DNA from: Guillardia theta CCMP2712
Lineage: Eukaryota > Protista > Cryptophyta
Length of the DNA: 64,000 bases
Reading direction: 5' to 3'
Assembly: GCF_000315625.1 (NCBI RefSeq)
Contig: NW_005434608.1
Location: 83,449-147,448 of the forward strand
Shown here: one piece after another, positions 1-64,000 of the stretch
How positions within the stretch are numbered: the first letter of the stretch is position 1
How the letters are laid out: the number at the start of each line of letters is the position of its first letter
Made by a program: the position numbers and the translations under genes
The notes under the pieces: model-generated
Databases searched by the model: none
Seen by the model: only the letters and a program-made list of their open reading frames with translations
What the model was told of the DNA's origin: nothing

Positions 1-1183
1 AAAATGGGGGACCGGATCTTTCCGATCTGGGAGGAGAGTGAGAGGGTGAGATGAGGAAGGGAGACGTGGAGCAAAAAGTGTAACATGGCAATCAGCGAAG
101 ATTCAGGGCAGCGAAGGAGCTCGAATACAAGGAGGAGGAGGAAGGAGATAGGACGAACTTTTTGAATGGACGGGCAGAAAACTCCGTCAAGCAAGAAATT
201 TTTCATCTTGGGAAAGACAACTCGAGCTCCGCTCGCTAGAGGACAAACGAGGACGACGCCGATGCATGGCTGCGGCAGCGTCAGGTCTCAGGGTGAGGGC
301 AGGAGGTCCAAGAGAAATAAAGGGAGCTGGAGACATGAAAGGAGGACGAGAGGTGGACAGGGAAAGAGGTGGGAGGACAGGGAGAAGTAGGGAGAGGGGA
401 GGGAGATAGGAGGGTAGATAGGCAGGTATGAATGTATGTATGCAGGTAGGTAGGAGGGAGGGAGGGAGGGAGGGAGGGAGGGAGGGAGGGAGGGAGGGAG
501 GGAGGGAGGGAGGGAGGGCTGATTTTACCTTGCGGCCGGCAAGGTCGACGGTAGCAGCAGTTCCCAAGGACTTGCCGTATAGGATGATGTCATCGGACCG
601 CAGCTTGAGGTCGCTCTTCATCCAGTCATACACCTGCAAGACGAGGAGCAGGAGAGTTCAGCAGATCCAGAGACTCTCCTGCCCTCTCTTCCTCTCTCCC
701 TCCATCTACTCCTGCTCCATCTACTCCTGCTCCATCTACTCCTGCTCCATCTACTCCTGCTCCATCTACTCCTGCTCCATCTACTCCTGCTCCATCTACT
801 CCTGCTCCTCCCCCTCCTCCCCCTCCCTGTCTCCTCTTCTTACCGCTGTGCTGTCACTGTAAAGATGCTTCTCCGCCGGATCTCCGGCTGCCATTCCATA
901 CCCCGTGTAGTCATACGTCACGATGTCAACCTAGTCGAACATCATCATCATCATCATCACCACCACCACCACCACCACCACCACCACCATCGCTCTCATC
1001 TCCATCATTCTCCTCTCACCATCTACATGGTGTTCCAATCTCTACCTCTCTCCCTCCTCTCTTTCTACCTCATTCGTACCCTGTCCTGCCCTCTCAATCC
1101 CTACTTCCTTCTTTCCCTTTCTGATTATTTCCCTCCTCCCTTCTTTCTACTTTTCACTGCTCTGCGCTGTTTCACCTTCAGCT

Positions 1184-1228
<45 letters not shown>

Positions 1229-1585
1229 CCGCCTGCCTGCCTGCCTGCCTGCCCTCTATCATCACCTGCAGCTGCTCGGCAAACCATTCGCAGAAGAGCT
1301 TGTTCACTCCAATATCTTCTGCATTGCCATGGCTGAAGAGGAGCGTGAACTTGGGCCTGCCATGGCGTCAGCCGCCGCCGCCGCCCGTTGCTCATCACTT
1401 CTTCTTGCACTTGATGTGGAGGACAGGGATGGTCGAACCCTCTGACGTCGTAACGAACGTCGTCACGTCTGAGCGCAGATCATCAGCGAGCAAGCTTCGC
1501 AACCCTCTGCCTCCTCACCATTGCGCGAGTAGCTGCAGGGATCAGGAGGAAAGAACGCGAGTTTGGCTACCAGATGATTTCCCAT
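1..1585 (-). CDS. ABHD17-like alpha/beta hydrolase (depalmitoylase family), multi-exon, 3' end runs off the window
   Basis: ATG at 1585 gives MGNHLVAKLAFFPPDPCSYS. Later exons encode LFSHGNAEDIG, IILYGKSLGTAATVDLA (GxSxG nucleophile) and IGKIRSPI. Introns contain (GGGA)n, (CCTG)n, (CAC/CAT)n and 15-bp repeats. Confidence 0.88.
700..806. repeat. 15-bp tandem repeat (CTACTCCTGCTCCAT)n, about 7 copies, intronic
   Basis: Directly visible, inside an intron of the ABHD17-like gene. Confidence 0.9.
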
Positions 1586-1753
1586 CCCCGTCACTGTCGA
1601 GACCAGATCCACGTCAGCGCTCTACCGCGAGGCATCTCGACAACCTTCATAGATCAGCTGATTTCCACAGCGATCTTAGAGACTGCAAGTGAGCATCAGG
1701 AAAGGAATACTGTGTAGTGACTGGAAGGTGCCGCCCCCCCCCCTCTCCTCCTC

Positions 1754-1810
<57 letters not shown>

Positions 1811-2080
1811 NNNNNNNNNNNNNNNNNNNNNNNNNNNNNNNNNNNNNNNNNNNNNNNNNNNNNNNNNNNNNNNNNNNNNNNNNNNNNNNNNNNNNNNNNN
1901 NNNNNNNNNNNNNNNNNNNNNNNNNNNNNNNNNNNNNNNNNNNNNNNNNNNNNNNNNNNNNNNNNNNNNNNNNNNNNNNNNNNNNNNNNNNNNNNNNNNN
2001 NNNNNNNNNNNNNNNNNNNNNNNNNNNNNNNNNNNNNNNNNNNNNNNNNNNNNNNNNNNNNNNNNNNNNNNNNNNNNNNN
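1811..2080. other. Assembly gap next to a (CT)n microsatellite
   Basis: Run of N. Confidence 1.
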
Positions 2081-2477
2081 CCACCCGCTCCCCACTCCCT
2101 CCCTCCCTCCTCCTCCTCTCCACCTCCTCCTCCTCTCCACTCCTCTCCTCTCCTCTGCTTCTCTCCTCCCGACTCCCTACACCATCCCTCTGAAAACCCT
2201 TCACTACCTCACCACCCACCCCTCTTTCTCCCCGTTCTCCATAGGCAACAACCCCACCCTTTCTCCCCCAGAGCTACAGGTACACGACTAGACTAATGGC
2301 GACTGAGACTATCATGAGAGGAGGAGGAGGAGGAGGGGGAGGAGGAAAGGAGGAGAAGACGAAGGGATTGAGGAAGCAGAATGACTTCATTGTGAACTAC
2401 AACCAGTGACTGCAGTTAGGACAAGCGTAGCTCTTGGCGCTGCTGGAGCAAGTCAGAAAGCAAACTTGCGGGTCACT

Positions 2478-4430
2478 CTACATGCCTCTCCCCCTTGACG
2501 TGCGAGCCCTTCGGGAGGGAGATCGGAGTTGTGCATGCCGGGCAGATACACAGCACCTTCTCGCAATCTTGACAGACCTGGCACGTGTCACCGGCAGCCA
2601 ACTAGCTCGAGCAGCCTTACTGTGTACATATATCGCAGGTAATCCAGGATTCTGACCCACCGCTTGCATTCACATCGAACCTGCTGTCATGTCAGCACTA
2701 AGAGGTTGGCGCTGGCTCTGATCCACCTGCAGCCAGTGGTTGGCCACGCGGTCCTCGCCGTCCTCTTCCCCTTTCCATGTCTCCATCAAGAGGACGGGTC
2801 CTGCTCGTAGCGTGAGAGGGGGGAGAGGTGATGGGGGAGTGAAGATGGAATGGGTGGCGAAGGAAGAGGATTAGGAGGGCGGGAGGAGGAAGAGGAAGAG
2901 TTGTGTGAAATGGATGGGGGAGGGGCGGGGGTTGCTAAGGCATGGAGGAGGAGATCATCGTGTTACCTCGTCGACATGCTCCATCGACATGTTTCGATCG
3001 ATAGTAAAAGGAAATCATAGACTGCACCCTTCTGCTCAGGAGAACAACACAGGCTTCAGTGCTCACCTTGATCGGCTTCTCCAGGCCGCTCCGGTTCAGC
3101 TACATCCAACTCAAACAAGGACAGATCTCATTCAGCCTACCAAGGAACCAAAGTTCTTCCCGTGTTTCTCTTGCCCAGCTCGGAAATTTTTTGCCTGTCC
3201 TGAATTCCAAATCTAAAGAGCGGAACGTGTGAGATATCTGCGAGAAGTCGCTCTGAAGTTTCATGACCTCGTATGGCAAGCTTGCTTCAAACGCCTCTGG
3301 CTTGTGCATCGCTCGCTCAATCTCCTGTCTCGCGGCCTGATGGCAAACATTAGGATACATGAAAGCCTTGGCGGACAACTTTTGATAACCGTCTCAACAA
3401 AGTTGTTTGCACAAAGTCTCTCACACGCGAATTCACGGAATGTGCCAATGTCCCTGAAAAAACAATTTCAATATCAACGCTGTGTGATGAACTGTACAAG
3501 ACCTGTAGCTGATTCTCTCTGCCTTGCGTCTAAGGACATAGTCCTGCGTTCTCGTCAACCCATGAGCAAACCTCGTGTGCATCTTGTTGGACCTTGTAAA
3601 GAGGCTCCAGAGAAGCGAGGAACGCTTGCACCTGTGCCATCGTCTCATCAGAGGTCAAAGGTGGAATAAAGATATCGCATACCACTTCTTCCTTGTGCCC
3701 TTCAGGACACACAAAGCTTGTCGTGGCAAACAGGTTCTCTGGTGTGTATTCGCATTCTCCTTGCCATTCCGGCACCTCAGCCTGCCAAAGGAAATCATCG
3801 TGAGTGATCATCAGACTTCAGTGAGCGGAGGGTGTACCTGATAGCTTGCACCCACCCTTGATCGCATGACCCCGCTGTCAGCTACTCCCCACCTACATCA
3901 AGTTTGAGACAAGAGGCGAGTACCTCTGAGCAAACCTTTGCGTTATCTCACGATTCGCTCGCTTCTTTCTTGCAACCCAACCCTCTGGATGCATGGCATA
4001 TTCGTGCCTCAAGCGAAGAATTTCTTGTGAAATCATCGTCATCGATTCATATGTATGTGATACCGAGGAACTTCTCACCGAGCAGTGCACTCTTGTTATC
4101 ATCGTCTTCTCTTTGCGCTTCAGTAGAATTTCGGGTGAGCTGACGAAAAATCCCCAGGAGAGCTTCAGGCGAGGATTGCAGCACTACACTTTCTTTTTGC
4201 TTGTCAATGGTTGTATTCCTGCGACAAGAGCAGTCATCGGATGATGAGCAGTGAAACACTGAGTACAAGAGCTCTTCAGCCTCCTTGGTCCTTGCTTTCT
4301 TAGTAGGCGGTCCAGCATCAGCCGAAGTGCTGCATTGTGTAGTCGACTTCTCATCTTCTTCTGCGACATCAGGCTGTATATCCATGCTACATGCAGCCAT
4401 GTTCTTGTGCAGCGATTCTAGCAATTCCAC
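2478..4430 (-). CDS. Hypothetical multi-exon protein with a Cys-rich C-terminus
   Basis: Chain of minus-strand ORFs (4047-4430, 3893-4102, 3530-3811, 3100-3378) with splice-like junctions. The last exon reads VCQDCEKVLCICPACTTPISLPKGSHVKGRGM*. No family recognised. Confidence 0.5.
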
Positions 4431-5019
4431 CTAGATACCCCGATTAGAAGATGAATCGACTCATCCAGCAAGATCGATCACAATCATTCGCTTCAAGAAT
4501 CGTAAACTCTCCTAAGCACAGAAACTCTCCCGTCATCTCCCTTCCCACTTCTCCTCAATTGACCCATTCCCTCAGCTTCCATTTTCCCTTTCCCTCCACC
4601 CTTCTCTTTGTTCCGGCTCTCAGCTCATATCTCACCACTCTTCGCTTGCTGATCACGTCTGAGGTTCGCTTGTCCCTCGAATTCAATCCACTCTCCTGTT
4701 CTCTTCACCTGTCTTGTCCTCACCTCACTTCTATCTCCGTTCTCTTCACCTGTCTTGACCTCACCTCACTTCCATCTTCCCTTCTTCATGTCTCCTTGTC
4801 CCTCTTGCCACCCTGTCATAGCTTTCCTCCTGCGTTACCCTGCCATGGTTCTACGCCAAATCTAAAATTCTGCCATACTTTTTCCCGCGCAACCCCACGC
4901 CTCTGTGATCTCCGAGTACCTAGCTAAAGGAGTTAACTAATAAAACGTTGAAATCATACCAAAATGTTTACTCAAATTCACATTGTGGTACCTCGTTCAG
5001 ATCAGTCGCCTGCTGATCG

Positions 5020-5520
5020 TCGCCCACCTGACTCGACGCATGAGCCCGCGGGCCGCTCGCTCGGAGGGCCGGCGGCCGTCTGAGGCGAGCCCCGGACGCT
5101 TCCGACACTGACACGGCCAGTCACAAGTCCGATCCTTTACAACTTGTAGTATGATGACGGCCCGGGGGCTCGGACGGCGTGCGTGATCGACCCACGGTGG
5201 GCCCGATCCCAGCTCGCATCCCAGCTCGGAGTCGCCGCCCGCCGCGGGCCGGGCGGCCGGCCCTCCCGTGTGACTGTCACGAGTGGCACCGCGGCCCGGG
5301 CCTGCCAGTGAGCGGCAAAGTTGGCATCCGCACATGTTGGTAGACCCGAGGTGTGAACCACGAATATGTGCTGAGCCGTAAACACAAAATCATCATGTTT
5401 TATAGGGGGTAGGGGTATTTGAAACCTCTTCAAGAAGGGGTCATATTCACTATGAAAACAAGGGGATGCGGTTGAATGGTTCATGAAAACATCGAAGGGG
5501 TAGGGTAGGGTGGGTCTCAT
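5020..5520. promoter_or_regulatory. GC-rich island plus GGGGTAGGGGT-type motifs in a divergent intergenic region
   Basis: CCGG/GGCC/TGAC/GAGTC-rich stretch at 5020-5330 and G-run motifs at ~5406 and ~5497, between divergent gene starts. Confidence 0.5.
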
Positions 5521-5845
5521 AAGCCCCGAAATGCAGGGTAGAGTCGAAATGAGGCCGACGATAGCAGAAGCCTTGTGAATGGAGCAAACAGAGGGAGAGA
5601 GGAAAGATGAAAGGAGAACATGAGCAAAGATCACCAGGGTGGATGAGGGTAGATACCATCATGTGCTCTGTTCTTGTGCAAGTTTGTCCTCACTAACATC
5701 AAGAAAGCTAAGACCTTTCCCATTGAGCTTGTGTTGCACTGGCAGCCCTTTTGCATACATCTTGTTGTCCAGTTGAAATTGAATTTTTTGGTTTCCAGCT
5801 TGCATGAGGAAGTGAAGAAATCTGCGTGTTTTGTCAACTGGAGCA

Positions 5846-7055
5846 ATGAACACCAGAACGAGTTTGGCTGTTATCCTGCTTGCGCTTTGCTTCCATGGCT
5901 CCCTTTGCTTCCTGCCAGCAGGGTTTGCTGGTTTTCAGCGGCACGCATGCAGATCGTCTTCGATGAGATCTGCTGCCGCGAGGAGGGTGACAATCATGTC
6001 GGACAAAGAAGACTTCCTCAACCGTGACATCGGTGGCTTCACGCAGAAGCAGAGGTTCCGAGAGGAGATTGAGTCTCCCTTCCGCAAGATTCGCCTCTTT
6101 CTTTTCCCGGCTGCAGCAGCCTCCGCAGCTCTCGGCGCCTTCATCGCAGGTACAAGGCTGCTGGCGATCAGCACTGGCGTCACGGGCTACGACTTCGACC
6201 AGACCCTTCAGAACTTCGGCATTGACGTGCTGGGAGCGACGGGCTTCGCTCTCCTCTACTGGAACGACCTCAACGCACGCGACCGAGACCTCGTCCGCAT
6301 CGCTCGCTCCGGCAAGCTCTCCACCCTCACCCTCAAGATCGTCAGCGAGACCGGGAGGGAGGCGAGCTTGCCCATGAAGGCCTTCCGGAAGCAGAGGAGG
6401 ATAGCTATCATAGCAGGAGGGAAAGATGTTGTGCAGGTGGCGCGTGAGATGGCCAGGGCGGGAGCCGAGGATCTGACAAAGGTGGGAGCCATCGTGCTTC
6501 CCCTCCAGCTCGACCAAGTCGGCGAGCTCGACCCAGCAGAGGTCGAGGGACTGAGAAGAGCCGTTGGAGTCCCGGAGGCCGCGGAAGGGAAGGAAGAGGC
6601 GGACTCCGAGTCTCTCCTCCCCTGTCTGGCTGCTCCGCTCTTTGTTGAGAAGTGGAAGGATTGGATCCAAGACGAGCAGAAGCGTGCTGTAGACCAGGTA
6701 AGGACCTGTCCTGGGTCCTGCCTACTTGACACGCTGACCTGCTTCCACAAGGGGCTGGATCTCAAGAACGGCATCACGATCTACGTTGAGAGGAGCGGAT
6801 ACATCAAGAAGCGATCCGCCGGAATTCCCTCCTGGTCTCGCTCACTTTCTTCTTCCACTCCGCCCTCAGCCTCCCTCACTCTCTGCCTTACCTCGATCAC
6901 AAGATGATTTGCCAACCACCAGCCTGACGACTCTCCCAGGAGAACTTTAGCTGAGGATACCAAGGCACGGAATCGCCCTTACGGTTTGTTGCTCGTCGCC
7001 TGATGACGATCAAGTGATTCGACCTTGTGCGTCAGGGATGCCGGAGTTCTTCTAG
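5846..7055 (+). CDS. LPA1: LPA1-like (DUF3493) photosystem II assembly factor, plastid-targeted
   Basis: Signal peptide followed by Phe (GSLC|FLPAGF) and a Ser/Arg-rich transit peptide. Contains REEIESPFRKIRLFLF and two TM helices. Four exons, ending RNRPYGMPEFF* at 7055. Confidence 0.8.
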
Positions 7056-7163
7056 ATAGAGACGAGGAGGGAGAAGGAGGAAGTGGCAGCGAGCGGCTAT
7101 TTCCTCATCGTCACCTTGTCTTGTGCTGTATTATCAAGATGATCGGAGGCTTCTCCTCCACTT

Positions 7164-10066
7164 TCACGCCTGGTTTCCCATCCTCTCCTTGTTGCTAGAG
7201 TTCCTCATGATCCCCTGACCTCGAGCAGAGGAGTGCCGGCAGATCGGGCTCTCTGCCGGGAGAAACGTCACACTGCAAGCAGTAAGGCGTTCTTTCTCAC
7301 CGAGACCAAGCTCAATCGCGTCCTCCAGCTCAAGGATCCGCTGAGAGCCGCTGTCCTCCGACATGCCTAATATCAGAGGATTCAGTGGAGGTCAGCAAGG
7401 GGAAGGAGCAACGCACGGTGCTGGTAGCGCAGCCCACTGCGGATCAGGTTGCGAACATCGTCTGTCCTCTCGTTGAGGTTCAGCAGCATAGCCCCGACCA
7501 CTCTCCTGCTCCCCCGACACCAGTCACGAGGCAGAAAGGTTAGACGGGAACTTCATTCTACCTGTCCCGCAAGTAGTACACGATTCCCTTTTCCCACAGG
7601 CCCCAGGGCTTCGCGTCGTCCTTGTTCTTAGCATCTGCATAAGTCTGAGAACCCTCCTCTACCCCCTTCCCCTCCTGTCTCCTCTACCCCCTTCCCCTCC
7701 TGTCTCCACCTCCTCACCTTCCCCTCACACCCTCTCATCCTCCTCTTCACCTGTGTCGCTCTCTTGCGCTACAAGGCCGTTGGGGTCAAACCTTCCAGAG
7801 GTCTGCGCAATGCTGTACATCTCCCTGGAGCAGGGGCGTGAGAACAGTGAGGGAGCAGAGAGAATTCCAGACATGGTGGAGTCGATGTCACCCAGCACAA
7901 CCACGTCTAGGCCAAGAGGACCGCCATGCGAGCTTACGACCGAGAGATGATTGTACGCCTGAATGTGAAGCCCCCGGTCAAGAACGGCAAAACATCAGGC
8001 TCAAGAGGGCAGCAGAGGGATATGTCAGGGTTGTGCTGGAGGAGGCTAGAAAAGACACAGAGGGAAAGGAAGGCAGGACGAGCATATGGGGGTAAGAGAG
8101 GGGAGAACGGGCATGTCACCTCGCGGCCATTCAGCGACATATTCCTTGCAGCAAGAGCGCCGCTATAGAAACTACACAACATGTTCAGAAACCTCGTCTC
8201 TCCACTGCTACTCCAACCTGTGATCATAGCTTTGCATCCTTCTTCGCCCCAATACTTGGTCAGGGTAGCTGAAAAGTCTTATCAAGACGGAGAGCAGCTC
8301 AGTTAGAACTACCTCGCAGTGTCGCCAGCCACGTAGATGTCAGTTCGCGCAAGCATCTCACTGTTTACCATAACCCCTTTGGACTGAACATTCATCAGCA
8401 TGTTCATCGTATAGACAAGCAAGAGAAACCTTCGAGTCAATCTCGAGCCCCGATGCCTCCGCAAGCTCTACGTTACCCTCCAGGTGTGTAGGCGCAAAGA
8501 CTACATGATCGCAGTCCAGCTGAGTCTTTTCAAAGCCCTAAAAAAGATGTCAAACACATGGATTGACCAGTTCATTCCAAGTCTTCTCACCTGTAGGACG
8601 AGGTTCAAATTGAAGTGCTTCTTATCCACGGGCTCACAGATCTGAAGGACCATGTGGTATGGCCTCTCCTGGACACCCATTGCTCGAAGCAGTTCCGTCA
8701 TGTAATCTGAAAAGTAAACGGGAACATAGCGATAGAGCGCTCCCGGCTCGACATACGCGTGTATAATCTCGACCTGGAATCATGTCATGTTGACAACTGC
8801 TGCTCAGGGTTTTCTCACCTGCTTGCTGCTCCCTTCAGTCTTCAGCTTGCTAGCTACTTCGCAGCCAAGAAAGCCACCGCCAACCACAACGATCTTCTTG
8901 ACCTCTCCATTCCTCACCATTTTCTGCACACGCTCGAAGTCTTTGACCTTCCTCAAGTTTGTCACATGCTTCTTCAGGTGATCTGGAACGCCGGGCAACT
9001 TGGCTTCCTTGCATCCTGTAGCGAGCAAACATTTCCCAAAGGATACAACTCGACCGTCTGACAGCGTGACGACTTTGTTCTCAACGTCCAGAGAGACAAC
9101 ATGCGCCGTCGTGCAGATCTCGACATTCTTTCCAAGTGGCTGGGAGGACAACTTCGGCAGGAGGTCTGACTTGCCAGAGGAGGCTGTGAATGAAGTTATC
9201 ATCTGCCTTCCCGTCTCCTTCCCAACGAACGTTCCAGAGTAGAGCCTCGACCCCTGCTGGTCGTCGAAGTTGTAGCGATCAGATACAACAAGTATCTCGG
9301 CTTCAGGATCGTTCTGCGTGAGCACGGCCAGCGCCGATTGTGCAACCACTGCCTTGGGGTGGGCTATGATGATGTACTTGAAGATCTTGGTCGGGATAAC
9401 AGGAAGAGGCTCTGAGAAATTTCCGGAGTGTGTTGTGTTGAATCTGCTCAACCGAACGTCTTCGAGAGGCCCAGCAAGAGAGTTTGCTTGCATCGAGTCT
9501 TTGTCGCCCCACATCCATATCGCAATGCCAGCGCCAATGGCGGCAGCAGCAGATCCAAGTCTCGTGTACGACGATGAGGAGGAGGATGAGGAGTAGGAGG
9601 AAGAGGATGACGAGGAAGAGGATGAGGATGTAGAGAAGGACTGACGAACTAAGAACTTGGGTGTAGCTTCGACCCCACCCATTCCTCGTCCAACACGGTC
9701 TCCTTTCCATCGAAATGCACACGGAAACTCACTGAGCGACCTTAGGGACGGTTCGGCAGGTCTTGCTGCCGATGTTGTGACCTTAGAAAACTGGGCGATA
9801 CGAACATGCCAACAGAGATGATACGGAGGACGAGCGAGATTGCATCGCTGAACCTTAGCAGTTCCTTGAGACGAAGGAAGAGAGTTTAAGGTGGGAACTT
9901 GGGAAGGCAATGCGGATGAAGGAGCAAGGGAGGAAGAGGAGGCTGGACGAGGGAGATGATGATGATGAGGTTTGGTTGAGGCTCTGCTGAGGAGAGGACG
10001 AAGGGGAGGAAGAGAGAAAGGCTGCAGCATCCCCCATGCTAGCTTCCTACCGGTCGGCGGCGGCAT
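7164..10066 (-). CDS. Apoptosis-inducing-factor-like FAD/NAD oxidoreductase, multi-exon
   Basis: Long N-terminal extension, TM segment (AAAAIGAGIAIWMW), CLLATG, VVVGGGFLGCEVA and a C-terminal KGIVYYLRD...VVGAMLLN segment typical of AIF_C. Confidence 0.8.
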
Positions 10067-10329
10067 TGCCGCTCAAGCGAGAAAACGAACCGGTGGTAAC
10101 ACTCGTATGTGGGGTGGTATGCATATGAACGTGGGTAGAGGGTACATTCTTGCTCTTCATTACGGGTACTTTTCAGATGAATTGTGCACTTAAAAGGTAG
10201 GGTGAGCATAGTTGAGTATGGGTACTTTAGAATAAATCAGGGCTGTGGGTACCGTCACCAGACAAGGCCCGTGGGGTGGCGGGGACTTTGTGAAATCACA
10301 TAAAATGTAACGGTTAGATAACGATATCA

Positions 10330-10620
10330 CCGTCACTGAGCAAGGAGCCGCCTCAGTCGGAGGCGGCCCGGGCCCGGGGCCGCCCGCCGACTCGTGACGA
10401 CTCGGACGGTCGGACGGCGGACTCAGCAGTGACCGTCCGTGGACAGCGGCCGGGCCACCGGCGCCCGTGGCCCGGTCGCTGCCGGGCCCGGCACTCAGAA
10501 GGGTGACGGGGCACTGAGCGGTGGCACTGAACCGTGCCGCCGGGCCGGCCGTTGAACTGGCCGGGCAGTGGTACGGTAGTACTGAGCGGCCGCCGGGCAG
10601 TAGAACCATTGAATTGCATC
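10330..10620. promoter_or_regulatory. GC-rich palindromic-word island upstream of the AIF-like gene
   Basis: Dense CCGG/GGCC/CCGT/ACTCAG words, with flanking GGGTA/GGGGTGG motifs at ~10110-10275. Confidence 0.5.
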
Positions 10621-10780
10621 CGAAGTTCAACCGGGATACTCGGAAAGACGGCTGATTCATTCACTTGCCGCGAACTTGTTTCCTCCAAGTCTCAAAGACT
10701 TCCGTTGACAACTTCTTGACTTTGGACGACTCGTGCTGATGGCACAACCGTTACACCACAAGGCCCACGAGGAAGAGGAG

Positions 10781-12162
10781 TCAAACCTTTCTCAGCTTGC
10801 GAACCAAGACCACCAAGTCCTCCAAGACCTGCACCATCACAACAAGTTGAGACACGGTGCTATGACGGCGAGCAGCAGCGGAGGACTCACATCGTTCCCG
10901 TTGAGATTGGCTTCTTTTATCTGTTCGAGGATCTGAGAGATGCACGTCAGAGAGATCATATGGAGGGACATCGCGATCAACACCATAGCGATGCTTTGAA
11001 AATCCTTCAACTTGACAAATCTCTTCAGGTCTGCCATCCATTCCTCTGGCGAGCATGGGACTGCTACGCCTAACGGTATTGCGTCTTGCTCCGTATCGTT
11101 CATGTGGCTCCCTTCCATGGCTTCTCCTTGATAACAAGGAGATCAGAGCTCTGTTAGGCCCACGGAAGAGATTTCTTGTTGGTGATCAGTATGGAAGAGA
11201 TTTCTTGTTGGTGATCAGTATGGAAGAGATTTCTTGTTGGTGATCAGTATGGAAGAGATTTCTTGTTGGTGATCAGTATGTTCGTCACCTGACATCTTTG
11301 CCCTCACCCCCTCTAGGTACGCTTCAAGCACACGTTCCGCCTTGCCGTCGAACTTGCACTTTCGCTTCATGTACTCCAACGCCGCGAGCTCTGTCACGAG
11401 AGAGCTGATCATCAATCGAGCATTCGACTGTATCACAGCATACCCAGCTTTGTTGGGATGTTTGTTGCAGAATCCTTGACACAGTTTGTGAGCATCCTGA
11501 CCTATCAAACGAGTCAGCCATGCAGGTCGAGTCGAATACAAATCGATTCCTTTCTTTCATTGATGGTCGACGGGTTGCCGTTGAGATCGAACCTTGAAGA
11601 TTCGATAAGGTCCAGTAAGACAGCATCCATCTCTATCCCGTCCACCACCACCACCCCCTTCTCAAGCTCCCCATCGTCCGCGTCGATCTGAATCTCATTC
11701 AGCCTTGCGCTGATCCACTTCTTGTCGTTCATCGCCTTCAGGTCTGCATTCCGGAACTGCTTCGGAATGTCCTCCTCCTTGGCCCATATATCATCCCCCT
11801 CCCTGACATACTCCTCTTCGACATTGACCTCGTCGTCCTCAGACTTCTTCTTCGACTTTGACATCTTGTCCCTGAAGTGAGCCACTCTATCATAGAAATG
11901 CTCGTTGACCCGAAATCGTTCGTCCTCTTCCGATTCCTCTGCATTGGCAAGGCTTTCGAGTGAGCTGCCGCTCTCAAAGTTGCTGTGCAGCCGTCAGCGA
12001 GCTCAAGTTCCAACAAGCAACGTACCCTCCCATCAGTCTCAACACACAAGGCGCTAGTGCATGTCGATGCCAGCATCGCGGCTGAGTCAGTCCCATGATT
12101 GACGAGGACCCTGGAAGCGCCGCTAGCATGAACACCAACACAACCAGCGACGCGTCCGCCAT
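10781..12162 (-). CDS. Hypothetical multi-exon protein with a signal peptide and an LRLMGG presequence motif
   Basis: ATG at 12162 gives MADASLVVLVFMLAALPGSSS...CVLRLMGG. Downstream coding-like exons at 11514-11885, 11288-11541 and 10781-11150. Confidence 0.55.
11164..11280. repeat. 29-bp perfect tandem repeat, 4 copies, inside an intron
   Basis: GGAAGAGATTTCTTGTTGGTGATCAGTAT starts at 11164, 11193, 11222 and 11251. It lies between a minus-strand GT donor (~11287) and a CTAACAG acceptor (~11151). Confidence 0.92.
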
Positions 12163-12741
12163 GTTGCTCGTTCGGTCTGGACGTGGAATGAAATACCGGG
12201 GTAGGGGTACTGGGAGGACCGGTGATTTTGACTTCGATTTTGGGTAATAAAAGAGGGCTTTGTTTGAAAGTGGGTGTTCATAGGTGGGGGTAACTGTGCA
12301 GTCGGATTGAAGGTATGGCGGCCGAGAAGGAAAGCGGAAGAGGCTGAGGGAGGAGGGGGTGAAGGGAGAAGCGAGGAGACGTAGGAGAGGATGAGAGACG
12401 AGAAGAGACGGGAAGAGGGGAGGGGAGGGGAGGGGAGGGGAGAGGGGAGGGGAGGAGAGGAGAGGAGAGGAGAGGTGATGATAGCGGAAGGAAGAGAGCA
12501 CAGCAGTTCTGCGTTAGAAGGAATTTATGGGTGTGGACAGTGGGAGGGACCATGAGCAAGGAGAGTGAGGGGATGAGGAGGAATGGATGTTGGATAGGTT
12601 CTGCATTGCTATCATGAACATGAACATCACTGAAACTTACAGTAATAGCTTCAACAGGCTAATCAACATGGGAGGGGTCTAAGGTATGATGCGTTCAGAC
12701 AAGAGCCATTGACGCAACACCTCGGTCTGATCACCCCTACC

Positions 12742-15287
12742 ATGGCATCGCTCAGGTTTCTCCTGGGGATCATCTGCATTTCATGCATCAGATGCGATCA
12801 TCGGCTTGTTCCTGGGACACATCGCAAACCGATCCGGCCATGTGCAGTACAGCCTGTGCTGTCTGACAGCTCGGGTTCAGCCGCGTTCCTTGTGCACCTG
12901 AGGGGTGGGCGACACAAGAGGAACAGGCATCGATCGAGCCTCAAGAACAGGCTCAAGGGAGGAGGGAAAGGGCCGCAGGATGACAGGAGTCACTTAAAGC
13001 TTCAAGACATCTTGGATAAGGATGTGGCATCGGAAGAGGAGGAGAAAGTGGGGCAAGTAGCAGTGGAAGAGGTGGATTACAAGTACGAGTACAGGAAGCT
13101 CCTGGTGGAGGTCGAGGCCTTGAGACAGGAGCTGCGATCGCGCACGCAGAGTGAGCATGCTCGGGATGATGGTGGGAAGATCCAGGAGAGCTCGAGCAGT
13201 GAGAGCGAGGAGATGGACCTTGACAGTGTGAACCATGCGAAACACCATGCAGCACATGAAGACAACATGCGGGAGCGAGCCAAGTACATCCCGATGAGGC
13301 TGAGTATCAAGGAGCGAAAGCTGCTTCGCTTGTTGGAGGCAGCGCTGTCGGTCAGCGAGTACGTGGACCGTGTGGATGTGATCTCGTTCAAGTCTCGCTC
13401 AGGGAGGATGGTCTCGATGATCAAGGAAGTATGCTCGATCCTCTGCGGGCTGTTGGTGTCGAGCGACTACAAGGAGGGGCAGCGACTGATCGAGAACAAG
13501 AACTACGCTGACAACGAGGAGTTCTTCCAAAAGATCTTCGAGGTCGGGAGAAGGCACAAGATCATGAACCCCGAGAAGATGAGGAGCACGTACGGAAAGC
13601 TCATCTACATGCTCCAGGACGCCGAGTCCCCCGAGGTGTCGGAGGTCCTGGGGTTTAAGTGCGTCAAGGAGATCAGGACTGTCTTCTCTTTCCTCCAGTA
13701 TGCAGGAGCTGTGGAGCTTCTCAACGACCCGCTGGTGCAGCTGGCAACCTCGGAGATACGCTCCGAGAACAGGAGCCGAGAGCAGGTGAACGCGGACATT
13801 CGGCACAAGGAGAAGGCTGTGGAGCACCTCGCGAGGAAGTACCGGTGCGAGCCAGCTCGGCCCCTGCTCCCTGCCTGAGTTGGCACGTGCAGGAGCGAGA
13901 AGCTGGAGGAGGAGGACATCCGCTGCTGTCTCTACTCCATCGGGGACAACAACGCCTTCCTGAGGTTCACCAGGGACCCTTGTGAGAAGGTAAGGACCTT
14001 CCCCCGGTCTGCCGCAGCGCCTCCCTCACGATCTCCTTAGATGCTCGAGTGGCTCAGGTCCAAGTTCAACCCTGAGCTCCCTGAGGACGATTTTTCCCTT
14101 GCCATCATCGGGGGGAGGAACGGGGCAAGGCTGACCCACAGCCACAGCAGGCAGTATCGCTTCGTGGAGCAGTCCCTCATGCTCTGGAGTGCAATCCTCA
14201 AAGATATGTTCAAGGTCACTCCCTCTCTTCCCCCCTCCTGCTGAACCCCCTGGTGGCCTCCTGCTGCTCGTCCTCCCTCTCCTTCTGCTGGACTGACTTG
14301 AACTTTTGAGATTTGACGTGATGGCAGTTATGGCACTTGTCCGAGCAAGATCTGCTCTCATCGCTGCATCCTTACAAGCTCCGGGACACAGGGCAAGGGC
14401 TCAACAGAGTACAACACAGCCCCCGCATAGGAAGCGAGATGGAACGAATCCTCCACTCGGTTCAGTCAAAGCTGCAAAGGTACCTCCCCTTGCTATCCGC
14501 CCTACTCCCTGCCTCCCTTCTCCGCCCGTTCAGCTTGCCATGCTCCACCTGACCTTGTCCGGCAGCAAGTGGGAAGGCTCGTCGGTTGTCCACCTGGGAG
14601 ACCACAACGTTCCCAACGCGCTCATGTTCATCGACAAGTACACGCAAGTCGAGAGGATCCTCAACCCCGTCGTCCTCTGCATCGAGAAGCTGCCCCAGCT
14701 GTATGCTAGCGACAAGGGCATCAGGAAGTACCTCGACTCCTCCTTCGGGTCGGTGGAGCATCTCAGGTAATGGCCATGGAGGAGAGCAGGAGGGAGCCGC
14801 TGAGTGATGGCTCGGCGAACTAACTCTGACATCACTGCTAGCAAGATGATTCTGTCTGACTTCTTCCGGAGTGCCTTCGACGGCAGGTGATCGCGAGGGT
14901 CATTGCTTATGTGTGTTTGACGGCTCTCCGCCTCTTGTTCCCTCAGTGGCGCCGACAACTTCTTTGACGCCGGGTCCTGCATCGATGGCAGGCTAACAAG
15001 CGCGTGGTGGGTTCTTGGCTGCGAGGATTTCCATCGAACATTCTTGAGACGGACTCCTCCTCCCCTCCCTCCCTCCCTCCCTCCCTCCCTCCCTCCCTCC
15101 CTCTCAACGTTTCTCTTGCCCTGCGGGTCTCGATGTGACTGAGCGGCGTCACTCAGGAACTGGTGCAGCCGCATAGAGAGGAAGCCTTACTTCCCCGCGT
15201 GAGTCGCTCCTGCCTGTCGCTCACTCGCTGAGGGGTCCCAGGTTTCTGCTGACGGGCTTCACGGGCTTCGACGGCAAGTTTGAGTAA
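12742..15287 (+). CDS. DUF2009 / UPF0652 family protein with an N-terminal signal peptide and LRGG
   Basis: RAKYIPMRLSIKERKLLRLLEAALSVSEYVDRVD, RRHKIMNPEKMRSTYGKLIYMLQD, GARLTHSH, HLGDHNVPNALMFIDKY, DAGSCIDGRLTSAW, FLLTGFTGFDGKFE* (TAA at 15285-15287). Confidence 0.88.
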
Positions 15288-15344
15288 GGAGGCGACATGC
15301 TCGAGCACCCGCCTGCGGCCCCTCAGTCTGCTGAAGAATACGCA

Positions 15345-15482
15345 GAAGAAGATTATCGCGATTTCATGAAGAGAAGGTCTGAGTCGGGAAAAACGTACTT
15401 CAACGGTCTACATGACAAATACATCAAATTGAGAACTACTACTGATATCAATGAGTTTGCGAAACAAACGCAAATCGAAAAT
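15345..15482. repeat. Inverted repeat A, left arm (pairs with 21192-21329)
   Basis: 138 bp with 1 mismatch seen. Encodes EEDYRDFMKRRSESGKTYFNGLHDKYIKLRTTTDINEFAKQTQIEN in both copies. Confidence 0.95.
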
Positions 15483-15811
15483 CTGATAGAAAAATCGCAG
15501 AGTTCCAACATGAATTATCACACATGTGTTGCATCTGTGGACAACTTCATACCTTGCATGCTGGCAAATGCCCTCCAAGACCGTGGGGCTTCTGACGAGG
15601 CCATGGAACTTAGTTAGTCAATGAGATAACTCCCATCAAAAGACACCCACCAGTGATTCCGCCCTGTTAGACCCCTCTACCCGTTTATCGCGTATATAAA
15701 TCCGTATTCATGTTCCATGGTCGAATTATAGATAAAATCGAATAGCGACGATTGTCCCATGTAAGGAAGACACTGACTCGACATCGAACCTGGCCCAATC
15801 GGTAAACGAGC

Positions 15812-16372
15812 ATGATGATGAAAAGGGTTTTACTCTTCTTGGGATCATCTGCCGTCGGCACATTCTCCCTAACACGCGACAACAGGGTGCACGCTCAGAA
15901 ATTCAAGGGTGCCACGGCCAAGGGGTTGGACCAGGGAAACGAGAATAGCAAGCAGATACTACACACGATCAAGGTAAAGTATTCACACGTAGATATACGG
16001 GCCATCTTATGGATGTTTGGGTCTATTGACTGCAAGTTATCGTATTACTACAACTTATGCAACACATCAGACACACAAGAAATGCAGGAACTCATAAAGA
16101 TCATCGCTGACACACCTGAGAACAATGCAAGGGTATACGCATCCATTGTCAGGCATCACCCGGACAAGCTGCGCAAGACATTCATTGCAGTACTACAGGC
16201 GACGTGTACCCGACACGGTATTGCATTTGTACATATAGATGACCATGTATGACAGACAGACCGGAGACGATCTATCTCGCTCTGTCGTCAATTCGGATTA
16301 TAGAGACCCTTATCCACATGTATTCACTTAAACTGGAAAGCAACTCTATCCCTTTACATCGAGGAACTTTGA
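15812..16372 (+). pseudogene. Frameshifted SGNH/GDSL-hydrolase-like gene of bacterial/virus type
   Basis: LLFLGSS..., KFKGATAKGL...NS, WMFGSIDCKLSYYY, GIAFVHID. The C-terminal DYRDP/LSTCIHLNWKATLSLYIEEL* is split across frames. Intronless and AT-rich. Confidence 0.55.
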
Positions 16373-16722
16373 AAACACGGGATCACCATCAACAACACCC
16401 TCGACCTCAAGAAAACAAGCGAGGAATACCTGGAAGAGAAAGCAATGCTCCCTCTGAAGAAAAGGAAATTCCCTCCATCATAATGCCTTGAAGGAAAACC
16501 GACAGCATACCCCTTGCAGAGCGAGGTACGGAAAGCCTTTTTCTCCCAAACAAGCAAAATACCATCGAAAGAGAGAAGGACGCCAAGGGCAAGTTTGTGT
16601 CCACGGGAGCGAAATCGAAGAAGAAGGCCGTGCGCAATGCCATCACCAATGCTTCTCATGATATTCCCCCCGTGAAGACGATTGCAAAGGGTAAGAAGGC
16701 CTCATCTACAAAGAGTTCGGCC

Positions 16723-17435
16723 TCACCCTCCCGCCTCCCCTGCGTCTTCATCGATGGCGGCAAGCGTCAGATCAAGGTTGCCCCGCTCCTCGATGTCTTC
16801 CCCGCGGGGCACTTGAACAGCTGGGGCGTGCAATAAAATGCACTCCTTGACGGTGTTGTCAAAGTACTCCGCCACTGTGCAGTTGCCCTGGTCGATGACG
16901 GGTAGGCACTGCCCATCCTTGTAGTACCACTCGTCGTGGTTGTCGATTCCCTTGAAGAATTTGTTGCAGTTGGGCGAGCAGTCGGAGATCCTCACTAGCG
17001 TCACGCCATCGGGGAATGTCCAGTATTGTGGGCACTGGTCCTCTGTCACAAGTGGCGATTGCGGTATCCTACATGTCTTGGTCTCATTGTCGTACTTATA
17101 GAGGATGTTGTAGAGCCTCTCGCAGGTGATGCAGTCCTTGATCGATGTCGAGGCGTTGGGGCTGGACAGATTGTAGGGGCAGTAGGTGCAAGGGATGTTC
17201 CCAAACTCTCCCTTGTAGGAGGGCACACAGGGGTCGAGCCCGTTGCCCGATCCAGTGTATCCAGGATTGCAGAACCTCACCCCGCTGACATAGCCAGACC
17301 TGCAGTAGCAGTTGTCCTCGCTTGTAGATCCCGGGTCAGAGTCCGGGCAGACGGAGCAGGAGAAGCTGCTCAGAACGAATCCTTTAAAGCACTTGCAGCT
17401 TGTGCTGTTGACGGAGAGAGCTGGGGAGGATGAGT
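16723..17435 (-). pseudogene. Fragment of a Cys-rich (GCC2/GCC3, ephrin-receptor-like repeat) surface protein
   Basis: CxC..G, CTYCPYNLSSPNASTSIKDC and CYCRSGY motifs. It has no start of its own, and its 5' end is joined to IR-B. Confidence 0.6.
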
Positions 17436-18001
17436 TCAACCAGATAAACTCAGTGACGCGCAAGCAGCCACAGAGGTTCAGTTGAAAAACCATTCTGCTC
17501 ATGCTCTTATCGTGAAGAGAGCAGTGACGGCAGTCACTATGAGAGTGAGTGCCATCAAAGCGTGGGAGCTGGTTGCGGAACTTGAAGCCGGAGCAGAAGG
17601 CGCGGGAGCAGAGGGCGCGGGAGCAGAGGGCGCGGGAGCAGAAGGCGCGGGAGCAGAAGGCGCGGGAGCAGAGGGCACGATGGGAGGCCCGACTACCCAT
17701 TTGGACTGACTGTAAGTTGTTGATGTTCCTGCGCGCCTTCGAGCAGGAGCACCAGCAGACCCGTAGAGGACAGTCTGACCAGCTGTCTGAAAGTATTGCT
17801 TGGGGAAAAGAATGTCAAAGTATACAGACATGGCGTCTCCAGTGACTGGGTTGGCTCTGATATTCACGACATCGCTTCCATAATTTGATAGAGCATCGCC
17901 GGATCCCATGGTAGCGTAGTTGAATCCTTTCGAGAGAACCAAGGAGATGAGCTTGCCGCCTAGAGAGAAGGAGATGTCATTGACCTCGACGTTGCTCATC
18001 T
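17436..18001 (-). repeat. Inverted repeat B: inverted copy of the 3' half and downstream flank of the GPI-protein gene (pairs with 19413-19978)
   Basis: 566 bp with about 2 mismatches seen (a P/H codon and one repeat unit). Confidence 0.95.
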
Positions 18002-18026
18002 AACTAAAGGCTCTTTGGGCGAGTCA

Positions 18027-18416
18027 ACACGACCACCCTCTCTTTTACCATCAAGGTCCCCCCCTCACCCCCTTTCCAAGTGATTTAAAATTAACTTCTC
18101 GTCGGGCAAGCATCAGTTTTAAGTCAACAAAATTTTGGTGCCCCCCCCCATGGCTGAATCATTTTCGACTCATCAATCGATCCAACTATAATTATTTTCC
18201 TCTCATCTTTTTAAAAGTGTAAGCATTCCATTCAAAACTCCAAGTTTTCTACGCTGGAAAATGATTAGTAGGATCAATTGATGAGTAGAAAATGATTACA
18301 CCAAAATTTGATTGACACGAAATTGATGATTGCCCGACGAGAAGTTAATTATATCACTGGGAAAGGGGCTGTGGGGAAGGGGGTACTTGATAGTAAAAGA
18401 GAGGGTGGTCGTGTTT
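18027..18416. repeat. Inverted repeat C / MITE-like foldback: ~115-bp imperfect arms (18027-18140 and 18299-18416) around an AT-rich spacer
   Basis: AACACGACCACCCTCTCTTTTAC...TTAACTTCTCGTCGGGCAA...AAATTTTGGTG recurs reverse-complemented, with several indels and substitutions. Confidence 0.8.
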
Positions 18417-18646
18417 CTTCTCCAAATATTTTGGAAAACCCAAATATTATACTGTTGGCTCATGTTGTAATGTAGGGAGGGTTCATTATGAAACTGCAGG
18501 GGACCCCACCCCAAGTCAATCTGTATTGGAAGTACCGGTGAATTTTTTCGAGGAAAATTTCAAATCATTTCTGGGCGGCCGGCGGGAAACGCCCCTTTAT
18601 TAGCCTCTTCCTCTCCTCGCGTCCTCTCACCCTTGGCTCGGCGGAC

Positions 18647-19915
18647 ATGCCTGCTGCTGCTGCTGCTGCTGCTGCTGCTTACCTCGCGGCAGCTCTGCTC
18701 CTCCTGCTCTGCTCCCTCCCTGGCTCTCAATGCGCCTACACCTTTGTCAAAGCAGAGGGACAGGACATCTGCGCCGGTGTCGTACCTGATTGTGCCAACA
18801 AGGAGGATTGTTCCACTGCAGCCTACGGGCCGTGCACCGCTGCCTCCCCCGGCCCCTCAGCCTATGTCACAGTCATCCCCAACGGATTGGCATGGGTCTA
18901 CGATATCAACACCTACACCACCGACCCCAATCAGGTCAACGTGATCAACGTTTTGCCGAACGTCAACAATGGGTTTGTGGAGAGTCAATCAGGCATCAAA
19001 GAAGGAAGTGCCGAGTATGCATACATGATGGCCGGAGGTCTAGTTGGTAACACCGTTGAAAGCTGCGGCTATGTTGGCGTGATTAATGCGATCATGACCA
19101 AAGGATCTATCAGCACAAAGACAATACCTGTTGCATGGAATACACCCGACAACCTTCCGTCTGACCACACAACTTACAACCACAGAGCAGATTACTGTAT
19201 CGCTTCTGCGTCCAACGGAGCTTGTACCGGAACTGATGTGACATTCGCATCCGGAGACATGGCGTTCATGGCTTACCTCGGAGTCATGGGTAGCAAGTAC
19301 GTTGCGGACCCTAAGGCCGCGTATCTCGGCCTCAGACTTAAGATGGCGGTGGTGGACAAGAATGAGACATCGGCGAACATGACTTTCAACTCCCAATCGA
19401 AGAAGCTGAGCGAGATGAGCAACGTCGAGGTCAATGACATCTCCTTCTCTCTAGGCGGCAAGCTCATCTCCTTGGTTCTCTCGAAAGGATTCAACTACGC
19501 TACCATGGGATCCGGCGATGCTCTATCAAATTATGGAAGCGATGTCGTGAATATCAGAGCCAACCCAGTCACTGGAGACGCCATGTCTGTATACTTTGAC
19601 ATTCTTTTCCCCAAGCAATACTTTCAGACAGCTGGTCAGACTGTCCTCTACGGGTCTGCTGGTGCTCATGCTCGAAGGCGCGCAGGAACATCAACAACTT
19701 ACAGTCAGTCCAAATGGGTAGTCGGGCCTCCCATCGTGCCCTCTGCTCCCGCGCCTTCTGCTCCCGCGCCTTCTGCTCCCGCGCCTTCTGCTCCCGCGCC
19801 CTCTGCTCCCGCGCCTTCTGCTCCGGCTTCAAGTTCCGCAACCAGCTCCCACGCTTTGATGGCACTCACTCTCATAGTGACTGCCGTCACTGCTCTCTTC
19901 ACGATAAGAGCATGA
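18647..19915 (+). CDS. Secreted, probably GPI-anchored surface protein (422 aa, intronless) with a (PSAPA)6 stalk
   Basis: Signal peptide (YLAAALLLLLCSLPGSQC), Cys-containing ectodomain, ARRRAG, a 15-bp repeat stalk, small-residue omega region ASSSATSS and a hydrophobic C-terminus. Confidence 0.8.
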   Translation: MPAAAAAAAAAYLAAALLLLLCSLPGSQCAYTFVKAEGQDICAGVVPDCANKEDCSTAAYGPCTAASPGPSAYVTVIPNGLAWVYDINTYTTDPNQVNVINVLPNVNNGFVESQSGIKEGSAEYAYMMAGGLVGNTVESCGYVGVINAIMTKGSISTKTIPVAWNTPDNLPSDHTTYNHRADYCIASASNGACTGTDVTFASGDMAFMAYLGVMGSKYVADPKAAYLGLRLKMAVVDKNETSANMTFNSQSKKLSEMSNVEVNDISFSLGGKLISLVLSKGFNYATMGSGDALSNYGSDVVNIRANPVTGDAMSVYFDILFPKQYFQTAGQTVLYGSAGAHARRRAGTSTTYSQSKWVVGPPIVPSAPAPSAPAPSAPAPSAPAPSAPAPSAPASSSATSSHALMALTLIVTAVTALFTIRA

Positions 19916-20185
19916 GCAGAATGGTTTTTCAACTGAACCTCTGTGGCTGCTTGCGCGTCACTGAGTTTATCTGGTTGATAGTCTATGAGACTGGCAAGTG
20001 GGGGGGATTTTCTGGAAATAGAACATGAGAATCATCAATCATGCAAAGAATCATCAATCATGCTACACACATCCTTCATATCGAACTTGTTGTTTGGCAT
20101 TCCGCCAAAGGCATCAAGTCCTCTTTCTCCCATTCTTTTCACTTCAAGCATTGTGCTCGTCCGTAAACCGAACGGGGACATCCGT

Positions 20186-21078
20186 ATGTCTTTCTGAAGC
20201 GACTCCGAACGCGAGGACACGCAGTCCCCGCCCCCACTCCCCGCCGCCTCCGGAAGCTCCTCCCTCCCGGTGAATCCACGCCCGCTGCCGCGTGCGGTGG
20301 CGAGGGTGAGGCCCCCGCAGCGCCTTGCCTCCGGGTACGATTCCGACTCCGTGATGGAGGACAGCTGCGATGAGGAGGAGGACATCAATAGCTCCTACAA
20401 CCTCAGGGATTACGTCGGCCGCAGGAAGTACTACAGCAACAGCAGCGATGAGACGCCGGGCTACGATGAGAGCATGGACCCTGCATGCGATCCCGTCGAG
20501 TCGCGTTCGCCGATGAGAAGATGAAGTCAAGAGACAGCGATGACGGCTACGACTCTATGGGCAGTGACGACCTGGACATGCTGGATGTCGAGATACGGGA
20601 TGAGGAGCTGGATATCATCCGTGATATGAACAAGGGTGACCTCGTCAGCTTCTGCAAGAGCTGCACCCCTTTCGCCATCTTCGAGGCCGTTGTGAGGCTG
20701 AAGTGTGTGGAGGAGAGCGAGAAGGCGGGCTTCGGCGTCTATGTCTGCGGCGCGACCTCGATATTCCATTGCCGTGTCTGCAACATGATCACGACCTGTA
20801 AGTGCTGCAGCCAGAGGGGGTGCTGCTTGATGTGTGGCAGCGACGACTCTGAGCTCATCGGTGTGAAGCTAGGCAATCCCTCCTCGGTTCAGTGCTACGT
20901 TCACGACATCGACTGCGCAGAGGCGAGGCGCAAGGCCATGGTGCTCAACGACAAGTCGGATGATTGCAATCTGCTCTTTGACAATGCAAGGGATCGTGTG
21001 AGCTTCTCGCGGAGTGTGGAACGCAGCGCCATGAGGTATGGTTTCGACAAGTATATCGCCATCGAGCGCATGCTGTAG
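20186..21078 (+). pseudogene. Disrupted intronless gene: acidic N-terminus and Cys-cluster (zinc-finger-like) domain
   Basis: ATG at 20186 meets an in-frame TGA at 20195. There is a frame change around 20485-20524, followed by CRVC...CKCC...CLMC. Confidence 0.5.
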
Positions 21079-21079
21079 T

Positions 21080-21655
21080 ATCCCTCACCAGGCCAAGCAC
21101 CACGAAGACGTTGTCCTCCACCCATCCACCCCTCAACGACCTCCGAGATCTCGATCGGCTCATGCATTTTCTTCTTCGCATAAGCGATGATATTTTCGAT
21201 TTGCGTTTGTTTCGCAAACTCATTGATATCAGTAGTAGTTCTCAATTTGATGTATTTGTCATGTAGACCGTTGAAGTACGTTTTTCCCGACTCAGACCTT
21301 CTCTTCATGAAGTCGCGATAATCTTCTTCCTTTTGTCCAATTCACGCGATATGAACTTGAGTGTGTGTGTCTTTAATTCTTGCTTTTCAAAATTTTTCAT
21401 AGTTCTAGTATGTGGAAGTTTTTCATGCAATCTGATAAGGTATGCGATCAAGGTACCAGCATAGTGAGCGACTTTGAATGATAGCGCGTTTGTTCTCAAT
21501 TCGTCCATGAGATAGAATATGTCACCTGTAGACGTTTCGTTGTCTATGTATATGTTGAATTGTAGGAGCACATCGTGATAACTGGAATCCTTATGCTTGT
21601 CCACAAAGTCATTACATGTCTTGAGTTGCGATTGCCAATGTTTTCTTTTATTCAT
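21080..21655 (-). pseudogene. AT-rich, Lys-rich intronless foreign/virus-like ORF, split by a frameshift
   Basis: ORFs 21305-21655 and 20901-21308. Composition differs from host genes. Probable source of IR-A. Confidence 0.45.
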
Positions 21656-22055
21656 CCTTCTTAAAGGTCGATATTTTATCGTCGATTGTGAATATGTACC
21701 CCATCATGTTATCCATATTTCCTCTCTTCATCCGGTGTCATCAATGTGACATACTCGAGCACCCGCCTGCAGCCCCTCAGCCTACTTGCCCTCTCCACCC
21801 ACCACTTCCTCTTGGAGTCTTTGAAGGTGCTCACACTCGTGCCGCTGCTACTGCTCTCTCAGGCTAGAGCCTCTGACGGCACGATCGGATGGCGAGCCCA
21901 TCGCTCGTTCCTATGGCTCTTTACAAGATGCGACTCCCGCCCTGAGAGCTCATAGGAGTGAATGTGATGCCATCAGCCTTTAAGACGATTGAAATAGACG
22001 ATTGAAAAACTTCTCGAACAAGTCGCGCTACCTCAAATTCTAGTTTCTCGCGCGC

Positions 22056-24923
22056 TCATTTGCAGGTCCAGTAGTCCGAGTCGAACATGGCGTACGCATA
22101 CCTACCGTACTCCTTGAAGATGTACTCCCTTCTGAGTGAGACGGGGTTGCTCTGGCTGGAGCAGTAGTTCTGCTCTGTAGGATAGATAGGCATCGTCCAA
22201 GTCTTGGAGGTCCACAACAAGTCGAGCCTGGCTTCCATGTCGTACCTGTGTCCGATCTTCATCTTCTGTCCTGATCGCTGCATGGACCCGCATCGGAAGC
22301 CCAGGTAGGCATACCCACTCACCGTGAAGCGAGCGTTGGCCCAGTAGGGTCCGATGCTCAATGTGGAGTACCCGGTGATGAGCGGATTCGAGCCGAACTG
22401 ACCGACAGAGCATGTGTAGTACTCCTTCATGGTCAGCCCCCCTACGATACCTATGCCCACGCCCAGGGAAGGGCAGAAGCTGGAGATGGCGGAGGGGAGG
22501 CGCATGGGAGGACAGCGGCAGGGGTTGATGCTGACGAAGAGGTCGCCTGCGTAGCTGATGGTGGCGCGATTGGAGTTGAGCCCCCGGATCTCAAGCTCGA
22601 TCCCTCCTGAGAAGCTGGGGCAGCCGTAATTGATCTGGGGCTTGATGTACATGGCGACGTTGTCCTTGCAGCTCTCGTACATGAACTCAAGGCCGATCGA
22701 ACCTGATCTGGCGGTCGTCTTGGACGATGACTTGGCCGAGCTGATGCTGCTGTAGGGGCCCTGGACTACCGACGGGTACCCGAGTCGGGAGCAGAAGGAC
22801 CTGAGCGATGAGTTGCCGGGCTGCGAGTTAGTCGATTCAGCGGCCCTAGAGAGAAGCTGAGCCTCGCCCAAGAAGCTCCAAGACTGATCGTTGACATCTT
22901 TCTTTCTGTCAGAGAACAGAAGCCTGCGAGACATGTTGGCCCCCGGCTCGAAGGAAGACATATCCTCCATCGTTGTGCTTGCGTTTTCATGGAGGCCCCA
23001 TGACGGATCAGGGACTATAATATTTGACACAGATCCCTCCATGAGCTTTGCCGGGGGGATCAGATCCTGTGGATCGCAAGCCTGCAGGATGGTTTCCATG
23101 TCCAGGTCGCTCAAAGGAATCGGATTGTTCTCCTCCCCCTCGATCGCCATCAGCGAGTCAAACCTCCAACGAAGGTTGCCCCGCACGAACTGGTAGAGCC
23201 TCTTCCTGTAGTAGTCCTCGTACACATGGAACACCTCGCTGCTCCCTTCCGCCTTTGCGCGAATTTCAAAGTGTTTGCAGTAGATGCCGTTCACTGATTG
23301 GAAGCCCTGGAAAAGAATTTCAAAGTCCGAGGATGCCTTGGGGCTAGCAAGAGCTCTTCGGTTGTCGACAACTGAAGCGAGGGACTGATCCTCTCTGAGG
23401 TCACAGAAGAAGTACTTCCCTTTGAACACCTGATACGTCAGCTTGTGCGACTCGTTCTGAATCTTGATCAGCTTTTGCTCCGGCCATTGCGCCTTGGTCT
23501 GAACCGTCTTGGCCCAATGTCTTGAATTGAACGTCAAGCTGTACTGATCTTCCTCCAAACGCAACCCCTTCCTTCCTGCATCTTCATCCGTCACCCAGTC
23601 AACCGTCTCGCCTCCGCCAGTCTGGCAGGAATAGGTCGACTTCCCCCCTTCGTCTTCGCAGAACTCAACCTCCACCACGTGCGCTGTGTACTGCGAGGGA
23701 GGAAACGCCGGGAGCTGGTCGGGCTTAGAGTGTTCAGCTGATTCTTGCTTGAGTGCGCTCCTGATGATGTTGAACATTCCGAGTATCTCCACCACCCCTA
23801 GAAGTCTCCGCCCGTGCGAGTCCACCTGGAACCCAGCTCTTGTGAAGGCGCCTTGCAGTGATTCATGGAAGACGATGACCTCGCCGTCAAGGGTGATGTC
23901 ACCGAGGTGAGTGTAGATGACAACAACACTGCCGTGCCTGCTCCAGGTCTCCTCGTACCTCGCGACTGCGAAGATCTGAAAGTGGATGAAGGCCTGGCCT
24001 TGTATCACCTTCATCGACCTGAGCTCCGACAGCTGCTCGTCGTCCATGAGAGATGTCAACTTTGCAGGAGATGTGGACTGAGCCGTCTGGATGGGTTTGA
24101 CAGCGCACGTGTCGTTGCTGCAGGTCATGTTGAGCGATCTTCTCGACGTCAGGACACCATCCTTGACATCGAAGTCAGTCGAGGCGACTCGAACGGGCTC
24201 GTCGGTTCCCTTTACGGTCATTACCCCCCCAGCCTTGACTTCACTGTCCTTAGTTATCTCAATCACCGCGTACGTCAATCCGAACACGGCGGCCTGAGTG
24301 AGGATGAAGAGGATGCCGAGGATGATGAGGAAGTTGAAGTACATCCTTGACTTGTTTCTCTCATTCTTCAACGCCGAGATTCCAGTCAGAATCTCGTGGG
24401 AATCTAGAAATTCGTCATTGTTAATGTCCATCATCTTCAGCTGCTGGTGGGCACTAGGTGGGAATACGTCCAAGGGAATCTTTCCTCGTGTCTTGATCTG
24501 TACGAAACGGCTGTGGAAATCGAAGGCCTCGGTGATCTGCTCTGCGTCGAGCGTCCGCATCTCCTGCTTCAACGGAGCTGCTTCACTTGCGTCTTGAGAA
24601 GCAGAGATTGTTTGCTGCATCTTGACTGGCAGCAGCGAGAGAGGAATCTTCCCTGCCTCGAGGCTCTGGAACACTAGGGCCATCTCCTGAATCTCTTCAA
24701 CGTTGAGCATCCCGTCCTTGCTCCTGTTGAATCGTCGTAGAGCATCCGCCAGGTTGGGAGGCAGAGAGTCGAGGGGGACCTTCTCCTCAGCGCGCTCTGC
24801 ATGATCGACGTTGACTGTAGGCTGCACCTTGTCTTCGTCCTGCACGTCCACGAAGATCAGACTCGCTGCTGCCAGGTCTCCTCCCGCCTCCAACCCGCCG
24901 CCTCCGTTCGCCATGTCGGCCAT
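22056..24923 (-). CDS. Intronless ~955-aa type II membrane protein: EF-hand-like N-terminus, TM, ectodomain with RRLL-type motifs, Cys-containing C-terminal domain
   Basis: EF loops DINNDEFLDSHE and NRSKDGMLNVEE; TM FNFLIILGILFILTQAAVFGLTYAV; motifs GRRLLG, NRRALA and SRRLLF. Start placed at MADMANG (24923). Confidence 0.8.
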   Translation of the reverse strand: MADMANGGGGLEAGGDLAAASLIFVDVQDEDKVQPTVNVDHAERAEEKVPLDSLPPNLADALRRFNRSKDGMLNVEEIQEMALVFQSLEAGKIPLSLLPVKMQQTISASQDASEAAPLKQEMRTLDAEQITEAFDFHSRFVQIKTRGKIPLDVFPPSAHQQLKMMDINNDEFLDSHEILTGISALKNERNKSRMYFNFLIILGILFILTQAAVFGLTYAVIEITKDSEVKAGGVMTVKGTDEPVRVASTDFDVKDGVLTSRRSLNMTCSNDTCAVKPIQTAQSTSPAKLTSLMDDEQLSELRSMKVIQGQAFIHFQIFAVARYEETWSRHGSVVVIYTHLGDITLDGEVIVFHESLQGAFTRAGFQVDSHGRRLLGVVEILGMFNIIRSALKQESAEHSKPDQLPAFPPSQYTAHVVEVEFCEDEGGKSTYSCQTGGGETVDWVTDEDAGRKGLRLEEDQYSLTFNSRHWAKTVQTKAQWPEQKLIKIQNESHKLTYQVFKGKYFFCDLREDQSLASVVDNRRALASPKASSDFEILFQGFQSVNGIYCKHFEIRAKAEGSSEVFHVYEDYYRKRLYQFVRGNLRWRFDSLMAIEGEENNPIPLSDLDMETILQACDPQDLIPPAKLMEGSVSNIIVPDPSWGLHENASTTMEDMSSFEPGANMSRRLLFSDRKKDVNDQSWSFLGEAQLLSRAAESTNSQPGNSSLRSFCSRLGYPSVVQGPYSSISSAKSSSKTTARSGSIGLEFMYESCKDNVAMYIKPQINYGCPSFSGGIELEIRGLNSNRATISYAGDLFVSINPCRCPPMRLPSAISSFCPSLGVGIGIVGGLTMKEYYTCSVGQFGSNPLITGYSTLSIGPYWANARFTVSGYAYLGFRCGSMQRSGQKMKIGHRYDMEARLDLLWTSKTWTMPIYPTEQNYCSSQSNPVSLRREYIFKEYGRYAYAMFDSDYWTCK

Positions 24924-24984
24924 GACCGGTCGAGTCAGAGACTGACACCCACCCGCCCAGCTATTGTCACATGACCGTCCAACA

Positions 24985-25335
24985 TCCAGGGGTAGGGGTT
25001 CCCATAATTCAGTAGCGGGGGGTAGGGGGTAGTAATATGCCAAGAAGGGGTCATTAAAATAATGCAGCACAAGTCGAGAAGGAGCGGGGGTAGGGGTCAG
25101 TAATAATGGCAGCACAAGTCACGAGTCAAGAAGTAGCGGGGGTAGGGGTCAGTAATAATGGCAGCACAAGTCAAGAAGGAGCGGGGGTAGGGGTCAGTAA
25201 TAATGGCATAACTTATGGCAGCACAAGTCAAGAAGTAGCGGGGGTAGGGGTCAGTAACAATGCAGCACAAGTCAAGAAGGAGCGGGGGTAGGGGTCAGTA
25301 ATAATGCACGCGTCAACGGGGGTAGGGGTCAAGTA
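24985..25335. repeat. G-rich ~44-bp minisatellite (GCAGCACAAGTCAAGAAGGAGCGGGGGTAGGGGTCAGTAATAAT) with about 7 G-run cores
   Basis: Directly visible, immediately upstream of the EF-hand gene. Confidence 0.9.
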
Positions 25336-25606
25336 CGCATACATCGTTGAACGGTGTCAACCCCTGATACCTTCAAGTCTTTCACTACCCCCCCCCAACC
25401 CTCCCCCCCCCCCCGCCGCCGGGACTCGCTGGCAGGGGTCAGTGGAAAAAAAAAGACTCGGGGGTGTAGTGCAGTGCGGTACCCTCTACCCTACCGGGTG
25501 ACCGCCGCCGTGTCCGTACGGTACGGTGGAGATCGGACAGGACCCCCAGCTGATGGATCGCATGCCAGCCGTGCCAGTCAGATAGCGCCGAGTTAACAAA
25601 ACTCTC

Positions 25607-25643
25607 CCTCGTACTGATCTTTAACTTAACTTTGAGTAAAGAA
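25607..25643 (-). repeat. 37-bp dispersed motif, inverted relative to the copies at 31023-31059 and 31127-31165
   Basis: CCTCGTACTGATCTTTAACTTAACTTTGAGTAAAGAA is the exact reverse complement of 31023-31059. Confidence 0.92.
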
Positions 25644-26063
25644 GCTCTCAAGGCAGCAATGTACTACGGTACGTGCTGACTCGGACGAAGAGGAGGTCTT
25701 CCTAGCCGTCTTGCTAAGGTTATCTCATGTCTGGATGCTTCAGAGTCTGGTTTCGTGTGCCGCATTAAACTCGGTCCGATCTTGAGCAAAACCGTCTCAG
25801 TGACTCGCTGTCTAGCCCGGGGGACCGTCCGAGAACACTGAGCACTCACGGTGGTGACCGCTCACAGCGGCCTCGGGATGTCCGAGCCTGACTCTGTGAG
25901 GCTCTTCTTTACTCAGTCGGGCCCGACCGTCACGGCGTCAAGTCCGGCCGCGCTCTGAGTGGCCGCGGCGGCCCGGCTGGCCGGCGGCCTCCCCGAGTCG
26001 GAGTCCCGGTGACCGGGGCCCTCTAAGGGGAGATAACCGATTTGTAACGGCAGGCTCATTGCG

Positions 26064-28137
26064 ATGGCGGACCTGGAGGAAGAGCTGCTGCGGGAGATGG
26101 AGACGGAGAGCGAGTAAGAGGAGGAGGAGGAGGAGGAGGAGGAGGAGGAGGAGGAGGAGGAAGATGCCTTGGTGAGACCAGGAGGAGGAGAAGCAGTGCG
26201 TCGACTGAGTAGAGGACGCCCCCAGCAAGATATGGAAATTGCGATTGAAGCGAGCTTGGTCGCACTTAACATAGGCAGACGCGAGTACTTGGAGATGGGA
26301 GGGGAGGGGGGCGGAGGGGGAAGAGGTCATGCAAGGCGATGTTCACACAGAGAAAGAGGGTGATGAAGACGGGGCGAAGAGATGGGGCGAAGAAGAGAAC
26401 ACCTGTGGGATAGGAGAGGATAAGGTGTGGGTGGTTTTGCCACACTTGGGGCAAGCGCAACAGAAGGTCTTGTCTGGTGTGAAGTGACTGTTCTAGCCTT
26501 GATGTTGTAGCGTGTACTTGACATGATGTTCTCAGGTGCAGTGAAGCTGCAGAAGAAGAAGCATCTCCCATGTTTTTGAGCTGGAGCGGTATAGGTACCA
26601 GTTAGTCGTGCGGGAGAAGTCTGACTGTATTCCAAGGGAAAGCACGGTTGAACTTGCTAGGCGAAGATGTTCTGATCAGAATATTCTCTATGCTTCCTGT
26701 CACCAAACTATGTGATAGCTCGCTCTTAGATGCCCTGTGGTTTCCCTGCCTTGCTGCCCTGATGCTTGTTTTCAGGTACCATGGCGTTGGTCTGTCAGTG
26801 GTTGAGGAAAGTTTCGGGCAAGGACGTCCTGTGGAAGGCGTTGTATCTTGAGCGATGGGCGGATCCGAAGTCGCACATCTTTGCGAGAGATGCGCTGAGA
26901 GAGGTGGGAGGCGCTGACAACTTTGGTAGCTGCTCGCTCTAAGACGTGTGGTGCAGGGGTGGAAGAAGGTGTATGCCTCGAAGGATATGGATATCAAGGC
27001 ACAGGTTACGATCTGATGTCTCATGTGTGAGTTGCTGTCGTGGGTGACACGGAGGGAGGCAGGACGAGAACGAGGCGTTGATGAGCTCTATCAAGTGTAT
27101 CGAGGATAAGGAGTGCCAGGTGAGGAGAGTTGGTGAGCTGAGCGATTGTTTGATGGAACCAAGGATGCCTTTCGAGCAATGCAAGCCGCAAAGAGGTCGC
27201 TCTCTCTCAACAAGAAAGCGACTCCCAAGCAAGAAGGTGCTTGCAGAGCTCTCGCGGTGCTCATGGTGTCTGACTGTGGGATCAGAAGGAAACTCCGCCA
27301 TGGACCTCCTGCAGAACGCGATACTGGAGTTCAAGTCTCGATGCAAGTTCCCGCACGCGGGGCACTCCAGCAGCTCTGGCTCCTTGGGAGTTTCTCTTCC
27401 ACCGTTCGAGTCCGGCACCAAAGGTAGCAGTCAAAGTATGGAATTGAAACGGCGCTGAAGTGCGTGACAGTAAACGTTGATACGAATGGAGTTGGCGAAC
27501 AGAAGAGATCACAGTCACAGTCCTCCATGTTCGGAAAGGTGATTGAATCGAACTTACCCCTTTCCTGGTCCTGGATCTCCTCCTTTTTCTTCTTCCTCTT
27601 TCTCCTCCTCCTCCTCCTCCTCCCCTCCTCCTCTTCCTCCTCCTCTTTGTTGTCTCATTGGAGCTCCAGGGCGGATTCTTCACATCTTGCACTGCTGGAC
27701 CCTTCAGAGATTTCTTAGCACACAAGGTTGTTTCTCCTGCTTAATTCTCTACCTCCCGGTGACCTCGCGCAGAAAATCTTTCCTCGCAAGCATCAGCTTG
27801 AAGTTTGCATCTGTAAACTCACGGGGGAGCTGCATATGTGCAGGTTGCACCATCCCATTTGCTGACCTCCTCCTCTGACTCCCTCACCTCAGCTACGATG
27901 GCCTAGCCAGAGGGTGCGAGCTGTCGCTGCCCAATGATGATGGGTACTTCGTCTGCCCGATCACAGGTGGGGGGAGGAGAGACTCTTGGATGCTCCGAGC
28001 TAAGTTGAACCTCCAGGGATCATCTGGTGCAACTCAAGGCTGCAAGTGAGTCTCCTGAGCAGGAGAGCGGGAGGACGGTTGTTGACCTTGCGTCTGCACT
28101 CCAGGTTGCGGTGGAGGAGGACGAGGACGAGCCCTGA
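26064..28137 (+). CDS. SKIP31-like F-box protein with an N-terminal UIM-like motif, multi-exon
   Basis: DMEIAIEASL (UIM-like); F-box LNLLGEDVLIRIFSMLPVTKL; GWKKVY...MQAAKRS; C-terminal DGYFVCPITG. Confidence 0.75.
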
Positions 28138-28262
28138 GAAGAGGCCTTGTGAATGTCTGGCGTTGAAATCACCATGACGCCACCGTGTGCATTAGTTCAT
28201 CTGCTGTATTGTTTGTGTTTGTGTTGTAATTGCAGCATGATTACTTTTGAAGCTCCAATGGT

Positions 28263-29904
28263 TCACATACCGGCGTTCCCTCCTCTCCATTCAATCTTCT
28301 CCTGTTCGCACCGGCAACTTGAAATGTCGAACAAAGAGACCGCATGGCCTCGGGCAAGCACTGGAAAGCTCTTTGCCAATCCTCTTTTATTTACATGCTC
28401 CTGCAAGCATGGAGCCCTCACGCTCCTTCTCCTCCCTCGTCCTCACGGCCACAGCGGAACCGGCAGGTTGTCCTGCCATGACATCAGCCCTCTACCTGCT
28501 GCACCTCCAGCTCACCTTGAGCCTCCATGCGACAGCGAACGTCGCTCCAAGGCCTGACATCACCAGGACGCCAACAGCCGACGGCACCTGAGCGACAAGT
28601 TAGTGTGAGATCTCACGGCTCGAGGGCCTAGGCCCTCACCGCGATCAGAGGGTTCTCGAAGTGCTTCCTAGATGCTTACAGTCAGCAACGGAGGAGAGGA
28701 GGGGAGCGAGGTGAGAACGAGGACACAACTGATCTCTTACATGGCAAGGAGATATCCAAGAGCCGCACTTTGCATTCCAGTCTCGATCGCAATGGTCCCT
28801 GCAAATGACTGTCACCTCCCATCGCTATCTCCCGAGTCTTATTTGCTTACTGCTCATCCTCTCACTCATCCCCAGCAGGTACCTTGGGAGTGAAAACCCA
28901 GCAAGGAAGGACAGTAGGTGTAAAAGAATAACAGGAAAGCCCAGCTCCAGCCCTCCGTTCAAAAGCTCGTCTCTGACTCCAGCCACGGGGGCTGCAACGA
29001 GGCACGAAGTGAGCAAGACGCCGATGAGTGGAGTGACCTCCTTGATCCTTGAGACCACCGAAGGAAGGTACTGATTCAGAACCAGCCCCGTCAAGATCGG
29101 CATCAGGACGACTTGGAACATCGATGTACACATCCCGACGCCGTCGATGCTGATTTTCAACCCAACTATCAGCTGCAGCAAGAGAGGTGTCATGACAGCG
29201 CAGGTGACCGTAGACATCAAAGTCATCAGGATCGACACGGGAAGATCCCCTCCCGCAATGAAGCAGGCAACGTTAGAAGCCTGGCTGCCTGGACAGCAAG
29301 ACAGCAGGATGAGGCCGGTGGCGAGTGACTCCGAGAGGAAACGGCTGACGAGCAGTCCCAGGAGAGGCGTCATCGCATATCTGCAGACATATGCTATACC
29401 GATGGGGTACAAGTTGTCTCTCACTCGATACAGATCCTTAGCATTCAGACTTGTCCCGATGGACAACATGACGACTGACAGAAAGAGGCTGTAGGGGTCC
29501 ATCTCCACCTTCCTGCCAAAGAGACTGAACAGAGTCCCCGGCTCGGTCGTGAGCCACCCAAAACTGTCTGGATTGTAAAGTGCGATGCCCGACAAGACAA
29601 ACGTCCACAGGGGAAACAAGAGCGTCAGAGTCTCAATGACTTTGAAGTAGATGTCTCGAAATGTTCGCTTCCGGGGAATCACGACAGGTGGGGGCGGAGG
29701 TGGAGGCTGCTCCTTCTGCTTCCTCCTGAAGAGCCCTCCTCCTCGAAGTCTCTGAATGGTGGCAGTTGACTGGTGGACCCTCCTGATGCTATGCAAGGAC
29801 GGCGGCATGGCCGCGCTTTCAAATGAAGGAAGAGCATGCACATGAAGGTCGAACATTAAAACCATCGCAAGGAAGATGTATCTTTCGTTCCACATGTCGA
29901 ACAT
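28263..29904 (-). CDS. Bile acid:sodium symporter (BASS/SBF) family transporter with a presequence ending RLRGG
   Basis: LILLSCCPGSQASNV, SILMTLMST...MTPLL, RTFAIETGMQSAALG and many TM helices. The 3' end is approximate. Confidence 0.88.
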
Positions 29905-30349
29905 TTTAAGACAAGCTGTTCAGTCTGACAGTGAGACTCATTCAGAACAAGCAGTCCTGCGTACCTCAAATACACGCTATCAGACCCGATTCAACATGCT
30001 CGGTCTCAGTGAGCCTTCATTCGCCGATTCCTGCCCAGTCCATTCAGACTTCAGTACAGCAAACAGATGATTCGAGTCATGATGCAGAGATCCAAATATA
30101 TTTATGGTACAACAAGAAATAGAGGATGTAGAGATGTATCCATATGCCTATGTGGAACAACAAGACAATGAGCCTCTGCGCCCCTACATACATTCTTGGG
30201 GTCAACTTGGAGTATGTACAAATCTTCTTTCCTCTTGCATCAGGAGTCTTGGTCAGGACTTTTCTCATATCTTGCTCGTTCAGCTTCCTCTCTCTCCCTC
30301 CCTCTCCCTTGTCTGACCTCTCTTCCCATTTCCCTCACTTAACCCACTG

Positions 30350-31170
30350 CATGATCCGCCCCTCCCGCGTTGCCCGCGCCGTCCCTGACGGCTGCGTTAC
30401 ATAACGGTTACAGAACGTTGCACTTCAACGACCATCCCGGATGATCGCCCGGCCGCGCCGGGCCGGGCCCCGGTCAGGGTACCGTACCGGGCGGCGTCAC
30501 TACGGTCACTGCCTGGCCGAGTCACTGCCCGGCCGTGAGTACTACGGTAAAGATCGGACCGTCTGCCCGGCCAGCCTGGCAGGCCGGGCCGCGTCGCCGC
30601 CGACTCGGACTCCGGCCCCTCGTACCGGGCGTACCCGGCGCACGGTTCAACGGTTCATTCGACGGCGAGGTCCGATCGGCGGCGCCGGCCGCGGGCGGCG
30701 TCCCCGAGTCCCGCCGTCCGGTGGCGGGCCGCCAGGCAGCCTGACGGTCCGCCGGTCAGTCGGAGTGACTCGGGCTGCCGGGTTCCCTCGGAGCGGCTGA
30801 CCGTCGGACTGTCCTGGCCCAGCTGAGCGCCCGGCCGGGCCGGCCCCGGCCGGAGCCGGGTCAAGCCTTTCAAGTTTCTGTTTCCGATGTCCCAGCCGGG
30901 GGCTCGGGCACGACGGTTCCCGAGTCCCGGTCCCTGAATCGACTAGTACGGTCACTGGGTAGGGGTAGGCCGGCCCGCCCGGCCCTTCCGGCGAGACGAC
31001 CAGCCTGGCGGGGGGTGGAATTTTCTTTACTCAAAGTTAAGTTAAAGATCAGTACGAGGACAATGATTTTGTTTGTGTGATGTATGAGGGCCATTCCAAC
31101 AAGCCGATTGTGAACTCATGGCTAACCTTTACTCAAAGTTAAGTTAAAAATCAGTACGAGGACAACTCCT
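30350..31170. promoter_or_regulatory. Large GC-rich island, GGGTAGGGGTAGG and two direct copies of the 37-bp motif in a divergent intergenic region
   Basis: Island at 30350-31015; motif copies at 31023-31063 and 31127-31165. Confidence 0.55.
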
Positions 31171-31479
31171 GGCTTTTTGACTGGCAATCTGGGGAGCTCT
31201 AATAGTTTATTGTTGCGTCTATTCTTGCTTTAATTAATTTTATTCCAAGCTAAAGTAAATGTGCGGTAATGATACGTGTGTACCTGAAAGTTCCTTTATA
31301 ATCCTGCGATCGTACTGTGAAAAAATAAAATAATTTTGTTGCAAGCCTGCGTCAACGGGTCCCTGCAAATCTCTTAGATTGGTGGGGTCCTGGGGTGGTG
31401 TATACGGCCTCCCCCCCAAAAAAATATGGTCATTGTGTTTTATTTTTATAATTCGAGTTTTATTGGACCGCGCAGCGCC

Positions 31480-33372
31480 ATGCCGCCGCACGACCTTTAC
31501 CTCCTAGCAGACCGCCATTTCGTCTCTCCAGAAGCTACAAGACAACGATTCCGATCACATCTTTACAGGGCATCATCCCAGACGCGCTCTTCACGCGGGA
31601 ACAAGTCACAGAATGGAATCCAAGATGCCCATTGCTCTTTCATTCGCAGGCATTCTATCAACTCGATGTCAGTCCTCGATGGGACCAAGTACGCGAGTCT
31701 TGCCTCCCTGCTCTCTTGCTCTCGTCCCTTCGAGGCTGCTCTCACGCGGTCCGCCTTCCAGGTGCTGTTTTTGGCCATAGCATTGCACTGCATACATTTC
31801 TGCTATTTGGGGTATCTTCCGCTGGAAAGCCACAAGCATGTCCAGAAGCTAAGGTTTACCGCTTTAGAGCTGAGGGGAGGGAGCAGCCCCGAGAACATGA
31901 AGGTATCTTCTATCGGTGTGAGAATGTCAGGTGTCGACATTCCTATCCAGAAAGTTAGTGTAGAGGGTTCAGTTCTCACAGCCGACTTTGGCCAGGAAGT
32001 AGCATGGGATGCCTGGTACCTCAACACGAGCTTGAGCAGCATTGAGCTTGATCCTGTTCGCTTCTACGTTGAGAACTTTGATGCGAAGACAGGAAAGTGG
32101 GTCATGGTGGGCTCGTCTTCCTTCTTTGCTTATCTCAACTCGTACTGTTTTATCCACGGCAGATTCCAAACCAGTACGGTCCGAGGACAACAGGAGATTT
32201 TCACAGTCGAAAACAAGTGCGCAAAGCTGCAATTGGCATGTAAAGCCGCTACGTGTATCTTTCTCACATCTATTGTGTTGTGCGGGTTGACTGGGAAGGT
32301 TGAACTGGGACTTTTTCTTTACAAACTGGCTCATATTACGAACTTTGTGTTGTACCTGTGGTGTGGATATAAGGGCTGGTCTTTAGGAGAGCATTTGAAT
32401 GGGAATATTGCCTATGAGCCCATGCTCATTATGTCCATGTTCTGGCTCTGCTCCTACATCTGCATTGGATGCTTTCAGCAACAGTACGTCACCCTCTCCT
32501 TCCAAGTACAAAGCGCCCTTGTCTTGCTAATCTTCCGATACACAGCAGGACGACCGCACTACGGGAGTGTTGATGTTGGGATGTCAATGACAATTTGTCT
32601 CTTGATCTTAACATTTTCGGGAGTATCCGTTCCCCTACTCCAGCTGTGGCAGAAGCGACAGGCAAGGAAGCAGATCATGCCTGATAGGCTTCAATACGAC
32701 CAGGTGTGGTCGTCAGTGTTGTCTGCGTGCGGAGCTGAGTTCGATGAGCTCGAACAACTAGTTCGCAATCATCGGGAGTCATGCTCTGACGATGCACGGC
32801 AGTATTTGCAACATGGCGACCTGTCTCCCTGTCAAACACTTGAGGACTTGTACGCAAACAACGAGCTTGCTACGTTGCAGCTTAGAAGCAGCATATTGAG
32901 GTGGGGAGCAGCCAGTAACGGACAGCTGCACGCGCAGACAGGTGAGGACGGCTCCTACGTGAAGGCGAAAGATGCACAGGCCGAAGGAGGAAAACAAGTG
33001 CATTGGGCTCCAGTGAAGAGGCGGACGAGAGTGGTGGAGAAAGCCATCCGGGTGCACGGGGGAGACTTATCAAGAGTGACGGACATCGTGCGAGAATGCT
33101 TGATCTTCGATGAGGTCGGAGACATTGCTTTGTGCCTACAGGAGATCGTCAAGGACCAGAGCGTCGAAGTTGTCCGCATCAAGAATCGCCTGCACCACAG
33201 TTTCGATGCGGAGAGCACGGCAGGGTACAGGGACGTGCTTATAAATCTGAGGATGCTCTCGATGTCCTGGAAGGTGGTAGAGGTGCAGCTTATCCTCAAG
33301 CAGTTTGACGCACTTAAGAGCAAGGATGGGCATCGTCGGTATGTCGCCTACAGGAACAGCATCTGTGCGTGA
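31480..33372 (+). CDS. Multi-pass membrane protein with a C-terminal RelA/SpoT-type (p)ppGpp-synthetase nucleotidyltransferase domain, intronless
   Basis: VKRRTRVVEK, TDIVR, RIKNR, GYRDV, VEVQL and GHRRY motifs in the expected order. About 6 hydrophobic helices and a beta-rich extracytoplasmic segment lie upstream. Start codon uncertain (31426, 31480 or 31666). Confidence 0.82.
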   Translation: MPPHDLYLLADRHFVSPEATRQRFRSHLYRASSQTRSSRGNKSQNGIQDAHCSFIRRHSINSMSVLDGTKYASLASLLSCSRPFEAALTRSAFQVLFLAIALHCIHFCYLGYLPLESHKHVQKLRFTALELRGGSSPENMKVSSIGVRMSGVDIPIQKVSVEGSVLTADFGQEVAWDAWYLNTSLSSIELDPVRFYVENFDAKTGKWVMVGSSSFFAYLNSYCFIHGRFQTSTVRGQQEIFTVENKCAKLQLACKAATCIFLTSIVLCGLTGKVELGLFLYKLAHITNFVLYLWCGYKGWSLGEHLNGNIAYEPMLIMSMFWLCSYICIGCFQQQYVTLSFQVQSALVLLIFRYTAGRPHYGSVDVGMSMTICLLILTFSGVSVPLLQLWQKRQARKQIMPDRLQYDQVWSSVLSACGAEFDELEQLVRNHRESCSDDARQYLQHGDLSPCQTLEDLYANNELATLQLRSSILRWGAASNGQLHAQTGEDGSYVKAKDAQAEGGKQVHWAPVKRRTRVVEKAIRVHGGDLSRVTDIVRECLIFDEVGDIALCLQEIVKDQSVEVVRIKNRLHHSFDAESTAGYRDVLINLRMLSMSWKVVEVQLILKQFDALKSKDGHRRYVAYRNSICA

Positions 33373-33821
33373 ACAACCGGCGCGGCTTGGGTTGGAATGA
33401 TCATAAGTTAGTGGAACCATATGAAAATGGAATCCGATTGTAGTTTGTGTTTGATCTAAGTTTGTTGATTGTTGTTTTAGTACACTGACTGATTTTCTGC
33501 GGCGGGCGGGTGACTCAGTGACCGGGCCGGGTGAGAGACTCTCACTGGGCTCGATGATCATCAGAGTCGGAGTCAGAAGTAGTAGTACCACTGAAACTTT
33601 ACTCATCTCCCACAATTTCTTGCTATATCCGGCATATTAAATGTGGTGGAACGATCAATTAACCCACCAGTGTCCAGTTGTTCTATACTCTGGGATTCAG
33701 GGGGTATTGATATAAACTATTTTATATGGTAGAAAAAAAGATACTACAAAGAAGTAACTAAACTTGTGTTGTATTCTCGTTCCTATTGTACTGCTGGACG
33801 CCTTGCATAGCCTTGCGAGGC

Positions 33822-36800
33822 ATGGCAGGCAGGCTGAGGGGAGAGGAGGGCGAGCATGGCGAGAGCGCCGCCATGCTCTCTGAAACTGAGCCAAGAAGGA
33901 ATCCAGTGAACCTAGCTAGACCAGAGCTCTCCTTTGTTGAAGGCTGTGTACCTCGAGGAGTGAAGCAAAGGTGCGAAAACGTGGAGGGCGGACAAAAATT
34001 GCCATCGCAAGGGAGGAGTGAGAGCACGAGGGGGAGGCTGAAGAAGATCCCTCGCGGAGCATCCCTGCATGGTCTCTTTGTGCTCTTTGTCTCTGTTTGC
34101 ACCTGGAACTCCTTCGCATCAGGTTTATACAGAGATGGGTATGAGGTGGTGGAAACCGGACCTGGAGGCTTCTTCGGCGCGTTCCTTGACAATGACTCAG
34201 GAACAGCATGGTTCGGCATCGACGACAGCCCTGCACGACTGATCAGAGTGGATCTGAACACCATGACTGTCACAGGGAAGCTGGAGCTCCGCAAAGACGA
34301 GCAGCGGCTGTGGTGCATGGTGAAACATGGAAACTTTGGTTACATTGGGGTAGAGTCGCCAGGAGGGAGGCTGGTTGGAGTGGACCTGGACAAGATGGAG
34401 CGTCTAGGATATGCAACGGCGTCCAACTTTCCCCTGCTCGCTGGAAGAGTTGTCGGCAACTACGGTTACTTCTCTGCCGGATCGAACCCCGCCACGGTCA
34501 TGCGCCTGCATCTGCTGCAGATGCAGCAAGGGAAGTGCCAGGACTGGGATCAGTGCAGGTTCGAAGTTGCTCTGCAGCAAGGAGAGGAAGCAGTGCGCTC
34601 GATCTTCCCGGATGCGAACGAGCAGCACATTTTCCTGGCCCTCTACACCTCCCCTGGTAGGATCGTCAAGCTGGCGATTCCGAGCTTGACCCGAGTGGCG
34701 CATCTGGATCTTGCTCCTGGAGAGGACAAGATCCTCAGCGGAGTCCGGTACGGTGACTATGGCATCTTCGGTACTGCCACGTCACCTGGTCGGCTGTTGA
34801 AGATTCACCTCCCCAGCATGACGAAGACAGCCTCGCTGACGCTGGTGGACGGGGAGGACAGGCCGGCTACCATCATCGTCAAGGGGAGGCATGCCTTCAT
34901 CGGGTTCGGCTCTGCCTGGGCTGAAGGGACTTCCTCCGTGCTCAAGGTGGACCTGGAGAGGATGGTGCGCGTTAGCGCCATCATCACCAAGGAGGGTCAG
35001 ACTTGGCTCTACACGGGTCTCGGGTACGGCAAGTACGCCTTCTTCGGTACCCGGGGCACCGCCACCTCCAAGCATGCTACCATCCTGCGGGTCAACACGA
35101 ACCCCACCTTCCCCGGCATCCCCATCCCCCCCGTCTTCAACCGCAGCGGCTCCGACTACATCGAGCTCAACTGGCTCAGGGAGTACCCCGAGTACCACAA
35201 CGGCGGCGCTCCCATCATTGGCGCTCGCGTTCTCCTGCGGCCTTCGAACCATCACGACTGGACGAGCGAGCATGTGTACGGCTATGCTGCTCCTGACCCC
35301 GCAGCTCCCAAGAACAGGTCGAGCGTGCAGCTCCCATTGCACCTTCTCCCTCCTCCCTTGCTTCTCTTGTTCTTTAGCCATTTACAACCCCCCTCCTCCC
35401 TCCTCCCTCCTCCCTCCTCCCTCCTCCCTCCTCCCTCCTCCCTCCTCCCCTCCTCCCTCCTCCCTCCTCCCCTGCTTCCTGGCAGATACAGTGACCAAAT
35501 CACTTCTCTCTCCCCCCCCTCTCCTTCCTTCTATCACCCCGCCTCTCTGCTTCCGTTCCGAACCACAATGATGTCATGCCAGGATTTCGCGTGTCCATGA
35601 GGAGCCGGTGGACCTCGAAGCGCACGGGTATGTGGCGCGGGTGGATCAGTTGGACGCAGAGAGCGGCTACAAGTTCGCCGTCATCCTGACCAACGAAGTG
35701 GGTCCGAGCCATAGGAGCAGGAGCTCGCTCGAGATGAGAACTGCCGTCTCCTATGTGGTGGAGCTCTGCTGGGTCGGCTTCGTCCTGCTCGTCTGCGCCA
35801 TCCTCGGCGCCATCTACTACTTCGGGGTGAGCCTTGCTCCCCGGTTGGACGCGCTGTATTGGGACAACGAGAGCGAGGAGGAAGCAGGGAGCTCCCTGCT
35901 GAGGAGCGGGAAGGTCTTCATCTCCTCTACCATCCCACTGACTGGCTCCTCTGCTGGGGTCGACCTGCCGGAGGAAGGGAGGAAGGGACTGAGAGCCGTG
36001 GCGGGCAAGGTCGCCAACTCCTTCTCCTCGTGGATCAGTCAGCCCAACGCCGTCCGGAAGCTGCTCGGGGGGGTGACCCTCTTCTCCGTCCTCGGATCTT
36101 CTTCGGTCGCCCTCCAGTACCTTCTCATCGTCTTCGTCCACCAGCAGCAGCCGTGGCTCGAGAAGCCCTCCCGCTACCTCTACAGCATCGTCACCGTCGT
36201 CTGTAGCGGCGCCCTTGCATGGGCCATGGCCTCTGCCTTTGCGGCTCTTCAGGTGGCGCAGGGCGGCCGAGATTGAGGAAATCTGATGAAGTTGACAGGC
36301 CAGAGAGTACGACCATGCGCGAAGAGTTGCCGTCGCGTCGCTTCTCGTTGCATGGGCGACCATGATCTCTTCCATCACCGTACTGCTTTTCTCCTCCTCC
36401 TCCTCCTCCTCCTCCTCCTGCTCCTCCTCCTGCTCCTCCTCCTGCTCCTCCTGCTCCTCCTGCTCCTCCTGCTCCTCCTCCTCCTCCTCCTCCTCACCAA
36501 GCATCGCAGGTGATCATTGCATGGACCTCTTCTCATCTCTCCCCTGATACGGTAAGTGCAAACATGCCGAGCCGAGATTCGAAGGGGCAGGGGCATATAG
36601 CTCATTTGAAGAGAAAGGGGGAAGAGAAGGAGGGAGGGAGGTCGTGGGGAATGACGAGGAGGAGGAGTTGAGGAGCTGATGAGCATGGTAGGCGGCCATC
36701 ACTGCATGGGCCTCATCTTTCTGCCTTGTCTTCGGCCTGGTAACTCTCCCCCACAAACTGCTCGGCCTGACTCTTCCAAGCTGGGGGTCGTCGTGGAGAC

Positions 36801-36849
36801 CGTCATCTCTATCCTAAGGACCCATGGACAGGTGAGAATGCCCATCTGA
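33822..36849 (+). CDS. Membrane protein: signal anchor, beta-propeller-like repeats, FN3 domain, several C-terminal TM helices
   Basis: Repeated SPGR(I/L)(V/L)K(L/I)xLxx(M/L) blades; FN3 motifs (LNW...NGGAPIIG, YKFAV...NEVG); hydrophobic segments in 35750-36250. The 3' exons are approximate. Confidence 0.7.
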
Positions 36850-36869
36850 CGTCGAGCTGGTCTGATGTA

Positions 36870-38240
36870 CCCGCAGCCCGCGCAGACCGTCACTCTCCCG
36901 GAGCTGGGACTCTCCGACTGGTTGACAGAGCGACTTTAGTCAGCTGCTGCCAGTCGGTGGGATAGAGCCTCCTCCTCCTCCTCCTCCTCCTTCTCCCTTC
37001 CTCTCCCACACCCTCGTCAGTGTGATAGGCAAGAGCTGGATCAAGGCATCGCCTCCCCCAGCAAGGGCCCCAACACGTCGAGGAGCCCGAGAGATCAGTG
37101 AGGGAGCAGGTCAGAGCTTGAGAGGCGCTAGCACGACTCATGTGCTTGCCTCAAGTGCATTTTGCTGCTGTTGGACCAGCAGCAGCCCAAGGAATCGGAG
37201 GAGGGGAGGAGGGGGAGGGGTAGGGGAGGGGTCAGAGCCGGGACTGAGGGGTTCTGGCTTCATTTGAAGGGGTTTATAAAACAATCACTGTACAGATGTA
37301 GTAGGGCGTCCCTGCTGGAAGGGAGTAGGGGTTTCCATCCTCCCCTTCCCCCGCAAAGTGCTGGTAGATCTCCACAATCTGCTCACAGTCCACGTCATGC
37401 CGTCAACCGCATCAGCAGCAGCACTCACGCTGCCCAGCACGTAGTCCACCAGGCCTCCTGCCTTGGTCTTCGCCGCCTCCAGAGACTCTTGAGAGAGGTA
37501 GCGGAAGGGGCAGCTGCGATGGAAGGCAATGAAGTTTCTGACATCAGGGTATGTAAGAGAATTGTAAACAAGATTTATACTCCCTTTCTCCTCCTTCCCC
37601 TCCCTTGCCCCCTCTTCCTTCATCCTTCGTTCTACCGCTTCTGCATCCCCCCCAATCTTCTTTCCCTTCCCCTCTCCCCCTTTTCATCCCTCCCTTACTC
37701 CCTATCCCTCCCCCCGCCCTCTCCCTCTTCTTGATCTGCTTACCCAGAGCTGGTGGGCAGGAACAAAGCCGTGTCCCCTGCCTCGAAGGACGTGAAGGAA
37801 ATCTTGCTCTTCGAACACATCTTCCACAACTCCTCCCTTTCCCTCAATTGCCTGACCTCTTCCACAAGATCGTCCGAGCTCAACCTCCCATGCCCCCCAA
37901 GAGCTGAGGGAGCCTGCGGCACAGCACAAGATCAGATGAGAAGGGGGAGTAAACGAAGACAGCTGCCTTGTTCGACGAGCAGATGTCAACAAGGCTTTTC
38001 TTCAGCTCTGCTATCTTGGACCTCGACTTCTCTAGCTCTCGTCTCAGCGTCTCCACGTCCATCTCCTCCACTGGCAGAGCATCTTCCAGCTCGTCGAGGT
38101 TCACCCAGTCGCTCTCCCCGTACGAATGTCGGTCACCCGCCTCCATCAGGTTGGATCTATCGGGAATTTCCTGCTGGTGCGATCGCCGAGCCCTGAAACC
38201 AGACAGTCAACTACTTCCTGAAAGGAGACATCTGATCATG
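36870..38240 (-). CDS. Small protein with a coiled coil and an ATG11/RB1CC1 C-terminal (claw) domain
   Basis: SKISFTSFEAGDTALFLPT...NFIAFHRSCPFRYLSQESL...DYVLG matches the ATG11 C-terminal signature. Both ends are approximate. Confidence 0.7.
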
Positions 38241-38418
38241 CTTATATCTAGCTTCCAGTGCGCTTGTTTTCCGTCAGACAGAGCGGAGATAGCCATGAAA
38301 AAAAACTGGGTAATACAGATATGCCAACCTCCCACTCCCCATCCCCTTCCTTCTCTGTGGGCCGTCCCTGTCCTATTACTCCCAGCTCCTATCCCTGATC
38401 TTCCCTCCTTCCCTGTCC

Positions 38419-38477
<59 letters not shown>

Positions 38478-38637
38478 CCCTGCTCCTGCCCCTGCTCCCC
38501 TCCCTCTTCTACCTTCCTCACTCGCCTCTCCTACCCCTCGCCATCTTGTTCTGTCCTTGCCCCCAAATATCTTTTTTGGGGTTTTACAGTACATAACCCG
38601 TCTTTTTCTTTTTCTTTCTTTTACACCCCGACAGCCC

Positions 38638-40611
38638 ATGGCAAGTTCTCTCACTTTCCCGCTCCTCTTCACCATGGCGGCGATCGCAGCAGCAGACATG
38701 AAGTCTCTATCCTCTCTGCATTGTAACAGTCGCTCAACTCGTCCGGCGTCCTCCTCTGCCTTCCTTCCCTCCTGCCCGATGCAGCGTCTCCACCCCTCCC
38801 ACTCACCCTGTCCGAGGAGAGCTGGGGTCTATGGATATCCGAGCTACAGGCTGGTCAGCAGGAGGGCGAACAGGTTGGAAATGAGCGAGGTTACCTATCT
38901 TATGTACCTTCATGCTGCCCATCCTGATCCTCCTGATCTATAGACAAAGACTAGCACTTCCTCCTCGATCCTCAGCATTTTCTGCCCTTTGTTGAAGTTG
39001 TTCTCGAAGTAAGTTCCGATCCTCCTCCTCCTCCTCCTCAATCCTCCTCCTCCTCCTCAATCCTCCTCCTCCTCCTCAATCCTCCTCCTCCTCCTCCTCC
39101 TCCTCCTCAATCCTCCTCAATCCTCCTCCTCCTCCTCTTCAATCCTCCTCCTCCTCCTCCTCCTCCTCTTCAATCCTCCTCCTCCTCCTCCTCCTCCTCT
39201 TCAATCCTCCTCCTCCTCCTCAATCCTTCCCTTCAACCTCACTGCTACCCCGCTTGCTCGTTCCTCCTCCTTGTCGCTTCCATGCGCTCACGAGATCCTG
39301 CACAGCTCAGATCCCACTGCGCCTCGGAATAAGGGGATGGAAACGGCTCTAACAGGTACGGGAGTCGATAACTAGAGCTCCTCTTGATCAGGCCATGTCG
39401 CCCTCCCAGCATGATCCTCTTCTTTCTCGCTTGTCACAGGATTCTCTTCCATGGCGCGACTTCCCTGGGGCAGCCAAGTGTCGCCTCTTGCAGCGTCGAG
39501 GCCACAGCCTCCGCTGCCTATCAAGATCTATGAATTTGAAGCCTGTCCCTTCTGCAGGTTCATACACCTGATGCAGGAGTAGGAGTAGGAAGGTGACGAT
39601 GGGGAGGAGTAGGGGCAAGAGTAGGAGCAGGAGAAAGAGGCGGAGGTGGTACTGGTGGAGGAAATGTTGACGACGATGATTTCGATGAAGGCTTGTGCGG
39701 GAGGTGATTACCTTCCTCGATTTGGAAGTCGAAGTCTACCCCTGCCCAAAGGGCTCTCAGTTCCACAGGGCGATCGTGAGCCGCTCGCTCTGCGCGCCGG
39801 AGCCGTCCTGACCCTTGTGGTTGCGTTTCAGGTAGAGGAGAAGGGAGGGAGACAGATGTTTCCGTTCTTGGTGGATGAGAACACTGGAGTGAGCATGTAC
39901 GAGTCCTCGGAGATCGTCCGCTACCTCCTTCGCACCTATGCCAACGGGGCCGAGACCCCTCCATTCCTCTTCCAGAGTGTCCTGCTATCAGGTACAGCAT
40001 TACACCGCGCCATGCCGCGCTGACGAGGAGCGAGGTTGGGTCCCCACGCTCCTGCGAGCTGGGAGGGGGATGATGCGCTTCGACCGGGCGGTGGAGGAGC
40101 AGCCAAGGAAGCTTCTGGAGCTGTACAGGTCCTTCTGCTTCCTCTCCCTTCCGATCCTCACTCCCTGCTCTCAGTTACGAGAACAATCAGTTCTGCAGGT
40201 GGGGGAGAGCTGTAGGAGCCCGTGCTCTCCTCTCATGGTATACAGGCTGGTGCGGGAAGCTCTGTGCGAGCTGGAGCTGCCGTACAAGCTCATCAGTGCC
40301 GGCAAGGGGGTAAGTGGAGCTGTTCCTCCAGCATGCTGGTGACCCCTTCCTGTCCCGCACCCTCAGTCTCAGAATGGGAGGGAGAAACTGCAGGTGTGGA
40401 AGAGGAGGAGGAGGAGGAGGAGGCTGTTGCAGTGAGGTTGGAACAGGGGATCCAAGGATCGACGAGATGTCCTTACCTGGTCGATCCTAATACAGACAAG
40501 GTATGGAGGGAGGGGAGGGAAAAGTTGCTGAGGGTGACACGTCGACTGCAGCAAGTTTCTGATTCTGCGGAGATCATGAAATACTTGTTCGAGAACTACG
40601 TCAGGGCGTGA
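38638..40611 (+). CDS. Plastid-targeted protein with two GST N-terminal (thioredoxin-fold) domains
   Basis: Presequence with SSAF; IYEFEACPFCR, VYPCPKGS, FPFLVDENTGVSMYESSEIVRYL; second domain YENNQFCRLVREALCELELPY...PYLVDPNT...DSAEIMKYL. Confidence 0.88.
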
Positions 40612-40914
40612 GGAGAGATTTGACGCTCGCAGACAATCAAGGGATGGAGATGTGGTAGAGTCGATCGATAGATTTAGCCGCACATTGGCGAGTAGAGGTC
40701 CTTCGAAACATTCAGCTCTGCTGTAAAGTCTCGACGGGAGCATAAGGGGGTTGGGGGGAGGGTCTCAAGTCCTCAGCTGCATTAAATCCGTTGAATCGTA
40801 AGACGTGAAGGGAGAGGGAGGAGGAGACTTTGTTTCTTCAAGGCGCCTCACGTTGATATTGCTGATGTCCAGGAATGCGGCAGCTATCAACTCAGTTCGG
40901 CTCCTCTCTTCTCT

Positions 40915-41532
40915 TCACTTCCTAAACTTCTTCAGCATCTCCAACGCACTCACTTTCGGCTTCGCTGTCTTCTGTGCATTGTCTGCACTGTTGCTCGATG
41001 CTGCAGAGCTCTGCGCTGCTCCCGTCGCGCCAGGAGCCGCGCCCTTGCTCCTGTCTTGGCTCGCGCTTGTCCAGCTTCGCCCTGATGACGGCTTCTTCTC
41101 CAACTCCTCATCCTCATCCGAATCATTGTTTGCTATCAGTGCCTTCATCACGTTGTCTGCTACCATCTGACACATGTCCTTCTTCTTCTCCTCGTGTGTA
41201 TGAGGTGCTGCCTCCTCTGATCCTCCCAGCCTCTTGTTGTCCTCCTTGCTGGCCCCCTGGCCTGAACTCTGCGATTTCTCCTCCTCATGCTCATTCGACA
41301 ACGACGCTGCTTTGACACGCCCTGAGTCTGAGTTGCTGATTGTTTCCACCTTGACTTCTGACTCCCTGCTCCCTCCTCCTTTGGAAACTTGTGCTCGGCG
41401 CCGCTTCCGGCTCTCGTCTAGCGGCTCGTCGTCGTCCAGCTCTACGACCTCATCCTTCACTGCCGCGCGCCCCTGGCGCTGAGGACGATTCTTCATAGGG
41501 CTCGGGGGGATTTCGATGGCCGGAATTACTTC

Positions 41533-41571
<39 letters not shown>

Positions 41572-42249
41572 AAGTCGACTAGAAGCTTTCTTGCGTGCGT
41601 GCAAGATCTGGTGCCGGGGTCTCTTCCGTGACGTCTGCGCTTTCGACTCATTGGAGCTCTGAGGCTTCTTCCTCCCTCCCTTGCTACTCGTGCTCTCTTT
41701 GATGACCTCCTCCATCCAGCTCGGCACTTGCCTTCCCGATTTCAGCGTGTACACCCCACGGACGATCTTCCCCTCTGAGGGTCCGGCCTCTCTGCCATTC
41801 GAGCCGTGCTGGGCATCGGAAGCAAACACTCCTCCCTCCTCCCTTTTCACGCTTCCTCCCTCCCCACTACTCGCTGCCGCCGCTGATCCGGACGAGTCAG
41901 CCTTGCCGGCCTGCTCGTCATCGAAGCACAACAACAAGACCGCAGCGAAATGCTTACATTTCCCGCCACACTTGGAACCATCTCCACAATTACAACTCTG
42001 ATCCGTCCATCCTCCACCCTCCACAAGACGCAATGATACTTGATATAGTTCTGTGCCCGATACATCAGCAGTCACCCTCCCGCTGACGGAGCGGAACCCA
42101 ATCACAGACTTCTCCTGCAGGATCTCCTCTGCCTTGTCGATCTTCTTGTTCGATCGAGGTCCCATGAAGGCTTCGAGGTCTTCCTTCAGCTTCTCTCTCC
42201 CTCCATCCTCCCTCCTCTCCGCTTGCCATGCTCCAAGAGTGGTGGACAT
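40915..42249 (-). CDS. SWIM zinc-finger protein with a long disordered C-terminus, intronless
   Basis: VSGTELYQVSL...SCNCGDGSKCGGKCKHFAAVLL. Confidence 0.8.
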
Positions 42250-43026
42250 GAAAGATAGCTGAGAGGACGTGAGGGGTGGGGGGTCTATTGTAGTGGGTGG
42301 GGGTTACCGATTGTGACCAGTAGGCCCTTTTATCTAGGAGAAGCACTACTGATAAGTTGACTTACATGGCCTATGTGCTTATGCAAGGGGTGGGGGTACA
42401 TCTGAACCGGTTATGCCATTTTCTATGAAACATGGTTTTCGCAATCAAGGTCAAATTTTCAAACAAATTGAACTTTTTGGATATGTTTGTTTAGATTTTT
42501 TATCAAATTTGAAATTTAATGGACAAAGTTACCACCAAATACTGAAGCTTGACTGAAATTTGGAAATTCTTGTGCTCCCAAAGTACCCTACCCCTTTCCC
42601 CCTCCTTCATACACGCGGGAAAGCACCGGTGCTTGACACTTCTGTTCGGACCGACCACAATGCTTGGCGCAGCACACGTGCTTGAGCCAGCAGCTTTCCA
42701 GTCCTCCTCCTCCTCCTCCTCCTCCTCCTCCCCTTGTTGACTAGTCGTTGTCTTCCTCTCAGTCTAGAAGCTCTTCCTCCTCTTGTACCCGTCCTCATCG
42801 AGGCTCTTTCCTTGTGCTCGGCTTCGCCTACTGCAGTCTCATACTTTGTCCTTTGGGATCAACTGAAGATAAGGCCGTTAGAGCACAGAAGACAGCAGTC
42901 AAGGTCTTGATCAGGGGTCCTGTTGACTGAACAAGAGTCCCTGGATTTCATCGGCCTTTTCTTGCAGCAGCAGCTGCCGTTCTTGTTTCCCATTGCTTGT
43001 CTTGATCTCAGCTATCTTCAAAGGAA

Positions 43027-43308
43027 ATGGAAAGCCCGGCATCGCACATGTCAGAAGATGAGAAGAGTAACATTTCAGACAGATCAGCAACAAGCTCAGC
43101 TGGTTTGGAGCTGGAAGATTCTTGTCAAGCATGGATGTCGCTTCCGCGGAATGTTGCCCCTAAGAGCTCCTGCAAGGATTGGATGGACAAACCGACTTCT
43201 ATCACCGAGACCCTCGAGTCAGACGTGCAGGCCAGTAGCAGGCAAGGAGTTGTCGTATCCTACTTGCTCGCAGACGGATTAGGCGTGACTCCTCTCTTTA
43301 CCATGTAA
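43027..43308 (+). CDS. Short hypothetical protein (93 aa)
   Basis: ATG-initiated ORF divergent from the SWIM gene, with ACCCTACCCC upstream (~42585). Confidence 0.35.
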   Translation: MESPASHMSEDEKSNISDRSATSSAGLELEDSCQAWMSLPRNVAPKSSCKDWMDKPTSITETLESDVQASSRQGVVVSYLLADGLGVTPLFTM

Positions 43309-43459
43309 GAAAACGTGACAAGAGTTGATGTTGACATGTTCATGTTCAATCAAATATCTTCCCTTCCCCTTTCCTTCTCTTGTTGAACCCACCACCACCA
43401 CCACCTCCTCCCCCCCCCTTCTCTCTCTCTCTCTCTCTTCATCATCCCCGTCCTCGACT

Positions 43460-46160
43460 TTCACCCATCTGTCATCGAGTACAACTCATCCGAACTCGAT
43501 CTCTGATTCCGAGCTCGAGACTTGTGCATATCGATCCCTCTCCTCCTCCACTCCTGATCTGATGTCAAGATCCCCTATCTGTTCGCTTGTGTATGCGGGT
43601 CTCTCAGGAGACGAGGAGCCTCCCCCCTGCTCCAGCTCCCTCCCAACCACACTCCCGTCCCCAAACATCCTGTCGCTCATCTCTGGCATGGCGAAGTCTT
43701 GCTGCCACCGCGCTTCCATGGGCGTGTCCTCCCGCCATATCGCAGCCTCATCCTGCCCATCTGCGACATGTCACCAGAAGATTCAGAGAGGAGAGGAGGT
43801 CTACCTCCCATGAACGGCTGGAACTTGGGAGGATCAAGATCCCACAGCCCTTCTTCTGCTCCTCCTGCCCCTCCCGCTCCTGCTTCCAACTCCCACGTGC
43901 CAAGTCTCCCTCCCGCTCCCCCTCCTGCTCCTGACTGGAAGTCCCACATCCCCGCAGCAGCTGCTCCTGCTCCTACCACTCCTCCAGCTGGCTGGAAGTC
44001 CCACATTCCTCCTCCCATAGCAGGGTTGTTGCTCCAAAGGTCTTGCGCCACCTCGTCTCCCTGCTGCATCTGGAGCCCGACCTGCAAAGAGATCAGCACA
44101 GGATGAGAATGACGGTGGAGAGCAGGAGGAGAGGAGAGAGGAGCGGTGGAAAGATGGAAAGGGGCAGGTGGAAGGGAGAGGAAGGAAAGGGACAGGGAAA
44201 AAGGAGGGAAAAGGAGGGGGAGAGGAGGAAGGAGGGAGGTCAGAGGTAGAAGGGAAGAGGAGAGGAAGATGGGAGGCAGGATGGGAGGGAGGATGGGAGG
44301 GAGAAGGGGAGGGAGGAGGGGAGGGAAGAGGGGAGGCAGGGCTAACATGTTCCATATCAGGGAACTCTTCTTCTCTGGAACAAAAGCATTAGGGTTTGCC
44401 CGTCAGTCGATCGCCTTTACCTCTGGTTGTCATACTGTGCTCTTGCACGTGCAATCGCCTCAGTCAGACTGTCACCCTGCTGTCTCGTCGCATCCTTCTT
44501 CCCTTCCTCGCCCTCCCCTTCGTTGTTCCCTTCCCACCCTCTTCCCTCCTCCTGCTCTTCGGCCTCCTTCAGCGGTCTCTCTACGGTCTTGTTGAAGTTC
44601 TGCTGGTCCAATTTCTCCTCCTGCTCCTCTGCACCTCCTGCCCCTGCCTCCTTCCACTCCTCCTCCCCCCATCCATGTTCCTTCTCGCTCTTCCCTTCCG
44701 CTGCTACATCGACCTCGTGTGCTACTGCCGCATAGTCATCCTCAGCAGAAACTTCCTCTTTCTCCCCAACGGCTTCTTCCTGCTGCTGCTGCTGCTGCTC
44801 CTCCTCCTCGTCCTGCTCGTCCTGCTCGTCCTGCTCGTCCTGCTCGTCCTGCTCGTCCTCCTGCTCTGCCTCATGAGTAGCATCCATAGTCTGTTCAGCC
44901 CTGGCGTGTTCTTCTGCGTGGGGGTCGCGGATCGTCGATTCAGAAAGCACCATCTCTTGCTCTTGAGTACCATCTCCTGCTCCTGATCTCTCCTCCTGCT
45001 CCCGTTCCTCGTCACGGTGAAATGCCTTGACCTCCACCTTCACTTGGATCAGCACAAGAATAGGATACAGAAAAGTCGCCTCCTCTCCCCTTCGCTGCAC
45101 CTGCAAAACCCCTCTTCCGCTCCTCCACTAACTTGCTCTGGGTATCCTCCTTTCATCCTCCTCGTTGCCTTCCTCCCCTGCTTCCTTTTCCTGCACATCC
45201 TGCCACACTAATCCTTGCCGCCTCCTCGTCCTCGTCCTCGTCCTCGTCCACAGTCTCTCCCTCGACCTCTTCAGTGACAGTTCCCTCCTCCTCACCTCTT
45301 CTGCGCTGCTCTCAAGAACGTGTCTCCTCCCCCGGGAATGGAAGACCTGCCCGAGCAGCCCACGATTACACTGAGAACTGAGCAAGTCATGGTTTTGGGT
45401 CCTTTCCTCGTCTCCCTCCTCTTTTCTCGCTTGCACAGCTGCTGTATCTCTGCACGTCAAACAAGTCAGCACGATCTTTCTAGTTGAGGTCCCCGGCGCC
45501 AACACCTCTCAACTTCTCCCGTGTACTCCAAGTTGATCTCAATCTTCTCGTCTGTGAATGCAATCAGGTTGCCATTGAGTCGCAACACATGCCGGGGCAA
45601 GTTCCAACGCCAAGAAACGCTTCACGTTCAACACTCAACAACTCATCAATCGTTCACATCCTCCACAAAGCTCCTCAGATTTGACAGCTTGAAACGAGAG
45701 TAAGTGTGGATACGGTTCGTCCGACCTGTCTCAGTGTGGAACAGCGACATGTGCTCTTCTTCTCGTGCTTCCCTCAGCAGAGATGCTGATGGAAAAGTCA
45801 CATATCTCGCGGCAAGTCAGCGATCCACTCACAGTCTCTCTCGGATCGCATCCTATGGTTGACGATGTTGCGATCGATCACGATGCCATTCTTCTTCTCC
45901 TCCATTTCAAGGATCTTCCTGCTCCTCGTCTTCACCCACAGCCCAGACCACCACCACCACCACCACCACCACCTCCTCCTCCTCCTCCTCCTCCTCCTCC
46001 TCCTCCTCCTCCTCCTCCTCCTCCTGACCTCTTCGCTCTCACAATCGCCTCACGAAGGCTCACTCGCCCAACTTCCGTTCGGTTGGCTTCTCTATCCTTG
46101 CCCTCGTCTCTGTCGCACATCGTCAAGGAGCGTCAGCCACGTAGCCAGCCCCACTGATAT
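43460..46160 (-). CDS. Acidic/Gly-rich low-complexity coding exons, probably the C-terminal part of the ankyrin gene
   Basis: Exon-like ORFs at 44417-45106, 43677-44082 (MWDFQ repeats) and 43486-43719. Linkage across the gap is uncertain. Confidence 0.4.
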
Positions 46161-46162
46161 CG

Positions 46163-46262
46163 NNNNNNNNNNNNNNNNNNNNNNNNNNNNNNNNNNNNNN
46201 NNNNNNNNNNNNNNNNNNNNNNNNNNNNNNNNNNNNNNNNNNNNNNNNNNNNNNNNNNNNNN
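46163..46262. other. Assembly gap
   Basis: 100 N. Confidence 1.
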
Positions 46263-46379
46263 CCTCCACCCTCTCCCCCCCCCCCCCAAACCCCCTACCT
46301 CCTCCTCCTCCTCCTCCTCCTCCACCACCACCACCACCACCTGTTCTCGGCTGCCAGCTGTTGCTGCAGAAAAGCTCCA

Positions 46380-47731
46380 AGTTTCTGTTCACAGAATCAG
46401 CTTTCTTCTCCTCTCTCTGCAGCCATCAACACCTCCCCTGCTAGTATCATGGTGTTGAGGACTTTCGAGTCTGTGAGGACTCTGTCCTTCTGCTCCTTCT
46501 CCACTCCCTCACGCTGGGGAGGATGGACTGATGAAAGCAAGCAGGTAAGAGCATGCTGCCTTCAACTTCTCTTTCACTCCTGCAACTTCTCATGCACCAA
46601 CCTCCCTCTCCTGTTCTCCTCCACCTCCAGACTTTTCACATGACAGCATTTTCCTTCCCGTTCCCGTGCCCATCCTACTTCCCTCCTCCTCCTTCCACCT
46701 CGGATGTCTCGGGGGTCCAGTCCGTCTATGACCAGCTGCAGTGTCTTTCGGATCATGTCAGTCCTGGGGCAGGAAGGCAGTCGCTCTGCCAGTCTGATCA
46801 GTCCCGTGCGCAATATGAATCAGCTCTCCTCGCACCTGCTAAATCTCTCAACCCCATCCCCTTGTCGTCCACCTTGGTGAAGTCTGCTCCTCTGCTCAAC
46901 AGCACCTGCAGGAACACCTCATCACGTGCCCCTCCACCTTCTCGCCCGCTTCCTCCCTTCTCCCTATCCCCCGCCTCATGATCCTCCTCCTCCTCACAAT
47001 CGCCTTCCTCCTGACCTGAAGACATTCGAGGTTTCCCTTCCTCACAGCCCAGAAGATGGGTGTCCTCCCCAACCCGTCCTTGGCTTCGATGTTGGCTCCT
47101 AGGTCACAGAGCTTGGCTGCAATCTCCTGCAATCCTCTATGGCATGCCCAGTGCAGCGGGCTCCTCCGCGAGTTCTTGTACCATATGCTCGCATCCGTCG
47201 TGTTCACATCAGCCCCTAGCTTCGCAAGAATCTCAACCACTCCAACGTGCCCGGATATCGTAGCTAGGAGGAGAGGAGTCCTGCCGACGAAGTTCCTATG
47301 CTCCAAGTCGCTCCCGAGCTTCACAAGCTTCTCAACAATGTCGACCTGTCATGGAAAACCGTCACCGTGTCCTCTACCATCAAGACCTGTTCGCTCACAT
47401 TTCCCTCCTTGGCTGCAAGGTGCAAGACAGTCTGTTTCCAAGTGTCTTCAGCCTTGAGAACGTCAGGGTAGATCTTGAAGATCTTCTTGATGCTTTCCTC
47501 TTCGTTGGATCGCAACGCTGCAAGAAGCCGGTCGATCTCCTTCATGGGAAGGGTCAAGGAGGATGGTGTATACATCGCATTCCCTCCTCCCCGTAAGGTC
47601 AGAGCTGCACCATGAGATCCCTCTCTTCCAGCAGCTGAAAAATCTTTACCCTCTGTAAGAGCAAATGCAGATCCTTCAAGGCAGGACAGGACGAGCAAGC
47701 ACGGGAGAACAGAGCTGATGATTGAATGCAT
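46380..47731 (-). CDS. Ankyrin-repeat protein with a signal peptide and LTLRGG
   Basis: MHSIISSVLPCLLVLSCLEGSAFA|...AALTLRGG; repeats TVLHLAAKEG, GRTPLLLATISGH, SPLHWACHRG and GRTPIFWAVRKG. Confidence 0.85.
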
Positions 47732-48478
47732 GGTCCCAGCAGTTTCGCTTCCTTGCAAACGTCCGGTCCAACAAGACTGAATTCACCACCACCACAACCA
47801 CAACCACTTCCTCCTCCTCTTGTTTGAGAAGACGCCGCCTCAAATACTCCTCTACTCTCTAATCCCCTTCCTTCACCTCTTCCTCTTTCTTCTCTTTCTC
47901 CTCTTTCTCTTCCTCTCCTCTTCCTCTTCCTCTTCCTCTTCCTCTCCTCCTCTCTCCTCCTCCTCGCCTCGTCTTACCCTCTTCCTCTCCCTCTCTTCCT
48001 CCTCCTACCCTCTCCTCTCTCCTTCTCCTCTAGAGTGCGATGGTCCCTGATCCTTCCGCCATACGATCCCGCGGCCGCCAAGTTCCTTTCTACTCGACCT
48101 TGAATTCATGCCCCTCATACAGCCTGCAGCCCTCATACAGCACAGAAAAACCGGGGCCCCTGCGGGGCCCCTGCTGGGCCGCCCTGGAAATGTCACGGTG
48201 CTGGCCCCCGAAATGTGCTGGTAATTTAAGACAGGGAACTCAGTAAGTTCCAGGCCTACCCGGGGTTCATCAAGGCGGCCCCGGCGTCCGAGACCATCAG
48301 GGCCGAGACCGCGCCCGGCCCCGCGGCGGCTGAGCCGCTCAGGCTAGCAGCGGGCCCGAGCCCGGGGGCCCGGCCGGGCACTCGGCCAGCCGGAGGCACA
48401 GGCTCAGTAGCACCTGAAACACTTGGCTCTTCGCCGCATGCTCTGCAAGAGGTGGGTAGGAGATGTGGAGGGCAGAGA

Positions 48479-50887
48479 ATGAGAGCTGCTGCAGGTCTTC
48501 TTGGTCTGCTGTTTGATCGCACAGGACGAACCAGGAGGATGTCGAGCAGGAGGCTGATGGCTGCCGCCTCGATGGCAGTCGTAGCATGCGCTCTTGTGGC
48601 GTTGAAGGTCCCGTAGCCCTTGATTCCTGCCGTGTCTCACCTTGCGGATCATACAGCTTCAATCACAGGCTGCAGGCCACAGCGAGGCCTCTAGTCTTGC
48701 CAGCAAGGGTGCGGTGAAAGTGGACATGGAGGCGGTACATGCACTCCACTCACGCGATCCAAACTTCCCCGTGGTCTCCCCATCGGAAGCTGATGGGAAT
48801 GCCGTAAGAGTGGACGGGGTACGTGGTGAGGAACTGAAGTATCATCAAGGAGGCGCTTTCCGTCGAGCATGCCAAGTGGAAGAGTGTTTACCCTATGAAG
48901 TTCTCTGCCAAGACTTCGCACTCTGTTCCGGTGATGCCACTTGTGAGGAGGGGAGTTTTTTTCCTCATCCCGTTGCAGGAAAACTCGCATGCTGAGTGGA
49001 GCATGAAAGAGAAGCAGATGCAGAGGTAGTCTGGCTCGATGTGCTAGTCTTTCAAGGAAGTTTACCGTCCCGAGCAGAGCAATCCACGTCTTTCACAAGT
49101 ACGGGGACATGGCGCTCGAGAAGCTGCTTCCTCCCAAGCACAAACCTGCTCTGAGACACTTGTGAGCAATAGAGTTGACGCTACATTTCATGACCCACCT
49201 TGGCAGTGAACCATTGCGAGTGGAATCTTCGCGCTCGTCCCCCCGCTCATTCACGACCAAGAACGCTCAAGAAGCGATCGACGCTGTTGAGAAAAACCTG
49301 GAGAAATCGCAGGAGTCCAAGATCGAGCAGATGAACGCGAGGGAGGCAGGACTTCTCTACGCTGCGAAAACGAAGCAGGAAGACCTTACCCGCAAGTTTC
49401 AGAGACAGCTCGCACGCGAGAAGCGACGAGAGTCAAATCTGAAGAAGGAGCTGTCCGTAGTCTCGAGTGAGAACAACAAGCTTCAGGCCAGGAACTCGCA
49501 CCTTTCTTCGTTGATTGAGAAATCGTTGCGTGCAAGGGACAAGAGCCAAACCAGAATAGACAAGTTGGACGACGAGATCTCATCGATGAAGAAGACAGAA
49601 GAAATGAACATCGCAGATCTGAAAAGCAAGCTAAGGCATGTCGAGGACGACAACAAGGTTGCCGTGGTGAAATGACCTTGATTCGATGGCTAATCTTGGT
49701 TTTAGTCTCTCCGCAACCAGATTCGGCACACTGACGCCAAGGAGAATTCAATCACCAATGTTGCTGCAGCTCATAAAGATGTCAAGGTTTGTCTCCTCTT
49801 CGTGACAAAACGCAACTGAAATGTCTTGCCCCTGTCCAGGAGCAGTTGCGCACGCTGCCAAATGATTCGGAGAGCAGAGCTGTAAATCTCGCGACCACGT
49901 ACTTGAGTCCTGAGTACGAGAAGGTAGCTGCAGATTGTGCATGCCTTGTTCATGATTCTTGTTGGTATTCGAAAGGATGATCGCACGAGGAGCTTCCTTC
50001 TGAGAAAACAGCAACAAGAAGAGCAGGAAGAGAGCGCGGCGGTTACGCCTCATCCAGTGAAGCAGAACAAGCACGAGAACAAGGCAATTGATCTGGCATC
50101 TACTTACTTGAGTCCGGAATACGAGAAGGTGAAGCTCTGACTTGGAATTTCAACCTGTTGATCTCTGTTCTGCGTGGATAGAACGATCGCACGAGGAGCT
50201 TCCTTCTGAGAAAGCAGCAACAAGAAGAGCAGGAAGAGAGAGCGGCGGTCACGCCTCATCCAGTGAAGCAGAACAAGCACGAGAACAAGGCAATTGATCT
50301 GGCATCTACTTACTTGAGTCCGGAATACGAGAAGGTAACACTCCATGTTTGATAAATGGATGCCCATCTGAAAGCATGCCAGCGTATCGCTTTCGCTCGC
50401 TCGTCGTTCGAAATGCATCCGGTCGGTCTTTCTTTGCGCTACTTTGGTCTTCTAGGTGACTGATCCCTCCTTGCAGCTTCGCAGGCAGAAATCCCTGGAG
50501 GAAAGTTATTGCGAGGCTTGTGTGACTGGCCCAGACTGTCTCTCTGGGTGTAGAATCATGTCTTCTGCTCCTCACCCGGCCGCTACCCACAAGGTCAAGG
50601 CCGTTGAAGCTAAACCCGCAGAGCCCAAGGTTTCTCGTCCTCAGCAGGTGTTACCTCAGGTGGGCGTCACTACACGAGGTGTTTGGTTCTTCAACCCCTC
50701 ACTATTCGGCTTCCAGGTGGCGACCAGGAGTGTTTCCCCGGTGAAGCCAGTCACACAGGTATTCCTTATTTCCGAGTCTCCTTCTCCTCGCCTGACGAGT
50801 TTCCTCTTCCTCCCTCCTCAGGCCAGCGTGTGGGGCCTTGGATGGAGTGCCATCACCAATACCTTCGCCAACTTGTTTCACTTGTAA
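48479..50887 (+). CDS. Signal-anchored coiled-coil protein with tandemly duplicated exons
   Basis: N-terminal hydrophobic anchor (MAAASMAVVACALVALK), a coiled-coil exon at 49207-49657 and three LA(S/T)TYLSPEYEK motifs. Confidence 0.6.
49979..50335 (+). repeat. Tandem exon duplication (~150 bp, 49979-50130 vs 50185-50335)
   Basis: Near-identical exon sequence with unrelated flanking introns. Confidence 0.9.
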
Positions 50888-51973
50888 CTTCTTTAAACTC
50901 GGAGAGTCCCATGGTCGGGAACCTTGAACCGTACCGTTGTTGCAGTTGGCCAGTGCGCACAGCCGCTGTGCCCGGCGCAGCGCCGCCCCGCCCGGACCGC
51001 CGCTTGGAGGCGCGGCCGTGGTCCGACGGTCACTCGCCGTGACACTGCTTGTTGCCCCCGCGGGGCCGAGCCAGCCGGGCCCGTTCGAGTGTCGCCGACC
51101 GTGACTCCCGAACCTTTCTTCAACTCAGTCACTGCTGAGGCAGGCCTCCCTTGTCTTGTACCCCACCCCACCCACCTCCGCCCCGATCCATCTACAGCGA
51201 ATTTGGAGAGGTGGGGTGGATTTCAATGGATGGTGAGGGAGTCCACTGACGGGGTGGGTGCTGATAAGGCTCTTTGGTAAGAGGGAAAGAGGGGTACTTT
51301 AAGGTATAAGAAGGGGTGGTATTACTCGAAGATACGGAGCACTCTGGTGGGGTTGATTTGATGTAGGGGTAGGGGTCATTTGTTGTACGACTCAACTTTA
51401 GTCAAGTTTGCTCGAGCCGCGTGCGAGCCGCCATGGCTGGAAAGATGCAGGGGGTCGGGGAAAGGAGGAGGAGGAAGAGGTGAGTAGGAGACACAGCCCC
51501 TCTCTTGCTAGCGACCATGGTGCATCTGTGAAGCTCGCCCAAACTTCTCTTTGTGCCCGCCCTCCTTGTCGAAGGCCTCTGCTGTCACTGGTTGCAGCTG
51601 ACAGCGGGCGAGAGCTGTAGAGCGAGTCCTTTGTCCTCAAGCAGTTTGCCTTTATTCCTACTTGTAGTTGACTCACGAGATTTGATAACCTCATGTTCCC
51701 CCATGGATTGCTATGTTGAAGTCGAACTTCACTGATGATATGAATCCCTTGTGTTGCCCCCCAGGACTAGTCTCGAATTCCGTCTGCCCGATGCTGACAA
51801 GTCGTTCCTCTGCAGCCTCGAGGAAGTTGGAGCATGATGGTGCGAGGGTCGAATGCCGCTCGACACGGCATGCCGCGCTGCTAATCTGAGAGACCATTGT
51901 TGAAGATCGGATCCAGACCTGAGGGACAGGTTCGCAGCGCAGGCATTGACTGGAGCGTCGAGTTCATTCCACC

Positions 51974-54900
51974 ATGAAACATCGTGATCAAGCTGGGCGA
52001 TACAATGATGGGTACCGTGATTCTGCAGAGGATTCAGGGCGCCGAAGACAAGGAGGGAGAAATTTCATGCAGCATGACGACAGGACCGAACGCAATTCCG
52101 ATAGACAAGGCAGGTCAGTACTGCAACGCCCGTGCAACAAGGGCAGCTTTCTTACTGATGTGTGGTATGCAGACAAAGAAACAATGACGACGATGAGTTT
52201 CGAATGTGTGTGAAAAAGATTATGGATGACTTCCTCAAGGGGGACGAAGTCATCCTCTCGTTTCCACCTCAACTCACGGCCCGTGAAAGAAAAGTTGTGC
52301 ACGAATTTTGCGAGGTCCTTCGTGCTCTTCAAAAGCAGCAGGAGTACTGACTGTCATGGATAACAGATGATGGAACTCGTCCACGAGTCTTCTGGTGAAG
52401 GAGATGCTCGTCATATCATCGTGAACAAGAATGTTAACTCCGTGGAGGGGAAGGGTATCAAGTATGTTTCGACGGAGAACTTGATGCGTTCGGGGGGAAA
52501 ACCGCGGGCATCTGGAGGTTCTAAGTTCTCTTCGAATGAAGAGAAGGAGAAAGACAGTGCGCCTAGGGAGGTTGGGTTTGTTTGGAGCTTGAAGGAGAAT
52601 TATGGCTTCGTCAGACATGCTGACACTGAGGGCCAGTATTTCTTCCACTTCTCCGAGCTACGAGATGCCGATCCAAGTGAGTTGACGAGGGGATCAGAAG
52701 TAGAATTTGGGTTGCATCAGAGCAGGCCTGGCGAAAAGACCATGGCCGTGCGTGTTGTGCTATTGCCTAAGGGCACTATCAAGATGGAGGAAACAGTGCG
52801 GTCGGGTTTGGAAGGTGTGATCATTCGGGAGCTGCGGGAAAGTCGATCGTATGACAGGAGCCAGAAACGAGAACTGTATGGTGGTAGAGTGTTGCTTCCT
52901 GCGGCCGATGAAGGCCCCGAGGGGGAAGCTGGATCTAGTGATGCTGCTTCCTCACGCACTGGAGGAGGCAAGGGGGTGAAGGCAGGGAAAGGATCGCAGG
53001 ACTGGATCTTTGGAGGGGATGATGTCTTGCCGAAGCCTGATGGTGGACGATACATGCCTGCAGAGGGCGACATGGTTCGTTTCGACGTTGTATATTCCCG
53101 ATCCTCGAAATCAGAGAAGGCCACCAATATATTGTTTGTTTCTAGTACTGCACAAAAGGGCGCCGTAAGGGAAATGGGGACTGTGACCATGGTCAAGGAC
53201 AGTTACGGCTTTATCAAATGCTGCGATCGAGATGAGAGGCTTTTCTTTCATTTCAGTGAGGTTAACCAGAGAGACCTTATCCCAAGGTATTGAAGTTGTC
53301 AAGTCCCTTTGGCAAACTGATGATGCGCTGCCAGGGTTGGGGATGAAATCGAATTCACAGTGCAAGCAGATCGTGAAGGAAGGAATGTTGCAGTACAGAT
53401 CACTCCCCTTCCTAAAGGCACCGTTGTTTATACAAAAATTCTTGACGGAAGGTGACCTTCCAGTCGCCTGGGGCTTTATATCCATTATGACCTTGTTTGT
53501 TTTCTTCAGGTTAAAGGGCACTGTAGAACGCCCTCTCAAGATTCCTTCTTCGAAGAAATCTGGATTCTCGAATTCGGGCCGAGGGAACAGTGAGGCTTTT
53601 GGCGGCACGATCAAGTATGTAGATTCCGAAGGCAAGCAAGCCAAGATACAGTTCGATGGCTCGGATTTGAACGATTATCGTGGACACTTTCCATTCATCG
53701 GCGATGAAGTGGATTTTCAAATTTGCATGGATAAACCAACAAAGAAGTTGAGAGCAGTTGATGTGAGTACTCCTTTGTCAGAACTTTCAAATTGTCTGAT
53801 GATTCCATCCAGGTGAAAATCATCTCTTTCGGCGCTCAGGAGAGGGAGCGGGGGATCATCATGAGATGCAAAGAAGGCTTGAACTACTGTTTCATCAAGT
53901 GCTGCAACCGAGAAGACCCATTGTTTATGCACCTGAGCGAATTCGTCGGACCGGACTCAACTCCAGTACCCATCGATGATGAAAAATCTCACGATTCTTC
54001 ACCAGAGAACGATGGGAATGACGTCGGGTAAATGTTGTGTTCGCCTGCGGTATCGTCTTTAATTCGTCATGAAGGGCATCCGAAGGAGTGAAATCTCCTG
54101 ATAAGAATGCCGCGAGGACGGGGAAGATCAACAACGGAGATGAAGTGGAGTTCAACGTCTCCGAGAGCAAAGCCGACGGGCGTCTGATGGCTGTCAGGGT
54201 CACGAAGGTGTAACGGCTCCCTGCCTCACGTAGTCGTCTCACTGTCATGTAGCTTCCGCCAGGCTCAGTCAGCTTCGAAGAGACTCTCCCCGGCAAGTTC
54301 GAGGGGATAGTTGAACGGCCGCTACCAGAGAACCGAGGCATCCCCTCGGGAATGAGCAAGAAACTCAAAGACAAAGACATTGCATTCAAGGTGTATGAGC
54401 ATGCCGTATGTCTTCTTGTCTCATGGTGACTGAGCAGGGGCTGTTGCGGCCGCTAGAGCCGATTGTGATTGGCGAGACTGGAGAGGAGGAACCAAAGGTA
54501 GGGAGTTGTTATCACGGGCTTTGTGCGTGACGCTAGTGCAGGCCCCTGAAAATGAAAATGAGGAGAAGCCGGTGAAGGAGAAGAAGAAGGTTCGTTCTCC
54601 TCAGTTTCTCAGACTCCTTTGACACGCACCTTTCAGAGCTCGGCTAAGTCCAAGTCTAAGGAGCAAGAATGTGAATTCCTGACTTGGACGGCTAACGATC
54701 TCGCCAATCCTTCAGTCTTTCTTCACCATGGTGAGCTCGTCGAGAGTGCTCCAGGTTCTTGATAGTTCGTCTGTCAGGGGACAAAGTGAACTTCACCATC
54801 ATTTTGGACAAGCAGTACAAACGATTGAGAGCTGCAAGCATCACTCTAGCAGGTGCTCCGTACCTCTGTCCACCAGTGAGCTGACATGTTGCGCTGGCGC

Positions 54901-57176
54901 AGAAGCGAAACTAGGGGAGGGAGAGCAAGAGGCTTCTGAGAAGAAGGGGCCCCTCCTTGGACTCATCGCAGGTATAGATCCGCTGTCCGCTGCTTCCTAG
55001 CTCCTTACGCGTTGCCGAAGCTGTGAAGCACTCGCACGGATGGATCAAGTGCAACCAGCTCGAGAACTTCGTCTACTTCTCTTTCACAGATGTTGACCAT
55101 TCCACTTTGGCCAACGTCGAGCCGAACGAGGTGGAGCACAAGGTCCGTCCCAGAGGCCTTGACGCCGTCGGGCTGATGTCTCCCCTTAGAATTCACCGGG
55201 CGATGTGCACGAGCAACAAGAGGACGAGAATGCAGAGCATGACGAGCACCAGGAGCACGACAAGGAGGAGGCAGGAGCTGCGCCCGACGGGCACGCGAAG
55301 CTCCGCAAACCGAAAGCGAATGACGAAGTCTCCTTCTACCTGGTCTCTGAACCCTCCACTCGCGTTCTCAAGGCTGAGGACATCAAGGTAGAGCTGATGT
55401 GAGGAGGAGACGAGCTCAGCCTGACGATTGTCTTCAGATTCTGCCGAAGGGATCGGTCGAAGTAGAAACTTTCATGCCCACGAGGTTCAAAGGAGTCGTG
55501 TCCGGGCGTGTAAGAAGCTTTCGAGATCTGCTCGTTGTGTTGCTGACACGTTGACAACTGGCAGGCTGGAGGAAGCATGGAGACTTTGCATGCAGCCACA
55601 GGAGGAACCATCAAGCATGTTGAGGGCGACAAGGTGGGAAGCGCCTTGGATTTTCCTGTATCATGCTCGACCCGACTCTCCTCCTTGCACTTTGAGCCTC
55701 CGCGACTGATAGTGACGCTTCAGGTCGAGCAACTGAAGTTCAGCAACGTCGATGTCGATGAACCTCGCCATCTCATCTTGGATGGGCAGCACGTGGAGTA
55801 CAGGTATGCTTCTTGCTCTACCTGCTAGCATGCCTGTATTGGGAATGGCTCCCAGTACATGAGCTTCCGTTCTTCTCCTCGTTCATCTGCGATTTTATCT
55901 TTCGCCTCTTCCTCGGTATTCCTTCCTCTGCTGACATGACGTTGGGGCAGTGTGGCCGTTGACTCGAGCGGTGCGAAGAGGGCAAGACATGTCGTCGCTC
56001 TACCCACCGAGGTCAGTACAACCTCACCCTCCCGACACCCCTTTTCCTCCTCCATGTTCATCAGTCGTTGTTGTTGTTTTTTTTCACTGAACCTTGCTCT
56101 GCGCACTAATCCTCTCGTCTCCTTTCTTTCCCCTGTTTGCTCCGCGCCTGTCCCCTCCTCTCCTCCTACTTCCCCTGGCCTTACCTGATCTCGTCTGACG
56201 ATGTTGCGCAGGGCACGATTCAAGGACTGGAGAAGAACTGGGGCCTTGTCAAGGCTCTGTCGTCTCCCCCTGAACTGGATCGTCTGATCGCGTTCGAGAG
56301 CACAGAGGTGAAATCCGGTGGTGATGATGGTGATGGTGATGGTGATGGTGATGGTGATGGTGATGGTGATGGTGATGGTGATCAAAAATGATAGAGAGAG
56401 ATCAGGATAATCCGATGCATTGAGCTAGTCTTGCAGGTGGAGAAAGGCGATGCGGGCAAGCTTGACATAGGCAGCGACGTCCAATTCTTCTACACCCTCA
56501 ATCCGAAGACCTTCAAAGACATCGTTGCGGTCAGTGTTGGCTCTCTCCCTCTCCTCCCCCTTACGCCTCCTTCAGGTCCGTCTTAAGCGCTACTACCGTC
56601 AGAAGGAACCGGAGCGCATGCCGGAGAGGTTGAGCTCCTCCACGTGACCTCTTGTCGCTCACGAGCAAACAACCCGCAGGATGAAGCGGCAGCAGGACGT
56701 AGCTCGTGTCGTTGCCAGGATGGCAGCAGGTCCCGAGGATGGGAAGGGCTTCTCAGGTGAGCACGAGACGATATCGGCACTAGCCCTTGACATGTCCTCC
56801 TGCAGCGCCCATGACAAGAAGGCCGCACGAGGGATACCCCATCCTGGGAGGGAAGCTGAAGCCGCAGACCACACTCAACGCCAACGTGACGGAGTTCGTC
56901 CCCTCTTTCTCTGAGCCGACGCCAGTTCAGGGCGGAGCTCCTCAGCAGGTCTTCCCTCCTGCCAACTTCGCCGCGTTCCCTGTGGAGGCCGTCATGCACG
57001 GTGGTCACTTCGCTCCTCCTGGGTTCATCGTGGGTATGCCGCACGGGGTTGCTCCTGCCATGGCACCTGGCGTCAACCTCCCACATCCCTTCATGCCGCC
57101 GACAGTCCATGCGATGCCTCACCCCAACGGCGGGCCAGCAGATGTAAATAGTCTTGCTCCTCAGCATCCCTCGTAG
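51974..57176 (+). CDS. CSDE1/UNR-like multi-cold-shock-domain RNA-binding protein with an N-terminal R3H, SUZ-C and a C-terminal PAM2 motif
   Basis: R3H: [18 protein letters not shown]...HESSGEG. CSD motifs: YGFVRH..FFHFSE, YGFIKC..LFFHFSE, YCFIKC..LFMHLSE. SUZ-C: [15 protein letters not shown]2: [10 protein letters not shown]. Confidence 0.88.
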
Positions 57177-57506
57177 AGGATACGTAGAGTGTTGTCTTGT
57201 AGTACAAGAAGGCACCACACTCCAAGAAGCTCAATGACGCAATTACGGACGTTGAACTCTACATGGAGACAAGAGGGAAGTAGAGCTAGAGGAGCGACGA
57301 TGGCACTAAATCACATGTTTCAGCCTTGCGCTTGAAAATTTCAGCCTTGCGCTTGAAAAAAAAGATTTATTCCATCAAAGATGGCTGGATAAGGGGGGAG
57401 AAGACATATCCAACACGAGGAAGGGACTCCAGTGTCTTCATAGTATCACAAGTTGCTCCAAGAAGCTTGTTCGAGACCAAGAACAATGTCCACGTGCAAG
57501 CAACTT

Positions 57507-58280
57507 CTACACTGAAGCCTCCACACTGGCGCTGCTTGCGCTGGACACTTCATCGACCTTCTCGCGCGGAGAAGTGGACAGGACAGGCTCCTGCACTGGC
57601 AGCAGCTCCTCCACCGGAGCCTCAGTCACCAGCAGGTCAGCTGAAAGCTCGTCGAAGTCCATCTGCACGAGAGGGGACGAGCCGCGCTGCTCCACAGCAG
57701 TGGCCACTTCCTCCTGCTCGGGCTGCCCCTGCTCATCCTCGCCATACACCATCATCCGCACCATGCTCATAGCCACATGGCCGTTCTGGACCTGCGCGGA
57801 GTGGATCCTGTCGGCTTCGGGGTGCTGGCTCACACTGCTGTTCTCGTCCACGCTATCAAAGATGTCCGACACGTCATGGCTTGCGATGTAGGAGAAGGGC
57901 AGCTCGTAGGCAAGACCAGGTTGCATGACGACGTGGTTCCAAAACATCTTGCCATCGATGTTGTAGCTAGCAAGGCAGCAAGACTTCATGTCCCGGCCCG
58001 AAAGAGCACCTCTAAGCTGAGCCAGGTCGTCACAGTCCGTCAGCTCCCCGCAGAAAACGTCGAGGGATCGACCGACGAGGTTGTTTGTGCCCATCAGCTT
58101 GCACATGGCGGGCGAGGCGAATACAATGGGAAAGCCATCCTCTGAGTTGTCAACGATGATGAAGGCGTTGCAATCTGCAGAAACTTGGTCCGCCACGACC
58201 TCGCCGAAAGCCGTCCAAGCATCGACCTCCTCAGGAACCTGATCTGGGAGCGGGAGGGAGGATGGTTCAAGAGCAGTCAT
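57507..58280 (-). CDS. PAS (LOV-like) domain protein lacking the photoactive motif, intronless
   Basis: AFIIVD...FPIVFASPAMCKLMG...LVGRSLDVFCGELTD...YNIDGKMFWNHVVMQP, followed by an acidic tail. Confidence 0.75.
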   Translation of the reverse strand: MTALEPSSLPLPDQVPEEVDAWTAFGEVVADQVSADCNAFIIVDNSEDGFPIVFASPAMCKLMGTNNLVGRSLDVFCGELTDCDDLAQLRGALSGRDMKSCCLASYNIDGKMFWNHVVMQPGLAYELPFSYIASHDVSDIFDSVDENSSVSQHPEADRIHSAQVQNGHVAMSMVRMMVYGEDEQGQPEQEEVATAVEQRGSSPLVQMDFDELSADLLVTEAPVEELLPVQEPVLSTSPREKVDEVSSASSASVEASV

Positions 58281-59669
58281 GGTTGTTTGAATGAAGAGAG
58301 CCGGGGAGGGGGGGGGGGAGCAGGACAAGGAGGGTGGGAACTTCTAAGAAGAAGGATGAAAGTTGAAGCGCGCAGAGGTTGAGGAGGAGGGAACAATCAA
58401 GAAGTAGCAGAGGAGAGGGGGTGAAAATATGAGAGAGATTGGACGCCTTGATGGACGGGTGGGGTAGTGAATAAATTCTGAATGAGGGGTAGTTTTACAC
58501 TTAAATGTTGGGGTCCAGGAGAAGGAGAGAGGGTAGGGGTCCTCACAACATTGTTTCAGATTTCCATATCCACATCGAAACGCTGTGATATCTGATCGTT
58601 TCGGACCTCAACCCCTTCGAACGAGGCACAGGACTCGTGACTGACTTGTTTTGACCACCCCTCCCTCTCCCAGTTTTGACGTCTTCGCCTGTTTGTTCCA
58701 TACAACTGTTCTCAACGACCGTAGGGACCACCCCTCCCTTTCCCCTACATCACCCACTTGATATCCATTGCAGCCCTCGTGACCGATAAGAAAGTCTACA
58801 AAATAGTTTTAGTTACGTGGTCCTGTGACCAAGGCCCTGGCCGCCCGTGTGGAGTCCGTGCCATGATGACAACATATGTTTTTGAATTCTGACTTTATAT
58901 ATATATTGAGCTCTTCTGGATCAGTCGATGGTACAACTTAAAATAGTTATAGCATAAAATCATTTAGACCTTTGTGTAACTCCGGAGGAGCAATAGGCCG
59001 GGATCCTTGCCCGCATCCCCTCCTATTCCCGCGTACGTCCCAAGTTAATTAATTTTGACCGGGCAATAACCGGCATCGCCGGATTTTCTTTACTCACAAG
59101 GCGATGTTTTAAAGGTTTAGTCAAAGCCTTCCTCACACAGTTTTAGAGTTTTAGCAGTCCTTAGCAGTACAATTAAAAATTCCCGTTGTAGGAGACTCCT
59201 CACGTTCTGGTACGATCTCGAGGTTCTTCTGGTACAGAAATATAAGTACTCTGTGCCAAGCATATCTGAAAAACTCTTAAAAGTAAATTTATTTCAGTCA
59301 ACTTCCACACAGCGACTCCATTCGCGTTCCCCTGCCTCCCGCTCTGCTCCTGCCCCCGTCGTCCCCTCCCCTCCTCGGCTCTCCTTCAACAGCTGTTGCA
59401 TATCACTCCTTGGCCGTGCTTCCACAAGCACTCCATCATTGCTTCCAAACCTTTCCTATCCAGACCTTAGGTTACCTCACCTTTCCCCATATCTTCCCCC
59501 ACTACGTCCCCTTGCGCGAGTGCCTGGCTCGACAAACTGCTCTTGATCATCTTTCAAGCACCCGCCTGTCCGCCTCTTGTGACTGAACATTGTTCATTCC
59601 GTGCTGGAAAGCTCGCACGCTGCTGACACGTTCCGATAAGTCAGGGATTGCCTTCAACCCAGTGGGAGG

Positions 59670-62002
<2,333 letters not shown>

Positions 62003-62639
62003 AGGAGGGGACGAGGAGTGTTCTTTGTGTGTAAGAAGAAGTGTTGTAGACTCGAGCACAGGTCTAGGTGTAGTTTGCAAAGACTTGTCTTGATGATTGA
62101 AGAAACTGACGTTTGCTGCCTCCCCCTCGAAGCATCTGCAAGTATCTTCTCCTCAACTTGGAGGTTCTATCCTCGACATTGATACTTCAGAGTGACGCCG
62201 AGCTTGTCTTCCACCAGCTACATCCAGCACCCGTTGTACCCCTCTCTCTTCTCCCTCGCTCCCTCCCTCCCTCCCTCGCCGCTTCGAGCTGCTGCTTTCC
62301 ATTCAGCTTTCCATTTTTCATTCCCCCCAGCTGGGGGGACGGGGGGACCCATTGGGAGGGAGGGGGGGAGGGAACGAAGCGGCGAGGGAGGGAGGGAGGG
62401 AGGGAGGGAGGGAAGGGAGGGAAGGGAGGGAAGGGAGGGAAGGGAGTGAAGGGAGGGAAGGGAGGGAAGGGAGGGAAGGGAGGGAAGGGAGGGAAGGGAG
62501 CGAGGGAGGAGAGGCCAGTGGACGGGGAAGACCAAACTGAGTTGAGGAAGGAGGAAAAGGGAGGAAGAGTGTGGTATGTGTGTTTGAGGGAAGGAACATG
62601 TTGGGCTGCATGTTATTTCTTTCACATTCTAGTGCTATC

Positions 62640-63430
62640 CTTGCATGCTGTCAGATTATGACGAGCCTTGTCAGTGATGGGACGGTGAAGCTGGAGCTGC
62701 AACCTGTGAGAGCAGAGCTATGCGCACCTCGCAGCTGCTTATCCTCCCCTTCATCCTCCTCTCGCTCCCCTGCCTCCCAACGGAAGTGACAGCAAGCTCC
62801 ATAGATGCTTCCAAGGTGACCTCTCCTCTCGCATGCCTCCTCGCGTGCTGATGTGGACGGCAGGAGAACAAGTTGTACAGAGTGGCGGTAGGAGCAGGAG
62901 GACGAGCATGGCGCCGCAGCCTGACTTGCCCGCAGATCTTGGTCCCTTCCAGCCCATGGATGCATCCCGAGCTCAAGAGAAGGATCATGGAGAATCTCCG
63001 ACGTGTCCCGTGCGCTCGGCAGCTGCAGACGCCAGCAGGAGTGACATGCCGGCAGGCGCGCGAACCCGAAGCTGTACGTGCGAATCTTTATCGATGCTGG
63101 GCCTCTGCAGAACCTGCCAGGTCGACGGGAGAGACGAGTGGAGGAGGGAGAGGAGGAGGAGGAGGAGGAGGAGGGAGAGGGGGACTGAAAGGGCCGAGCA
63201 GATGAGTCTCGTCCTCTCTCAAAGACCGCAAGGCTGAGGAATCGTGAGTCAGCGTCTGATTGTGCGACGGCGCGTCTGAGCTGACCGCAGGCATGCTGTC
63301 CTCCATCGACCTCCGGGACGTGAGTGACGCTGAGCGATGTTGGAACTCAAGTGACGATGCCTCCTTGTCTTGTTCCAGTTTGATTACATCATGTGGATGG
63401 ATGCGGACATCGTTGAGTTTCCTTTTGGTG
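62640..63430 (+). CDS. Partial glycosyltransferase, Anp1/MNN9-like (DxD motif)
   Basis: Exon FDYIMWMDADIVEFP, preceded by short exons. The rest is obscured by repeats and the gap. Confidence 0.45.
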
Positions 63431-63511
63431 AACTTTGTTTCCACATACACATATCCTCCTCCTCCTCCCCCTCCCCACTCCTCCTCCTCCTCCTCCTCCT
63501 CCTCCTCCTCC

Positions 63512-63611
63512 NNNNNNNNNNNNNNNNNNNNNNNNNNNNNNNNNNNNNNNNNNNNNNNNNNNNNNNNNNNNNNNNNNNNNNNNNNNNNNNNNNNNNNNNN
63601 NNNNNNNNNNN
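63512..63611. other. Assembly gap
   Basis: 100 N. Confidence 1.
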
Positions 63612-64000
63612 CCTCCATTGATCTTCTTCTTCTTCTTCATCTTCTTATTATTAGTACTGCTACTATTCTTTTACCTCCTCTGGATGTCATTTTCCTCCTG
63701 ATTTTCCTCCTCCGTCTTCTATTCTCCACTTCTCCTTCTGCTGTTCGTGAATTCTTTGCAGACCTCCCTTCCAAACTCATTTTCGCCAACCCTACGGGAG
63801 TAATCCTTCCATTCCTTCTGCTCCTCCCGTTTCCTCTGACTTCATCCAAGGCGACTGCCCCTCTTGTTCTCATCGAAGAGCCTGGGCCCATGGGTGAATA
63901 CACTCATTCTTGATCTTTCTCTCTTGCTAGCTTGCTTGCAGTGCCATCTCCGTCCTACTTTCTTTCGCTCCTCCTTGTTGTCGCCTTATTCTTCCTTGCA

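Follow-up and report, generated by a model that had tools for sequence, protein, structure and literature searches.

The question raised by this locus is whether a eukaryotic alga encodes a membrane receptor whose cytosolic part is a synthetase of the RelA/SpoT-homologue (RSH) type and, if so, what such a protein would do. The window, i.e. the entire stretch of 64,000 nucleotides analysed here, comes from the genome of the cryptophyte alga Guillardia theta CCMP2712, and the gene in question, which is eukaryotic and nuclear, occupies an uninterrupted open reading frame of 648 aa (31426-33372, +). The ATG at 31480 is the first one within transcript-like contigs, whose starts span 31462-31488, and the alternative upstream ATG at 31426 falls outside them; from the reading frame and these contigs, the coding sequence was set at 31480-33372 (+; 630 aa plus stop). 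The three contigs, each from a different study (X9, 31462-33386; X6, 31476-33474; X1, 31488-33497), are colinear with the genome, showing zero differences and no joints, and together define an intronless mRNA-like transcribed unit (31462-33497, +). Raw RNA-seq reads (X22) accumulate at 33154-33581, and depth is zero in the flanks at 31228-31441 and 33582-33795. As the contigs from three studies and the RNA-seq reads show, the gene at 31480-33372 is real, expressed and intronless, and what the initial annotation had seen in the letters alone, a membrane RSH-like protein in a eukaryote, is confirmed. Orthologues exist with 93% identity to the 630-aa protein (P0001) and, in Hanusia phi, with 51% identity over 92% of its length (P0002). 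Against the 93% identical orthologue, the RSH domain has a dN/dS of 0.16 and the beta domain one of 0.18, i.e. both are under purifying selection, and the N-terminal tail, at 0.62, is the fastest-evolving part of the protein.

The predicted layout of the protein is indeed multi-pass and receptor-like, as had been suggested at first sight, since the AlphaFold2 model of the full-length protein (mean pLDDT 88, pTM 0.77) and a hydrophobicity scan agree on TM1, an all-beta domain, five later helices, a stalk and an alpha/beta domain. A basic N-terminal tail (aa 1-90; 31480-31749, +; pI 10.5), which carries a conserved FIRR-x-S-I motif and would be cytosolic, leads into TM1, a signal-anchor helix (aa 91-112; 31750-31815, +; Kyte-Doolittle peak 1.95; helix 37-58 of the model), which is followed by a beta-sandwich of ~125 aa, the TM2-TM6 helical bundle (aa 248-390; 32221-32649, +; placed by hydrophobicity and model), the stalk and the C-terminal alpha/beta domain. 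The stalk or 'signalling' helix (aa 391-432; 32650-32775, +; delimited by the model and conserved columns) appears to be the cytosolic continuation of TM6, with a single helix of 67 residues spanning both (model 312-378, corresponding to aa 366-432), and in the alignment of relatives it carries conserved D402, Y406 and W410. The entire architecture is seen again in a eukaryotic cluster of the ESM-Atlas (TM 0.61, 398 residues). The topology that we favour would place the beta domain outside the cytosol and the RSH domain inside it, with the positive-inside count (~8 K/R on the side taken as cytosolic vs ~7 opposite) being ambiguous. Matches of the bundle to TMEM45A (Z 9.1), a urea channel, GPCR-like folds and rhodopsins were discarded, as their scores lie below the tool's helical-bundle noise level.

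The presumably extracytosolic beta-sandwich (aa 119-242; 31834-32205, +) is modelled with ~10 strands at a pLDDT of ~90 and contains an N-x-S/T sequon at N182. It had been read as discoidin-like by eye; its all-beta fold has held, and its discoidin identity is plausible but weak. Three weak signals point in this direction: a fold match to the C-terminal beta-sandwich of the galactanase BT0290 (residues 651-778; Z 7.1, rmsd 2.8, 89 residues), a beta-domain profile (A6) that finds nothing significant in the PDB and whose best match, at E 0.76, is the CBM32/F5-8-C-like module of a GH92 mannosidase, and a Pfam F5_F8_type_C match at E 0.04 in one relative (P0151). The 630-aa protein itself has no PF00754 (F5_F8_type_C) match in Pfam. 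In our reading, the domain is probably a galactose-binding/discoidin-like module of the glycan-binding type.

The identity of the C-terminal domain (aa 454-628; 32839-33363, +; delimited by Foldseek, VIA-align and profile searches) is decided by its predicted fold, which is that of RSH synthetases. Modelled alone, the domain reaches a pLDDT of 80.9, and every significant Foldseek match in the PDB is an RSH synthetase (RelP 6ex0, E 1.8e-5; Tas1 6ox6, E 1.9e-5; probability 1.00 for RelP, Tas1, RelQ, Rel and CapRel). VIA-align ranks RelP/YwaC (Z 11.5), RelQ (10.8), Tas1 (10.7) and CapRel (9.5) highest, the top matches of the two tools being solely RelP, RelQ, Tas1, Rel, SpoT and CapRel, and in an exhaustive VIA-align scan, which is independent of Foldseek, RSH enzymes score Z 8.3-11.5 and the next non-RSH fold on the domain 6.0. 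In a viral structure library, the top matches are RelA/SpoT- and Tas1-type phage domains. At the sequence level, relationship becomes significant with family profiles only: a single-sequence search of the PDB returns Tas1 alone, at E 0.25, and a profile of 100 sequences finds Tas1 at E 5.5e-5 and YwaC at E 0.013, in alignments that bring the catalytic D, E, GY and K motifs into register. Pfam and NCBIfam, in contrast, assign zero families to the 630-aa protein even at E<=10, RelA_SpoT, HD and cyclase models included. The absence of an HD domain had been noted at first sight; a RelA_SpoT match, which had been put forward as a check, was not obtained for the 630-aa protein, which does not reach the gathering score of PF04607. 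Relatives score 14.8-20.5 bits against Pfam RelA_SpoT, where the cut-off is 27 (E 6e-4 to 0.058). UniRef calls two of the relatives 'RelA/SpoT domain-containing protein'. MonBI and MonBII, which came up at E ~0.1, are chance matches that cover a 32-residue helix only and vanish with a deeper profile.

Within this fold, the residues on which catalysis would depend lie in a block at aa 509-621 (33004-33342, +), whose conservation was assessed in 100 diverse relatives. It contains K513-x3-R517-x3-K521, D535-I-V-R538, K568-N-R570, G582-Y-R-D585, E601-V-Q603 and H618-x-x-Y621. In the alignment, K513, R517, K521, D535, R538 and E601 are 100% invariant, and N569 (97%), G582 (98%), Y/F583 (97%), R584 (99%), Q603 (91%), H618 (96%) and Y621 (93%) nearly so. 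All motifs named at the outset (KxxxRxxxK, DIVR, KNR, GYRD, EVQ and HxxY) are therefore present and are the most conserved columns of the family, which argues against their presence being due to chance. The block aligns residue for residue with the K..K, D(IAGVR), GYRS and E-I-Q motifs of Bacillus subtilis YwaC and also with the K-S-R-E-R...K...D-L-A-R segment of Tas1. R538 is located three residues past the Mg-binding Asp, vs five in canonical RSHs, a spacing that is the same in Tas1; further departures from canonical RSHs are the absence of the RxK arginine, the change of 'EIQIRT' to E-V-Q-L-I-L and the loss of the His of GYxSxH. Judged from the alignment, the putative Mg-binding Asp, catalytic Glu, phosphate-binding Lys/Arg and stacking Tyr that characterize RSH enzymes are all conserved.

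These altered motifs, together with the lack of matches to curated RSH models, could also mean that the domain, despite its RSH fold, lacks pyrophosphokinase activity altogether and carries out other chemistry on a nucleotidyltransferase (NTase) scaffold or serves as a nucleotide-binding regulator of a six-helix transporter or channel, for which the TM bundle offers weak matches to a urea channel (Z 7.6) and a succinate-acetate permease (Z 7.5). We regard this as improbable, because the invariant residues are exactly those that RSH enzymes need for ATP-Mg binding and catalysis, other NTase-like folds trail the RSH enzymes by 4-5 Z units, and the TM matches are below the stated helical-bundle noise of the tool.

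A signal-regulated, six-pass membrane pyrophosphokinase, in which a beta-sandwich sensor acts through bundle and stalk on a cytosolic RSH domain, is the reading that we consider fairly probable. The beta-sandwich between TM1 and TM2 would be located on the non-cytosolic face, and TM6 would extend as a long rigid stalk bearing the cytosolic RSH-fold pyrophosphokinase domain. ATP-Mg would most likely be bound via K513, R517, K521, D535 and R538, and an acceptor ribose, stacked on Y583, would receive the beta,gamma-pyrophosphate of ATP at its 3'-OH with the help of E601, in the manner of RelP, RelQ and Tas1. The outer domain, when occupied or clustered, would then act through bundle and stalk to switch the enzyme. 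In function, such a protein would parallel the nucleotide cyclases of the receptor type, its chemistry being that of an alarmone synthetase. A guanine or adenine nucleotide may serve as acceptor, and the product would then be a messenger resembling (p)ppGpp or (p)ppApp; the 3' end of tRNA is a less likely candidate. Topology, enzymatic activity, ligand gating and acceptor are what we infer in this scheme.

The number of such domains in the genome, which had been singled out as worth counting, turned out to be large. With ~105 RSH-like domain matches in G. theta, what looked like one odd gene becomes a member of an expanded family of receptor-like proteins. Most of these matches sit in two-unit genes, in which the layout of beta-sandwich, TM segments and RSH-like domain is repeated, and they form tandem and inverted clusters. 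Relatives repeat the unit of N-terminal module and RSH domain, some of them as tandem two-unit proteins, and those without a detectable N-terminal module still have 3-11 predicted TM segments. Among relatives, the sensor module is more diverged (17-56% identity) than the enzyme domain (24-64%). At E<=1e-3, there are 4479 cluster representatives. All relatives from named organisms are cryptophyte proteins, the remainder being metagenome or transcriptome proteins, and other ESM-Atlas clusters have the RSH-like domain fused to TPR or ankyrin repeats. A motif-pattern scan with profile A3 of bacterial and archaeal genomes and IMG/VR, which is limited evidence of absence, detected no relatives, and a full-text literature search found neither the architecture nor the family described.

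An expansion on this scale, with its tandem and inverted clusters and a sensor more diverged than the enzyme, would also suit an immune or conflict receptor with a toxic RSH effector of the toxSAS, CapRel or Tas1 kind, which would cause arrest or death by pyrophosphorylating the 3' end of tRNA or by draining ATP and ADP into (p)ppApp. In sequence, the toxin Tas1 is the closest match, and in fold CapRel and the RSH domains of phage polyvalent proteins are close; other Atlas clusters have the same domain joined to TPR or ankyrin repeats, and in fungal NLRs a RelA_SpoT domain is known as an N-terminal effector (PMC4986451). Moreover, a dedicated hydrolase was not found in the G. theta genome. However, the Tas1 match is limited to the ATP-donor segment common to all RSHs and thus says nothing on the acceptor, and the domain is merely mildly basic (pI about 8.8), its net charge being uninformative on a tRNA acceptor. 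An outward-facing sensor would be unusual for detecting an intracellular virus, and expression in ordinary cultures as well as purifying selection on both domains also speak against a toxic effector, which we therefore consider unlikely. If it were true, the theme of toxSAS/CapRel and fungal NLRs would extend to algal membrane receptors.

For the signal-regulated pyrophosphokinase that we prefer, a further question is how its product would be removed and in which compartment it would act. A PF04607 search of the G. theta genome finds two canonical RSH genes only (contigs C47 and C24), both spliced and with HD_4 and RelA_SpoT above threshold, and HD_4 is restricted to these two genes. A stand-alone hydrolase of the Mesh1/SAH type was not found in the genome, which leaves the turnover of any messenger unexplained. 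The two canonical RSHs, which combine HD and synthetase domains, could degrade the product if the membrane protein made (p)ppGpp in association with the plastid, from a periplastid or plastid-envelope membrane or one continuous with the ER, as a divergent addition to the plastid RSH pathway. Cryptophyte plastids lie inside the ER lumen, so that an ER-inserted membrane protein could reach the outer plastid membranes. However, the hydrophobicity scan detected no hydrophobic signal peptide in aa 1-84, the first hydrophobic stretch beginning at aa 84, and by the same measure a bipartite plastid leader appears to be absent. In addition, ~100 paralogous domains far exceed anything known for plastid RSHs, and the domain is closer to SAS enzymes and Tas1 than to long RSHs. 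A plastid association is thus highly improbable.

Overall, our data point to a large family of membrane proteins, expressed and kept by selection, with an RSH fold, catalytic residues that look intact and a hydrolase partner not found in the G. theta genome, and it is a family with thousands of representatives that curated Pfam and NCBIfam models miss. To our knowledge, (p)ppGpp-type signalling in eukaryotes is known essentially as a plastid inheritance that operates via soluble long RSHs. At the same time, (p)ppGpp has been reported in animals and other eukaryotes without a known synthetase, and its origin there is an open question (PMC10107265). Non-plastid alarmone-like chemistry in a eukaryote, and its coupling to a surface sensor, thus become testable. 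Only tentatively would we go further and propose that receptor-type pyrophosphokinases form a class of their own, not described before, in cryptophytes and probably in other protists, with an outward glycan or ligand sensor, a six-helix bundle, a stalk and a cytosolic RSH enzyme that makes an alarmone-like (or new) nucleotide outside the plastid, and that G. theta has ~100 such catalytic domains. If so, a eukaryotic surface-to-cytosol second-messenger or defence pathway would have been built on stringent-response chemistry.

Among known systems, the closest in structure are the Firmicutes enzymes RelP/YwaC (SAS2) and RelQ (SAS1), which have the same synthetase fold (rmsd 3.0 over 143-146 residues), 13-21% identity to the algal domain and the K...K, D, G-Y-R and E-x-Q motifs in register, and which likewise do without an HD domain. 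In contrast to these stand-alone soluble domains of ~200-250 aa, the algal RSH domain is the C-terminal quarter of a nuclear-encoded eukaryotic protein of 630 aa with six TM segments, lacks the RxK arginine, the 'IRT' after E-x-Q and the GYxSxH His, and stays below the RelA_SpoT threshold. Tas1, the (p)ppApp synthetase toxin of the type VI secretion system of Pseudomonas aeruginosa (PDB 6ox6), has the D-x-x-R spacing in common with the algal domain, but the significant alignment spans only ~43 residues in the donor-ATP segment, and Tas1 acts as a toxin that is secreted by a bacterium and paired with an immunity protein, whereas the algal protein is an integral membrane protein. The long plastid RSHs of plants and algae (RSH1-4), two of which G. 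theta possesses, belong to the same synthetase superfamily but carry HD_4 and a TGS/ACT-type region, which Pfam does not detect in the intronless algal membrane protein.

By description, the divergent eukaryotic SASs termed divRel (Atkinson et al. 2011; PMC3153485) and the RelA_SpoT effectors of fungal NLRs provide precedents for synthetase-only RSH domains outside the plastid and for receptor-attached ones. The reports on these proteins cover fungi, Dictyostelium and two diatoms (PMC3153485, PMC4986451) and describe neither a transmembrane architecture linked to a beta-sandwich nor an expansion in cryptophytes. The resemblance to receptor-type class III adenylyl and guanylyl cyclases is functional only, their catalytic fold being unrelated and a cyclase domain not being detected in the algal protein. 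In such cyclases, e.g. the expanded receptor adenylate cyclases of trypanosomes, an extracytosolic ligand domain, membrane helices, a stalk and a cytosolic enzyme are likewise combined in single proteins, which form large lineage-specific families in protists.

On structural models and profile comparisons, the C-terminal domain (aa 454-628) of the 630-aa window protein is of the RelA/SpoT homologue (RSH) fold, as the initial annotation had proposed. A model of the domain alone (pLDDT 80.9) had only RSH synthetases as top Foldseek matches—RelP 6ex0 (E 1.8e-5), Tas1 6ox6, the exported Streptomyces small alarmone synthetase (SAS) 8vx3, RelQ 5ded, Rel and CapRel—and the full-length model gave the same result. 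An exhaustive, Foldseek-independent scan of 48,161 chains ranked YwaC (Z 11.5), RelP (11.0), RelQ (10.8), Tas1 (10.7), Rel (10.5) and CapRel (9.5) ahead of RsfS (Z 6.0), the next different fold to match this domain, and the top matches in a viral structure library were phage RelA/SpoT- and Tas1-type domains. Pfam and NCBIfam scans assigned the protein to no family. Family profiles reached Tas1 (0.0012 with 8 sequences, 5.5e-5 with 100 diverse relatives) and, with the larger set, B. subtilis YwaC (0.013 over 107 columns). A few relatives match Pfam RelA_SpoT at sub-threshold values (6e-4 to 0.058), and two bear the UniRef label 'RelA/SpoT domain-containing protein'.

Residue equivalences, taken from HMMER alignments rather than structural superposition, pair K513...K521 with K..K of the YwaC segment 'RVKS...NK', D535 with the Asp of 'DIAGVR', which binds Mg in RSH enzymes (RelSeq, RelQ), G582-Y583-R584 with 'GYRS', and E601-x-Q603 with 'EIQ'. 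Throughout the 100 relatives K513, R517, K521, D535, R538 and E601 are invariant, and N569, G582, Y/F583, R584, Q603, H618 and Y621 are 91-99% conserved. Compared with canonical RSHs, the family lacks the RxK arginine and the His of GYxSxH, has hydrophobic residues in place of 'IRT' after E-x-Q, and spaces Asp and Arg by three residues, as in Tas1, instead of five. Read from sequence, this pattern is that of an active and not of a decayed enzyme, and the acceptor is not readable from it. A signal-regulated membrane pyrophosphokinase is the best-supported reading of sequence and model; one rival reading gives the domain a chemistry other than pyrophosphate transfer, or makes it a nucleotide-binding module that regulates a transporter.

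The membrane architecture first seen by eye reappeared in both a hydrophobicity scan and an AlphaFold2 model of the whole protein, computed from 16 family units (mean pLDDT 88, pTM 0.77), which concur on a basic N-terminal tail (aa 1-90), TM1 (aa 91-112), an all-beta domain (aa 119-242), five more TM helices (aa 248-390), a 67-residue single helix running on from TM6 to aa 432, and the alpha/beta domain. With six helices, the two termini should share one side of the membrane, opposite the beta domain. The C-terminal domain is probably cytosolic, since the enzyme would require ATP, five K/R residues immediately follow TM6, and the beta domain carries an N-x-S/T sequon (N182) and belongs to a usually extracellular fold type; a simple positive-inside count is non-decisive for this orientation. 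The earlier description of the beta domain as discoidin-like is plausible, though not established. Three separate weak signals point to the galactose-binding/discoidin-like superfamily: a fold match to the beta-sandwich at the C-terminus of galactanase BT0290 (Z 7.1, rmsd 2.8, 89 residues), a non-significant best profile match to a CBM-like module of a GH92 mannosidase (E 0.76; family 'Y..TS....DPVRF.VE......W..VG' versus module 'Y.LTS....DP..W.L.GS.DG..W'), and Pfam F5_F8_type_C in the relative P0151 (E 0.04).

The window corresponds to C66:83449-147448 of the 87-Mb, 669-contig genome searched, and the gene is a cryptophyte nuclear gene. Its uninterrupted frame spans 31426-33372 (+ strand), and ATG 31480, the start originally chosen, is the first within the transcript. 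Transcript-like contigs from three separate studies (31462-33386, 31476-33474 and 31488-33497) are colinear with the gene and show neither a difference nor a joint, transcript depth in the flanks is zero, and raw RNA-seq reads fall on the 3' end; the gene is thus expressed and intronless. Full-length alignments link its product to a 93% identical metagenome orthologue (P0001) and to Hanusia phi transcripts P0002 (51%) and P0003 (32%). Comparison with the 93% orthologue puts dN/dS at 0.37 for the whole gene; the N-terminal tail stands at 0.62, the beta domain at 0.18 and the C-terminal domain at 0.16, so both folded domains look constrained, on small substitution counts. Despite its otherwise fast evolution, the tail keeps C-S-F-I-R-R-x-S-I (aa 52-60, window 31630-31660) in the orthologues from Hanusia and the metagenome; since R-R-x-S fits the consensus of basophilic kinases, one may speculate about a regulatory phosphorylation site. 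Just upstream, two ~40-nt stretches (31025-31066 and 31127-31166) recur inside many unrelated transcript contigs, where their summed depth is very high and reaches ~1,500. They stand in either orientation and between differing flanks, and look like a short dispersed repeat or common UTR element. Downstream adjoins a 604-aa ORF (33786-35600, + strand; transcript contigs start at ~33800) with no match in a Pfam scan; its repeated G-x-F/Y-G...SPG-R-L/I-V motifs are suggestive of a beta-propeller, and it has a Pro/Ser/Leu-rich 'PPPSSLL' repeat tail.

A paralogue count, also called for at the outset, gave ~105 domain matches in the genome, ~78 of them at E<=1e-19. Many are paired ~2.1 kb apart inside ~1,000-1,100-aa open frames. 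Single-unit and two-unit forms have homologous N-modules, made up of the beta domain and the TM helices, and long proteins such as P0009 and P0169 arose by tandem duplication of the entire unit. Even in relatives whose N-module has diverged beyond the reach of phmmer, 3-11 TM segments are predicted. Only three genes encode the single-unit ~630-aa form: the window gene, GUITHDRAFT_104824 on contig C18 (37% identical) and GUITHDRAFT_111476 on C52 (31%). Many members cluster locally, in tandem and inverted, for example at C30 477-530 kb, C206 46-57 kb (inverted pairs) and C1 834-843 kb, and some pairs score identically, a sign of recent duplications. Long uninterrupted frames suggest that most members are intron-poor, an unusual state among G. 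theta genes. Another set of ORFs, 800-1,070 aa long, more divergent and without Pfam match (in genome G000, C4:1079035-1079217, C229:10026-10202, C71:208808-208969 and ~15 similar places, and L018:373-2829) matches the ATP-donor half of the domain only and is possibly a further RSH-like family; residues 724-785 of the ORF L018 align to columns 66-127 of the family profile A5 (hhalign probability 95.9%, E 5.6e-9), where the ORF stops, the remainder probably lying in another exon.

Beyond this genome, an exhaustive profile search of a library without taxonomy found 4479 cluster representatives with E<=1e-3, of which 1539 reach E<=1e-10. Named members are cryptophytes only (Guillardia, Hanusia, Hemiselmis, Rhodomonas), paralogues with NCBI names being from Guillardia theta CCMP2712. 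In the ESM-Atlas the neighbours are eukaryotic clusters that have no Pfam family; the few that carry a taxon label are from diatoms and ciliates, and a bacterial RelA_SpoT cluster lies further off. Compared by shape, one eukaryotic cluster has the complete architecture. In other clusters, without recorded taxa, a domain of the same shape as the C-terminal one is joined to TPR or ankyrin repeats, which suggests a portable effector module. Neither 185,579 bacterial and archaeal genomes nor IMG/VR gave a relative in pattern-based scans, which are of limited sensitivity. A full-text literature search found no published description of the family: Atkinson et al. 2011 (PMC3153485) list no more than unplaced 'divRel' SASs, from fungi, Dictyostelium and two diatoms, and say nothing of transmembrane forms, algal and plant RSH reviews cover plastid long RSHs only, and the family lies outside the toxic SAS (toxSAS) survey. 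The family can be rated a divergent RSH clade, fused to a membrane receptor and so far eukaryote-only; it is not categorically new, because its catalytic fold was known before and two relatives had already been flagged by automatic annotation.

PF04607 matches two genes of this genome and no others, one on C47 and one on C24. Each is spliced and carries HD_4, and they are the plastid-type long RSHs that one would expect here. A plastid-associated membrane (p)ppGpp synthetase is a rival identity for the window protein. An HD_4 search found no stand-alone Mesh1/SAH-type hydrolase in the genome; since removal of a nucleotide messenger would then be unexplained, this somewhat favours another rival, a suicide or immune effector of the toxSAS, CapRel or Tas1 kind. 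As a signal-regulated pyrophosphokinase, the protein would use its outward-facing beta-sandwich as a sensor. The TM bundle, with the helix that runs unbroken from TM6 into the stalk, would couple this sensor to a cytosolic enzyme of RSH fold, which would move pyrophosphate from ATP onto a ribose 3'-OH. Such a mode of working would resemble that of a receptor-type nucleotide cyclase, a family to which the window protein does not belong.
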